From the NCBI RefSeq assembly GCF_000017305.1, contig NC_009664.2, forward strand, positions 420,001 to 452,000: a stretch of DNA of 32,000 nucleotides, in the 5' to 3' direction. Source of the DNA: Kineococcus radiotolerans SRS30216 = ATCC BAA-149. Its GTDB lineage: Bacteria; Actinomycetota; Actinomycetes; Actinomycetales; Kineococcaceae. Numbering within the stretch: the first letter of the stretch is position 1; each line of letters starts with the position of its first letter. Shown here piece after piece: positions 1-32,000 of the stretch. The notes under the pieces are model-generated. The model was not told where the DNA came from. It did not search any database and worked only from the letters and a program-made list of their open reading frames with translations. The translations under genes were made by a program, and so were the position numbers.

Positions 1-862
1 GGGTGGGGGTGGTGGCGGCCAGGTGGGCCCGCAGGTGGTGGTCGTGGCGCTCCTCGGGGACCCCGGGGCTGCTGAACGGCGGGAGGGGCAGCTCCCCGGG
101 CAGCAGGTGGGTCGGGGGGTCGACGTCGACGGCGGGACGGCACGCGGGGCACTCGGGCGGTGCGGTGGTCCACACCCCCAGCGCCTCCTCGCCGGGGTCG
201 GGCAGCCGCCCCAGGGGGTGCACCCGCAGCAGCAGGACCTCCAGCCCGGCGCGCTGGCAGGCCTCGACGGTCCGGCGCCGGGCGGCGCCGAGGGGGGCGC
301 CGGCGGGGACGACGGCGACCAGGCAGGGCCGGTCCGGGAAGCGCCCGGTGGTGTCGGCGGGCGCGCCCGCGGGCCAGCTGAGGTGCTCGGGCCAGCCGCT
401 GCGCCGTCCCCGCCAGTCCTGCCCGGCCCAGCGCAGCAGGTCCAGCAGGACGGGGGCGGGGACCACGTCGAGGAGGGTGTGCACGGCGCGCCGGTCGCAG
501 TCGTCGTCGGGGACGGCCCGCCCGGCCAGGGCGGCGCGGCGCCCGGCGCTGGCGTCCCACGCCCGCCGCACCCGCGCGTGCAGCTGCGCGGGGTCGGCGG
601 GCAGGTCGGCGGGCAGGTCCACGGACCGGCTCCCCGCGGAGTCGTCGTCACCGTCCTCGGCCAGGGCGCCGAGCAGGTGGCCCAGGACGGCGGGGCCGAA
701 GGCCATGACGTGCCGCTGCCGGGCCAGCAGGTGGGCGACGCCGTAGCGCTGGGGGGACAGGGCGGTGCGGGGGTCGTCCTCGGGGGTGGCCAGCAGGGAG
801 TCCCGCCCGTCCAGCGTCCAGGCGAACAGGTCCTCGGTGGGGACGACGAGTCGCGCTGGCAC
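1..862 (-). CDS. hypothetical protein; the C-terminal end runs off the left edge of the window
   Basis: The minus-strand frame is open from GTG at 862..860 to the window edge. I checked the first ~300 nt triplet by triplet and found no stop. Third codon positions are almost all G/C (GTG CCA GCG CGA CTC GTC GTC CCC ACC GAG GAC CTG...). It is missing from the ORF track only because it has no stop inside the window. The + strand ORFs 3..746 and 23..1123 are Arg/Gly/Pro-rich shadows. I recognise no family. Confidence 0.55.
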   Translation of the reverse strand, partial: MPARLVVPTEDLFAWTLDGRDSLLATPEDDPRTALSPQRYGVAHLLARQRHVMAFGPAVLGHLLGALAEDGDDDSAGSRSVDLPADLPADPAQLHARVRRAWDASAGRRAALAGRAVPDDDCDRRAVHTLLDVVPAPVLLDLLRWAGQDWRGRRSGWPEHLSWPAGAPADTTGRFPDRPCLVAVVPAGAPLGAARRRTVEACQRAGLEVLLLRVHPLGRLPDPGEEALGVWTTAPPECPACRPAVDVDPPTHLLPGELPLPPFSSPGVPEERHDHHLRAHLAATTPT

Positions 863-909
863 GGGCGCACGGTAGCCGCCCGGCTCCCGGCGCGGGCGCG
901 GGCCGCCGC

Positions 910-1587
910 TCAGGACGGCCGCAGCAGGGCGGTGAGCAGCGCGATCCGCTCGGGGTCCAGGGTGCCGGCGCGGTGGGCGTCGGCGATCTCCGCCCCGCTG
1001 AGGCCGGCGCGGGCGGCGGCGAGCACGAGGGCGAGGTCGAGGCCGGGGTCCGGGCGGGCGGGGTCCGGGGCGGTGAGCGCGGGCCCCAGGCGGGCGGCGA
1101 GGTCGTCGCGGACGAGGGCGTAGGCCAGGACCTCGGCGGGGTCGAGGACGCGGCGGTGGCCGGTGAGGACCTGCCGGGCGCGCAGGACGCCGGTGGGGTC
1201 GCCGACGCGCAGGGCCCGGCCGTCGAGGTGGGTCGCCACGACGCGGGTGCCCAGGGCGGCGACCTCGACGTGGTGGCCGGTGGTGGCGGCCACCGCGGGC
1301 AGGAGGAGGTGGCGGTGCAGGTCGGCGTGGGCGGCGGGCCAGTCGAAGGGCGGCTGGTCGCCGGTGTCGACGTGGCGGTGGTGGGCGGCGGTCAGGCCGG
1401 TGCGGCGGGCCGGCCCGGCGAGGGGGCCGCCCGCCGCGGCCCGCCAGGCGGCCCAGAGGACGGGGGGGACCCCCCAGTGCGGGTCGGGGCGGGCGGGGGG
1501 CGGGGCGAGCAGGTCGAGGCCCTCGAGGACGAACGGCTCCCGGGGCGGCCCGGGGCGGGGGCGGCGGTGACGCCTGCGGGCGGGCAC
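910..1587 (-). CDS. hypothetical protein (225 aa)
   Basis: Track ORF 910..1587. GC3 is near 100% when read by hand. It stops 48 bp upstream of the next minus-strand gene, suggesting an operon. GTG 1587 is the only upstream ATG/GTG start I could find. No family recognised. Confidence 0.55.
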   Translation of the reverse strand: MPARRRHRRPRPGPPREPFVLEGLDLLAPPPARPDPHWGVPPVLWAAWRAAAGGPLAGPARRTGLTAAHHRHVDTGDQPPFDWPAAHADLHRHLLLPAVAATTGHHVEVAALGTRVVATHLDGRALRVGDPTGVLRARQVLTGHRRVLDPAEVLAYALVRDDLAARLGPALTAPDPARPDPGLDLALVLAAARAGLSGAEIADAHRAGTLDPERIALLTALLRPS

Positions 1588-1589
1588 CC

Positions 1590-2351
1590 GTGGAGGCTAC
1601 GTCGGAGCCGGGTGCGAGGGTGCCCGGCGTGGACCGCTCCGACGAGCCCGACCGCGGCGGGGCCCTCCCGCCCGGGTCCCTCCCGCCCGGGGCGCTGCCC
1701 CGCCGCGGGGAGCCCCTGCCCGCGCGCTGGGGCGAGCTGCCCTGGCCGCGACCGACCCCGGCGGCACTGGTGACCGTGCTCGCCCGCGCGGTGCGGCCCC
1801 CCGGCGCCGACGACCTGCCGCCCTCTCCGGCGCGGGCGGGGGGCGCGCCCGGCCCGTGGCCCGCCCGCCGGGTCCCCGGCCGGCCGGGGACCGTCCGCGG
1901 CGCGTCCCGGCCCGCCCCGGCGGTGGACCCCGCGGAGCTGCCCGAGTACGCCCGGGTGCGGGCCGCGACGGGGGTCGCGGCCCTGTCGGAGGCGGAGCTC
2001 GACGACGACGAGGCCTTCCGCGCCGAGGTGTGGCTGCGGGCGTGGGTGCGGGCGCACCGCTCCCCCGCCGTGCGGGCCTGGCTGCGGGCCCGCCACCCCG
2101 ACCTGGCCCCGGAGGCGGTCACGCGGGCGGCGCGGGAGGTGAGCCTGCCCCTCGCGCTGGCCGTGGTCGACGTGGAGGTCGTCGTCGTCGCCCTGCGCGA
2201 GGGCTGGGACGACGCGTGGACGGCCGCGGTGCAGGAGGCGGGGTTCGGGGCGCAGGAGGCACGGGCGCTGCACGGGCGCGAGGACGCCTGGGCCGTGGTG
2301 GACACCGTCCTCGCCCTCACCGGGGCCGGGGCGGGCCGCCCCGGCCGGTGA
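1590..2351 (+). CDS. hypothetical protein (up to 253 aa; low-complexity Pro/Arg/Gly N-terminus, helical acidic C-terminal half)
   Basis: Track ORF 1590..2351. The frame has G/C-ending codons throughout (GCG GTG GAC CCC GCG GAG CTG CCC GAG TAC...). The start is uncertain: in-frame alternative GTGs lie at about 1620 and 1629. It converges on the VWA gene with a 9-bp gap. Confidence 0.5.
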   Translation: MEATSEPGARVPGVDRSDEPDRGGALPPGSLPPGALPRRGEPLPARWGELPWPRPTPAALVTVLARAVRPPGADDLPPSPARAGGAPGPWPARRVPGRPGTVRGASRPAPAVDPAELPEYARVRAATGVAALSEAELDDDEAFRAEVWLRAWVRAHRSPAVRAWLRARHPDLAPEAVTRAAREVSLPLALAVVDVEVVVVALREGWDDAWTAAVQEAGFGAQEARALHGREDAWAVVDTVLALTGAGAGRPGR

Positions 2352-2360
2352 GCGGGCGGC

Positions 2361-4754
2361 TCAGCCCCGGCGCGGGTCCCGCCCGGCCCCGGCGGGCACG
2401 ACGATGGTGTGCATCCAGGCCGGGACGCCCTCCCGCTCCCCGTCCAGGAGCAGCACGACGTAGCGGGCGTCGGGGTTCTCCGGTGGTGGCGCCGCCGGCC
2501 ACGGGGTGTCCCCGTCGGTCATCGTGATGACGAGGTCGAACCGGGGACGGGCCCGGGCCGCGGCCCGCAGCCCCTCCCGCATGTCGGTGCCGCCACCGCC
2601 GACCATCCGCACCTCGCTCATCGAGCGCACCGTGCGCGGCGCCGAGGCCGCCGCGTCGCAGGCGATGACCGTGACGCCCTCCCCGCGGCAGCGGCGCACC
2701 ACGACCGCGGTCTCGGCGTGCACCCGGCTCAGCATCGCGTCGCTGATGGAGCCGGAGGTGTCCACGACCGCCGCGACGCGCGGGGGCCGCGGCTGGCGCA
2801 TCGCGGGCATGACGACGCCGGGGAAGGACGCGGCCCGCCGCGAGGGGCGGGCGTAGGAGTAGTCCCTGACCCCGGCGACGTTGGCGCTGACGCGGCGGGT
2901 GACGCTGTCGAGCTCCCGGCGCCAGTCCACCTCCGGTTCCAGGACGAGGGTGGCCCAGCGCTGCCACCCGGCGGGGACGCTGCCGCAGCTGCGGGCGTGC
3001 TCCAGCACCGCGCGGGCGGTCTGCTGCCGGATCAGCTCCGCCCGGCCCGCGTCGACGCTGCCGTCGTCGCGACCCTCGGCGTCGGTGCCGGACTCGTCCT
3101 GCTCCCAGGCCCGCCGGGGCCCGCCCGCGCCGGAACCGCAGTCGTCGCCGTCGTCACCGTCGTCGCCGTGGTCCTTGTCCCCGTCGCCGGGCCCCGGCGC
3201 GTCCTCCCCCGCCGCCGCGGGGGGGACGTCCGCCGGGTCGGTGTCCTCGCCCGCCGCGTCCGCCCCGAGGCCCGGGGAGGCCGGGGCGGGCGCGCCGCGT
3301 CCGCCGACGGTCAGGGTGGCGAGCGCCTGCTCGTCCCCGGTGGTGAGGACGACGGCGTAGCGCCCCACGTCCAGGGGCCGCAGGAGCGGGACGTGCGCCA
3401 CCGAGGGGCTGCGCACCTCCAGCGGCCCGGTCGCCGCGACCACCTCGGCGGGCTCCCGGGCGGGGTCGAGGACGGCGAGGGTGCTGGTGGCGTCCACGAC
3501 GAGGTCGTCGGTGGTGACGGCGAGGGTCAGCGGGGTCCGGTGACCGGCGGGGAGGGTGGCCGGGTGCAGGGTCAGGAAGGGCCGGCCCACGGGCAGGACG
3601 GCCTGGACGACCTCCGGGCCGGTGGTGGCGCGGACCCGGTGGGTGCCCTCGGGGACCTCGGCGAGGTCGACGGCGAGGTGGGTGGCGCTGACGTGCTCGA
3701 CGCCGGCGACGACGTCGAGGGGGCGCCCGGCGGCGTCGAGGACCTCCACGCGGGAGGTGGCGTCGAAGCGGGTGCCGTCGCCGACGAGGACGACCCGCGC
3801 GGGGCTGCCGTGGCCGCGGACGAGGTGGTCCGGGCGCAGCCGCAGGGTGGGCGTGGTGATCGTGAACCCCGTCCGGGCCCGCTCCTCGCCGCGGGCGACG
3901 ACGACGTCGTAGCGCCCCGGCGGGAGGCGGGTCCCGAGGGTGAACGACCCCTGGCGGGGGCCGCGCACGCGCAGGGCGCCGAGGGCGGGGGTCCCGTCCT
4001 CGCCGGTGACCGGCTCGCCGTCGTCCCCGTGGTCCCCGCCGTCCCCGTCCCGGCCGCTGTCCCGGGCGGGGCGGGGGTGGTGGTGGAGGGTGACCGTCGT
4101 GGAGGCGTCCAGGAGCGGCTCGCGGGTGAAGCAGAGGACGTCGGCGGGCAGGGCGTCGTCGTGGCGGAGGGTGTCGGGCAGCAGGAGCAGGCCGGGGCCG
4201 GGTCCGGCGGGGCGCTGCCCGGCGGGGCCCTGCAGCAGCAGCCGGTAGAGCTGCTCGGCGGTCGAGCCCTCCTCCGCGCCGGGGACCTGCTCGGGGAACC
4301 AGGCCCCCACCGGCGGCGGCTGCACCCCGGCGGCGCGCAGGTCGGCGTTGACGGCGCAGTCGGCGGCGCGGTTCCACAGCCCGGCGCGCGCGGCGGGTTC
4401 GGCGAGGTCGCGGAACCGTTCGGCGTGCCGGCGCAGGGGGTGGCCGACCTCGTGCAGCCAGGCCCCGGCGACCTGTTCGACGGTGAGGGTGGCGATGAAC
4501 CCGGGGTGGTAGGTCATCCGCCAGCGGGTGTCGATGGCGAGGGTGGGCACCCGCGTGCTGGGGACGGCCTTCACCGCGTAGAGCGCGTCCGCCAGGTACG
4601 GCATGAGCTCGGTGGCCCGGGCGCGGCCGGCGGCCAGCCGCAGCCCGGCCCGGCGCAGGAGGTCCTCGTCGGGCGGGGCGTCGCCGGCGCGGCCCGGCGG
4701 GGTCGGGCGCGGGGCGCGGCCGGGCGGGGCGGGGCGGGGGACGGGGCGCGGCAC
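2361..4754 (-). CDS. VWA-domain / putative Zn-metallopeptidase protein (DUF2201-type architecture) with a large beta-rich repeat insert
   Basis: 797 aa. The N-terminal region has HEVGH (HExxH, residues 101-105) followed by NRAADCAVNADL. The C-terminal region has the VWA MIDAS elements VVDTSGS (DxSGS, residues 665-669), GGGGTDM and ITMTDGDT. Residues ~180-545 lie between these two domains and are extra. Its GTG start lies 3 nt after the upstream ATPase stop. Confidence 0.8.
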   Translation of the reverse strand: MPRPVPRPAPPGRAPRPTPPGRAGDAPPDEDLLRRAGLRLAAGRARATELMPYLADALYAVKAVPSTRVPTLAIDTRWRMTYHPGFIATLTVEQVAGAWLHEVGHPLRRHAERFRDLAEPAARAGLWNRAADCAVNADLRAAGVQPPPVGAWFPEQVPGAEEGSTAEQLYRLLLQGPAGQRPAGPGPGLLLLPDTLRHDDALPADVLCFTREPLLDASTTVTLHHHPRPARDSGRDGDGGDHGDDGEPVTGEDGTPALGALRVRGPRQGSFTLGTRLPPGRYDVVVARGEERARTGFTITTPTLRLRPDHLVRGHGSPARVVLVGDGTRFDATSRVEVLDAAGRPLDVVAGVEHVSATHLAVDLAEVPEGTHRVRATTGPEVVQAVLPVGRPFLTLHPATLPAGHRTPLTLAVTTDDLVVDATSTLAVLDPAREPAEVVAATGPLEVRSPSVAHVPLLRPLDVGRYAVVLTTGDEQALATLTVGGRGAPAPASPGLGADAAGEDTDPADVPPAAAGEDAPGPGDGDKDHGDDGDDGDDCGSGAGGPRRAWEQDESGTDAEGRDDGSVDAGRAELIRQQTARAVLEHARSCGSVPAGWQRWATLVLEPEVDWRRELDSVTRRVSANVAGVRDYSYARPSRRAASFPGVVMPAMRQPRPPRVAAVVDTSGSISDAMLSRVHAETAVVVRRCRGEGVTVIACDAAASAPRTVRSMSEVRMVGGGGTDMREGLRAAARARPRFDLVITMTDGDTPWPAAPPPENPDARYVVLLLDGEREGVPAWMHTIVVPAGAGRDPRRG

Positions 4755-4757
4755 GGC

Positions 4758-5912
4758 TCAGCCCCGGCCCTGGCCCTGGCCCTGGCCCTGGAGGAGGTCC
4801 AGCTCCCGCAGGATGGGGGCCAGCCCCCGCACGATCCGCTCGGTGGGCATCGCCCCGCTCGGGCGCGCCGCCGCCCACCGCCGCCCGTGGGAGAACGCGA
4901 TGTCGGCGCTGCCGGCGTCGGCGATGGCGGCCAGGACGGTGCCGCAGTTGACCCACCGCTCCGGGGTGTTCCGCGCGGCCGTGGCCGCCCACACCGACGC
5001 CGCGACGGCGTAGGTCCGGTCGGTGCGGCGGCGGTCCACGACGTAGGAGTCGGGGTCGGCGAGCAGGGTCTCGGGGTCGGGCAGGTCCAGCTCGCGCAGG
5101 TAGTTGAGGAACATCCCGCCCGCGCTGATGCCGACGGTGCCGGCCACGAGCATCGTCACGACCGTGCTGTTGGCCCCCGCGGCCCGGGCGAAGGCGTGCA
5201 GGCGGGCGGCCATCTCCCACGAGCGGGGCGTGGGGAAGGCGCGCCCGGCCTCCTCGGAGGAGCGGGGCAGCTGGGTGACGAGCTCGGGCCGGGAGCCCAG
5301 GAAGACCCCGACCAGGGCGAGGGTCCGGGTCAGCAGGGCCGCGACCTCGCTGTCGTCCACCGCGGGGACCGCCACGGCCGGCCACCCCGTGCTGAACCCC
5401 TCCCGCACGGTGTCCGCGTCCAGCTCCCAGCTGAGGTGGACGAAGCGGTTGGCGACCGGCGGGGCGAGGTCCCACCCGTCGGCGGCGACGTCGGGCGGGT
5501 TGGCGGCGGCGACGGTCCGCACGCCCTCGGGCAGGCGCAGGTCCCCCACCACCCCCTCGAGGATGGGCCGCAGCAGCGCCGCCTGGGTGGCCGGCGGCGC
5601 GGTGGAGACCTCGTCGTAGAACTGGATGCCGAGGCGGCCCTCCTCCACCACCGCGTCGCGCAGGCGCACCGCCCAGGACGGGGCGGCCAGGGAGGCGGTG
5701 CGGGTCACGGGGTCCACGACGGGCAGCCCGGCGAAGTCGCTGGGCTCGCGGATGGAGGCGATGACGGTCTCCAGGTGGGCGTCCAGGCCCCGGGCCAGCT
5801 CCTGCACCACCGAGGACTTCCCCTGCCCGGGCGGCCCCCACAGGATCACCGGGACGTCGGCGAGCAGGGCGACACCCAGGGCGGTGCAGGTGTCGGTGTG
5901 GCGCTGGCTCAT
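4758..5912 (-). CDS. MoxR-class AAA+ ATPase (AAA_5-like)
   Basis: Walker A is ILWGPPGQGKSS and Walker B is IQFYDEVS. I place the start at ATG 5912..5910 (MSQRHTD...) because GGAGGA lies 8 nt upstream. The track ORF start at 5954 has no such site. The C-terminus is (GQ)n. Confidence 0.85.
   Translation of the reverse strand: MSQRHTDTCTALGVALLADVPVILWGPPGQGKSSVVQELARGLDAHLETVIASIREPSDFAGLPVVDPVTRTASLAAPSWAVRLRDAVVEEGRLGIQFYDEVSTAPPATQAALLRPILEGVVGDLRLPEGVRTVAAANPPDVAADGWDLAPPVANRFVHLSWELDADTVREGFSTGWPAVAVPAVDDSEVAALLTRTLALVGVFLGSRPELVTQLPRSSEEAGRAFPTPRSWEMAARLHAFARAAGANSTVVTMLVAGTVGISAGGMFLNYLRELDLPDPETLLADPDSYVVDRRRTDRTYAVAASVWAATAARNTPERWVNCGTVLAAIADAGSADIAFSHGRRWAAARPSGAMPTERIVRGLAPILRELDLLQGQGQGQGRG
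4766..4789. repeat. hexanucleotide microsatellite (GGCCCT)x4
   Basis: Direct reading: ggccct ggccct ggccct ggccct. It encodes the (QG)4 tail of the ATPase, just before its stop and the downstream VWA start. Confidence 0.95.
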
Positions 5913-5991
5913 CCGGTGGTTCCTCCGAGCGGTGGCGTGGGGTGCTGCGCGCATTGTCCAGCCCCCGGTCCCGGCGGGTGAGACTGGTGGG

Positions 5992-7436
5992 GTGTGGCGG
6001 CGTGCGGGGGTGCGGGTCCGGTCGACGGTGGCGGCGACGGCCCTGCTGGCGGTGCTGGTGGCGGCCGGGGCGGTGACGGGGCTGCTGGTGCTGCGCTCGG
6101 CGCTCTACGGCGGGGCTGCGGAGACCGGCTCCGTGCAGGCGCGGCTGGTGCGGCTGTCGGTGACCGAGGAGGTCCTGGCGCAGGGCCCGGCGGGCGCGGA
6201 GGGGACGGGGGACCCGCTCCCGGCGCGGGAGGCGCTGGACGCCGCGGTGGGGGCGCGGGTGGACCGGGGCTCGCACGTCCAGGTGCTCGACGCCTCGGGG
6301 GCGGTGGTGGCGCGCAGCGCGCGGCTGGCGGGGCTGGCGGCGCTGTCCCCGGCGCGGCCGCCCTCGGCGGGCCAGGTCCAGGAGGTGGTGGCCCTGCCGC
6401 AGCTGGGCGGCCGGTCCCGGTGGGTGGTGACGGTGGTGGGCGCGGAGGTCGGGGACCGGCCCTTCTACGTGGTGGTGGCCGAGAGCACCGAGGACGCCGA
6501 CCGGGTGCTGCTGGTGGCGGCCGGGTTGCTGGCCGTGGGCTCCCCCCTGCTGCTGGCGGCGATCGCGGTGGCGACGTGGACGTTCGTGGGGCGCTCGCTG
6601 CGGCCGGTGGAGGCGATCCGGCGCACGGTGGAGGGCATCACCGCGCGGGGCCTGGACGGGCGGGTGCCCGTCCCCGTCGCCGAGGACGAGGTGAGCCGCC
6701 TGGCGCGGACGATCAACGAGGTGCTGGCCCGCCTGGAGCTGGCCCAGCGGGGGCAGCGGCGGTTCGTGGCCGACGCCAGCCACGAGCTGCGCAGCCCGGT
6801 GGCGACGTTGCGCGCGGCGGCGGAGGTGTGGGCGGGGGCGGGTGTCCCGGCGCCGTTCACGGCCCTGGTGCAGGCGGAGAGCGCGCGGCTGGAGGCGCTG
6901 GTCTCGGACCTGCTGGCGCTGGCCCGCGCCGACGAGGGGCGCGCGGTGCGGCAGTGGCAGGAGGTGGACCTCGACGAGGTGGTCGAGTCCGAGGCGGCGC
7001 GGCTGCGGGCGGTCGCCGGGTGCGCCGTGGTGGTCACCACCACCCCCGCGCGGGTGCGCGGCGACGCGGTGGCGCTGGCGCGGGCGGTGCGCAACCTCAG
7101 CGACAACGCGGTCCGCCACGCCGACTCCGCGGTCCGCCTGGAGCTGTCGGTGCGGGACGGGGAGGCGCTGCTGCGGGTCTGCGACGACGGTCCCGGCATC
7201 CCGGTCGGTGAGCGCGAGCGGGTCTTCGAGCGCTTCGTGCGCCTGGACGAGAGCCGTCAGCGCGGGTCCGGGGGGACGGGTCTGGGCCTGCCCATCGTGC
7301 GCGAGACGGTGGCCGCGCACGGGGGCACGGTGCAGGTGGAGGACTCCCCCGGCCGCGGCGCGGTCCTGGCCCTGCGGGTGCCGCTGGCCCCGCCGGACGC
7401 CCCGCCGGACGCCCCACCCGCGGACCGGGCCGGGGG

Positions 7437-7464
<28 letters not shown>
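5992..7464 (+). CDS. sensor histidine kinase (TM - extracytoplasmic loop - TM - HAMP - HisKA - HATPase_c)
   Basis: It lies in the frame of track ORF 5626..7464. The start is set at GTG 5992 (VWRRAGVRVRSTVAATALLAVLVAAG..., first TM helix). H-box is SHELRSPVATL, N-box is NLSDNAVRHA, G-box is GGTGLGLPIVRETVAAHGG. The C-terminal 28 aa are low complexity (PPDAPPDAPP...). Confidence 0.85.
7388..7415. repeat. 12-bp tandem duplication (ccccgccggacg x2.3)
   Basis: Direct reading. It encodes the PPDAPPDAPP stretch in the non-conserved tail of the kinase. Confidence 0.9.
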
Positions 7465-8114
<650 letters not shown>

Positions 8115-8144
8115 CCGCCCAGGCTAGCCGCCGCGGGCGGAGCC

Positions 8145-8168
8145 GGGCGGGCGCGGGCGGGCGCGGGC
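8145..8168. repeat. 10-bp tandem repeat (gggcgggcgc x2.4) in the gabP-RR spacer
   Basis: Direct reading of the 58-bp gap between the permease stop (8173) and the regulator start (8114). Confidence 0.85.
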
Positions 8169-8172
8169 CCCG

Positions 8173-9582
8173 TCAGCGGTGCGCGGCCGCCTCGTCGGCC
8201 GGCCGCGCCGCCGGGCCCCGGCGGCGCTGGTGGCGCAGCCCGAGGGCGACGACCACGACGGTCAGCACCAGGGACAGGGCGAGCTGCACGCGCTGGCCGG
8301 GCAGGACGACCATGAGGACGAGGACGACGGCGATGAAGGCGATGGTGGCGTAGGTCAGCCACGGGAACAACCACATCCGCACCGCCGGGCGCTCCCCCGC
8401 CTCGTCCAGGCGGCGGCGCACCACGACCTGGCTGAGGGCGATGAACGCGTAGATGACCAGGGCCAGGGCGCCGCTGGTGGCCAGCAGGTACTCGAAGATC
8501 TTCTCCGGCAGCAGGTAGTTGCCGACGACGGCGAGGAACCCGACGACGGTGGAGGCCAGGATCGCCGGGTAGGGCACGCCGCGGCGGGAGACGTGGGACA
8601 GCCAGACGGGGGCGTCCCCGCGCCGGGAGAGGGAGAACACCATGCGCGAGGCGGTGTAGAGGGCGGAGTTCAGGCAGCTCGCGACGGCGGTGAGGATGAC
8701 GACGTCCATGATCGTCGCGGCGCCGGGGATGCCGATGGCCTGCAGCGTCGTCTGGAAGGAGCCGTCGGCGTCGAGGGCGGCGGAGTTCCACGGCACGAGG
8801 GCCACGACGACGAAGATGGACCCGAGGTAGAACACCCCGATGCGGCCGATGACGGAGTTCACCGCGCGGCGCACGCCCTTCTGGGGGTCGGGGGACTCCG
8901 CGGCGGCGATGGTGACGATCTCGGTGCCCATGAAGCTGAACATCGTCAGCAGGATCCCGGCCAGGACGGCGGAGAACCCGTTGGGCAGGAAACCGCCCGC
9001 GTCGCCGGTGAGGGAGAAGCCGGGGGTGCCGCTGATGTCGCTGCCGGGCAGGACGCCGAAGATCGCCAGCAGGCCCACGGCGATGAACCCGACGATGGCG
9101 ACGACCTTCACCCCGGCGAACCAGAACTCGAACTCGCCGTAGTTGCCGACGCTGGTGAGGTTGGAGGCGGTCAGCGCCAGTGTCACCAGCAGCGCCCACA
9201 CCCATTGCGGCGCACCGATCCAGCTGCTGAGGATGTCGGCGGCGGCGGTGGCCTCGACGGGGATGACGAGGACCCAGAACCACCAGTACAGCCAGCCGAC
9301 GCTGAACCCGGCCCAGCGGCCCAGCGCCCGGTCGGCGTAGGTGGAGAACGACCCGGTGTCGGGGTGGGCGGTGGCCATCTCCCCCAGCATCCGCATCACC
9401 AGCACCACCAGGAGACCGGCGAAGGCGTAGGAGAGCAGGACCCCCGGCCCGGCTTCGGCGATGGCGGTCTTGGACCCCACGAAGAGGCCGGCGCCGATGA
9501 CGCCGGCGATGGAGATCATGGTGATGTGGCGGGGTTTCAGGCCGGTGCCCAGACCCGACTGTTCCTGCGGTGCGAGCTGCAC
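8173..9582 (-). CDS. gabP: GABA / amino-acid permease (APC superfamily)
   Basis: 469 aa from GTG 9582..9580 (VQLAPQEQSGLGTGLKPRHITMISIAGVIGAGLFVGS...). It appears near-collinear with E. coli GabP as I recall it: GLKSRHVTMLSIAGVIGASLFVGS, DTGSFSTYAD, GWLYWWFWVLVIP, NYGEFEFW, FSFMGxEIVTIAAAES, CLNSALYTASRM, SLSRRGDAP. The track ORF extension to 10032 overlaps the opposite-strand gene and is not credible. Confidence 0.9.
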   Translation of the reverse strand: MQLAPQEQSGLGTGLKPRHITMISIAGVIGAGLFVGSKTAIAEAGPGVLLSYAFAGLLVVLVMRMLGEMATAHPDTGSFSTYADRALGRWAGFSVGWLYWWFWVLVIPVEATAAADILSSWIGAPQWVWALLVTLALTASNLTSVGNYGEFEFWFAGVKVVAIVGFIAVGLLAIFGVLPGSDISGTPGFSLTGDAGGFLPNGFSAVLAGILLTMFSFMGTEIVTIAAAESPDPQKGVRRAVNSVIGRIGVFYLGSIFVVVALVPWNSAALDADGSFQTTLQAIGIPGAATIMDVVILTAVASCLNSALYTASRMVFSLSRRGDAPVWLSHVSRRGVPYPAILASTVVGFLAVVGNYLLPEKIFEYLLATSGALALVIYAFIALSQVVVRRRLDEAGERPAVRMWLFPWLTYATIAFIAVVLVLMVVLPGQRVQLALSLVLTVVVVALGLRHQRRRGPAARPADEAAAHR

Positions 9583-9684
9583 GACGTCCTCCTCGACGGT
9601 GGTCCCGGGATCACCCGGTCCTGCTCCGCGGTCGCTGGGTGCGCCCCGCGGGGGCGGGGCGCGGGCCACGGTAGCGTCCCGGCC

Positions 9685-10152
9685 ATGAGCCCGAGGACCA
9701 TCGCCACGTCGCGCCGCGTCGACCTGCCCGAACTGCTGGACTTCGTCCGCACCCGCCACCGGGTGGTGCTGACCACGACCCGCCCCGACGGCAGCCCGCA
9801 GATGTCCCCGGTGACCGCCGGGATCGACGAGCAGGGCCGGCTGGTGGTCTCGACCTACCCCGAGCGCGCGAAGGCCGTGAACGCCCGCCGCGACCCCCGC
9901 GGGTCGGCGCTGGTGCTCTCCGACGACTTCGGCGACGCCTGGGTGCAGCTGGACGGGGAGTTCGAGGTCCTCGACGGCGAGGACGCCGTCGAGCCGCTGG
10001 TCGACTACTTCCGCTGCATCTCCGGGGAGCACCCGGACTGGGCGGAGTACCGGCAGGCGATGCGGACCCAGGGCAAGTCGTTGCTGCGCATGACGATCCG
10101 GCGCTGGGGCCCCATCGCCACCGGTGGTTTCCCCGCGCGGCTGGCCGACTGA
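9685..10152 (+). CDS. PPOX-class (pyridoxamine 5'-phosphate oxidase fold) probable F420-dependent enzyme
   Basis: 155 aa from ATG 9685 (MSPRTIATSRRVDLPELLDFVRTRHRVVLTTTRPDGSPQMSPV...). The size and the pattern (RxxVLxTxxxDGxPQxxPV, C-terminal IATGG) are typical of the actinobacterial PPOX/F420 class. Confidence 0.7.
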   Translation: MSPRTIATSRRVDLPELLDFVRTRHRVVLTTTRPDGSPQMSPVTAGIDEQGRLVVSTYPERAKAVNARRDPRGSALVLSDDFGDAWVQLDGEFEVLDGEDAVEPLVDYFRCISGEHPDWAEYRQAMRTQGKSLLRMTIRRWGPIATGGFPARLAD

Positions 10153-10154
10153 GG

Positions 10155-10340
10155 TCAGGGCCCCGGGTCGGGGGCGTCGCGCAGGTTCGCCTCGACGAGG
10201 GCGACCAGGCCCTCGTCGAGCTCGATGCGGTGCTCACCGCGGCCGTGGGCGACGACCTGGGCCAGGATGTCGTCCCGGTCGGTGCCGAGGAACTCGCGAC
10301 TGCAGCCGGGGACCACGTCCCCGCACCTGAAGGCCTTCAC
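10155..10340 (-). CDS. DUF1059-type small metal-binding protein
   Basis: 61 aa: VKAFRCGDVVPGCSREFLGTDRDDILAQVVAHGRGEHRIELDEGLVALVEANL. This fits the DUF1059 pattern (xxFxCxDxxxxC...H....H). Its GTG overlaps the stop of the upstream EAL gene as GTGA. Confidence 0.7.
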   Translation of the reverse strand: MKAFRCGDVVPGCSREFLGTDRDDILAQVVAHGRGEHRIELDEGLVALVEANLRDAPDPGP

Positions 10341-11485
10341 GCGCCCATCCTCCACGGGTGTCGACGCTGTCCGGACGAAGGGGTGGCCGCGAGGTCGAGG
10401 ACGACGTCCTCGACCCCGACGAGCCCGATGTAGCGCCCGGCGGAGTCGGTGCAGACCACCGGGTCGAAGCGCACGGGGCCGGCTCGCGCCAGGGCGCGCT
10501 CGGCGGCCTCGGGGACGGGCGTCTCCGGGGCCAGGCGCAGGTCGACGGTCTCCACGCGGGGGTGCTCCCCCGGCCGCTGCCCGGGCAGCACGATGACCCG
10601 GGGGACGTCCTCGCCGTCGACGACGACGACGGGGGCGACGTCCTCGACCGCGATCCGCACCGCGCCGGGGACGGTGTGGGCGGTCTTGGTGCGCCGGGCC
10701 AGGTCGCCGGTGCGGCGCACCGGGGCCAGCGGGAGGCGCTGGGGTCCCTGCAGCAGCTGCAGCGCCTCGGGGCTGAGGCCGGCGAAGTCCCCGGTGGGGC
10801 GGGCCAGCAGGAAGCCCTGCACCAGCGGGACGCCCATCCCGCGCAGCACGTCGAGCTCGGCGACGGTCTCCACGCCCTCGGCGATGATCCAGGCGTCCAG
10901 GCGCCCGGCGCACTCCCCCAGGAACTGCACCAGCGAGCGCTTGACCAGGTCGTCCTGCAGGCCGCGGACCAGCTGCAGGTCGACCTTGAGGATCTCCGGG
11001 CGCACCACGGCCATCCGCAGCAGCCCGGAGTGGCCGGTGCCGACGTCGTCGAGGGCCACGATGGCCCCCCGGGCGCGCAGCGCCTCGAGCGGTCCGACGA
11101 GCTCGCGCGGGTCGCACGCGGCGTGCTCGGTGAGCTCGAGGACGACGCCGGTGAGGTCGTGGGCCTGCAGGACGGACATCACGCCCGGGTCGGCCAGGGA
11201 GGTGGGGCTGGCGTTGACGGTGAGGAAGGCGCCGGGGGGCAGCCGGTCGAGCAGGGCCAGGCCGCGGCGCAGGACGACGCGGTCGAGGTCGGCGTCGCGG
11301 TTGAGGGCGCGCGCGGCGCGGAACCAGTCCTCCGTGGGCAGGTCGGAGGGGAGCCGGCTGAGGACCTCGTAGCCGGCCACCCGTCCCGCGGCGACGTCGA
11401 CGACGGGGTGCAGGACGAGGCGCAGCAGCGCGGGGTCGGCGCAGACGGCGTCGAGGCGGTGGTGCCAGCGGGCACGGTGGGACAT
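10337..11485 (-). CDS. EAL-domain (c-di-GMP phosphodiesterase-type) protein with a C-terminal CBS pair
   Basis: 382 aa from ATG 11485 (MSHRARWHH...). EAL-family motifs present: GYEVLSRL (an EVL variant of EAL), LTVNASP, ELTEH, ALDDVGTGHSGL, LKVDLQLV, IIAEGVET, QGFLLARP. The C-terminal ~110 aa look like a CBS pair (VVVVDGEDVPRVIV..., VVCTDSAGRYIGLVGVEDVV). Confidence 0.8.
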   Translation of the reverse strand: MSHRARWHHRLDAVCADPALLRLVLHPVVDVAAGRVAGYEVLSRLPSDLPTEDWFRAARALNRDADLDRVVLRRGLALLDRLPPGAFLTVNASPTSLADPGVMSVLQAHDLTGVVLELTEHAACDPRELVGPLEALRARGAIVALDDVGTGHSGLLRMAVVRPEILKVDLQLVRGLQDDLVKRSLVQFLGECAGRLDAWIIAEGVETVAELDVLRGMGVPLVQGFLLARPTGDFAGLSPEALQLLQGPQRLPLAPVRRTGDLARRTKTAHTVPGAVRIAVEDVAPVVVVDGEDVPRVIVLPGQRPGEHPRVETVDLRLAPETPVPEAAERALARAGPVRFDPVVCTDSAGRYIGLVGVEDVVLDLAATPSSGQRRHPWRMGA

Positions 11486-11630
11486 CCCCCTCACAGCGCC
11501 GCCCCCCCTCAGACCGTCACTCCAGGTGGTTGTACCCGCCGCGCCCGAGATGAACCCTCCGTGAAGGGATCGTGCAGGTGCGTGACGGTGCCCGAGCATA
11601 TAGCGGTAGTCGCCCGGTGACCCACCGCTC

Positions 11631-12785
11631 ATGGCGGGGAACCTCAAGGAGCTCCGCGAGGTGGTCGATCCCTCCCGGGTGAACCCACGATCGCTGCCCG
11701 CCCTCCTGCTGGCCCTCGGCCTGGGAGCCGGGGCGCTCGCGGCGGCCGGACCCGCGCGCGCCGAACCGGTGAGCGCCGCGCAGGCCCGGGTCGAGGCGGC
11801 CGCGGCGGAGCGGGCGGTGGACGTGGCCACGGCCCGGGTCGCCGCCGCCCGGGAGGCCCACGCCGCCCAGCAGCGCGAGGTCGCGAGCGCGGTGAGCGCG
11901 AGCGTGGGGACCCAGGTGGAGGCCGAGCGCGCGCAGGGGGCGGCCCGGTCGGTGCGGGCGGCGGCGGCGCAGCGGGTGCGCTCGATGTACATGGGCGGGG
12001 CGTCCACGGAGGCCGGGCGCGGCCTGGCCCTGCTCTCCTCCCTGACCCGCGGCGGGGACCCGACGGTGGCCCTGGCGGGGATGGCGGCCGCGCGGCGGGC
12101 CGACGTGGCCGCGCAGGGGGCGGCGCAGGCGCGGGCCGCGACGGCGGCCGACGCGGCGCGGGCCGCCGGCGGGGGCGCGGTCGCGGCGGTGGCGGGGCTG
12201 GGCGAGGTCGCCGCGCAGGTGGGCGCGATGAGCGAGGCGCTGGCCGCGGCGCAGCGGCAGGTGGCCGCCCTGACCGCGGAGGCATCGCGGTTGCAGGCCG
12301 CCGAGGACGCCGCCGCCGCGCTCGCCGCGGCGCAGGCGCAGGCCGCGGCGGTGCAGGCACAGGCGCAGGCCGCGGCGGCGGTGGTGCCCGCGCGCGAGGT
12401 CGCGACCGACTACTCCGACCTGTACGTGCGGGCCGCGGCGACGTGCGCGGGGATGCGGCCGGCGCTGCTGGCGGCGGTGGGCCAGGTGGAGAGCGGTCAC
12501 GGCCGCACCACCGGGCCGAGCTCCGCGGGGGCGCTGGGGCCGATGCAGTTCATGCCCGCGACGTTCGCCGCCTACGGCGTGGACGGCGGCGGCGACGGGG
12601 TGCGGGACGTGCAGGACCCCGCCGACGCGGTGTTCAGCGCGGCGAACTACCTGTGCGCCAACGGGGGCGGGAAGGGCCGCGACGGGGAGTCGGGGGCGTT
12701 GTTCCGCTACAACCACGCCGACTGGTACGTGACGATGGTGCAGCGCATCGCCGACGAGCTCCAGGCCGGCGGCTTCGGCGCCTGA
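11631..12785 (+). CDS. secreted lytic transglycosylase (SLT-like domain) with an Ala-rich coiled-coil N-terminal region
   Basis: The signal-like segment is RSLPALLLALGLGAGALAAAGPARA/EP. A long Ala/Gln/Arg-rich helical region follows. The C-terminal catalytic-type block is LLAAVGQVESGHGR...GALGPMQFMPATFAAYGVDGGGDG...AANYLCANGG...FRYNHADWYV. The start could instead be GTG 11679. Confidence 0.8.
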   Translation: MAGNLKELREVVDPSRVNPRSLPALLLALGLGAGALAAAGPARAEPVSAAQARVEAAAAERAVDVATARVAAAREAHAAQQREVASAVSASVGTQVEAERAQGAARSVRAAAAQRVRSMYMGGASTEAGRGLALLSSLTRGGDPTVALAGMAAARRADVAAQGAAQARAATAADAARAAGGGAVAAVAGLGEVAAQVGAMSEALAAAQRQVAALTAEASRLQAAEDAAAALAAAQAQAAAVQAQAQAAAAVVPAREVATDYSDLYVRAAATCAGMRPALLAAVGQVESGHGRTTGPSSAGALGPMQFMPATFAAYGVDGGGDGVRDVQDPADAVFSAANYLCANGGGKGRDGESGALFRYNHADWYVTMVQRIADELQAGGFGA

Positions 12786-12827
12786 CCCGGGACGGGACCC
12801 CGCCCCGGGTCCGGGGCCGGGGTCAGG
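12781..12827. terminator. imperfect inverted repeat spanning two convergent stop codons (candidate bidirectional terminator)
   Basis: Outer arms CCTGACCC (12781-12788) and GGGTCAGG (12820-12827). Inner stem GGACCC (12795-12800) and GGGTCC (12807-12812). No U-tract. Confidence 0.3.
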
Positions 12828-13599
12828 TCTCGTCCAGGCGCAGCACCGTGGTCCCCGACAGCGTCCGCACCTCCACGCTGGCGATCTGGGCGCGGGTCCA
12901 GGACGTGGCGCCGCTGAGCTGGGCGTCGCGCCCGGGCAGCGCGGTCCAGGTCCCGATCTGCTGGGTGGCGCCCGCGGTGTCGGAGACGACGAGGGCGTAG
13001 GGGTGCGGCTGCTCGGCCTCGGCGTGGGCGTAGGCGCAGACGAGGTCCACCTGGGTGCCCCAGCCCACCTCGGTGAGCTGGACGGTGGCGGTGACCGGGA
13101 CCGGCAGCAGCGGGTCCATCGCCTGCACCCGCCCCGGCCCGGGGGACGCCCCCGGGCCGGCGCTGGACGGGGCACTGGAGGGGGCGCCCGGCAGCGCGGA
13201 GGGGACCGCGGGGGCCGACGGGTCGCCGCCGGACCACGCGAACGCCCCGGCGAGCGCCGCGGCCAGGCCCAGCCCGCCGACGAGCGCCGCGCGGCGGGTG
13301 GTGCGCCGGCGCCGGACCGCGCGCAGCAGGGCGGGCAGGACGGTGTCGGGCACCGCGTCCTCGCCGAGACCGCGCTCGCGCAGCGCGGCCGCGGGGTCCT
13401 CCCGGCCGAGGGCGTCGACGACGTCGCGGGGGGTGCGGGAGAGCAGCCCGGGCAGGCCGGCGAGCCCCTCGACGGCGTGGCGGCAGTCCGGGCAGGTGCG
13501 CAGGTGGGTCTCGAAGGCGCTGCGCTCGGCGGGGGCGAGGGCGCCGAGGACGTAGGGGCCGGCGGTGGTGGCGAAGGGGTCGTCGCGGTCGGCGTCCAT
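12823..13599 (-). CDS. membrane-spanning anti-sigma factor, zinc-binding (ZAS, HxxxCxxC) type
   Basis: 258 aa from ATG 13599..13597 (MDADRDDPFATTAGPYVLGAL...). The ZAS motif is HLRTCPDCRH. A single TM segment is ALVGGLGLAAALAGAFAW, followed by an extracytoplasmic domain of ~130 aa. The ATG overlaps the sigma-factor stop as ATGA. Confidence 0.8.
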   Translation of the reverse strand: MDADRDDPFATTAGPYVLGALAPAERSAFETHLRTCPDCRHAVEGLAGLPGLLSRTPRDVVDALGREDPAAALRERGLGEDAVPDTVLPALLRAVRRRRTTRRAALVGGLGLAAALAGAFAWSGGDPSAPAVPSALPGAPSSAPSSAGPGASPGPGRVQAMDPLLPVPVTATVQLTEVGWGTQVDLVCAYAHAEAEQPHPYALVVSDTAGATQQIGTWTALPGRDAQLSGATSWTRAQIASVEVRTLSGTTVLRLDET

Positions 13600-14105
13600 C
13601 AGCGGCTCACCCCCATCTCCTGCAGGGCCAGCCGGAGGTTCATCAGGGCGTAGTGGGTGCGCGACTTCACCGTGCCCTCCGGGATGGCCAGGGTGCGGGC
13701 GGCCTCGGCGACGGAACGGCCGCGGAAGTAGCACTCGCCCAGCACGGCGCGGTGCTCGGGCGAGAGGCGGGTGAGGGCCTGGGTGACGACCCACTGCTGC
13801 AGGACCTGCTCGGACTCGTCGACGACGACGCGGTCGGGGACGTCGGCGTGGACGCTCTCGCGGCGGTTGCGCGCGGAGCGCCAGTCGTCGATGACGAGGC
13901 GGCGGGCGACGGTGAAGAGCCACCCGCGGGTGGAGCCGCGGGCGGGGTCGAGGGACTCCGGGTGGCGCCAGGCGCGCAGCAGGGTCTCCTGCACGACGTC
14001 GTGGGCGCTGGCCCGGTCCCCGGTCAGCGACACGACGTAGCTCCACAGGGCCCCGGCGTGCTCGTCGTGCAGCGCCCGCACGAGCTCCTCGTCGGCCTCG
14101 GTCAT
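13599..14105 (-). CDS. ECF (group 4) sigma-70 family RNA polymerase sigma factor
   Basis: 168 aa. Region 2 is DVVQETLLRAWRH...WLFTVARRLVIDDWR. Region 4 is LSPEHRAVLGECYFRGRSVAEAARTLAIPEGTVKSRTHYALMNLR. Confidence 0.9.
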   Translation of the reverse strand: MTEADEELVRALHDEHAGALWSYVVSLTGDRASAHDVVQETLLRAWRHPESLDPARGSTRGWLFTVARRLVIDDWRSARNRRESVHADVPDRVVVDESEQVLQQWVVTQALTRLSPEHRAVLGECYFRGRSVAEAARTLAIPEGTVKSRTHYALMNLRLALQEMGVSR

Positions 14106-14134
14106 CGCAGTGGTCCTCCCTCGTCCCTCTCGAG

Positions 14135-14164
14135 GACACCACGAGGCGGGAGGGGGAACGGTTC
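14135..14164 (-). promoter_or_regulatory. candidate ECF-type autoregulatory promoter (GAACC-N16-CGTGGTGTC)
   Basis: The minus strand reads cgcgtcGAACCgttccccctcccgcctCGTGGTGTCc. It ends ~30 nt upstream of the sigma ATG (14105), with GGGAGGA as the ribosome-binding site. It resembles the mycobacterial SigL-type consensus as I recall it (TGAACC-N16-CGTgtc). Confidence 0.4.
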
Positions 14165-14187
14165 GACGCGGCTCCTAGGTTGGTCCG

Positions 14188-14958
14188 GTGAGCTCGAACC
14201 CCTCCTGGACGGACGCCCAGGTCCCGGTGGACCCGGTGGCCGTCCCCCCGCCGTTGCGGGAGGTGGTGGCCCGGTGGGGCGCGCCCGCGGACGCCGCGGA
14301 GCTGCCGGCGGCGTGGGTGAACGCGGCCGGGGGCACCACCTTCCGGCTGGAGGACCGGGGGGTGTTCTGCAAGTGGGCCCCGGCGGGGGTGGGGCTGGAC
14401 CTGGCCGCGGAGGCGGACCGCTCGCGGTGGGCGGTCCGGTGGCTGGCGGTGCCGGAGGTCCTGGAGCACGGCACGTGCCCGGAGGGCGAGTGGCTGGTGA
14501 CCCGGGGGCTGCCCGGTCGCAGCGCGGTGGCGGAGGACTGGCGGGCGCGCCCCGAGGCCGCGGTGCCGGCCCTGGCGCGGGGGTTGCGGCGCCTGCACGA
14601 CACCCTGCCGGTGGCGCAGTGCCCCTTCGACTGGTCGGTGCCGCACCGGCTGGCCCGGGCGGTGGGGGCGGTCGAGGGGCTGCTGGAGCCGCCGCCGGTG
14701 GACCGGCTGGTGGTCTGCCACGGCGACGCGTGCGCGCCGAACACGTTGCTGGCCGAGGGGTCCGGGGAGGCCGTGGCGCACGTGGACCTGGGGGCGCTGG
14801 GGGTGGCGGACCGGTGGGCGGACCTGGCGGTGGCCACGCTCAGCCTGGGCTGGAACTACGGGCCGGGCTGGGAGGGGACGTACCTGGCGGCCTACGGGGT
14901 GGACCCGGACCCGGTGCGGACCGCCTACTACCGGGCGCTGTGGGAGGTGGGGCCGTGA
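14188..14958 (+). CDS. aminoglycoside 3'-phosphotransferase-like kinase (APH family)
   Basis: 256 aa. The catalytic and Mg-binding blocks are VVCHGDACAPNTLL and HVDLGALGVADRWADLAVA. The C-terminal YYRALWE matches APH(3') enzymes (HGDACLPN / DCGRLGVADRYQDIA / FYRLLDEF). Confidence 0.8.
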   Translation: MSSNPSWTDAQVPVDPVAVPPPLREVVARWGAPADAAELPAAWVNAAGGTTFRLEDRGVFCKWAPAGVGLDLAAEADRSRWAVRWLAVPEVLEHGTCPEGEWLVTRGLPGRSAVAEDWRARPEAAVPALARGLRRLHDTLPVAQCPFDWSVPHRLARAVGAVEGLLEPPPVDRLVVCHGDACAPNTLLAEGSGEAVAHVDLGALGVADRWADLAVATLSLGWNYGPGWEGTYLAAYGVDPDPVRTAYYRALWEVGP

Positions 14959-15010
14959 GCGGGCGGAGGGGGTGTGCGGGCGGGGACGCCGACGCGGGTA
15001 CCGTCGCGGG

Positions 15011-15682
15011 GTGAGCTCGCCCGTCGCGGACCTTCGTTCCTACCTGGCGGGCCTGTCCTGGCCCGACCCGCAGGCCCCGCGCTTCGACCCCGACACCGCC
15101 CCGGCGGACCCGGTGGAGCTGTTCGCGCAGTGGCTGGAGGCGGCGGTCGAGGCCGGCGCCCCGGCCCCGCACGTGATGACGCTGGCCACGGTCGACGCGG
15201 CCGGCCGCCCCGACGCGCGGGTCACGGTGCTGGAGGACGTGGACGAGTCCGCGTTCTGGGTCGCCGCCAGCGAGACCAGCCCCAAGGGCAAGCAGCTGGG
15301 CCGGGTCCCGGTGGCGGCGCTGGTCTTCCACTGGCCCTCGCTGGGACGCCAGGTGCGGGTGCGGGGGGCGGTGCGCCCGGCCGAGGCGGCCCGCACCGCG
15401 GCGGCGTTCGAGCGGCTGAGCGCCCACCAGCGCGCCGACCTGCTGGCGGACCGCCAGAGCGGTCCGCTGCACGACGAGGTGTGGCTGTCCGACGCGCTGG
15501 GCGACCCCACCGAGCTGCTGGCGCTGGAGGGGGCGGGGCCGGTGACGGCGCCGACGTGGCGGCTGTGGGGGGTGGACGCGGGACGGATGGAGTTCTTCCA
15601 GGCCGAGCGCGACGGCCATCACGTGCGGTTGCGCTACTCCCGCAGCGAATCCGGCTACGGCACGGAGCTCCTGCACCCCTGA
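15011..15682 (+). CDS. pdxH: pyridoxamine 5'-phosphate oxidase (PdxH-like)
   Basis: The PdxH-like blocks are MTLATVDAAGRPDARVTVL, VFHWPSLGRQVRVRGAV and RMEFFQAERDGHHVRLRY, with a C-terminal ...LLHP. The start is set at GTG 15011; an in-frame start at 14972 is also possible. Confidence 0.65.
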   Translation: MSSPVADLRSYLAGLSWPDPQAPRFDPDTAPADPVELFAQWLEAAVEAGAPAPHVMTLATVDAAGRPDARVTVLEDVDESAFWVAASETSPKGKQLGRVPVAALVFHWPSLGRQVRVRGAVRPAEAARTAAAFERLSAHQRADLLADRQSGPLHDEVWLSDALGDPTELLALEGAGPVTAPTWRLWGVDAGRMEFFQAERDGHHVRLRYSRSESGYGTELLHP

Positions 15683-15901
15683 GGGGCGGTTCCGCCGGGG
15701 TCCGGCCCGCGCCGCCGTCACCCGTCCGCGACCGCGGGCGCACCCGGGGGCCCGGGAGGGGGTGGGCGTAACCTCGCCCACGGTGGTCCCCCGGACACTC
15801 GCCGTTCCCAGGCGTCGGCGCCGGCTACACGGCCGCGCCGCCCCGGGACGTCCGGCGGGCCGGGTGGGCCGCCGGACCACACGACAGCGGGGGGAACAGG
15901 C

Positions 15902-17071
15902 GTGGCAGCGACGGGGTACGTGGTGGAACGGCTCGACACGGGAGCGCTCACCGAGGCGCAGCTCGGCGAGTGGGAGGGCCTGCACGGGCGGCAGTCGGGG
16001 GTGGGGAACCCCTTCTGCGCCCCCGACTGGGTCCTGGAGTGGTACCGCAGCTACGTTCCCGACGCCTCCCGCCGGCACCTGCTGTGGGTGCGCGACCCCG
16101 ACGGCGGGCTGGCCGGGGTCGCCCCGATGCACGAGCAGGTGGTGGGTCCCCGCCGCCTGCCCGTCGGCCGGCGCCTGGTCCCGGTGGGCTACGGGCTGGG
16201 GACGGCGCTGGAGCTGCCCCAGGTCCTCACCACCGACGAGCACGCGCGCGCGGTGCACCACGCTGTCGTCGCCCGCACCCGCGACGCCGGCGCCGACTGG
16301 GCGGAGCTGTCCGTGGCCCGCGACCAGGCGTGGTTCGAGCCCGGCTGGGTGGAGGACACCACCGCGCAGGCGCCGCACTACACCCACCGCGCCGCGCGCG
16401 CCTGCGTCGTGCTGCCGCTGGCGGGCACGTGGGACGAGGTGCGCGGGGGGCTGAAGCGCAACCTGAAGGAGAGCCTGCGCCGCGGGCGCAACCGGCTCAC
16501 CCGGAGCGGGCGCGACTGGCAGGTGCGCACCCTGGAGGGCGCCGAGGTCGACGCCGCCGCGGTGCAGCGGTTCTTCGCCCTGCACGCGGCGCGGGCGGGG
16601 TTCGCGGGCACGTCCTCCAGCCACCCCGACGCCTACGCCGACCCGACCGGGCGGGCCCTGCTGGAGCGGCTGGTCCCCCGCCTGGCCGACGCCAAGGCGG
16701 CCAGCCTCGTGGAGCTCGTCGTCGACGGCGAGGTCGTGGCCGTCCAGCTGGCGCTGCACGCCGCCGGCACCTCGTACCTGCACTCCTCCGGGCTGGACCC
16801 GGAGTACTGGCAGTTCTCGGCGGTGACGCTGCTGCAGGCCGAGGTGGTGCGCTCCGCGGTCGCCCGCGGCGACCGCGTCGTCAACTTCTCCCCCGGCCCC
16901 AACGTCGCCAAGATGCGCTGGAGCGAGCGCGTGCACGTCGTGGACGACTTCGCCTACGCCACGGGCACGCGGGCCTCGGGGTTGCGCTTCCTGGCGTTCA
17001 CCCAGCTCGCCGCGGCCAGGCAGTACCGGCACGCGGTGGCGGTGGCGCGCTCCAACAGCCCCCGGGCCTGA
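15902..17071 (+). CDS. GNAT-fold acetyltransferase of the CelD/BioF2-like (Acetyltransf_6) type
   Basis: 389 aa. The N-terminal WEGLHGRQSGVGNPFCAPDWVLEWYRSY and C-terminal VAVQLALHAAGTSYLHSSGLDPEYWQFSAVTLLQAEVVRSAVARG...FSPGPNVAKMRW match the pattern of CelD-like GNAT proteins. The assignment is by recollection of the family pattern only. Confidence 0.6.
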   Translation: MAATGYVVERLDTGALTEAQLGEWEGLHGRQSGVGNPFCAPDWVLEWYRSYVPDASRRHLLWVRDPDGGLAGVAPMHEQVVGPRRLPVGRRLVPVGYGLGTALELPQVLTTDEHARAVHHAVVARTRDAGADWAELSVARDQAWFEPGWVEDTTAQAPHYTHRAARACVVLPLAGTWDEVRGGLKRNLKESLRRGRNRLTRSGRDWQVRTLEGAEVDAAAVQRFFALHAARAGFAGTSSSHPDAYADPTGRALLERLVPRLADAKAASLVELVVDGEVVAVQLALHAAGTSYLHSSGLDPEYWQFSAVTLLQAEVVRSAVARGDRVVNFSPGPNVAKMRWSERVHVVDDFAYATGTRASGLRFLAFTQLAAARQYRHAVAVARSNSPRA

Positions 17072-17089
17072 CACCGCGCCCGCGGCCCG

Positions 17090-17377
17090 GTGCGGGACGA
17101 TGACCCCGTGCCCGACCAGTCCGTACCGCGCGCCGTGGCCGACGCCGTCGCCGACTTCGTCGACCGGGAGGCCCGCTCCTCCGAGCCCCTCTTCGGCCTG
17201 GCCGACGCCGACGCCCGCGCCCGCGCCGGCTGGGCCTCCTTCGTCCGGCAGTACCGCCGAGCCGTGCGCGACGAGCGCGAGCTGACCGCCGACAACCTCG
17301 CTCGCGTGCTCCTGGACATCGCCTCGCTGTTCCGGCACGCGGAGGGGTTCGACGTCCGGTGGCTGGCCTGGGCGTGA
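17090..17377 (+). CDS. small hypothetical protein (95 aa, acidic, helical)
   Basis: Track ORF. G/C-ending codons run throughout when read by hand. It starts 18 bp after the GNAT stop. No family recognised. Confidence 0.5.
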   Translation: MRDDDPVPDQSVPRAVADAVADFVDREARSSEPLFGLADADARARAGWASFVRQYRRAVRDERELTADNLARVLLDIASLFRHAEGFDVRWLAWA

Positions 17378-17497
17378 GCCCGCGGGCGCCGCGTCGCGCG
17401 GTGAACGGGTCCGGGGTGGTGGGCGGGGCGCACCGCCCCTAGCGTTCGCCGCGGGTCGCGGCAGCAGCCGCCGACCCCCGCGCTCCCAGGAGGTTCC

Positions 17498-18436
17498 GTG
17501 CCGGCCGAGGCCACCACCCGTCCCGAACTCGTCCCGCTCGGGCCCGGCGCCCACGACCTGATCCACTTCTCCCTCGTCGTGGCCGGGTTCGCCCTCCTGG
17601 CCCACTTCCTGCGGACCTGGCACTCCACCGGCGAGGTGAGCGCCCGGTACCGCCCCGCGGTGCTGGCCTCCCTGGCCGTCACCGGCGTCGCGTTCCTCTC
17701 CTACGTCTACCTCGTCCTGGAGTTCGACCAGGGCTACGACCTGCGCGAGGGGGTGTACCAGCCCAACGCCGAGGCCCTGAACACCCTGGTGCCGCGCTAC
17801 ATGGACTGGGCCGTCACCGTCCCGCTGCTGATGGTCGAGTTCCTCGCCGTGTCGGCGGTGGTGGGGGCGGCGGCCCGCCGAACCCGGTTCACGCTGGTGG
17901 GCCTGGCGTTCCTGATGATCCTCACGGGGTTCATCGGTGCCGCGGTGCAGGAGGACGGGACCAGCCGGACCGCCCTGATCGCCTGGGGGGTCGTCTCCAG
18001 CGCGTTCTACGCCGCGCTGCACGTGGTGCTGATCCGGGTGCTGCGCCGGTCCCGGGGCGCGATGGGCGCGCAGGCGTACACCAGCTACCGCAACGCCACG
18101 ATCCTCCTGCTGAGCGTCTGGGGCTGGTACCCGATCGCCTACGCCCTCCAGGTCTGGTTCGGGGGCCAGTGGTGGACGGTGACGATCCAGGTCGGTTTCA
18201 GCGCCGCCGACATCGCCGCCAAGGTCGGCTTCGGTGCGCTGATCCACAAGGTCGCGAAGCTGCGCACGGCCGAGGAGGTCGAGGCGGGGTCGACGACCCA
18301 CCCGGAGGAGGTCTGGATCTCCTCCGTCCGGTTCTCCGAGGGCGTCCAGCCCGTCCTCAAGGGGGTGCTCGGCCCGGACCACCACGACCACCACGGCGGG
18401 CGGGTCGACCCGGCCGGGGACCCCGGGCACCACTAG
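17498..18436 (+). CDS. type-1 microbial rhodopsin (7-TM retinal protein, DTE motif; predicted light-driven proton pump)
   Basis: 312 aa with seven hydrophobic helices. Helix C is R100-YMD103-WAVT107-VPLLMVE114-F (compare proteorhodopsin RYIDWLLTVPLLICEF and BR RYADWLFTTPLLLLDL). Helix F is SVWGWYPIAY (PR GWAIYPVGY). Helix G is AAD238-IAAK242-VGFG (BR DVSAKVGFG), with the Lys codon aag at 18221-18223. AGGAGG lies 4 nt upstream of the GTG start. Confidence 0.85.
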   Translation: MPAEATTRPELVPLGPGAHDLIHFSLVVAGFALLAHFLRTWHSTGEVSARYRPAVLASLAVTGVAFLSYVYLVLEFDQGYDLREGVYQPNAEALNTLVPRYMDWAVTVPLLMVEFLAVSAVVGAAARRTRFTLVGLAFLMILTGFIGAAVQEDGTSRTALIAWGVVSSAFYAALHVVLIRVLRRSRGAMGAQAYTSYRNATILLLSVWGWYPIAYALQVWFGGQWWTVTIQVGFSAADIAAKVGFGALIHKVAKLRTAEEVEAGSTTHPEEVWISSVRFSEGVQPVLKGVLGPDHHDHHGGRVDPAGDPGHH

Positions 18437-18493
18437 ACCCGCGGCCCGGACCGGGCCCGCACCGCCGGCGCGCCCGGACCCCCACCGCGGGTC
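18436..18493. terminator. candidate structured region between the convergent rhodopsin and 193-aa genes
   Basis: GACCCGCGG (18436-18444) is complementary to CCGCGGGTC (18485-18493). Small internal GC palindromes are present (CCCGGaCCGGG, GGCGCGCC). No U-tract. Confidence 0.25.
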
Positions 18494-18509
18494 CGGACGC
18501 GCCGTCGTC

Positions 18510-19091
18510 CTAGCGGGCGCGGTTCAGCCGGCGCAGCGCCGCGGAGGCGCCGACGGCGATCCCGGTCCCGGCCGCCACCCAGGGCCCGGCGACGACGAGG
18601 GGGTCCATCCAGGTGTGCTTCACGTCCGCCCGGCCCCGGCCCACCCGCGAGCGGATCCCGTGGTGGGAGAACTCCGCCCGGACCCCGGTCTCGGTGAACG
18701 GGTTGTCGGGCCGCTTCGACGCGTACGAGGCGGCGGTGCTCTCCAGGGTGTCGATGCGGTCCGCGGCGACGAGCAGCAGCCAGTGCGCGGCACGGCCCTC
18801 GCTGAAGCGGCGGTACGCGTAGCGGCGCACGACCCCGGACAGCCCCTTCGGCGGGCAGGCCGTGCTGAACACGGGGGTGAGGAACGCGTGCTCGATCGAG
18901 CGCTCGCGGGGGTGCAGCTCCGGCTGGCGCTCGGGGAACTCCCAGCGCGCGCCGTAGGCACCCGGGTCGAACACCTCCTGCGGCACCGAGGGGCGGCCCG
19001 CCGGGTCGAGGTCGACCCCCCACCCGGGGATGCGGGCCCGCAGCTGCTCGCTCGTCTCGGGCAGCGGCGGTTTCTGCGGCCGGTAGGCCAT
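18510..19091 (-). CDS. hypothetical protein with a C-terminal membrane anchor (193 aa)
   Basis: Track ORF with good GC3. GGAGG lies in the 9-bp spacer after the upstream dehydrogenase stop. The C-terminal hydrophobic helix is PLVVAGPWVAAGTGIAVGASAAL. No family recognised. Confidence 0.6.
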   Translation of the reverse strand: MAYRPQKPPLPETSEQLRARIPGWGVDLDPAGRPSVPQEVFDPGAYGARWEFPERQPELHPRERSIEHAFLTPVFSTACPPKGLSGVVRRYAYRRFSEGRAAHWLLLVAADRIDTLESTAASYASKRPDNPFTETGVRAEFSHHGIRSRVGRGRADVKHTWMDPLVVAGPWVAAGTGIAVGASAALRRLNRAR

Positions 19092-19100
19092 GGGACCTCC

Positions 19101-20240
19101 TCAGGCGGGGGTGGGGACGATCAGGGGTTTGAGGCAGTCGTCCAGCTTGGACGAGAAGATGTGGTAGCCCTCGGCGATGTGCTCCAGGGGGATCCGGTGC
19201 GTCACGAGGTCGCGGGGGGTCAGGTGGCCGTTGCGGACGTGCTCGAACAACCGCGGCCACTGGCGCTTCACCGGGCACTGGTTCATCCGCAGGGTCAGGC
19301 CCTTGTTCACCGCGTCACCGAACTTGACGGAGTTCGGGATCGGTCCGTAGGCCCCCATCACGGAGATCGTGGCCCCCTTGCGCACGGAGTCGATGGCCCA
19401 GTTCAGCGCCACCGCCGATCCCCCCTGCAGCTTGAGCTTGGCCCCGGTCACGTGCTGGCGGAAGTTCCCGTCGGCCTCGGCGCCCACCGAGTCGATGGCG
19501 ACGTCGGCGCCGAGGTGGTCGGTGATGCGCTTGAGGTGGACGACGACGTCGTCGTGCTCGGCGAAGTTCACCGTCTCCGTCTGCGCGAACGTCCTCGCCT
19601 TCTCCAGCCGGTAGTCGAGGTGGTCGACGACGATGACCCGGCCGGCCCCCATGAGCCACGCCGAGCGGGCGGCGACGAGACCGACGGGCCCGGCGCCGAA
19701 CACGACGACGACGTCGCCCTCGCGGATCTCGCCGAGCTGCGCGCCGAAGTACCCGGTGGCCGTGGCGTCGGTGAGCAGGACCGCGTCCTCGTCGTGCATC
19801 CACTCCGGGATCAGGGTGGGGCCGACGTCGGCGAACGGGACCCGCACGTACTCGGCCTGCCCGCCGTCGTAACCGCCGGCGGTGTGGGAGTACCCGTAGA
19901 TCCCGCCCACGGCGGTCGCGTTGGGGTTGACGTTGTGGCAGTTCGAGAGCATCCCCCGCGCGCAGTAGAAGCAGGAACCGCAGGAGATGTTGAACGGGAC
20001 CATGACGCGGTCGCCGGGCACGAGGGACTGCACGGAACTGCCGACGCTCTCCACGACGCCGATGAACTCGTGCCCGAACGTCGTCCCGACCCGGGTGTCG
20101 GGCATGAGCCCGTGGTACAGGTGGAGGTCCGATCCGCAGATCGCCGCGAGGGTCACCCGCACGATGGCGTCGTTGGGGTGCTCGATCCTCGGGACGTCCT
20201 TCTCCTCGACCCGGACCCGGTAGGGCCCGCGGTACACCAT
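19101..20240 (-). CDS. zinc-dependent alcohol dehydrogenase family, glutathione-independent formaldehyde dehydrogenase-like
   Basis: 379 aa from ATG 20240 (MVYRGPYRVRVEEKDVP...). Motifs: AICGSDLHLYHG, GHEFIGVVESVG, the structural-Zn Cys cluster ISCGSCFYCARGMLSNC, YGYSHTAGGYDGGQAEYVRVPFAD (very FdhA-like), and the Rossmann motif VFGAGPVGL. Confidence 0.85.
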   Translation of the reverse strand: MVYRGPYRVRVEEKDVPRIEHPNDAIVRVTLAAICGSDLHLYHGLMPDTRVGTTFGHEFIGVVESVGSSVQSLVPGDRVMVPFNISCGSCFYCARGMLSNCHNVNPNATAVGGIYGYSHTAGGYDGGQAEYVRVPFADVGPTLIPEWMHDEDAVLLTDATATGYFGAQLGEIREGDVVVVFGAGPVGLVAARSAWLMGAGRVIVVDHLDYRLEKARTFAQTETVNFAEHDDVVVHLKRITDHLGADVAIDSVGAEADGNFRQHVTGAKLKLQGGSAVALNWAIDSVRKGATISVMGAYGPIPNSVKFGDAVNKGLTLRMNQCPVKRQWPRLFEHVRNGHLTPRDLVTHRIPLEHIAEGYHIFSSKLDDCLKPLIVPTPA

Positions 20241-20404
20241 GGCGCGCACGTGCCGCCTCCCCGTCGCGGCCGGTGGGCCGCCGTCGAACGACGGGCCGTC
20301 GGCGCGGCCCCTTGGGGGCCCACTGTGCTCGCGGGAGGACGGACGCGCCAGCGCAACCTTGGCCCGCAACTCCCCGCCCGCGCCCGTGCGGCCGCGGGGG
20401 TGGC

Positions 20405-20707
20405 CTAGGAGGCCAGCCGCTGGCCGGCGCGGGAACCCGCCGCCGCGGGGTCCGCCTCGTCGTCGGGCCGGTTGATCCCGGCCCACACCTCGTCCAGGGA
20501 GAGGCCGAGGACGTCGGCGATGGTCGCGATGGTCGGGAAGGCGGGGGTGGCCACCCGGCCGGACTCGATCTTGCGGAGGGTCTCCGGGGAGAGGCCGGCG
20601 TCGAGGGCGGTCTGGAGCATGGAGCGCGACCCCCGGGCCCGGCGCAGGAGCGCGCCGAGGCGCCGTCCGCGCTCGAGCTCGGCGGGGGTGAGCGGCAGCC
20701 TGACCAT
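20405..20707 (-). CDS. XRE-family helix-turn-helix transcriptional regulator (100 aa)
   Basis: RLGALLRRARGSRSMLQTALDAGLSPETLRKIESGRVATPAFPTIATIADVLGLSLDEVW is a classic Cro/C1 HTH. The C-terminal tail looks disordered. Confidence 0.85.
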   Translation of the reverse strand: MVRLPLTPAELERGRRLGALLRRARGSRSMLQTALDAGLSPETLRKIESGRVATPAFPTIATIADVLGLSLDEVWAGINRPDDEADPAAAGSRAGQRLAS

Positions 20708-20714
20708 GGCCCCG

Positions 20715-20720
20715 ATCGTA
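20715..20720 (-). promoter_or_regulatory. candidate -10 hexamer (TACGAT) for a leaderless XRE transcript
   Basis: The minus strand reads gtaccggTACTACGATcggggccATG. The hexamer ends 7 nt before the ATG, and there is no Shine-Dalgarno sequence. Confidence 0.35.
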
Positions 20721-20790
20721 GTACCGGTACAGTGTTACCGGTATGACTTTACCGGCATGACTTTACCGGTGCACCGTCACCGGTAGGACC
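20721..20790. promoter_or_regulatory. phased array of five 14-bp units, each with a palindromic ACCGG(T/C) core (candidate operator array)
   Basis: The units are gtACCGGTacagtg / ttACCGGTatgact / ttACCGGCatgact / ttACCGGTgcaccg / tcACCGGTaggacc. The cores start at 20723, 20737, 20751, 20765 and 20779, exactly 14 bp apart. The first unit is a 10-bp perfect palindrome, GTACCGGTAC. Units 2 and 3 are identical apart from one base. Confidence 0.6.
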
Positions 20791-20815
20791 GTCTGAACCG
20801 TGCGGAGGACGTCGC

Positions 20816-21604
20816 GTGATCGAGATCCTGAACCCCGGCGAGCTGGCCCGCGCGCGGGAGACCGGCGCCCTGGTCGCCCACGTCCTGCAGACGCTGAAGG
20901 CCCGCAGCACCGTCGGCACCAACCTCCTGGAGATCGACCGGTGGGCCCGGGACATGATCGAGGAGGCCGGGGCGGAGTCCTGCTACGTCGACTACGCCCC
21001 GTCCTTCGGGCGCGGCCCCTTCGGCCACCACATCTGCACCGGCGTCAACGACGCGGTCCTGCACGGCCTCCCCCACGACTACGCCCTCGCCGACGGGGAC
21101 CTGCTGACCCTCGACCTCGCGGTCTCGCTGGCGGGGATCGCCGCCGACGCCGCCGTCAGCTTCGTCGTGGGCGACGCGCGACCCCCGGGGAGCCTGGCCC
21201 TGATCGAGGTGACCGAGCGCGCGCTGAGCGCCGGGATCGCCGCTGCCCGCCCCGGGGCGCGCGTCGGCGACGTCTCCCACGCCATCGGCTCGGTCCTCAC
21301 CGGCGCCGGGTACCCGGTCAACACCCAGTTCGGGGGCCACGGCATCGGTTCGACGATGCACCAGGACCCGCACGTCTCCAACGCCGGGCGCCCCGGGCGC
21401 GGCTACGAGCTGCGCCCGGGGCTCGTGCTCGCGCTGGAGCCGTGGGTCATGGCCGACACCGCCGAGCTCGTCACCGACCCCGACGGGTGGACCCTGCGCA
21501 GCGCGACGGGTTGCCGGACGGCGCACAGCGAGCACACCGTCGCCATCACCGACGACGGGGCCGAGGTCCTCACCCTGCCCGCGGCGGCCGGCCTCCCGGG
21601 CTGA
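20816..21604 (+). CDS. map: type I methionine aminopeptidase
   Basis: 262 aa from GTG 20816 (GGAGGA 6 nt upstream). Metal-ligand blocks in the usual order: GDLLTLDLAV, IAADAAVSF, GHGIGSTMHQDP, LALEPWV, HSEHTVAIT. Confidence 0.9.
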   Translation: MIEILNPGELARARETGALVAHVLQTLKARSTVGTNLLEIDRWARDMIEEAGAESCYVDYAPSFGRGPFGHHICTGVNDAVLHGLPHDYALADGDLLTLDLAVSLAGIAADAAVSFVVGDARPPGSLALIEVTERALSAGIAAARPGARVGDVSHAIGSVLTGAGYPVNTQFGGHGIGSTMHQDPHVSNAGRPGRGYELRPGLVLALEPWVMADTAELVTDPDGWTLRSATGCRTAHSEHTVAITDDGAEVLTLPAAAGLPG

Positions 21605-21620
21605 CCCGGCACCCGCCGGG
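21605..21620. terminator. short GC hairpin between the convergent map and selO stops
   Basis: CCCGGC-accc-GCCGGG (6-bp stem, 4-nt loop) fills the 17-bp gap between the two stop codons. Confidence 0.3.
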
Positions 21621-21621
21621 C

Positions 21622-23082
21622 TCAGGTGCCGCAGAAGGTCCGGTAGGCGCCGAAGTCCTCCGGGGCCGGGGCCGCGTAGCGCTCCAGCCCCGGACGCTCC
21701 TCGTAGGGCGCGTCCAGGACCTCCACGAGACGCTGCACCGGGCCGAGGTCACCGCCGGTCGCGGCGGTGAGGGCCTCCTCGACGAGGTGGTTGCGCGGGA
21801 CGTAGACCGGGTTCACCCGGTCCATGGCCGTCCCGTCGGGGCTCAGGGCGAGCCAGCGCTCCAGCCAGTCCCCGAACGCCGGGTCCGCGACCAGCGCGCG
21901 CACGGGGGCGGCGTCCCCGCGCGCCGCGACGGCGAGGGCGCGGAAGAACGACGTGTGGTCGGGGCGGTCGCGGGTGAGCAGGTCCAGCAGGTCCCCGGTG
22001 AGCGGGGTGGTGACCGCGTCCCCGAGGTCGTCGGGCAGGCCGAGCTTGGCGCGCATCCCCCCGGAGTAGGCGGCGTCGTAGCGGGTGCGGAAGGTCCCCA
22101 GGGCCTCGGTGGCGAGGGCCACGGCCTGCTCCTGGTCCTCGTGCAGCAGGGGCAGCAGCGCCTCGGCGAGACGGGCGAGGTTCCACTCGGCCACGGCGGG
22201 CTGGTTGCCGTAGGCGTAGCGCCCGGCGTGGTCGATCGAGCTGTAGACGGTGGCCGGGTCGAAGGCGTCGAGGAAGGCGCAGGGCCCGTAGTCGATGGTC
22301 TCCCCCGAGATCGTCGTGTTGTCGGTGTTCATGACGCCGTGGACGAACCCCACGAGCATCCACCGGGCCACCAGCGAGGCCTGGGCGGCGACGACGGCCT
22401 CGAACAGCGCCAGGGGCGGGTTCGCGGCCGTCGCGGCGGCGGGGTGGTGGCGGGCGGTGGCGTGGTCGGCGAGGCGGCGCAGCAGGTCGGGGTCGCCGGT
22501 GGCGCGGGCGTACTGGAAGCTGCCGACGCGCAGGTGGCTGGCCGCGACCCGGGCCAGGACGGCACCGGGCAGGGTGGTCTCGCGGTGCACCGCGCGCCCG
22601 GTCGCCACCACGGCCAGGGCGCGGGTGGTGGGGATGCCCAGGGCGTGCAGGCCCCGGCTGACGACGTGCTCGCGCAGCATGGGTCCCACCGCGGCCAGGC
22701 CGTCGCCGCCCCGGGCGAACGGGGTGCGCCCGGACCCCTTGAGGTGCAGGTCGCGGACCCGGCCGTGGACGTCGACGAGCTCACCGAGCAGCAGCGCGCG
22801 CCCGTCGCCGAGGCGGGGGGAGAACCCGCCGAACTGGTGCCCGGCGTAGGCCTGGGCCACGGGCTCGGCGCCCTCGGGGACCTCGGTGCCCAGCAGGAGG
22901 CCCAGCCCCTCGGGACCGCGCAACCAGCGGGGGTCGAGGCCGAGCTCCACGGCCAGCTGCTCGTCGAGCACGAGCAGGTGCGGGTCGGGGGCCGCCTCCC
23001 CCTGCCAGGGGACCGCCATCTCGGGCAGTTCCCGCGCGAAGCGGTGGTCGAGGACGATGGTCGAGGACGGTGCCACGCTCAT
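21622..23082 (-). CDS. selO: protein adenylyltransferase SelO (YdiU/UPF0061 family)
   Basis: 486 aa. Motifs: [101 protein letters not shown]. Confidence 0.9.
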
Positions 23083-23150
23083 CTCGTCGAGGGTACGCCG
23101 GGTCGCGCCGGTACCCGGGGTCGGCGGCGGCCCGTCCCCCGCTCCCCCGG

Positions 23151-23184
23151 CGGTGGCCCGTCCCCCGGGGAGGACGGGCCACCG
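23151..23184 (-). terminator. strong GC hairpin immediately downstream of rnj (candidate intrinsic terminator, no U-tract)
   Basis: CGGTGGCCCGTCC (23151-23163) pairs perfectly with GGACGGGCCACCG (23172-23184), giving a 13-bp stem and an 8-nt loop. It starts 16 nt after the rnj stop. A near-copy of the left arm (GGCGGCCCGTCCCCCG) lies about 27 bp away. Confidence 0.55.
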
Positions 23185-23199
23185 GTCCGGGCGGGCGCC

Positions 23200-24885
23200 T
23201 CAGGCGTCGATGACGACGGGGATGATCAGCGGCGCGCGCCGGTACGTCCGCCGGGCCCACGAGGCCACGGTGCGGGCGATGACGTCCTCGAGCTGGCGGG
23301 AGTCGGGGTGCCCGTCGGTGGCGGCCCGGGCCAGCGCCTTCTCGATGAGGGGCACGACGGGGTCGAAGGAGTCCCCGGCGTGGACGAAACCGCGGGCCAG
23401 GAAGTCCGGCGGGTCGGCCAGCTGCCCCGTGTCGGCGTCGATGATCGCGACGACGGCGAGGACGCCCTCCTCCGCGAGGGTGCGCCGGTCCTGCAGGGAC
23501 GCCTCGGTGGCTCCCCCCACGACGGAGGCGTCGACGTAGACGTTGTGCACGGGCACCTTGCCCACCACCGACGCCCGGCCGTCGACGAGGTCGACGACGT
23601 GGCCGTTCTCGGCGACCACCACGTTGCGGGGGTCGACGCCGGTCTTGACGGCGAGGTCGGCGTTGGCGCGCAGGTGGCGCGACTCCCCGTGCACCGGCAT
23701 CACGTTGGACGGCTTGACGATGTTGTAGCAGTACACGAGCTCCCCGGCGCTGGCGTGGCCGGAGACGTGGACCTTCGCGTTGCCCTTGTGCACGACGTTC
23801 GCGCCGAGGGAGGTCAGGCCGTTGATGACCCGGTAGACGGCGTTCTCGTTGCCCGGGATGAGAGAGCTGGCCAGCAGGACGGTGTCGCCCTCGCGGACGC
23901 GGATGACGTGGTCGCCGCCGGCCATCCGCGACAGCGCCGCCATCGGCTCCCCCTGGGAGCCGGTGCACACCAGGGTCACCTTCGAGGGCGGCAGCTTCTC
24001 CAGGACCTTGAGGTCCACGACGAGGCCGGCGGGGATCTTCAGGTAGCCGAGCTCCGCGGCGATGCCCATGTTGCGCACCATGGAACGCCCCACGAAGGCC
24101 ACCTTCCGCCCGTGGGCGGCGGCCGCGTCCAGCACCTGCTGGATGCGGTGGACGTGGCTGGCGAAGCTGGAGACGATCACCCGTCGCGGCGACTTCCGGA
24201 AGACGGTCTCGATGGCGGGGATCAGCTCCCCCTCCGAGGCCGTGAACCCCGGCACCTCGGCGTTGGTGGAGTCGGTGAGGAAGAGGTCGACCCCCTCCTC
24301 GCCCAGGCGCGCGAAACCGCGCAGGTCGGTGATGCGCCCGTCCAGGGGGAACTGGTCCATCTTGAAGTCGCCGGTGTGCAGCACCAGGCCGGCGGCGGTG
24401 CGGATGGCCACGGCCAGCCCGTCGGGGATGGAGTGGTTCACCGCGACGAACTCGCAGTCGAAGGGGCCGAAGCGACGCTGGTCGCCCTCGGTGACCTCCA
24501 CCGTGACGGGGCGGATGCGGTGCTCGGTGAGCTTGGCGGTGATGAAGGCCAGCGTCAGCCGGGACCCCACCAGGGGGATGTCCGGGCGCTCGCGCAGCAG
24601 GTAGGGGACACCGCCGATGTGGTCCTCGTGCCCGTGGGTCAGGACGATCGCCACGACGTCGTCGAGGCGGTCCCGGATGGAGGTGAAGTCGGGGAGGATG
24701 ACGTCGATGCCGGGCTGGTGCTCCTCGGGGAAGAGCACCCCGCAGTCCACGATCAGCAGCTTGCCCGCGTGCTCGAAGACCGTCATGTTGCGGCCGATCT
24801 CGCCGAGGCCCCCCAGCGCGACCACCCTCAGGGCGTCTTTGGCCAGGCGCGGGGGGGCGCCCGTGTTCAGCCGTGGAGAACTCAT
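23200..24885 (-). CDS. rnj: ribonuclease J (metallo-beta-lactamase / beta-CASP RNase)
   Basis: 561 aa. Motifs: LRVVALGGLGEIGRNMTVFE, ILPDF, the beta-lactamase motif VLTHGHEDHIGGVPYLL, HTGDFKMD, SGHASAGEL. Confidence 0.95.
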   Translation of the reverse strand: MSSPRLNTGAPPRLAKDALRVVALGGLGEIGRNMTVFEHAGKLLIVDCGVLFPEEHQPGIDVILPDFTSIRDRLDDVVAIVLTHGHEDHIGGVPYLLRERPDIPLVGSRLTLAFITAKLTEHRIRPVTVEVTEGDQRRFGPFDCEFVAVNHSIPDGLAVAIRTAAGLVLHTGDFKMDQFPLDGRITDLRGFARLGEEGVDLFLTDSTNAEVPGFTASEGELIPAIETVFRKSPRRVIVSSFASHVHRIQQVLDAAAAHGRKVAFVGRSMVRNMGIAAELGYLKIPAGLVVDLKVLEKLPPSKVTLVCTGSQGEPMAALSRMAGGDHVIRVREGDTVLLASSLIPGNENAVYRVINGLTSLGANVVHKGNAKVHVSGHASAGELVYCYNIVKPSNVMPVHGESRHLRANADLAVKTGVDPRNVVVAENGHVVDLVDGRASVVGKVPVHNVYVDASVVGGATEASLQDRRTLAEEGVLAVVAIIDADTGQLADPPDFLARGFVHAGDSFDPVVPLIEKALARAATDGHPDSRQLEDVIARTVASWARRTYRRAPLIIPVVIDA

Positions 24886-24891
24886 CCGGGG

Positions 24892-24900
24892 ATCTTAGCA
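24892..24900 (-). promoter_or_regulatory. candidate extended -10 (TGCTAAGAT) giving a leaderless or near-leaderless rnj mRNA
   Basis: The minus strand reads cccTTGCTAAGATccccggATG. The hexamer TAAGAT ends 6 nt before the ATG (24885). There is no purine-rich ribosome-binding site. Confidence 0.35.
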
Positions 24901-25008
24901 AGGGCCCCCCGCCGGACCGGGCTCCTCGCTCCGCCCGCGGGGCCCCGCAGCGCACCCCGCGACGGGCCCGCGGTGGTGCCGGTCCCCCGGTCTCTGCTGT
25001 ACTCGTCC

Positions 25009-25061
25009 CGGCCGCCGGCGGTGGCGCGGGCCGGGGAAGACCCGCGACGGCCGCCGGCGGT
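25009..25061. repeat. two identical 14-mers (CGGCCGCCGGCGGT) 39 bp apart, each containing the 10-bp palindrome CCGCCGGCGG
   Basis: Direct reading: the copies lie at 25009-25022 and 25048-25061, inside the 304-bp non-coding gap between rnj and the TauE-family gene. Confidence 0.85.
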
Positions 25062-25189
25062 CCTCCGGCCCGTGACCGGGGCCACGCGCTGCGCGGCAGG
25101 ATGACGCCCGTGCCCGCACCCCACCTCGACGCCCCCCGCCCCCACCGCCAGGACCGGCCGGGCGGCCACCCCGGCTCCGGCGGGCACCG

Positions 25190-26029
25190 GTGACCGCCTC
25201 CGCCGCCTCCGCCGCCTCCGCCGCGGCGTTCTTCCCCCCCGAGCTCACCCTCGCCACCCTCCTGCTGCTGCTGGTGGCCGCCTTCGCCGCCGGCTGGATC
25301 GACGCCGTCGTCGGCGGCGGTGGGCTCCTGCAGCTCCCCGCGCTCCTCCTCGTGCCGGGGCTGAGCCCCGTCCAGGCCCTGGCGACGAACAAGCTGGGCT
25401 CGATCTTCGGCACCACCACCAGCGCCCTCACCTACTACCGCCGCGCCCGCCCGGACCTGCGCACCGCCCTGCCGATGGCGGCCGTCGCGCTGGTGGGCAG
25501 CTTCGGGGGGGCCTCCATCGCCGCGGCGCTCCCGGTGGCGGTGTTCAAACCCGTCATCGTCCTGGCCCTGGTCACCGTCGCGGTGATCACCCTGCTCCGG
25601 CCCGCCCTGGGGACCACGACCGCGCTGCGCTTCTCCGGGCACGCCCACTACCGCGCCGCGATCGCCGTGGGTCTGGCCGTCGGCGTCTACGACGGGGTCC
25701 TGGGCCCGGGCACGGGCACCTTCCTGGTCATCGCGATGGTCAGCCTCATCGGGTACGACTTCGTGCAGGCCAGCGCCAAGGCCAAGATCGTGAACTTCGC
25801 CACCAACCTCGGCGCCCTGCTGTTCTTCGCCCCGCACGGCGCGGTCGCGTGGGGGCTCGGGATCCTCCTCGGGCTCGCCAACACCGCCGGCAGCTACCTG
25901 GGCTCGCGGATGGCCATCTCCAGCGGGACCCGGTTCATCCGCACCGCGTTCCTCGTCGTGGTCACCGCGCTGATCGTCAAGGTGGGGCACGACGTGTGGG
26001 TGGAGAACCTGCGCCCCCTCCTCGCCTGA
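25190..26029 (+). CDS. TauE/SafE-family (DUF81) anion exporter membrane protein
   Basis: 279 aa, polytopic. The family-typical block AAGWIDAVVGGGGLLQLPALLL is present, with a second half-repeat GTGTFLVIAMVSLIG. GTG 25190 is the only upstream start I see. Confidence 0.8.
   Translation: MTASAASAASAAAFFPPELTLATLLLLLVAAFAAGWIDAVVGGGGLLQLPALLLVPGLSPVQALATNKLGSIFGTTTSALTYYRRARPDLRTALPMAAVALVGSFGGASIAAALPVAVFKPVIVLALVTVAVITLLRPALGTTTALRFSGHAHYRAAIAVGLAVGVYDGVLGPGTGTFLVIAMVSLIGYDFVQASAKAKIVNFATNLGALLFFAPHGAVAWGLGILLGLANTAGSYLGSRMAISSGTRFIRTAFLVVVTALIVKVGHDVWVENLRPLLA
25196..25222. repeat. 9-bp tandem repeat (GCCTCCGCC)x3
   Basis: Direct reading. It encodes (ASA)3 at the extreme N-terminus of the TauE-family protein. 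Confidence 0.9.
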
Positions 26030-26034
26030 GACCC

Positions 26035-26054
26035 GCCCCCGCGCCCGCGGGGGC
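26035..26054 (+). terminator. GC hairpin after the TauE-family gene
   Basis: GCCCCCGC-gccc-GCGGGGGC (8-bp stem, 4-nt loop), 6 nt after the TGA. No U-tract. The next gene starts 22 nt downstream. Confidence 0.35.
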
Positions 26055-26075
26055 GGCCGCACCTACGGTGGGCGG

Positions 26076-28613
<2,538 letters not shown>

Positions 28614-28657
28614 CCCGGCCCCCGACCCGGCTGAGCGGCTGACCCGCCGACCCGCGG

Positions 28658-29146
28658 TCAGCGCGCCGGGACCCGCCCGGCGGCCCCCGCCGCGGACCCC
28701 TCCAGGTACCCGGCCAGCGCCCGCAGCCGGCGTCCGGTCTCCCAGCGGAACACCCGCAGGGCGACGGCCTCGACGGGGCGGCGCAGCGGGGCCGGTGCCC
28801 CGGTGAACGTGAGGGTGTAGACCACCTCGCTGCGTCCGCCGTCGAGGTCGCGGTGCCGCATCGAGGCGGCCCAGCCGGCGAAGAACGGGGAACGGGAGGT
28901 CAACGTGACGGCCGCGAGGTTCGGGGGCCGGAAGGTGACGTAGCGGGTGCGGAAGGTCAGGCCCCCCAGCGTCCAGCGGGCGCGGCAGACGGCCTCGACA
29001 CCGCGGGCGGGGGGCGCGCCGCCGACGGTGAACGCCTCGCGCAGCAGGGTGTCCCACCGCAGCCGGTCCGCGTAGTCGTGCACGACGTCGAAGGCCACGT
29101 CGGCGGGGACGGGCAGGACCTGCCGGACGACGGCGTGCGCGCTCAC
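28658..29146 (-). CDS. SRPBCC (START / polyketide-cyclase-like) family protein
   Basis: 162 aa from GTG 29146 (VSAHAVVRQVLPVPADVAFDVVHDYADRLRWDTLL...). The N-terminal pattern (xxxVxAPxxxVFDxVxDxxxxxxW) and the size are typical of SRPBCC proteins. Confidence 0.6.
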   Translation of the reverse strand: MSAHAVVRQVLPVPADVAFDVVHDYADRLRWDTLLREAFTVGGAPPARGVEAVCRARWTLGGLTFRTRYVTFRPPNLAAVTLTSRSPFFAGWAASMRHRDLDGGRSEVVYTLTFTGAPAPLRRPVEAVALRVFRWETGRRLRALAGYLEGSAAGAAGRVPAR

Positions 29147-29232
29147 CGCCCCAGGCTGCCAGCCCCGGGCGGTGCGCGCGACGCGCGGTGCGGGCGGGGG
29201 CCGGTGGGTCGCCCGCCGGACCCCGGCGCCCC

Positions 29233-30363
29233 TCAGGACCGGGGCGGGACGACCTTCCGCTCGGCCAGGACGTCGAGCAGTTCGAGGAACCGGTCGATGC
29301 TGTCGTGGCACTCCCCGAAGCCCGCCCGGCGCACCTTGACGGTGCTCGTCACGTTGTCGAACTCGGAATGGAACAGGAAGTCCCCGAACTGCCAGCGCAC
29401 CAGGTCCGCGTACGGCGTCGGGAGCAGGCCGTGACGCTGCACCGCCCGCTGCCAGGTGCCCTCGTGCATCGGCATGATCGAGCTGAGCGGGAAGTCCTGC
29501 GGCTCGTCGTGCTCCATGCCCAGGTGCTCGGCGATGGCGGCGTAGGCGTGGACCCAGCGGAACTGGTCGCCGTTGGTGACGTTGAAGACCTCCCCGGCGG
29601 CGGCGGGTTCCGAACCCGCCCACACGGTGGCGCGCGCCAGCAGTTCCGCGTCGGTCACCTGGTACAGCGCCTCACCGGCGGCCCGCGATCCGGGGAAGCG
29701 CAGCGGCAGGCCCAGTTCGCGGCTGATCGCGGCGTGCACGGCGACGACCGTGAGGATGTTCATGGGGTTGCCGGTGGCGAACCCCACGACCCCCTCGGGG
29801 CGCAGCAGCGTGACCCGGAACCCGCGCCGGGCCGCCTCCTCCCGCAGCAGGTCCTCCTGCGCGTAGTAGAAGTTCGGCACCAGCAGCCGCGGGTCCCGCT
29901 CGCGCGCCGGGGTCTTGAACCCCTTGAGGTGGGCTCCGTAGGCCTTGCCGCCCTGGTAGAGGGTCACGTGCTGCAGGGGGGCGTCCCCCAGGGCGTCGAG
30001 GGTGTTGCGCAGCAGGGCGAGGTTGTCGTCGATCTGCTGCTGCTCCCCGCCGCGCTCGACGTAGGCGCCGAACACCAGGTGCGTCGTGTCCCGGGCCGCG
30101 GCGAGCCCCTCGCGCGCGCCCCGCGCCTGCGACAGGTCGACCGCCAGGGCCTCCCAGTCGACGCCGGGCTGGTCGCGGCGGGCCGCGCCGCGGACCTTCC
30201 ACCCGGGGATCGCGGCGTACTCGGCGGCCGCGTGGGCCCCGATCACCCCCGCCGACCCGGCGACGAGGGCCACCCCGGGTCGCGCCGCGGCGGCGGCCAG
30301 GGGGTCGAGACCGCCGGCGGGGCTGGCGCCGTCACGGGCGGGGGCGGTGGGGGTTTCCATCAC
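29233..30363 (-). CDS. SDR-superfamily oxidoreductase of the PRISE (progesterone-5-beta-reductase / iridoid-synthase-like) type
   Basis: 376 aa. The Rossmann motif is ALVAGSAGVIGAHAA. The motif NFYYAQEDLL matches the NFYYxxED signature I associate with the PRISE/VEP1 family. GKAYG and FNVTNGD blocks are also present. Confidence 0.65.
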   Translation of the reverse strand: MMETPTAPARDGASPAGGLDPLAAAAARPGVALVAGSAGVIGAHAAAEYAAIPGWKVRGAARRDQPGVDWEALAVDLSQARGAREGLAAARDTTHLVFGAYVERGGEQQQIDDNLALLRNTLDALGDAPLQHVTLYQGGKAYGAHLKGFKTPARERDPRLLVPNFYYAQEDLLREEAARRGFRVTLLRPEGVVGFATGNPMNILTVVAVHAAISRELGLPLRFPGSRAAGEALYQVTDAELLARATVWAGSEPAAAGEVFNVTNGDQFRWVHAYAAIAEHLGMEHDEPQDFPLSSIMPMHEGTWQRAVQRHGLLPTPYADLVRWQFGDFLFHSEFDNVTSTVKVRRAGFGECHDSIDRFLELLDVLAERKVVPPRS

Positions 30364-30434
30364 GGTGGTGGTCCTCAGGTGCTCGGGAGCGGTCGCGCCG
30401 GCGGGCTCGACGCTCCCCGCACGCTAGGACGGCC

Positions 30435-30472
30435 CGGCCCGCACCGCCCGCCGGGGCCGGCGGTGCGGGCCG
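30435..30472 (-). terminator. strong GC hairpin just downstream of phoD (candidate intrinsic terminator)
   Basis: CGGCCCGCACCGCC (30435-30448) pairs with GGCGGTGCGGGCCG (30459-30472), giving a 14-bp perfect stem and a 10-nt loop. It ends 6 nt from the phoD stop at 30479. No U-tract. Confidence 0.55.
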
Positions 30473-30478
30473 TGGGGC

Positions 30479-32000
30479 TCACGCCTCCTGCAGCCCCGGC
30501 CGGCCCGCTTCGACGACGAAGCTGGCCCGGGTGCTCACCGGCGACCCGGGCTGGGACACGCGGTCCAGCACCCGGAAGTCGGCCCGCAGCTCGTCGCGGT
30601 CGAGGCGGGCCACGACGTAGCCGCGCTGGTCGTTGGCGAGCTTCAGGTCCGGGTTGTCCCTCAGCTCGCTGTCCCGGGTGGGGTAGACGTCCCCGCCGTC
30701 ACCCCCGGAGGTGATGGAGGTGCAGACCAGTTCGACCCCGACGGGGGCGGAGTCCGGGTCCGCCGCCACCCGGGCCAGGTCGGCGGCGTAGTGCTTGTGC
30801 ACGTCCCCGGTGAGGACGACGGGGTTCGCGACCCGGCGTTCGGCGAAACCGTCGAGGAGGCGCTGACGGTTGGCGGTGTACCCGTCCCAGGAGTCGGGGT
30901 TGAAACCGCGGTCCACGCCGGGGACGTAGTCGTGCTCGTGGAACATCACCTGCTGGCCGATGACGTCCCAGGTGGCGGCGGAGGACTCCAGGCCGTCCAG
31001 CAGCCACGTCTCCTGCTGCTCCCCCAGGATGCTGCGCCCGGGTTCGTCGCGCTCGGGGCCGGCGGCGGGGAACTCGTCCCCGCCGGGCTGGTCGTCGCGG
31101 TACTGGCGCGTGTCGAGCACGTGGAACGCCGCCAGCCGGCCCCAGGTGAGGCGGCGGTAGAGCTGCATGTCGGCGCTGGTGGGGCGCGCACGGGTGCGCA
31201 GCGGCATGTTCTCGTAGTACGCCTGGTAGGCCGCGGACCGGCGCGCGGTGAACTCCTCCAGGGTCGGGTAGGGCTCCTGCTCCTCCGCGACGAGGTCGGC
31301 GTAGTTGTTCTCGACCTCGTGGTCGTCCCAGGTGACGATCCACGGCGCGACCGCGTGCGCGGCCTGCAGGTCGGGGTCGGCCTTGTACTGGGCGTGGCGC
31401 AGGCGGTAGTCCGCGAGGGTCCGGGTCTCGGGCCCCATGTGGTCGCGGACGTTGTTGCCCGAGGGCGAGACGTACTGGTTGGCGGCGTACTCGTAGATGT
31501 AGTCCCCGAGGAAGAGGACCACGTCGGGCTGTTCCTCGGCCAGGCGGCGGTAGGCGGTGAACCAGCCGTGCTCGTACTGGGCGCAGGAGGCGAAGGCCAT
31601 CGTCAGGGGGGTGCCCCAGGACCTCGCGGCGGGCGCGGTGCGGGTCACGCCGACCGGGGAGACCTCGCCCCCGGTGCCGGCCAGGCGGAACCGGTAGAAG
31701 AACTCCCGGCCGGAGGGGAGGCCGTTCACCTCGACGTGGACGCTGTGCCCGAGCTGGGACACGGCGTAGGTGCGGCCGCGGCGCACGGTGCGGCGGAACC
31801 CGTCGTCCTCGGCGATCTCCCACTCGACCGGGACGTCGCGCTCGGGCATCCCGCCGCGTCCGTCCTCGGCGTAGGGCGAGGGCGCCAGGCGCGTCCACAA
31901 CACGACGCCGTCGGGGGTGGGTTCCCCGGAGGCGACCCCGAGGGTGAAGGGGTTCCCCAGCCGCCCGGCGGCGGACTTCGCCTGCCGGGCGGGGGTCTGG
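30479..32000 (-). CDS. phoD: alkaline phosphatase D (PhoD family); the N-terminus lies beyond the right edge of the window
   Basis: Motifs: VVLWTRL, FYRF, MAFASCAQYEHGWFTAY, VLFLGDYIYEY, VTWDDHEVENNY, SWDGY, VLTGDVHKHY. The frame stays open upstream of the track start at 31903: reading on gives ...GNPFTLGVASGEPTPDGVVLWTRL, the conserved PhoD N-terminal block. The true start, and any Tat signal, is therefore outside the window. Confidence 0.9.
   Translation of the reverse strand, partial: QTPARQAKSAAGRLGNPFTLGVASGEPTPDGVVLWTRLAPSPYAEDGRGGMPERDVPVEWEIAEDDGFRRTVRRGRTYAVSQLGHSVHVEVNGLPSGREFFYRFRLAGTGGEVSPVGVTRTAPAARSWGTPLTMAFASCAQYEHGWFTAYRRLAEEQPDVVLFLGDYIYEYAANQYVSPSGNNVRDHMGPETRTLADYRLRHAQYKADPDLQAAHAVAPWIVTWDDHEVENNYADLVAEEQEPYPTLEEFTARRSAAYQAYYENMPLRTRARPTSADMQLYRRLTWGRLAAFHVLDTRQYRDDQPGGDEFPAAGPERDEPGRSILGEQQETWLLDGLESSAATWDVIGQQVMFHEHDYVPGVDRGFNPDSWDGYTANRQRLLDGFAERRVANPVVLTGDVHKHYAADLARVAADPDSAPVGVELVCTSITSGGDGGDVYPTRDSELRDNPDLKLANDQRGYVVARLDRDELRADFRVLDRVSQPGSPVSTRASFVVEAGRPGLQEA

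Follow-up and report, generated by a model that had tools for sequence, protein, structure and literature searches.

The locus analysed here comprises two adjacent genes on the minus strand (4758-5912 and 2361-4754) of the window, a 32,000-nucleotide stretch of Kineococcus radiotolerans DNA. The first encodes an AAA+ ATPase of 384 aa, opening with ATG at position 5912 behind a GGAGGA Shine-Dalgarno motif and closing with TGA at 4758-4760, and the second encodes a 797-aa protein with a GTG start at 4754 that ends at 2361; GC3 is 0.98 in both frames. Direct reading of the minus strand confirmed that the ATPase ends 3 nt before the second protein, as the preliminary description had it, and the motifs quoted there for both proteins were all found, at the residues listed below. 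Judging by this spacing, the two genes are probably translationally coupled, and in orthologous pairs the genes are either separated by 3 nt (L002) or overlap by 4 nt (L001 and L004). The pair is a chromosomal, self-contained two-gene operon that lies outside any prophage context, flanked by housekeeping genes (a two-component system, an amino-acid permease, an EAL protein and a transglycosylase). The features of the ATPase, the junction and the core of the 797-aa protein are the following.

4758..5912, minus strand: AAA_5-type AAA+ ATPase, 384 aa; ORF with Shine-Dalgarno, PF07728, phrog_1297
5814-5837, minus strand: ATPase Walker A motif GPPGQGKS, residues 26-33
5610-5621, minus strand: ATPase Walker B motif FYDE, residues 98-101
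5499-5510, minus strand: ATPase sensor-1-like motif AAAN
4755..4760, minus strand: gene junction; ATPase TGA (4758-4760) and 3-nt spacer GCC, then GTG start at 4754
2361..4754, minus strand: DUF2201-type zincin-VWA protein, 797 aa; PF13203 E 4e-33, PF09967 E 8.5e-18
4227..4649, minus strand: N-terminal helical zincin-like lobe, residues 36-176; PF13203 profile positions 6-135
4425-4454, minus strand: HEVGHPLRRH motif of the zincin-like lobe (HEVGH, residues 101-105)
4338-4373, minus strand: NRAADCAVNADL, residues 128-139, motif of the zincin-like lobe
2790..3146, minus strand: second part of the PF13203 domain, residues 537-655; DDCGSGAGG motif (3120-3146), then a helical region
2385..2789, minus strand: VWA/MIDAS domain, residues 656-790; PF09967 at residues 660-761
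2748-2762, minus strand: MIDAS motif DTSGS, residues 665-669
2583-2600, minus strand: MIDAS motif GGGGTD, residues 719-724
2508-2519, minus strand: MIDAS motif TDGD, residues 746-749

The ATPase passed the Pfam threshold for AAA_5 only (PF07728, dynein/midasin-related), scoring 29 bits where 22 are required and covering the full 139-position profile. Scores for AAA_3, the MoxR family proper (PF07726, 20.8 bits), and for bpMoxR (PF20030, 22.2 bits, with only 52 residues covered) both fell below the Pfam cut-off of 27. The earlier assignment to the MoxR class is therefore loose, and a MoxR-like label would seem acceptable in the broad sense only. Among phage protein families, phrog_1297 ("ATPase") matched residues 10-315 with an E value of 6e-39; the conserved C-terminal domain, which includes a moderately hydrophobic stretch at residues 251-269 (KD19 1.86), also reaches about residue 315. 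The closest solved sequences are the AAA modules of Midasin (E 1e-4), with NorQ among the weak matches.

The 797-aa protein is 97% identical to a Kineococcus radiotolerans "putative metal-dependent peptidase" and scored 115.5 bits against PF13203 (DUF2201_N; gathering threshold 23.2) and 65.1 bits against PF09967 (VWA-like; cut-off 26.4; residues 660-761). Together with PF07728 in its partner, these matches establish the proposed pairing of an AAA+ ATPase with a DUF2201-type HExxH/VWA protein. The full signature of that type is kept, consisting of HExxH with the downstream H/D/N, the DCGSG motif and a complete MIDAS DxSxS...T...D. Across 21 close and 58 distant homologues there is no or almost no variation at H101, E102, H105 and H110, which make up the HExxHxxxxH pattern of the zincin-like lobe, or at D132 and N136. 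D538, C539, G540 and S541 are invariant in the homologue alignment, C539, G540 and S541 also fall on invariant or nearly invariant columns of the 58 distant homologues, and the MIDAS residues D665, S667, S669, T723 and D747 are invariant with the 58 distant homologues included. The conserved zincin motif suggests that the protein may be an active peptidase. No solved structure could be detected by sequence for the 797-aa protein itself, whereas a profile built from the 58 short-form homologues yielded weak, partial matches for the VWA and HExxH regions: 8s05 (4e-4) and the VWA domain of Mg-chelatase BchD (2x31, E 0.0019) for the former, BchD being the nearest solved VWA whose partner is known, and the M48 family, at a marginal E of 0.011, as the best among characterised peptidases for the latter. 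In the AlphaFold model the zincin-like lobe has a pLDDT of ∼86-95 at residues 31-110 and ∼56-86 at residues 111-176. No TM-like segment is present in the VWA protein (maximum KD19 1.23), and on inspection no signal-peptide-like hydrophobic stretch was found at its N terminus. Its motifs and hydropathy indicate a soluble protein, the ATPase/zincin-VWA machine is most likely cytoplasmic, and the surface recognition suggested for the insert is unlikely in the literal sense.

The ∼360 extra amino acids noted for this protein are real when compared to the 443-aa Kineococcus homologue P0019, which aligns at residues 49-∼175 and 537-786 and skips residues ∼177-536. This segment is not placed cleanly between the peptidase and VWA domains, however, since the insert splits the PF13203 model itself: one match covers positions 6-135 of the profile at residues 40-184, the other positions 162-269 at residues ∼539-651. 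The second part was recovered at E 7e-13, over the same profile positions, when scanned alone. The insert is built as follows.

3855..4193, minus strand: Ig-like repeat 1, residues 188-300; hhalign probability 96.9% and 98.4% against repeats 2 and 3, modelled beta-sandwich
4005-4085, minus strand: acidic/His-rich loop within repeat 1, residues 224-250; K. radiotolerans-type sequences only, low model confidence
3585..3854, minus strand: Ig-like repeat 2, residues 301-390; hhalign probability 98.9% against repeat 3 (E 1.5e-17), pLDDT about 90-97
3825-3839, minus strand: LRPDH motif at the start of repeat 2, conserved in the alignment
3300..3584, minus strand: Ig-like repeat 3, residues 391-485; hhalign, AlphaFold model, Foldseek together with repeats 1 and 2
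3147..3299, minus strand: acidic disordered tail of the insert, residues 486-536; pLDDT <50, D+E 27%, hydrophobic residues 4%

The three tandem Ig-like repeats were correctly recognized in the preliminary description, but their span is 188-485 and not 261-485, with repeat 1 beginning at ∼188. They are homologous to one another (hhalign probability 97-99%), and an AlphaFold model of the insert alone consists of three 7-strand sandwiches (pLDDT 89.1, pTM 0.72), in agreement with the full-length model. Foldseek returned 441 PDB matches for this model at E≤0.001, headed by tandem Ig domains, with titin I65-70 at 5e-10, NCAM Ig1-3 at 6e-10 and the titin, NCAM and Dscam tandems as a group at 5e-10 to 1e-9 (probability 1.00). 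As modelled, the repeats are real, folded Ig-like beta-sandwich domains. The term TIG-like is not supported for them: the structural matches are generic Ig tandems, and neither the insert as a whole nor any single repeat matched a Pfam family, IPT/TIG included, at E≤10; a PDB profile search with the insert gave nothing below E 0.027. Residues 486-536 are not folded repeats but form the acidic disordered tail, which is the counterpart of an acidic low-complexity linker found at the same site in other family members. The residues of the LRPDH motif (L306, R307, P308, D309 and H310) reach at least 90% conservation across the full alignment and do not vary among the 14 insert sequences, while the acidic/His loop of repeat 1 is missing from all other homologues aligned. 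Pairwise identity among the long forms is 43-54% in the Ig repeats, compared to 66-71% in the catalytic and VWA parts and 23% in the acidic tail, which indicates that the insert is under selection.

Of 88 sequences searched (87 fetched loci and the window), 84 have an ATPase homologue upstream of the VWA gene, and in L001-L005 the AAA_5 ATPase gene is directly upstream on the same strand, as in the window. The pair is common to Kineococcus species, and local synteny is retained in the window's closest relatives. Across genera the neighbours change, the gene pair alone is conserved and no third conserved gene was found beside it.

The repeat is carried by only 10 of the 150 best representatives. 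Among the same 150, the 138 repeat-free representatives are 438 aa long at the median, and their linker at the insertion site measures 0-241 aa (median 33), the long linkers being acidic low-complexity sequence. Copy number ranges across lineages through 0, 1, 2 and 3, with three copies in most Kineococcus and in Modestobacter/Goekera, two in some Actinoplanes and Micromonospora, and none in four Kineococcus species that are nested within the three-repeat clade in a neighbor-joining tree without support values. The insert is rare and lineage-restricted and was acquired in a small actinobacterial subclade; as read from the aligned sequences, it was lost cleanly in the Kineococcus subclade of four species, leaving the flanks intact. 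Because the linker site is hypervariable, repeats number anywhere between 0 and 3 and loss within Kineococcus was clean, we infer that the insert is accessory and dispensable, and not essential to the core machine.

We give a slight preference to a model in which the pair is an ATPase-VWA chaperone/cochaperone machine feeding the zincin site, with the Ig triple serving as an adaptor or spacer arm particular to this lineage. The oligomeric ATPase would probably team up with the VWA protein as chaperone and cochaperone, and the MIDAS site may hold on to an acidic residue belonging either to a client or to the ATPase. The client could then be presented to the zincin site for cleavage through ATP-driven remodelling, and the Ig triple, together with the acidic tail, might recruit or position the client or a partner. 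The peptidase activity, the contact between ATPase and VWA protein and the client itself are all presumed in this model, and the insert may have a ligand-binding role.

The adaptor role has to be weighed against a simpler one, in which the Ig triple has no specific ligand and is a rigid, tolerated replacement or extension of the tether, so that only length and flexibility between the zincin lobes would matter. We regard this as possible, albeit doubtful. In repeat-free members the site accepts unrelated, mostly acidic sequence of very different lengths, and any number of repeats between 0 and 3 is tolerated. That sister species shed the insert cleanly, and that it evolves faster than the core domains, is as compatible with a passive spacer as with an adaptor. 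Such a spacer would not be expected, however, to keep LRPDH invariant at the start of repeat 2 and further positions conserved across genera, or to retain all three repeats at 43-54% identity from Kineococcus to Geodermatophilaceae. The acidic tail is also kept alongside the repeats, which are thus no simple replacement of the tether.

Two further explanations concern the machine as a whole. MoxR-VWA pairs in general were earlier likened to conflict-type switches, and in this reading the pair would be an NTP-gated defence or abortive-infection module with a protease effector and an Ig insert that senses the invader. MoxR-vWA modules are found in conflict systems (PMC7159879), the linker is hypervariable, and phages as well as a plasmid or mobile element of Rhodococcus carry related pairs. 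Neither PADLOC nor the gene neighbourhood lends support to this idea, and we consider it improbable: no PADLOC-DB v2 family matched the ATPase or the zincin-VWA protein at E≤0.01, the neighbours gave nothing apart from the response regulator, which matched generically through its receiver domain, and NCBIfam antiphage models matched at E>0.05 only. The housekeeping flanking genes, the sharing of the pair among Kineococcus species with synteny kept in the closest relatives, the subthreshold bpMoxR score and the absence of a VMAP or beta-propeller third component argue in the same direction. Still less probable, in our view, is a chaperone for insertion of a metal centre or cofactor (of the BchI/BchD, CobS/CobT, NorQ/NorD or CbbQ/CbbO type), whose HExxH lobe would bind metal and not be proteolytic. 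BchD provides the best functionally known solved VWA relative and NorQ is among the weak ATPase matches. An acidic linker also precedes the MIDAS domain in BchD and Midasin. On the other hand, conservation of a metalloenzyme or cofactor-pathway gene next to the pair was not found, the phage versions lie among replication and nucleotide-metabolism genes, and the invariant, full HExxH...H/D signature is what would be expected of a hydrolase.

The closest parallel to the pair is found in phages: it corresponds, on the cellular side, to phage N4 gp24/gp25 and to the jumbo-phage MoxR-vWA/metallopeptidase pair. The latter consists of a MoxR AAA+ ATPase and a vWA cochaperone fused to an N-terminal metallopeptidase, for which a chaperone-cochaperone-peptidase role in virion assembly has been proposed but not demonstrated (Iyer et al. 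2021, PMC7824862). In both phage groups, as in the window, the ATPase gene is close to the zincin-VWA gene; in addition to the ATPase match to phrog_1297, the zincin-VWA protein matches phrog_1314 at 4e-44. In phage JWAlpha, gp33 carries the annotation N4 gp24-like and gp36 the annotation N4 gp25-like, with PF13203, and phage short forms from BFVD align on both flanks of the insert with a target-normalised TM-score of up to 0.66. Unlike the window protein, the phage proteins are about 380-450 aa long and have no Ig insert, identity in the VWA part is just 25-33%, and small ORFs separate the two genes in the phages examined, where the window has a 3-nt gap. A ternary MoxR-vWA-beta-propeller/VMAP conflict system (Kaur et al. 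2020) was also considered and rejected on the bpMoxR score and the missing conserved third component.

Within the genus, the short forms of Kineococcus sp. TRM81007, G2, DK010 and DK019 (443 aa) are encoded in the same operon as in the window, with a partner ATPase of similar size (378 aa). Over the C-terminal 250 aa they are 75% identical to the window protein, and over the N-lobe 52%, but they contain no Ig repeats and only a 21-aa linker at the insertion site, compared to 360 aa in the window. BchI-BchD, CbbQ-CbbO, NorQ-NorD, RavA-ViaA and Midasin/Rea1 likewise combine an AAA+ motor of the helix-2-insert clade with a MIDAS-bearing VWA, and Midasin/Rea1 has the AAA_5 ring, acidic region and MIDAS within one chain; these systems lack both the HExxH zincin lobe and the Ig repeats, and their sequence similarity to the window pair is marginal. 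The insert shares its fold and its three-domain, beads-on-a-string arrangement with the titin I-band, NCAM, Dscam, bacterial FdeC and the Sap S-layer (Foldseek E 5e-10 to 1e-7), although identity is just 8-15% and the Pfam Ig, Big and TIG families match none of it. These known tandems belong to extracellular adhesins or sarcomeric proteins, whereas the insert is most likely intracellular and is internal to a putative enzyme. Within the AAA+/zincin-VWA family, which is already known and widespread but uncharacterised, with no tested function for any DUF2201 member found in the literature searched, the Ig insert is a rare accessory module.

The pair in the window confirms what the preliminary description had observed: it is a rare, Ig-repeat form of a known, uncharacterised system that joins an AAA_5 ATPase to a DUF2201 protein. 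ORF reading returned the layout claimed there (384 aa, a 3-nt gap, 797 aa), and every motif quoted was present in its place.

4758-5912, minus strand: ORF of the AAA_5 ATPase, 384 aa, its ATG preceded by a GGAGGA Shine-Dalgarno motif
4758-4760, minus strand: TGA stop of the ATPase gene, 3 nt before the GTG of the VWA gene
4754 (GTG) to 2361 (end), minus strand: ORF of the zincin-VWA protein, 797 aa
1590-2351, plus strand: convergent 253-aa ORF downstream of the VWA gene, ending 9 nt from the VWA stop
910-1587, minus strand: window copy of a 214-225-aa Kineococcus protein

GC3 is 0.98 in both frames of the pair, in a window of ∼78% G+C, and the VWA protein is 97% identical to a K. radiotolerans "putative metal-dependent peptidase". 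The three Pfam families proposed for the pair all scored above their cut-offs, AAA_5 (PF07728) in the ATPase with 29 bits against 22, and DUF2201_N (PF13203) and the DUF2201 VWA-like domain (PF09967) in the VWA protein with 115.5 against 23.2 and 65.1 against 26.4, respectively; NCBIfam gave no match for the VWA protein. The label "MoxR-class" is right only in a broad sense because the ATPase fell under the Pfam thresholds for both AAA_3 (MoxR proper) and bpMoxR. The P-loop and Walker B motif of the ATPase are intact, the HExxHxxxxH...D...N signature of the VWA protein is invariant, its MIDAS motif is complete, and the spacing of the two genes is tight across genera, with either a 3-nt gap or a 4-nt overlap. 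At the 3' end of the ATPase gene, a hexanucleotide tandem, (CAGGGC)x4 at 4761-4790 on the minus strand, encodes a (QG)4 tail directly before the 3-nt junction and is a possible slippage-prone site.

The VWA protein has no TM-like segment and its N-terminus, on inspection, lacks a hydrophobic signal-like stretch, which argues against a secreted adhesin or surface protein and against the surface-recognition role suggested earlier. The ATPase has a single moderately hydrophobic stretch, which lies within its conserved C-terminal domain. These sequence features make a cytoplasmic location most likely for the system.

A 443-aa Kineococcus homologue, P0019, defines the insert, being 52% identical to residues 49-∼175 of the VWA protein and 75% identical to residues 537-786, with no counterpart of residues ∼177-536. 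The extra segment reported at ∼180-545 is therefore real, but it does not lie between the peptidase and VWA domains: it interrupts the PF13203 model itself, with profile positions 6-135 before the insert and 162-269 after it, the latter part beginning at an invariant DDCGSG motif. Three tandem repeats were also borne out, although they span 188-485 rather than 261-485, the first starting ∼70 residues earlier than described. Profile-profile comparison of segments taken from a 21-sequence alignment showed repeats 188-300, 301-390, and 391-485 to be mutually homologous (probability, 96.9-98.9%; E, 2e-10 to 1.5e-17). With identities of only 22-35% to each other, they represent an old triplication, and a recent DNA duplication is rejected as their origin. 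Repeat 1 carries an acidic, His-rich loop (224-250) found only in K. radiotolerans-type sequences.

In the full-length AlphaFold model (mean pLDDT, 74.5) the three segments are all-beta and residues 486-540 are disordered, while a model of the insert alone (pLDDT, 89.1; pTM, 0.72) shows three 7-stranded sandwiches. Hydrophobic residues make up 23-32% of the three folded repeats, and D+E 27% of the acidic tail. The expectation of a folded rather than an entirely disordered insert thus holds for the repeats but not for residues ∼486-536, which form the disordered tail. Foldseek matched the insert to 441 PDB entries at E<=0.001 with three-domain Ig tandems on top, the best likenesses being titin I65-70 (5e-10), NCAM Ig1-3 (6e-10), and then Dscam, with bacterial FdeC and Sap further down and identities of 8-15% throughout. 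Pfam found no family for the insert even at E<=10, and a PDB sequence search gave nothing below E 0.027. Since Ig tandems head the structural matches but no sequence match accompanies them, the predicted fold is Ig-like in a generic sense, and the TIG part of the earlier "Ig/TIG-like" assignment is not supported. With the full-length model, Ig tandems again dominated the Foldseek matches in the PDB, and the zincin lobe was not informed.

To place this form within its family, we searched 1.84 billion cluster representatives exhaustively with HMMER and found 10,225 proteins at E<=1e-3, where the weaker matches may cover a single domain only, and 1,328 clusters (50% identity) at E<=1e-30. The family is thus as widespread as the preliminary description had it, and a literature search on DUF2201 and N4 gp24-gp25 returned incidental mentions only, with no functional study found. 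Only 10 of the 150 best representatives carry the repeat, and these rank at the top. The family length of about 400-450 aa given in the preliminary description agrees with the 138 repeat-free representatives with both flanks among these 150 (median, 438 aa; IQR, 415-477). At the site homologous to the insert, these 138 have linkers of 0-241 aa (median, 33), the long ones Ser/Asp/Glu-rich and of low complexity, with a mean D+E of 22% and 4.6% hydrophobic residues. Such linkers indicate that the insert site is an acidic tether, hypervariable across the family, that splits the zincin domain. In the window protein, the tether consists of three folded domains and then a conventional acidic tail. 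Four homologues (P0027, P0030, P0040, and P0047) have an acidic linker flanked by CxxC on one side and CP/H on the other, resembling a zinc-ribbon-like element that the linker interrupts.

Searches of proteins with the insert alone or with a 24-sequence repeat profile gave no matches; even P0001, the 97%-identical K. radiotolerans protein, was missed, so the empty result reflects a word-index limit and is not evidence against repeats elsewhere. A metagenome scan with repeats 2-3 found nothing.

Copy numbers were obtained by applying a repeat HMM to a scan of one genome per species. Most Kineococcus species have three copies, as do Modestobacter and Goekera (Geodermatophilaceae); several Actinoplanes species and Micromonospora rosaria have two, a single metagenomic representative has one, and Kineococcus spp. 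DK019, DK010, TRM81007, and G2 have none, nor do the other 26 scanned loci. In a neighbour-joining tree of the flanking domains, a rough tree without support values, the four insert-less Kineococcus sequences nest within the three-repeat Kineococcus clade, a placement suggesting that the insert was gained once, then reduced, and cleanly lost at least once. Pairs of long forms are on average 43-54% identical in the Ig repeats, 66-71% in the zincin, helical, and VWA parts, and 23% in the acidic tail, and repeat 2 opens with an invariant LRPDH motif. The conservation of the repeats and of this motif indicates that the insert is kept by selection, yet it appears dispensable for the core machine. 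It is an accessory module, restricted to certain lineages and variably retained.

The flanking genes proved not to be conserved across genera. An ATPase homologue was present in 84 of the 88 sequences searched (87 fetched loci and the window), and the ATPase-VWA pair is all that the genera have in common; clustering of neighbouring ORFs revealed no additional partner common to them. Upstream lie a divergent histidine kinase and a response regulator in the window and its closest relatives, LOR and PspC genes in Modestobacter, and TerD and a PolA-family gene in short-form Kineococcus loci. A prophage remnant can be rejected, as the neighbours are ordinary chromosomal genes, the pair is common to Kineococcus species, and the local order is kept in the closest relatives. 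PADLOC gave no match for either protein.

The 214-225-aa protein, unmatched in Pfam, is encoded near the pair in 15 Kineococcus loci besides the window and is linked to it within Kineococcus only. Most species have its gene immediately upstream of the ATPase and on the same strand (other copies, L004 6173-6817 and L002 11171-11728); the window's subclade has it downstream of the VWA gene, past the convergent 253-aa ORF. The protein could be a third partner specific to the genus, or the linkage may merely be inherited synteny. The PolA-family DNA polymerase gene (553-584 aa) precedes the pair, one to three genes away (L001 3960-5621; L004 3047-4801), in Modestobacter/Goekera and short-form Kineococcus loci and was not found in the other loci. 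In the window, the histidine kinase (plus strand, ending at 7464) and response regulator (minus strand, ending at 7437) genes converge with a 28-nt 3' overlap (7437-7464) and are not a co-directional operon, a layout shared with Kineococcus sp. R86509. Further along are a bacteriorhodopsin-like gene (PF01036; E, 2.5e-28) at 17498-18436 on the plus strand and, near it, SelO (21622-23082), RNase J (23200-24885), and a UvrA-like ABC ATPase (26076-28613).

The Ig triple and acidic tail, held on a tether between the zincin halves, would form an arm that recruits clients or partners. A passive rigid spacer comes close behind: the insert has been lost in sister species and the site tolerates arbitrary linkers, as a spacer would allow, but the motifs and all three repeat copies are conserved across two orders, which makes the recruiting arm somewhat more likely. 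Readings of the pair as a defence system or a metal-insertion system are less well supported. That the triple selects clients, and so directs an otherwise generic ATP-gated zincin-VWA machine to a cytoplasmic substrate particular to the lineage, we consider rather doubtful; were it true, the natural range of copy numbers (3/2/1/0) across Kineococcus, Geodermatophilaceae, and Micromonosporaceae would serve as an existing allelic series with which to find the family's first substrate. A binding partner of the arm, if there is one, would give the first clue to a client of the DUF2201 family; without one, the insert would be no more than a structural curiosity. The window adds a map of where the family tolerates change, at an acidic tether splitting the zincin domain, together with a rare subclade in which this tether gained folded Ig-like domains whose copy number differs between close relatives. 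This form is valuable mainly as a natural allelic series with which to probe the function of the DUF2201/N4 gp24-gp25 family.

The pair is found on chromosomes, at least one plasmid, N4-like phages, and jumbo phages. Phage families phrog_1314 (4e-44) and phrog_1297 (6e-39) match its proteins, and tblastn detected the VWA part in 135 phage records, the majority from N4-like podoviruses and jumbo phages. The homologues in Achromobacter phage JWAlpha are annotated as an N4 gp24-like ATPase and an N4 gp25-like DUF2201_N protein, and phage homologues of the pair lie among nucleotide-metabolism genes. BFVD models of ∼380-450-aa phage "metallopeptidase / VWA-like" proteins could be aligned over both insert flanks (target-normalised TM-score up to 0.66). 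In PHROGs (phrog_1314) and many phage GenBank records (e.g., NC_023556.1 gp36), the DUF2201 zincin-VWA protein goes under the name "HNH endonuclease"; it shows no evident HNH feature, and the label looks like a propagated misannotation. On Rhodococcus opacus plasmid pHG201 (L040 8572-9978), a short-form variant of the pair has an SF1 helicase (AAA_30/AAA_12) ∼1.4 kb downstream, a combination also seen in L042, L044, L052, L063, L071, L072, L075, L077, and L078. As contigs of Rhodococcus, Streptomyces, and Nocardioides and a "Dehalococcoidia" MAG share this helicase at 83-95% identity, carriage of the helicase-linked pair on a mobile element is suggested.

For jumbo phages, Iyer et al. (PMC7824862) described the same architecture as a chaperone-cochaperone pair of the MoxR-vWA type that bears a metallopeptidase at the N-terminus, and proposed, without experiment, a role in virion assembly and processing. 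Among solved structures, a long-form profile of the VWA protein had no match in the PDB by sequence, while a profile of 58 short-form homologues weakly matched the uncharacterised VWA protein 8s05 (4e-4) and the VWA domain of Mg-chelatase BchD (2e-3) and, in the HExxH region, marginally an M48 peptidase (0.011). The closest solved relatives of the ATPase, also weak, are the Midasin AAA modules (1e-4) and NorQ (0.22). By analogy with BchI-BchD, CbbQ-CbbO, NorQ-NorD, and Midasin, the VWA MIDAS would clamp an acidic residue on either a client or the motor, remodelling of the complex by the ATPase would follow, and the zincin lobe would cleave the exposed client.

What the first reader, a model, noticed from the sequence alone, without database searches (positions are those of the whole stretch)
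17498..18436. Complete type-1 microbial rhodopsin (DTE motif) with a His-rich C-terminal extension and no retinal pathway in view
Seen in sequence:
- Seven hydrophobic helices.
- All hallmark retinal-pocket and proton-transfer residues: R100, D103 (acceptor), T107, E114 (donor, as in the proteorhodopsin/xanthorhodopsin DTE type), W208/Y211/P212 in helix F, D238, and the Schiff-base K242 (aag 18221-18223) within DIAAKVGFG.
- Leu at the spectral-tuning position (BR L93 / PR 105), which would predict green absorption.
- A tail of ~60 residues after helix G, ending in DHHDHHGG...GHH, which is not part of the canonical fold.
- By my tentative alignment, the helix-B His that partners the counterion in proteorhodopsin-type pumps is Ser here (AFLSYVYL against AFWHYMYM).
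- A W163-G164 pair in helix E that may correspond to the Gly permitting a carotenoid antenna in xanthorhodopsin.

Established knowledge: rhodopsins occur in some Actinobacteria (actinorhodopsins, Rubrobacter rhodopsin).

Inference: one embedded among housekeeping genes of a very high-G+C heterotroph, with no crt or blh genes within the surrounding sequence, raises the questions of chromophore source and physiological role.
Basis: partly seen in the sequence, partly recalled or inferred. Interest (0 to 1): 0.7.

Follow-up and report, generated by a model that had tools for sequence, protein, structure and literature searches.

The report
Known Kineococcus rhodopsin (KrActR), CryoR-like fold
The gene is a real, intact light-sensing membrane protein, but it is the already catalogued and already purified rhodopsin of Kineococcus radiotolerans, so it is a correct but not a new find; its transport activity and its source of retinal remain unmeasured.

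Summary
The ORF 17498-18436 (+) encodes a 312-aa type-1 rhodopsin.

It is not new. The sequence is identical to ABS03281.1 / UniProt A6W8Z2 of Kineococcus radiotolerans SRS30216. This is almost certainly "KrActR", which was expressed and purified in 2018 (λmax 532 nm, pentamer, long C-terminal tail noted).

Its nearest structural relatives are the cryorhodopsins CryoR1 and CryoR2, not proteorhodopsin or xanthorhodopsin. It is not a CryoR, however: it has Ser58 instead of the defining Arg, and no DUF7882 transducer gene is adjacent.

The "non-canonical tail" has two parts:
- Residues 250-290 form a highly conserved, confidently folded module that matches the CryoR cytoplasmic cap.
- Residues 291-312 are variable and predicted disordered, and they are His-rich. 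His-rich distal tails recur in about 20% of family members.

No crt or blh gene lies in the 32 kb. In four of seven other Kineococcus loci, blh follows the rhodopsin directly. No close Blh ortholog of K. radiotolerans turned up.

The most likely function is a green-absorbing outward proton pump. This is inferred; I found no transport measurement.

The parts
17488..17493 (+). Shine-Dalgarno sequence AGGAGG, 4 nt upstream of the GTG start
   Evidence: Read directly from the sequence. It supports 17498 as the true start. Homolog N-termini align there as well.
17498..18436 (+). Rhodopsin CDS (312 aa plus stop). Identical to K. radiotolerans SRS30216 ABS03281.1 / A6W8Z2, probably KrActR.
17543..18247 (+). 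Seven-helix transmembrane core (residues ~16-250). Model helices: 16-42, 49-78, 98-117, 123-154, 157-185, 191-220, and 224 onward. A B-C loop beta-hairpin spans 80-89.
   Evidence: AlphaFold2 model, pLDDT 94.1. Foldseek match to CryoR1 8r0l_A: rmsd 1.0 A, TM 0.98.
17669..17671 (+). Codon of Ser58 (= BR T46). This is the position of the defining Arg (R57) of cryorhodopsins.
   Evidence: Alignment to BR and to CryoR1/2. The position is S/G/A/H, never R, in 120 homologs.
17804..17839 (+). Helix C functional triad: D103 (17804-17806), T107 (17816-17818), L111 (tuning position), E114 (17837-17839).
   Evidence: D103 and T107 are invariant and E114 is at least 90% conserved.
18221..18223 (+). Codon of the Schiff-base lysine K242 (AAG)
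   Evidence: Aligns with BR K216. Invariant in 120 homologs.
18245..18367 (+). Conserved C-terminal module, residues 250-290 (HKVAKLRTAEEVEAGSTTHPEEVWISSVRFSEGVQPVLKGV). It comprises the cytoplasmic continuation of helix G to residue 263, then a beta-hairpin at 272-274 and 277-280.
   Evidence: R256, A258 and P269 are invariant. H250, K251, T257, G264, H268, E270, W273, S275, S280, V283 and P285 are at least 90% conserved. pLDDT is 89-98. The module aligns with and superposes on the CryoR1/2 C-terminal cap.
18368..18433 (+). Variable distal tail, residues 291-312 (LGPDHHDHHGGRVDPAGDPGHH). 6 of 22 residues are His, and the tail is predicted disordered.
   Evidence: pLDDT is 61, 54 and 44 over the last three 10-residue blocks. 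The alignment columns are gappy and unconserved. His-rich tails recur in 36 of 181 homologs.
18441..18507 (.). G+C-rich hairpins in the 73-nt gap before the convergent gene. Likely a factor-independent, bidirectional terminator without a U-tract.
   Evidence: MFE -48.8 kcal/mol, z = -2.82 against shuffles. The consensus terminator scan found nothing, so the function is inferred.

Best explanation
This is the rhodopsin gene of Kineococcus radiotolerans, probably the protein known as KrActR. It is a green-absorbing, pentameric type-1 rhodopsin.

**Clade.** It belongs to a large group of soil and rock Actinomycetota rhodopsins with motif S/G/A-R-D-T-E-D-K. These proteins share a conserved 40-residue cytoplasmic C-terminal cap with the cryorhodopsins.

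**Most likely mechanism (inferred).** It acts as a light-driven outward proton pump:
1. Retinal is bound at K242.
2. The Schiff-base proton passes to D103, with D238 as the second counterion and T107 as helper.
3. The Schiff base is reprotonated from E114. This residue is free to act as donor because the position that holds the proton-blocking Arg in cryorhodopsins is Ser58 here.

**The tail.** The cap (residues 250-290) probably closes the cytoplasmic face of the pentamer, as it does in CryoR1 and CryoR2. The last 22 residues form a disordered, His-rich appendage of unknown, possibly metal-binding, role.

**Retinal supply.** The gene is a stand-alone transcription unit with no chromophore genes nearby. 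Retinal must come from the organism's separately encoded carotenoid pathway through a cleavage enzyme other than a close Blh ortholog, or from outside the cell.
For: **Identity.**
- The sequence exactly matches ABS03281.1 / WP_011981580.1 / A6W8Z2, carried on a 4,761,183-bp contig.
- KrActR was purified as a coloured protein with λmax 532 nm and forms pentamers with long C-terminal tails (PMC5974397).

**Fold and pocket.**
- PF01036 matches at E=2.5e-28.
- All pocket and transfer residues are at BR-equivalent positions.
- The model has pLDDT 94.

**Clade.**
- CryoR1 and CryoR2 are the best PDB relatives by sequence and by fold.
- In the NJ tree the protein sits in a 41-tip SRDTEDK/W clade. That clade is sister to the Microbacteriaceae group containing CryoRs, and the DTEF clade lies outside both.

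**Pump rather than CryoR-type sensor.**
- Ser58 replaces the Arg. The CryoR1 R57T mutant shows ~100x faster M decay, and the Arg is what keeps the donor Glu deprotonated (PMC12227055).
- DUF7882 lies immediately upstream of the rhodopsin in 13 of 13 Arg-bearing loci. It is adjacent in no non-Arg locus and is absent from the window.
- Related DTEF rhodopsins of Geodermatophilus (50-55% identical) pump H+ outward in E. coli (bioRxiv 10.1101/2024.05.16.594530).
- blh follows the rhodopsin directly in 18 related loci, the usual arrangement for light-energy operons.

**Stand-alone unit.** The gene has a strong RBS and a downstream hairpin. Its neighbours are not shared with any of 80 loci.
Against: - I found no measurement of transport for KrActR. 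Shibata 2018 calls it a proton pump only through the actinorhodopsin label of Sharma 2008. PMC11790970 notes that KrActR clusters apart from true actinorhodopsins.
- Sister DSE rhodopsins also lack the Arg. They cycle in seconds and barely pump, and mutating DSE to DTE rescued only one of three (PMC10865882).
- There are no proton-release carboxylates on the extracellular side (BR E194/E204 = W220/I230).
- The C-terminal cap is as conserved here as in the putative sensors. A pure pump role does not explain that.
- No close Blh ortholog of K. radiotolerans appeared in a 5.8-billion-protein search, so chromophore supply is unproven.
- The equation with KrActR rests on species name and matching properties. 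No accession is cited in the text I could read.
Confidence: 0.62

Rival explanations
1. It is a slow-cycling photosensor, or a weak pump that needs a partner, like the DSE rhodopsins and cryorhodopsins. In this reading the conserved C-terminal cap is a docking surface for a cytoplasmic partner encoded elsewhere in the genome.
For: - The closest solved relatives are the CryoRs, proposed UV sensors (PMC12227055).
- The cap residues are more conserved than much of the membrane core across ~190 Arg-less homologs.
- DSE rhodopsins and two of their three DTE mutants do not pump.
- DUF7882 is a very large family (3,462 clusters), and a copy lies 4 kb from an Arg-less rhodopsin in L073. A distant, unlinked copy in K. 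radiotolerans is therefore not excluded.
Against: - There is no Arg at BR-T46, no adjacent DUF7882, and no kinase or transducer gene conserved next to the rhodopsin.
- Truncating the CryoR1 C-terminus changed neither the photocycle nor the oligomer, so the cap is not tied to slow cycling.
- Direct linkage to blh in relatives and the measured outward pumping of the DTEF relatives both favour an energy role.
Confidence: 0.23
2. The gene encodes an opsin that is not functional in this host. K. radiotolerans kept the rhodopsin but lacks the blh partner that sister species carry just downstream, so no holoprotein forms unless retinal is scavenged.
For: - blh directly follows the rhodopsin in Kineococcus loci L001 (partial match), L002, L003 and L006, but not here.
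- No Blh hit lies on a 4.76-Mb contig among the best 120 of 159 hits.
- No crt or blh gene is in the window.
Against: - The ORF is intact, with a strong RBS, GC3 of 0.98 and every functional residue preserved.
- A near-identical protein occurs in another K. radiotolerans genome, in the same 90%-identity cluster.
- K. radiotolerans has CrtB and CrtI (PMC2889829).
- An actinobacterium with no known cleavage gene still makes retinal and pumps (PMC7734400).
- Three other Kineococcus loci also lack an adjacent blh.
Confidence: 0.1

Closest known systems
KrActR (Kineococcus radiotolerans 'actinorhodopsin'; Shibata et al. 2018, PMC5974397)
   Same: The species is the same. The window protein is identical to the K. 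radiotolerans SRS30216 rhodopsin. The reported properties fit: a long tail after helix G, green absorption (532 nm) consistent with L111, and pentamers like CryoR1/2.
   Different: Probably nothing, since it is most likely the same protein. The paper gives no accession in the text I could read, so identity is about 90% certain. Its "proton pump" and "actinorhodopsin" labels were assigned, not measured.
Cryorhodopsins CryoR1/CryoR2 (PDB 8r0k/8r0l, 8r0p; Lamm et al. 2025, PMC12227055)
   Same: - They are the best sequence and fold relatives: 46% and 43% identity, rmsd 1.0 A over 281 columns, TM 0.98.
- Both have a long N-terminus and a conserved C-terminal cap.
- H250 and R39 are equivalents of the cytoplasmic-cavity residues.
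- The helix-B His is absent in both.
   Different: - Ser58 replaces the defining Arg (R57), so the motif is SRDTEDK rather than RRXXXDK.
- No DUF7882 gene is adjacent.
- The host is a mesophilic Kineosporiales bacterium, not a cold-adapted member of the Microbacteriaceae.
- The counterion is Asp, not Glu.
DTEF rhodopsins of Geodermatophilaceae (GobFR, GdiFR; Tarlachkov et al., bioRxiv 10.1101/2024.05.16.594530)
   Same: - Same superclade, 50-55% identity.
- Same D-T-E triad, same conserved C-terminal module and the same WG pair.
- His/Asp-rich distal tails are frequent.
- blh is often directly downstream.
- They were shown to pump H+ outward.
   Different: - They have Phe at BR-W182, whereas this protein has W208.
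- They have Gly or Ala at BR-T46.
- Their pumping in E. coli required high Ca2+, which is untested for this protein.
DSE rhodopsins of Micrococcales (Marin et al. 2023, PMC10865882)
   Same: They lack the Arg, have elongated termini, and are named as the closest relatives of the CryoRs. No blh lies within 5 kb.
   Different: They have Ser instead of T107. They are flanked by Ser/Thr kinases, which is not seen here. They have a very slow photocycle with little or no pumping. I could not place them in my tree because I had no sequences.
Xanthorhodopsin / Gloeobacter rhodopsin / proteorhodopsin (DTE outward pumps)
   Same: Same D-T-E triad, Leu at the tuning position, and Gly at the antenna fenestration position (G164 aligned with the W-G pair of GR). 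GR even shares the seven-letter motif SRDTEDK.
   Different: - Identity to GR is only 36%, and E-values are about 40 orders of magnitude weaker than for the CryoRs.
- The counterion-partner His of helix B is Ser68 here.
- They have no conserved C-terminal cap.

Membership tests
Type-1 microbial rhodopsin (Pfam PF01036) | Significant match to the family profile | tested here: met
   E=2.5e-28, 99.5 bits against a cutoff of 24.6.
Type-1 microbial rhodopsin (Pfam PF01036) | Seven transmembrane helices with the Schiff-base Lys in helix G | tested here: met
   The AF2 model has 7 helices, pLDDT 94. K242 aligns with BR K216.
Type-1 microbial rhodopsin (Pfam PF01036) | Binds retinal and is coloured | not testable with these tools
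   From the literature only: KrActR λmax is 532 nm (PMC5974397).
Cryorhodopsins (CryoR) | Arg at the BR-T46 position (motif RRXXXDK) | tested here: not met
   The residue is Ser58 and the motif is SRDTEDK.
Cryorhodopsins (CryoR) | Adjacent, co-oriented DUF7882 (PF25355) transducer gene | tested here: not met
   Present in 13 of 13 RRDTEDK loci. Absent from the window by tblastn and by profile search.
Cryorhodopsins (CryoR) | Elongated conserved C-terminus forming a cytoplasmic cap | tested here: met
   The alignment with CryoR1 extends to residue 287. The model superposes at 1.0 A including the tail.
Cryorhodopsins (CryoR) | [quoted passage not shown] | not testable with these tools
   Needs flash photolysis.
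PR/XR-type DTE outward proton pumps | Asp acceptor, Thr, and Glu donor in helix C | tested here: met
   D103, T107, E114.
PR/XR-type DTE outward proton pumps | Helix-B His paired with the counterion (by my knowledge PR H75 / XR H62; the His of GR in the alignment) | tested here: not met
   Ser68 aligns with the GR His. The position is S or A in 120 of 120 homologs.
PR/XR-type DTE outward proton pumps | Closest sequence relatives are PR, XR or GR | tested here: not met
   GR 5e-30 and XR 4e-29, against CryoR1 7e-74.
PR/XR-type DTE outward proton pumps | Light-driven outward H+ transport | not testable with these tools
   No measurement found for this protein.
Actinorhodopsins sensu stricto (RlActR/RpActR, XR family) | Clusters with freshwater actinobacterial ActR inside the XR family | not tested
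   I had no RlActR sequence. PMC11790970 states that KrActR and QsActR fall in a different clade. The XR-family proxies GR and XR are distant.
DTEF rhodopsins (Geodermatophilaceae) | Phe at BR-W182 | tested here: not met
   The residue is W208. 71 of 120 homologs have F and 49 have W.
DSE rhodopsins | Ser at BR-T89 | tested here: not met
   The residue is T107.
Long-C-terminus actinobacterial DTE(W) rhodopsins (Kineococcus, Friedmanniella, Lapillicoccus group) | Motif SRDTEDK with W at BR-182, the conserved HKVAKLRTAED...THPE.VW.S.V module, and clustering together | tested here: met
   A 41-tip SRDTEDK/W clade in the NJ tree. Module conservation is shown.

The most novel reading that the evidence does not exclude
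**Proposal.** The disordered His/Asp-rich distal tail is a cytoplasmic divalent-metal-binding element that tunes the activity or assembly of the pentameric pump. In the window protein it reads DHHDHH...GHH. In some Geodermatophilus relatives it carries up to 15 His in HD/HE repeats.

**Geometry.** If the distal tails follow the cap towards the pentamer axis, five of them (about 30 His) would cluster near the conserved C-terminal cap.

**What it might explain.**
- Why Geodermatophilus DTEF rhodopsins needed high Ca2+ to pump in E. coli.
- A possible link to the unusual copper accumulation of K. radiotolerans.

**Second reading not excluded.** K. radiotolerans may make retinal without any Blh, by an undescribed cleavage route.
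Probability: 0.12. Interest if true: 0.55.

Novelty: already known. Interest (0 to 1): 0.22.

Why it matters
As a discovery it matters little. The gene is annotated in GenBank and UniProt and the protein has been purified. Three points are still useful:

1. **Mislabelling.** KrActR is called an "actinorhodopsin proton pump", but it belongs to the CryoR/DSE/DTEF superclade. Characterised members of that superclade range from outward pumps to minutes-slow UV sensors. Its function should therefore be measured, not assumed.
2. **The C-terminal cap.** In CryoRs its conservation was explained by transducer binding. The cap is just as conserved in about 190 Arg-less relatives that have no adjacent transducer gene, so it needs another explanation.
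3. **A natural comparison for retinal supply.** Within one genus, some species carry rhodopsin-blh pairs and others, including K. radiotolerans, carry the rhodopsin alone. This could help address how blh-less actinobacteria obtain retinal.

Tried and rejected
- **CryoR membership.** Rejected: Ser58 instead of Arg, and no DUF7882.
- **Conserved operon with the flanking small ORFs.** Rejected. The ORFs at 17090-17377 (+) and 18510-19091 (-) have no homolog in any of 80 rhodopsin loci and no Pfam or NCBIfam match.
- **Hidden blh or a blh remnant downstream.** Rejected. The gap to the next gene is only 73 nt, and there is no tblastn or profile hit.
- **Source genome in the GTDB representative set.** Not found; the best match was K. 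rubinsiae at 74%. Identity came from the exact-sequence look-up instead.
- **Blh in K. radiotolerans.** No hit among the 120 listed of 159. This is suggestive, not proof, because 39 weaker hits were not shown.
- **DUF7882 in K. radiotolerans.** Uninformative. The family has 3,462 clusters, and the 120 hits shown were Microbacteriaceae or unnamed.
- **Accession numbers, or Kineococcus together with blh, in the literature and the CryoR supplements.** Nothing found.
- **Consensus promoter and terminator scan.** Found nothing in this 75% G+C DNA.
- **KrActR sequence from the Shibata supplement.** It is held only as an image.
Full report

Yes.
- The ORF 17498..18436 (+) starts with GTG and encodes 312 residues.
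- The start is supported by an AGGAGG Shine-Dalgarno sequence at 17488-17493, 4 nt upstream. It is also supported by the aligned N-termini of homologs.
- Third-position G+C is 0.98, as in the other real genes of this 75-80% G+C window.
- Pfam Bac_rhodopsin matches at E=2.5e-28.

I used bacteriorhodopsin as a ruler. A MAFFT alignment of 125 sequences gives these equivalences:
- S58 = T46
- R100 = R82
- D103 = D85
- T107 = T89
- L111 = L93
- E114 = D96
- W208 / Y211 / P212 = W182 / Y185 / P186
- D238 = D212
- A241 = A215
- K242 = K216

- Ser68 aligns with the helix-B His of Gloeobacter rhodopsin, which by my knowledge corresponds to PR H75 and XR H62.
- W163-G164 aligns with BR W137-W138 and with the W-G pair of Gloeobacter rhodopsin. 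By my knowledge this is the position of the antenna-permitting Gly (XR G156).

**2. What is it, exactly?**

An exact-sequence look-up shows the protein is ABS03281.1 / WP_011981580.1 / UniProt A6W8Z2. This is the "bacteriorhodopsin" of Kineococcus radiotolerans SRS30216, encoded on a 4,761,183-bp contig, which is the chromosome. The same gene order recurs in 23 assembled contigs from public sequencing runs.

A K. radiotolerans rhodopsin was expressed in E. coli and purified by Shibata et al. 2018 under the name KrActR.
- Its λmax is 532 nm.
- It forms ring-shaped pentamers in high-speed AFM.
- The authors remarked on its long tail after helix G (PMC5974397).

These properties fit the window protein. 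I could not find the accession in the readable text, so I put the equation at about 90%. Either way, the gene is annotated and catalogued, so the finding is not new.

**3. Which family?**

| Comparison | CryoR1 | CryoR2 | Gloeobacter rhodopsin | Xanthorhodopsin |
|---|---|---|---|---|
| Sequence search of the PDB (E-value) | 7e-74 | 4e-64 | 5e-30 | 4e-29 |
| Identity in my alignment | 46.5% | 43% | 36% | not computed |

An AlphaFold2 model built on 120 homologs has pLDDT 94.1 and pTM 0.89.
- It superposes on the CryoR1 cryo-EM structure 8r0l_A at 1.0 A over 281 columns, with TM 0.98 normalised to CryoR1.
- TR, GR and XR reach only TM ~0.73 normalised to the query.

PMC11790970 independently notes that KrActR and QsActR cluster away from true actinorhodopsins.

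**4. Is it a cryorhodopsin?**

No. Lamm et al. 2025 define CryoRs by three things (PMC12227055):
- the motif RRXXXDK, with a unique Arg at the BR-T46 position (R57);
- a co-transcribed putative transducer, DUF7882 / PF25355;
- an origin in cold-adapted Microbacteriaceae.

The window protein has Ser58, so its motif is SRDTEDK. Among its 120 best homologs this position is S (60), G (37), A (18) or H (3), and never R.

I fetched 80 genomic loci of relatives.
- Thirteen have RRDTEDK, all from Microbacteriaceae or unclassified Actinomycetota MAGs. All thirteen carry a DUF7882 gene immediately upstream of the rhodopsin, within about 400 bp and in some loci overlapping its start. Pfam confirms the family at E=1.8e-36.
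- No Arg-less locus has an adjacent DUF7882 gene. One has a copy 4 kb away.
- The window has none by tblastn or by profile search.

Arg and transducer therefore co-occur strictly, and this protein has neither.

**5. Placement within the superclade.**

A neighbour-joining tree of 195 distinct sequences was built on 285 well-aligned columns and rooted on BR.
- The protein falls in a 41-tip clade that is uniformly SRDTEDK with Trp at BR-182, apart from one SRDTQDK member. The clade includes Kineococcus (65-74% identity), Friedmanniella, Lapillicoccus and many soil metagenome sequences.
- Its sister is the Microbacteriaceae group that contains the CryoRs.
- The large DTEF group (Geodermatophilus, Blastococcus, Modestobacter, Klenkia, Nocardioides) lies outside both.

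This is a rough tree without support values.

**6. The tail.**

*Residues 250-290.* The sequence is HKVAKLRTAEEVEAGSTTHPEEVWISSVRFSEGVQPVLKGV. These are among the most conserved residues of the protein.
- R256, A258 and P269 are invariant.
- H250, K251, T257, G264, H268, E270, W273, S275, S280, V283 and P285 are at least 90% conserved over 120 homologs.
- In the model, helix G continues to residue 263 and a beta-hairpin follows (272-274, 277-280). pLDDT is 89-98.
- The segment aligns with and superposes on the C-terminal elongation that caps the cytoplasmic centre of the CryoR1 and CryoR2 pentamers.

*Residues 291-312.* The sequence is LGPDHHDHHGGRVDPAGDPGHH.
- These residues fall in gappy, unconserved alignment columns.
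- pLDDT is 61, 54 and 44 over the last three blocks.

His-richness is nevertheless a recurrent trait of these distal tails.
- Pooled His content is 6.5%, against 1.6% in the cores.
- 36 of 181 tails have at least 4 His.
- Several Geodermatophilus tails are extreme, for example 15 His in 50 residues. G. dictyosporus has 13 in 52 and G. obscurus has 7 in 40.

The trait appears in several lineages but is not universal. The ARDTEDK/F subgroup has 1.5% His.

**7. Genomic context and chromophore.**

I ran Pfam scans of all plausible genes in the window. They identify:
- MoxR / VWA
- a two-component system
- an amino-acid permease
- EAL-CBS
- a lytic transglycosylase
- an ECF sigma / anti-sigma pair
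- APH
- PNP oxidase
- a GNAT / FemAB-like protein
- Zn-ADH
- an HTH regulator
- an M24 peptidase
- SelO
- RNase J
- TauE
- a UvrA-like protein
- SRPBCC
- an epimerase
- PhoD

There is no phytoene synthase, phytoene desaturase, lycopene cyclase or Blh. Profile searches of all six frames find neither BCD nor DUF7882.

None of the immediate neighbours accompanies the rhodopsin in any of the 80 loci. The only faint synteny is an M24 peptidase near the rhodopsin in three Kineococcus loci.

A Brp/Blh gene (PF15461, E=8e-49) behaves differently.
- It lies directly downstream of the rhodopsin in 18 loci. These include Kineococcus L001 (an 87-residue partial match about 200 bp downstream), L002, L003 and L006.
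- It lies ~1.4 kb away in six Curtobacterium loci.
- L068 also carries a Blh hit, but its rhodopsin ORF was not resolved.
- Three other Kineococcus loci resemble K. radiotolerans in having no adjacent blh.

I searched 5.8 billion proteins with the K. gypseus Blh. The search returned Blh from three named Kineococcus species. None was from K. radiotolerans, and none sat on a 4.76-Mb contig, among the 120 listed of 159 hits. A close ortholog is therefore very probably absent, but a distant one is not excluded.

Two published facts bear on this.
- K. radiotolerans does have CrtB and CrtI (PMC2889829).
- Another actinobacterium with no known cleavage gene makes retinal and pumps protons (PMC7734400).

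The chromophore question is thus real, but it is an instance of a known puzzle.

The gene ends 73 nt before a convergent gene. That gap folds into strong G+C-rich hairpins (-48.8 kcal/mol, z = -2.8), a plausible terminator.

**8. Mechanism.**

Shown:
- the fold
- the positions of the pocket residues
- the family placement
- the absence of the Arg and of the transducer
- from the literature, colour and pentamer formation

Inferred: outward proton pumping, with D103 as acceptor and E114 as donor.

The inference rests on four points.
- The D-T-E triad is intact.
- In CryoRs it is the Arg that keeps the donor Glu deprotonated and blocks reprotonation. R57T accelerates M decay about 100-fold.
- DTEF relatives at 50-55% identity pump outward.
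- Relatives have the rhodopsin-blh linkage.

The main caveats are these.
- Arg-less DSE rhodopsins, and two of their three DTE mutants, barely pump and cycle in seconds.
- The DTEF pumps needed high Ca2+ in E. coli.
- I found no transport measurement for KrActR. The "proton pump" label in Shibata 2018 comes from the actinorhodopsin classification of Sharma 2008.

I therefore give the pump reading about 0.6, a sensor or regulated weak pump about 0.23, and a chromophore-less relic about 0.1.

**9. What remains unexplained.**

Lamm et al. suggested that transducer binding explains the conservation of the CryoR C-terminus. The same module is equally conserved in about 190 Arg-less relatives that have no adjacent transducer gene. 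In addition, truncating it in CryoR1 changed neither kinetics nor oligomer. Its selective value is unknown.

The recurrent His/Asp-rich distal tails, hung on this cap near the pentamer axis, could bind divalent metals. The Ca2+ dependence of Geodermatophilus DTEF rhodopsins fits this idea. The G. dictyosporus and G. obscurus loci here, which probably encode GdiFR and GobFR, carry very His/Asp-rich tails. The copper accumulation of K. radiotolerans also fits. All of this is suggestive but untested.

**10. Verdict.**

The reading of the sequence was correct and careful. The object is an already known and partly characterised protein of a described clade. Novelty: already known. Interest is low (0.22). 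The residual value lies in the unmeasured function, the unexplained cap, and the retinal supply without blh.

Noticed in passing
window 17090-17377 (+) and 18510-19091 (-): Two orphan genes flank the rhodopsin. One encodes 89-95 aa and looks helical. The other encodes 193 aa and has a C-terminal hydrophobic segment. Both have coding-type GC3 (0.96-0.98). Neither has a significant Pfam or NCBIfam match, and neither has a homolog in any of 80 related rhodopsin loci.
   Followed up: partly
L001-L080 (e.g. L003:10804-12030, L006:10878-12089): A Brp/Blh beta-carotene dioxygenase gene directly follows the rhodopsin in 18 related loci, including four Kineococcus species. It is missing next to the rhodopsin in K. 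radiotolerans, K. rubinsiae, K. vitellinus and Kineococcus sp. SYSU DK010. This gives a within-genus contrast of rhodopsin with and without an adjacent blh.
   Followed up: partly
L053, L057, L058, L060, L062, L063, L067, L069, L071, L072, L074, L076, L079: DUF7882 lies immediately upstream of the rhodopsin in 13 of 13 Arg-bearing (RRDTEDK) loci and next to none of the Arg-less ones. The family is very large (3,462 clusters at E<=1e-3), with several paralogs per Subtercola genome. NCBI often misnames it 'ATP-dependent DNA ligase'.
   Followed up: partly
L015 (G. dictyosporus), L017 (G. obscurus), L018, L036, P0120, P0083, P0054: These family members have extreme His/Asp/Glu-rich C-terminal tails, with up to 15 His in 50 residues arranged in HD/HE repeats. 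[quoted passage not shown] A link is possible but untested.
   Followed up: no
window 12823-14105 (-): An ECF sigma factor (13599-14105) is paired with a zf-HC2 anti-sigma factor (12823-13560) about 3.4 kb upstream of the rhodopsin. Weakly similar ECF sigma genes lie ~2 kb upstream of the rhodopsin in L022, L049 and L056 (29-32% identity). The similarity is probably generic.
   Followed up: partly
window 18441-18507: The 73-nt gap between the convergent rhodopsin and 193-aa genes folds into strong G+C-rich hairpins (-48.8 kcal/mol, z = -2.8) with no U-tract. The consensus terminator scan misses them.
   Followed up: yes
window 2361-5954 (-), 5626-8114, 10337-12007 (-), 26076-28613 (+): Other genes in the window:
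- a MoxR AAA ATPase with a DUF2201 metallopeptidase/VWA partner
- a HAMP histidine kinase convergent with, and overlapping at its 3' end, an OmpR-type response regulator gene
- an EAL-CBS protein
- an 845-aa UvrA-like ABC protein

The longest ORFs of the kinase and the MoxR gene overlap by ~330 bp, so the kinase probably starts further downstream.
   Followed up: no

Follow-up and report, generated by a model that had tools for sequence, protein, structure and literature searches.

The five phased 14-bp repeats that lie between an XRE-family regulator gene and the methionine aminopeptidase (MetAP) gene map in Kineococcus radiotolerans SRS30216 probably form an operator that tandem duplication has enlarged in one lineage; it belongs to a two-gene module, found throughout the phylum, that would regulate itself. 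Comparison with related loci yields a precise operator model, CCGGKATA-N6-CCGGKATAGTTATTGG, together with both promoters.

The array and its flanking genes

The window, that is, the whole stretch of DNA analysed here, comprises 32,000 nucleotides of the K. radiotolerans SRS30216 chromosome (4.76 Mb; PMC2587704). It contains the following features at this locus.

20405–20707, reverse strand: XRE-family regulator gene (100 aa), with HTH_31 and HTH_3 matches
20715–20720, reverse strand: predicted XRE −10 element TACGAT, 7 nt 5' of the ATG at 20707
20721–20734, forward strand: repeat unit 1, GTACCGGTACAGTG, which holds a 10-bp palindrome and TACAGT
20728–20733, forward strand: TACAGT, the best candidate map −10 element in K. 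radiotolerans, within unit 1
20735–20748, forward strand: repeat unit 2, TTACCGGTATGACT, part of a Tandem Repeats Finder call
20749–20762, forward strand: repeat unit 3, TTACCGGCATGACT, one base off unit 2
20763–20776, forward strand: repeat unit 4, TTACCGGTGCACCG, with left half, core and phase retained and right half diverged
20777–20790, forward strand: repeat unit 5, TCACCGGTAGGACC, with the hexamer TAGGAC, which lacks T6
20804–20809, forward strand: GGAGGA, the Shine-Dalgarno sequence of map, separated by 6 nt from the GTG at 20816
20816–21604, forward strand: type I methionine aminopeptidase gene map (262 aa), with TIGR00500 and Peptidase_M24 matches

An earlier, sequence-only reading of this DNA had described five ACCGG(T/C) cores at an exact 14-bp period, and all five are present, as ACCGGT at 20723, 20737, 20765 and 20779 and as ACCGGC at 20751, within the 108-bp gap between the two genes (20708–20815). 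Several of its further observations are borne out: the first unit contains a perfect 10-bp palindrome (GTACCGGTAC, 20721–20730), the gap is lower in G+C than its surroundings (57% across 20700–20799 vs 73–82% in the flanks), and TACGAT, TACAGT and the map ribosome-binding site all occur where it had placed them. Tandem Repeats Finder reported a period of 14 for 20735–20770 only (2.6 copies, consensus TTACCGGTATGACT), and a repeat search recovered the full register as four 26-nt copies, each 14 bp on from the one before. The autocorrelation of the array is 0.59 at lag 28 and 0.62 at lag 14; when lags of 5 to 30 were examined in 20,000 shuffles, the latter value was never reached. This is also the sole CCGG array of five in the 32-kb window, where shuffled windows gave at most four. 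Over the window as a whole, the word ACCGGY is not enriched (99 matches vs 90 expected); its non-random aspect here is clustering and phasing, not word count.

The identities proposed for the flanking genes are upheld by profile matches. The XRE product exceeds the Pfam gathering thresholds for HTH_31 (36.8 bits, cut-off 27) and HTH_3 (33.7 bits, cut-off 23), and the map product scores 216 bits against TIGR00500 for type I MetAP (cut-off 171). The latter begins MIEILNPGE, and its metal ligands appear intact when its alignment to solved MetAPs is read. In XRE, the N-terminal arm MVRLPLTP leads into a five-helix HTH, which is followed by a disordered tail whose last residues are RLAS; the protein has no ligand-binding domain. 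In the AF2 model (mean pLDDT 77), helices span residues 8–25, 30–37, 41–48, 57–67 and 71–79, between a short N-terminal arm (residues 1–7) and the disordered tail (83–100); the modelled fold is a five-helix Cro/CI-type domain. Foldseek placed 2ofy first among its structural matches, then ClgR, HipB, C.BclI, DdrO and SinR, and the nearest solved relatives are all DNA-binding XRE-fold proteins. PDB 2ofy, a structural-genomics entry from Rhodococcus sp. with no function assigned, is an XRE orthologue (E 4e-34 over residues 1–78; 69% identity, TM 0.87, rmsd 0.9 Å). The neighbouring genes encode the MetAP and a zinc-type alcohol dehydrogenase.

A divergent XRE–map module with a proposed two-unit operator

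We compiled related loci from an identity look-up, adding 80 metagenome loci and 80 named-genome loci (>35 genera). XRE and map are divergent neighbours in all ~170 of these loci, which come from a dozen actinobacterial orders, while the genes around the pair vary between genera and are unrelated in, for example, Streptomyces, Micromonospora and Arthrobacter. XRE is 76–83% identical to 100-aa proteins of Streptomyces, Micromonospora, Arthrobacter, Kocuria, Parafrankia, Pseudonocardia, Cellulomonas and others, with residues 1–78 almost invariant and the recognition helix invariant; the window MetAP is 72–85% identical to XRE-linked MetAPs of other orders. The XRE family is compact and isolated: a search of 1.84 billion representatives at 50% identity yields no more than 3 clusters at E 1e-30 and 96 at E 1e-10.

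Both ends of the regulator are conserved. MVR forms the first three residues in every module examined (~177), most commonly within MVRLPLTP, and the invariant N terminus of the module, MVRLPL(T/S), is present in the window XRE. Codons 3 and 4 are near-invariant at the DNA level too, as AGG or AGA followed by TTG, which are rare codons under high-G+C codon usage. The C-terminal [RWQ]L[AV]S is conserved behind a variable linker, and the XRE-linked MetAP begins MIEIL in 131 loci. Three loci that seemed to be without map (L008, L090 and L096) do have it, with a MITE-like insertion of ~235 bp between the genes, and a different locus, L013, holds a second, tandem XRE–map module. As judged from these comparisons, the pair is a phylum-wide conserved two-gene module. 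The earlier reading had called elaborate map control unexpected; with the pair recurring across the phylum, control of map by this regulator would be no local oddity.

A mobile or plasmid origin of the module was rejected: no plasmid match was found at E 1e-20, the nearest neighbours of XRE-linked MetAPs belong to the same genus in 33 of 43 cases, and the leader beside the operator is diverged. The repeats are not plasmid iterons either, as the locus is chromosomal, has no rep gene and encodes an XRE absent from the plasmid collection. A defence or toxin–antitoxin reading was likewise set aside, with PADLOC giving a weak capH HTH match for XRE (E 5.6e-4) and nothing for MetAP, as was an antitoxin reading, for which NCBIfam gives only sub-threshold HipB-like and antitoxin matches.

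The gap between the two genes is usually 64–69 bp long in the related loci. With the XRE start shown as CAT at the left, the canonical consensus reads CAT GGCTCCG ATTCTA GTA CCGGGATA ATATGG CCGGGATAGT TATTGG (~20 variable nt including GGAAGG) ATG. Within it, CCGG(G/T)ATA occurs twice in direct orientation at a spacing of exactly 14 bp, and the operator as a whole is almost invariant over ~40 bp. In a sample extracted by its TTATTGG anchor alone, 75–80 of the 80 unique loci have the bases CCGG, A, T and A in both units. Information content runs at 1.7–2.0 bits per position in the block from the XRE −10 to TTATTGG and at 0.1–0.5 bits over the 8 map-leader positions that follow, so that the conservation reflects selection rather than recent transfer. 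All 145 matches of the double motif in 736 kb of related loci fall at XRE–map junctions, one additional match in L013 belonging to the second, tandem module there. The 8-mer alone is no commoner elsewhere in those 736 kb than a hand estimate of chance. Nor is the 14-mer of the array a dispersed repeat: it occurs nowhere else in the window or in the 736 kb of related loci, in agreement with the earlier reading. Part of the conservation of ATA could stem from −10 function rather than from repressor contacts.

Palindromy of the core, which the earlier reading had noted, is not the feature conserved in this comparison. Unit 1 reads CCGGGA in 58 of the 80 unique loci, a non-palindromic form that is the commonest variant; dyad symmetry ends at the self-complementary CCGG, and within the N10 of the canonical CCGG-N10-CCGG, as taken from the consensus, only 1 of 5 pairs is complementary. 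What is conserved is the CCGGKATA direct repeat. The window array has the cores and the 14-bp spacing of the module, but it has five units, each with 1–2 mismatches to CCGGKATA in the KATA part, and GTTATTGG, which follows the canonical repeats, is absent.

Both genes appear to be transcribed from promoters that overlap or adjoin these repeats. The XRE −10 position is occupied in orthologues by TAGAAT, TATAAT or TACAAT (the canonical ATTCTA is the reverse complement of TAGAAT), and A2 and T6 of this hexamer, which lies 7 nt before the ATG, never vary across the 92 unique canonical (two-unit) loci. Because the predicted −10 is only 7 nt from the ATG, the XRE mRNA is predicted to be leaderless. 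The map −10 of canonical operators is (G/T)ATAGT, within unit 2. In four loci (L039, L050, L155 and Curtobacterium L140) the map ATG follows TATAGT by 6–7 nt, so map would be leaderless there and the unit 2 hexamer would be its −10. A scan for consensus sigma-70 promoters and terminators returned nothing; it needs a −35, and these promoters have no recognisable one. At the place of GGAGGA in the window, orthologues carry a purine-rich GGAAGG block. Comparison with relatives thus upholds the view that the array lies in a regulatory gap, with map on one side and a leaderless XRE gene on the other.

Expansion from two units to five

Counting units per module with a tolerant unit definition gave the following distribution.

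2 units: 158–160 of ~170 modules
1 unit: 3 modules (L086; Kineosporia L138; Curtobacterium L140)
3 units: 2 modules (L078; Streptomyces pinistramenti L142)
5 units: 9 contigs, all of the K. radiotolerans clade

The nearest outgroups, L175 (MetAP 90% identical; CATGCCGCCGATGGTAATACCGGTACGATCTTACCGGGATGATCATCGG) and Kineococcus sp. SYSU DK005, have two units. Within the clade, the five-unit array is identical in strains whose MetAPs are 97–100% identical, and a relative whose XRE is 94% identical keeps five units with two substitutions, both outside the CCGG cores. On this distribution the array is an expansion from two units to five, specific to the K. radiotolerans clade, and a local, lineage-specific elaboration rather than a new principle. 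The idea that the array is conserved in relatives accordingly stands for its two-unit version; the five-unit version is confined to the K. radiotolerans clade.

Direct repeats of 14 bp lend themselves to gain and loss by strand slippage, and the exact period of the array can be traced to tandem duplication of the 14-bp unit. Since any gain by slippage copies the phase, no special cause need be sought for the exact period. Unit 1 corresponds by homology to the canonical unit 1. A single base separates unit 2 from unit 3, and units 4 and 5 have diverged, which suggests at least two rounds of duplication, with unit 3 a recent duplicate. A phase-variable (contingency) repeat was rejected, as the copy number is constant, at five units in 9 independent contigs or assemblies. 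The phase being a by-product of duplication, it is by itself no argument for wrapping or a filament; the earlier reading of the 14-bp geometry as a sign of such binding also sits poorly with the two units found in ~160 of ~170 modules.

We scored the units with a position weight matrix (PWM) built from other taxa, under which canonical sites reach a median of ~23 bits and a minimum of 5.3. Unit 2 (17.5 bits) is the best site of the 32-kb window on both strands, followed by unit 1 (11.9 bits) and unit 3 (10.7 bits), whereas units 4 (−2.3 bits) and 5 (−5.2 bits) score at background level. Beyond units 1–3, the window contains no site of ≥10 bits on either strand. All five units nevertheless retain (G/T)(T/C)ACCGG, and of the substitutions from the unit consensus, the left half has 2 and the right half 13 (binomial p ~0.004, or ~0.05 when corrected for 14 frames, the asymmetry having been noticed after the frame was chosen). 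Kineococcus relatives also tolerate TAC for KAT in unit 1. By these measures, units 1–3 are probable sites and units 4–5 uncertain ones.

Unit 5 takes the position of the promoter-proximal unit 2 of two-unit relatives, with 37 nt from ACCGG to the start codon vs 35 nt in Kineococcus sp. SYSU DK005. Just one hexamer of the array, TACAGT in unit 1, has T1, A2 and T6 (TANNNT), which agrees with its earlier designation as a possible map −10. Because only unit 1 keeps TANNNT, the map transcript probably begins near 20740, with a leader of ~75 nt that carries units 2–5.

Proposed function, alternatives and related systems

The most likely function of the array, going by the comparative sequence data, is that of an autoregulatory repressor operator. 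In the ancestral layout, back-to-back promoters would share a gap of ~66 bp, where a small Cro/CI-type XRE dimer would bind the repeats, cover both −10 elements and repress map as well as its own gene; the role of XRE as binder and repressor of both promoters is suggested by analogy. Two or more rounds of slippage would then have enlarged the operator from two units to five in the K. radiotolerans clade. Repressor bound to units 2–5 in the map leader would act downstream of the map promoter as well as over it, and could tighten map repression through added occupancy or as a roadblock. As a direct repeat at 14-bp spacing, the array would present successive sites ~120 degrees apart on the helix. 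Such spacing and direct orientation are unusual for the XRE family, in which Cro/CI-type dimers usually use an inverted repeat. One dimer might span two CCGG cores, 14 bp centre to centre, or two units might be bound head to tail.

The additional units may have no regulatory role at all. Slippage would then have added three units, of which only the ancestral pair or units 1–3 matter while units 4–5 decay, a possibility that we take seriously but consider rather unlikely. The norm of two units, the rare and scattered gains and losses, as expected with occasional slippage, and the exact phase as a by-product of duplication all fit this account, as do the scores of units 4–5, which at −2.3 and −5.2 bits fall below even the canonical minimum of 5.3 (median ~23). 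It accounts less well for T(T/C)ACCGG being kept in five units despite diverged right halves (2 vs 13 substitutions), and for five units persisting in 9 contigs, including relatives with an XRE only 94% identical. If the extra units do act, XRE dimers might polymerise along the five phased sites, perhaps sharing ACCGGT cores, to give switch-like control. Four of the five cores are indeed ACCGGT, neighbouring cores make CCGGTA-N6-TACCGG inverted repeats, and a palindromic TACCGGTA variant is found in all three single-unit loci. We nonetheless think such a filament unlikely, because most taxa have two units with the non-palindromic CCGGGA, units 4–5 are poor sites, and there is no sign of oligomers above the dimer, 2ofy being handled as a dimer in the molecular-dynamics paper that used it (PMC9861041).

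Two further accounts were weighed. The repeats might be promoter elements, namely stacked −10-like hexamers each following CCGG, or the site of another protein. Each canonical unit does have a hexamer with A2 and T6 (GATAAT, GATAGT), and the G at −14 could serve in an extended −10. However, the four CCGG bases are invariant in both units, T6 of unit 1 is C in ~20% of loci while ATA is invariant, the motif strictly co-occurs with the XRE gene, and a dedicated HTH protein with an invariant recognition helix adjoins it, all of which makes this account very improbable. Slightly less credence still goes to an element acting at the RNA level, in which transcribed units 2–5 would pair through their ACCGGU cores (2 with 3, 4 with 5) and control translation or stability. 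The minimum-free-energy fold pairs exactly those cores (−33.2 kcal/mol), and a long leader is plausible given that the TACAGT of unit 1 is the sole TANNNT hexamer. Yet the z-score of the fold is only −1.16, with 24 of 200 shuffles folding equally well; Rfam gives no gathering-level match and, when relaxed, one chance miRNA model at E 0.72; and other taxa have a leader of ~20 nt or none at all, with cores that lack self-complementarity.

Within the autoregulatory repressor reading, a more specific and decidedly doubtful extension is that the module serves as a homeostat for N-terminal methionine excision, with the repressor itself as the sensor. The predicted leaderless XRE mRNA encodes a product that begins Met-Val-Arg in every module examined. 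Met-Val is a cleavable but slow MetAP substrate, so retention or loss of (formyl-)Met on XRE could set the DNA binding of the arm or the stability of the protein, perhaps with a contribution from the conserved RLAS at the C terminus. Repression of this extra MetAP would then be relieved whenever MetAP or deformylase capacity fell, and if this were true, the five-site array of K. radiotolerans would sharpen the switch. That MetAP cleaves the N-terminal Met of XRE is purely hypothetical.

Among characterised systems, HipB shares the XRE fold (4pu4 is a HipA–HipB–operator DNA complex), with an identity of only ~25%. The hipBA promoter is covered by several adjacent operators, with bent DNA and autoregulation, and the HipB half-sites, TATCC-N8-GGATA, lie ~13 bp apart centre to centre. 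This distance is close to the 14 bp of the XRE–map repeats, but the HipB sites are inverted and the XRE–map repeats direct, and the partner of HipB is a co-transcribed kinase toxin whereas that of XRE is a divergent MetAP. A HipBA operator was rejected, given the direct repeats and the absence of HipA here. The C proteins C.BclI, C.AhdI and C.Esp1396I are, like XRE, small XRE-fold proteins; their autoregulated transcripts are often leaderless and their tandem operators are bound cooperatively by two dimers. C-boxes, however, are pseudo-palindromes with a motif unlike the XRE–map repeats, and a restriction-modification controller was discarded because methyltransferase and endonuclease genes are absent from the flanks.

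The nearest characterised structural relative is ClgR (3f51 and 3f52; TM ~0.6, 28% identity), the actinobacterial regulator of clp and lon. It regulates a proteostasis gene in Actinobacteria, as XRE would, but is not its orthologue. ClgR is an activator with a palindromic site and is unlinked to map. Its stability is controlled via a C-terminal tail, with which the conserved RLAS of XRE, behind a disordered linker, may be compared. An XRE repressor beside a metallopeptidase, the arrangement proposed here, is also found in DdrO/IrrE, ImmR/ImmA and CapH/CapP; two of these repressors, DdrO and CapH, match XRE weakly by fold or HMM. The peptidases of these pairs (COG2856/M78 type) cleave the repressor, whereas the M24 type I MetAP of the present locus is the proposed regulated target; since the adjacent peptidase is of this type, a switch with a COG2856/IrrE-type protease was rejected.

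A literature search returned no account of this regulator, its operator or the XRE–MetAP pairing, and none of the regulation of bacterial MetAP paralogues; an incidental gene-map mention comes from Saccharopolyspora (PMC7435583). In kind, the system appears to be an ordinary autoregulated HTH repressor and operator, and what is new lies in the family, the target and the extreme conservation. MetAP is a drug target and belongs to the core enzymes of protein maturation, and the module couples a second MetAP to a dedicated regulator. The 76–83% identity of XRE together with a near-invariant operator of ~40 bp implies an important signal. The natural variants with one, two, three and five units form a ready series for relating site number to repression.

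Conservation in the regulator and its linked aminopeptidase

Codons 3 and 4 of the 100-aa XRE regulator gene, both here (window 20696-20707) and at the matching place in every orthologue, read AGG or AGA, then TTG, all of them rare codons in high-G+C codon usage. At the synonymous sites of these codons hardly any variation occurs, with 74-91 of the 92 unique loci agreeing, a pattern that suggests, from the aligned sequences, constraint at the nucleotide level on the 5' end of the putatively leaderless mRNA. Public gene calls place the XRE start at an internal Met, at 716-931 in L175 (71 aa) and 1141-1347 in L176 (68 aa), and many XRE fragments in databases begin at residue 30; gene callers often appear to miss the leaderless start. 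At the other end of the protein, a variable linker, disordered in the AF2 prediction, precedes a conserved C-terminal motif, [RWQ]L[AV]S (window 20405-20470, residues about 80-100), which may serve as a degron or bind a partner.

Across loci L088-L167, divergence of the XRE-linked methionine aminopeptidase (MetAP) is very flat: the median identity is 87% inside a genus and 81% across genera, and the minimum is 70%. By this comparison the enzyme is under unusual constraint for a presumed accessory paralogue.

Neighbours, duplication and minimal forms of the module

Three further genes lie near the divergent XRE-map module in the window:

17498-18436, +, bacteriorhodopsin-like gene (PF01036, E 2.5e-28), three genes from XRE
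21622-23082, -, SelO, on the opposite side of the module
23200-24885, -, RNase J, on that same opposite side

None of these is kept beside the module in those loci from other genera whose gene tables were inspected. The module itself occurs twice in L013:

L013 685-1013, second XRE-map module, tail to tail with the first

This second copy carries an XRE cut short to 56 aa, an operator of 2 units and another map gene, so the entire module has undergone tandem duplication.

Minimal versions, in which XRE and map both appear leaderless as judged from sequence, occur in L039, L050, L155 and L140 (Curtobacterium). The XRE-map gap spans 45 nt in the first three and 32 nt in L140, and in all four TATAGT is followed 6-7 nt on by the map ATG. 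The L140 operator has one unit, a single TACCGGTA flanked by two back-to-back -10 hexamers.

Insertions between the divergent promoters

In three of the numbered loci a MITE-like element of ~235 bp separates the XRE -10 from operator unit 1, lying exactly between them:

L008 1225-1480, MITE-like element
L096 about 95-350, MITE-like element
L090, MITE-like element

Streptosporangium vulgare, listed with L090, has two such loci. Its termini, GGG(C/G)CTGT(A/G)CGG, are in inverted orientation with CTAG on both flanks; the element splits the divergent XRE and map promoters and degrades the core of unit 1. In L011 this CTAG site is occupied by another, distinct insertion.
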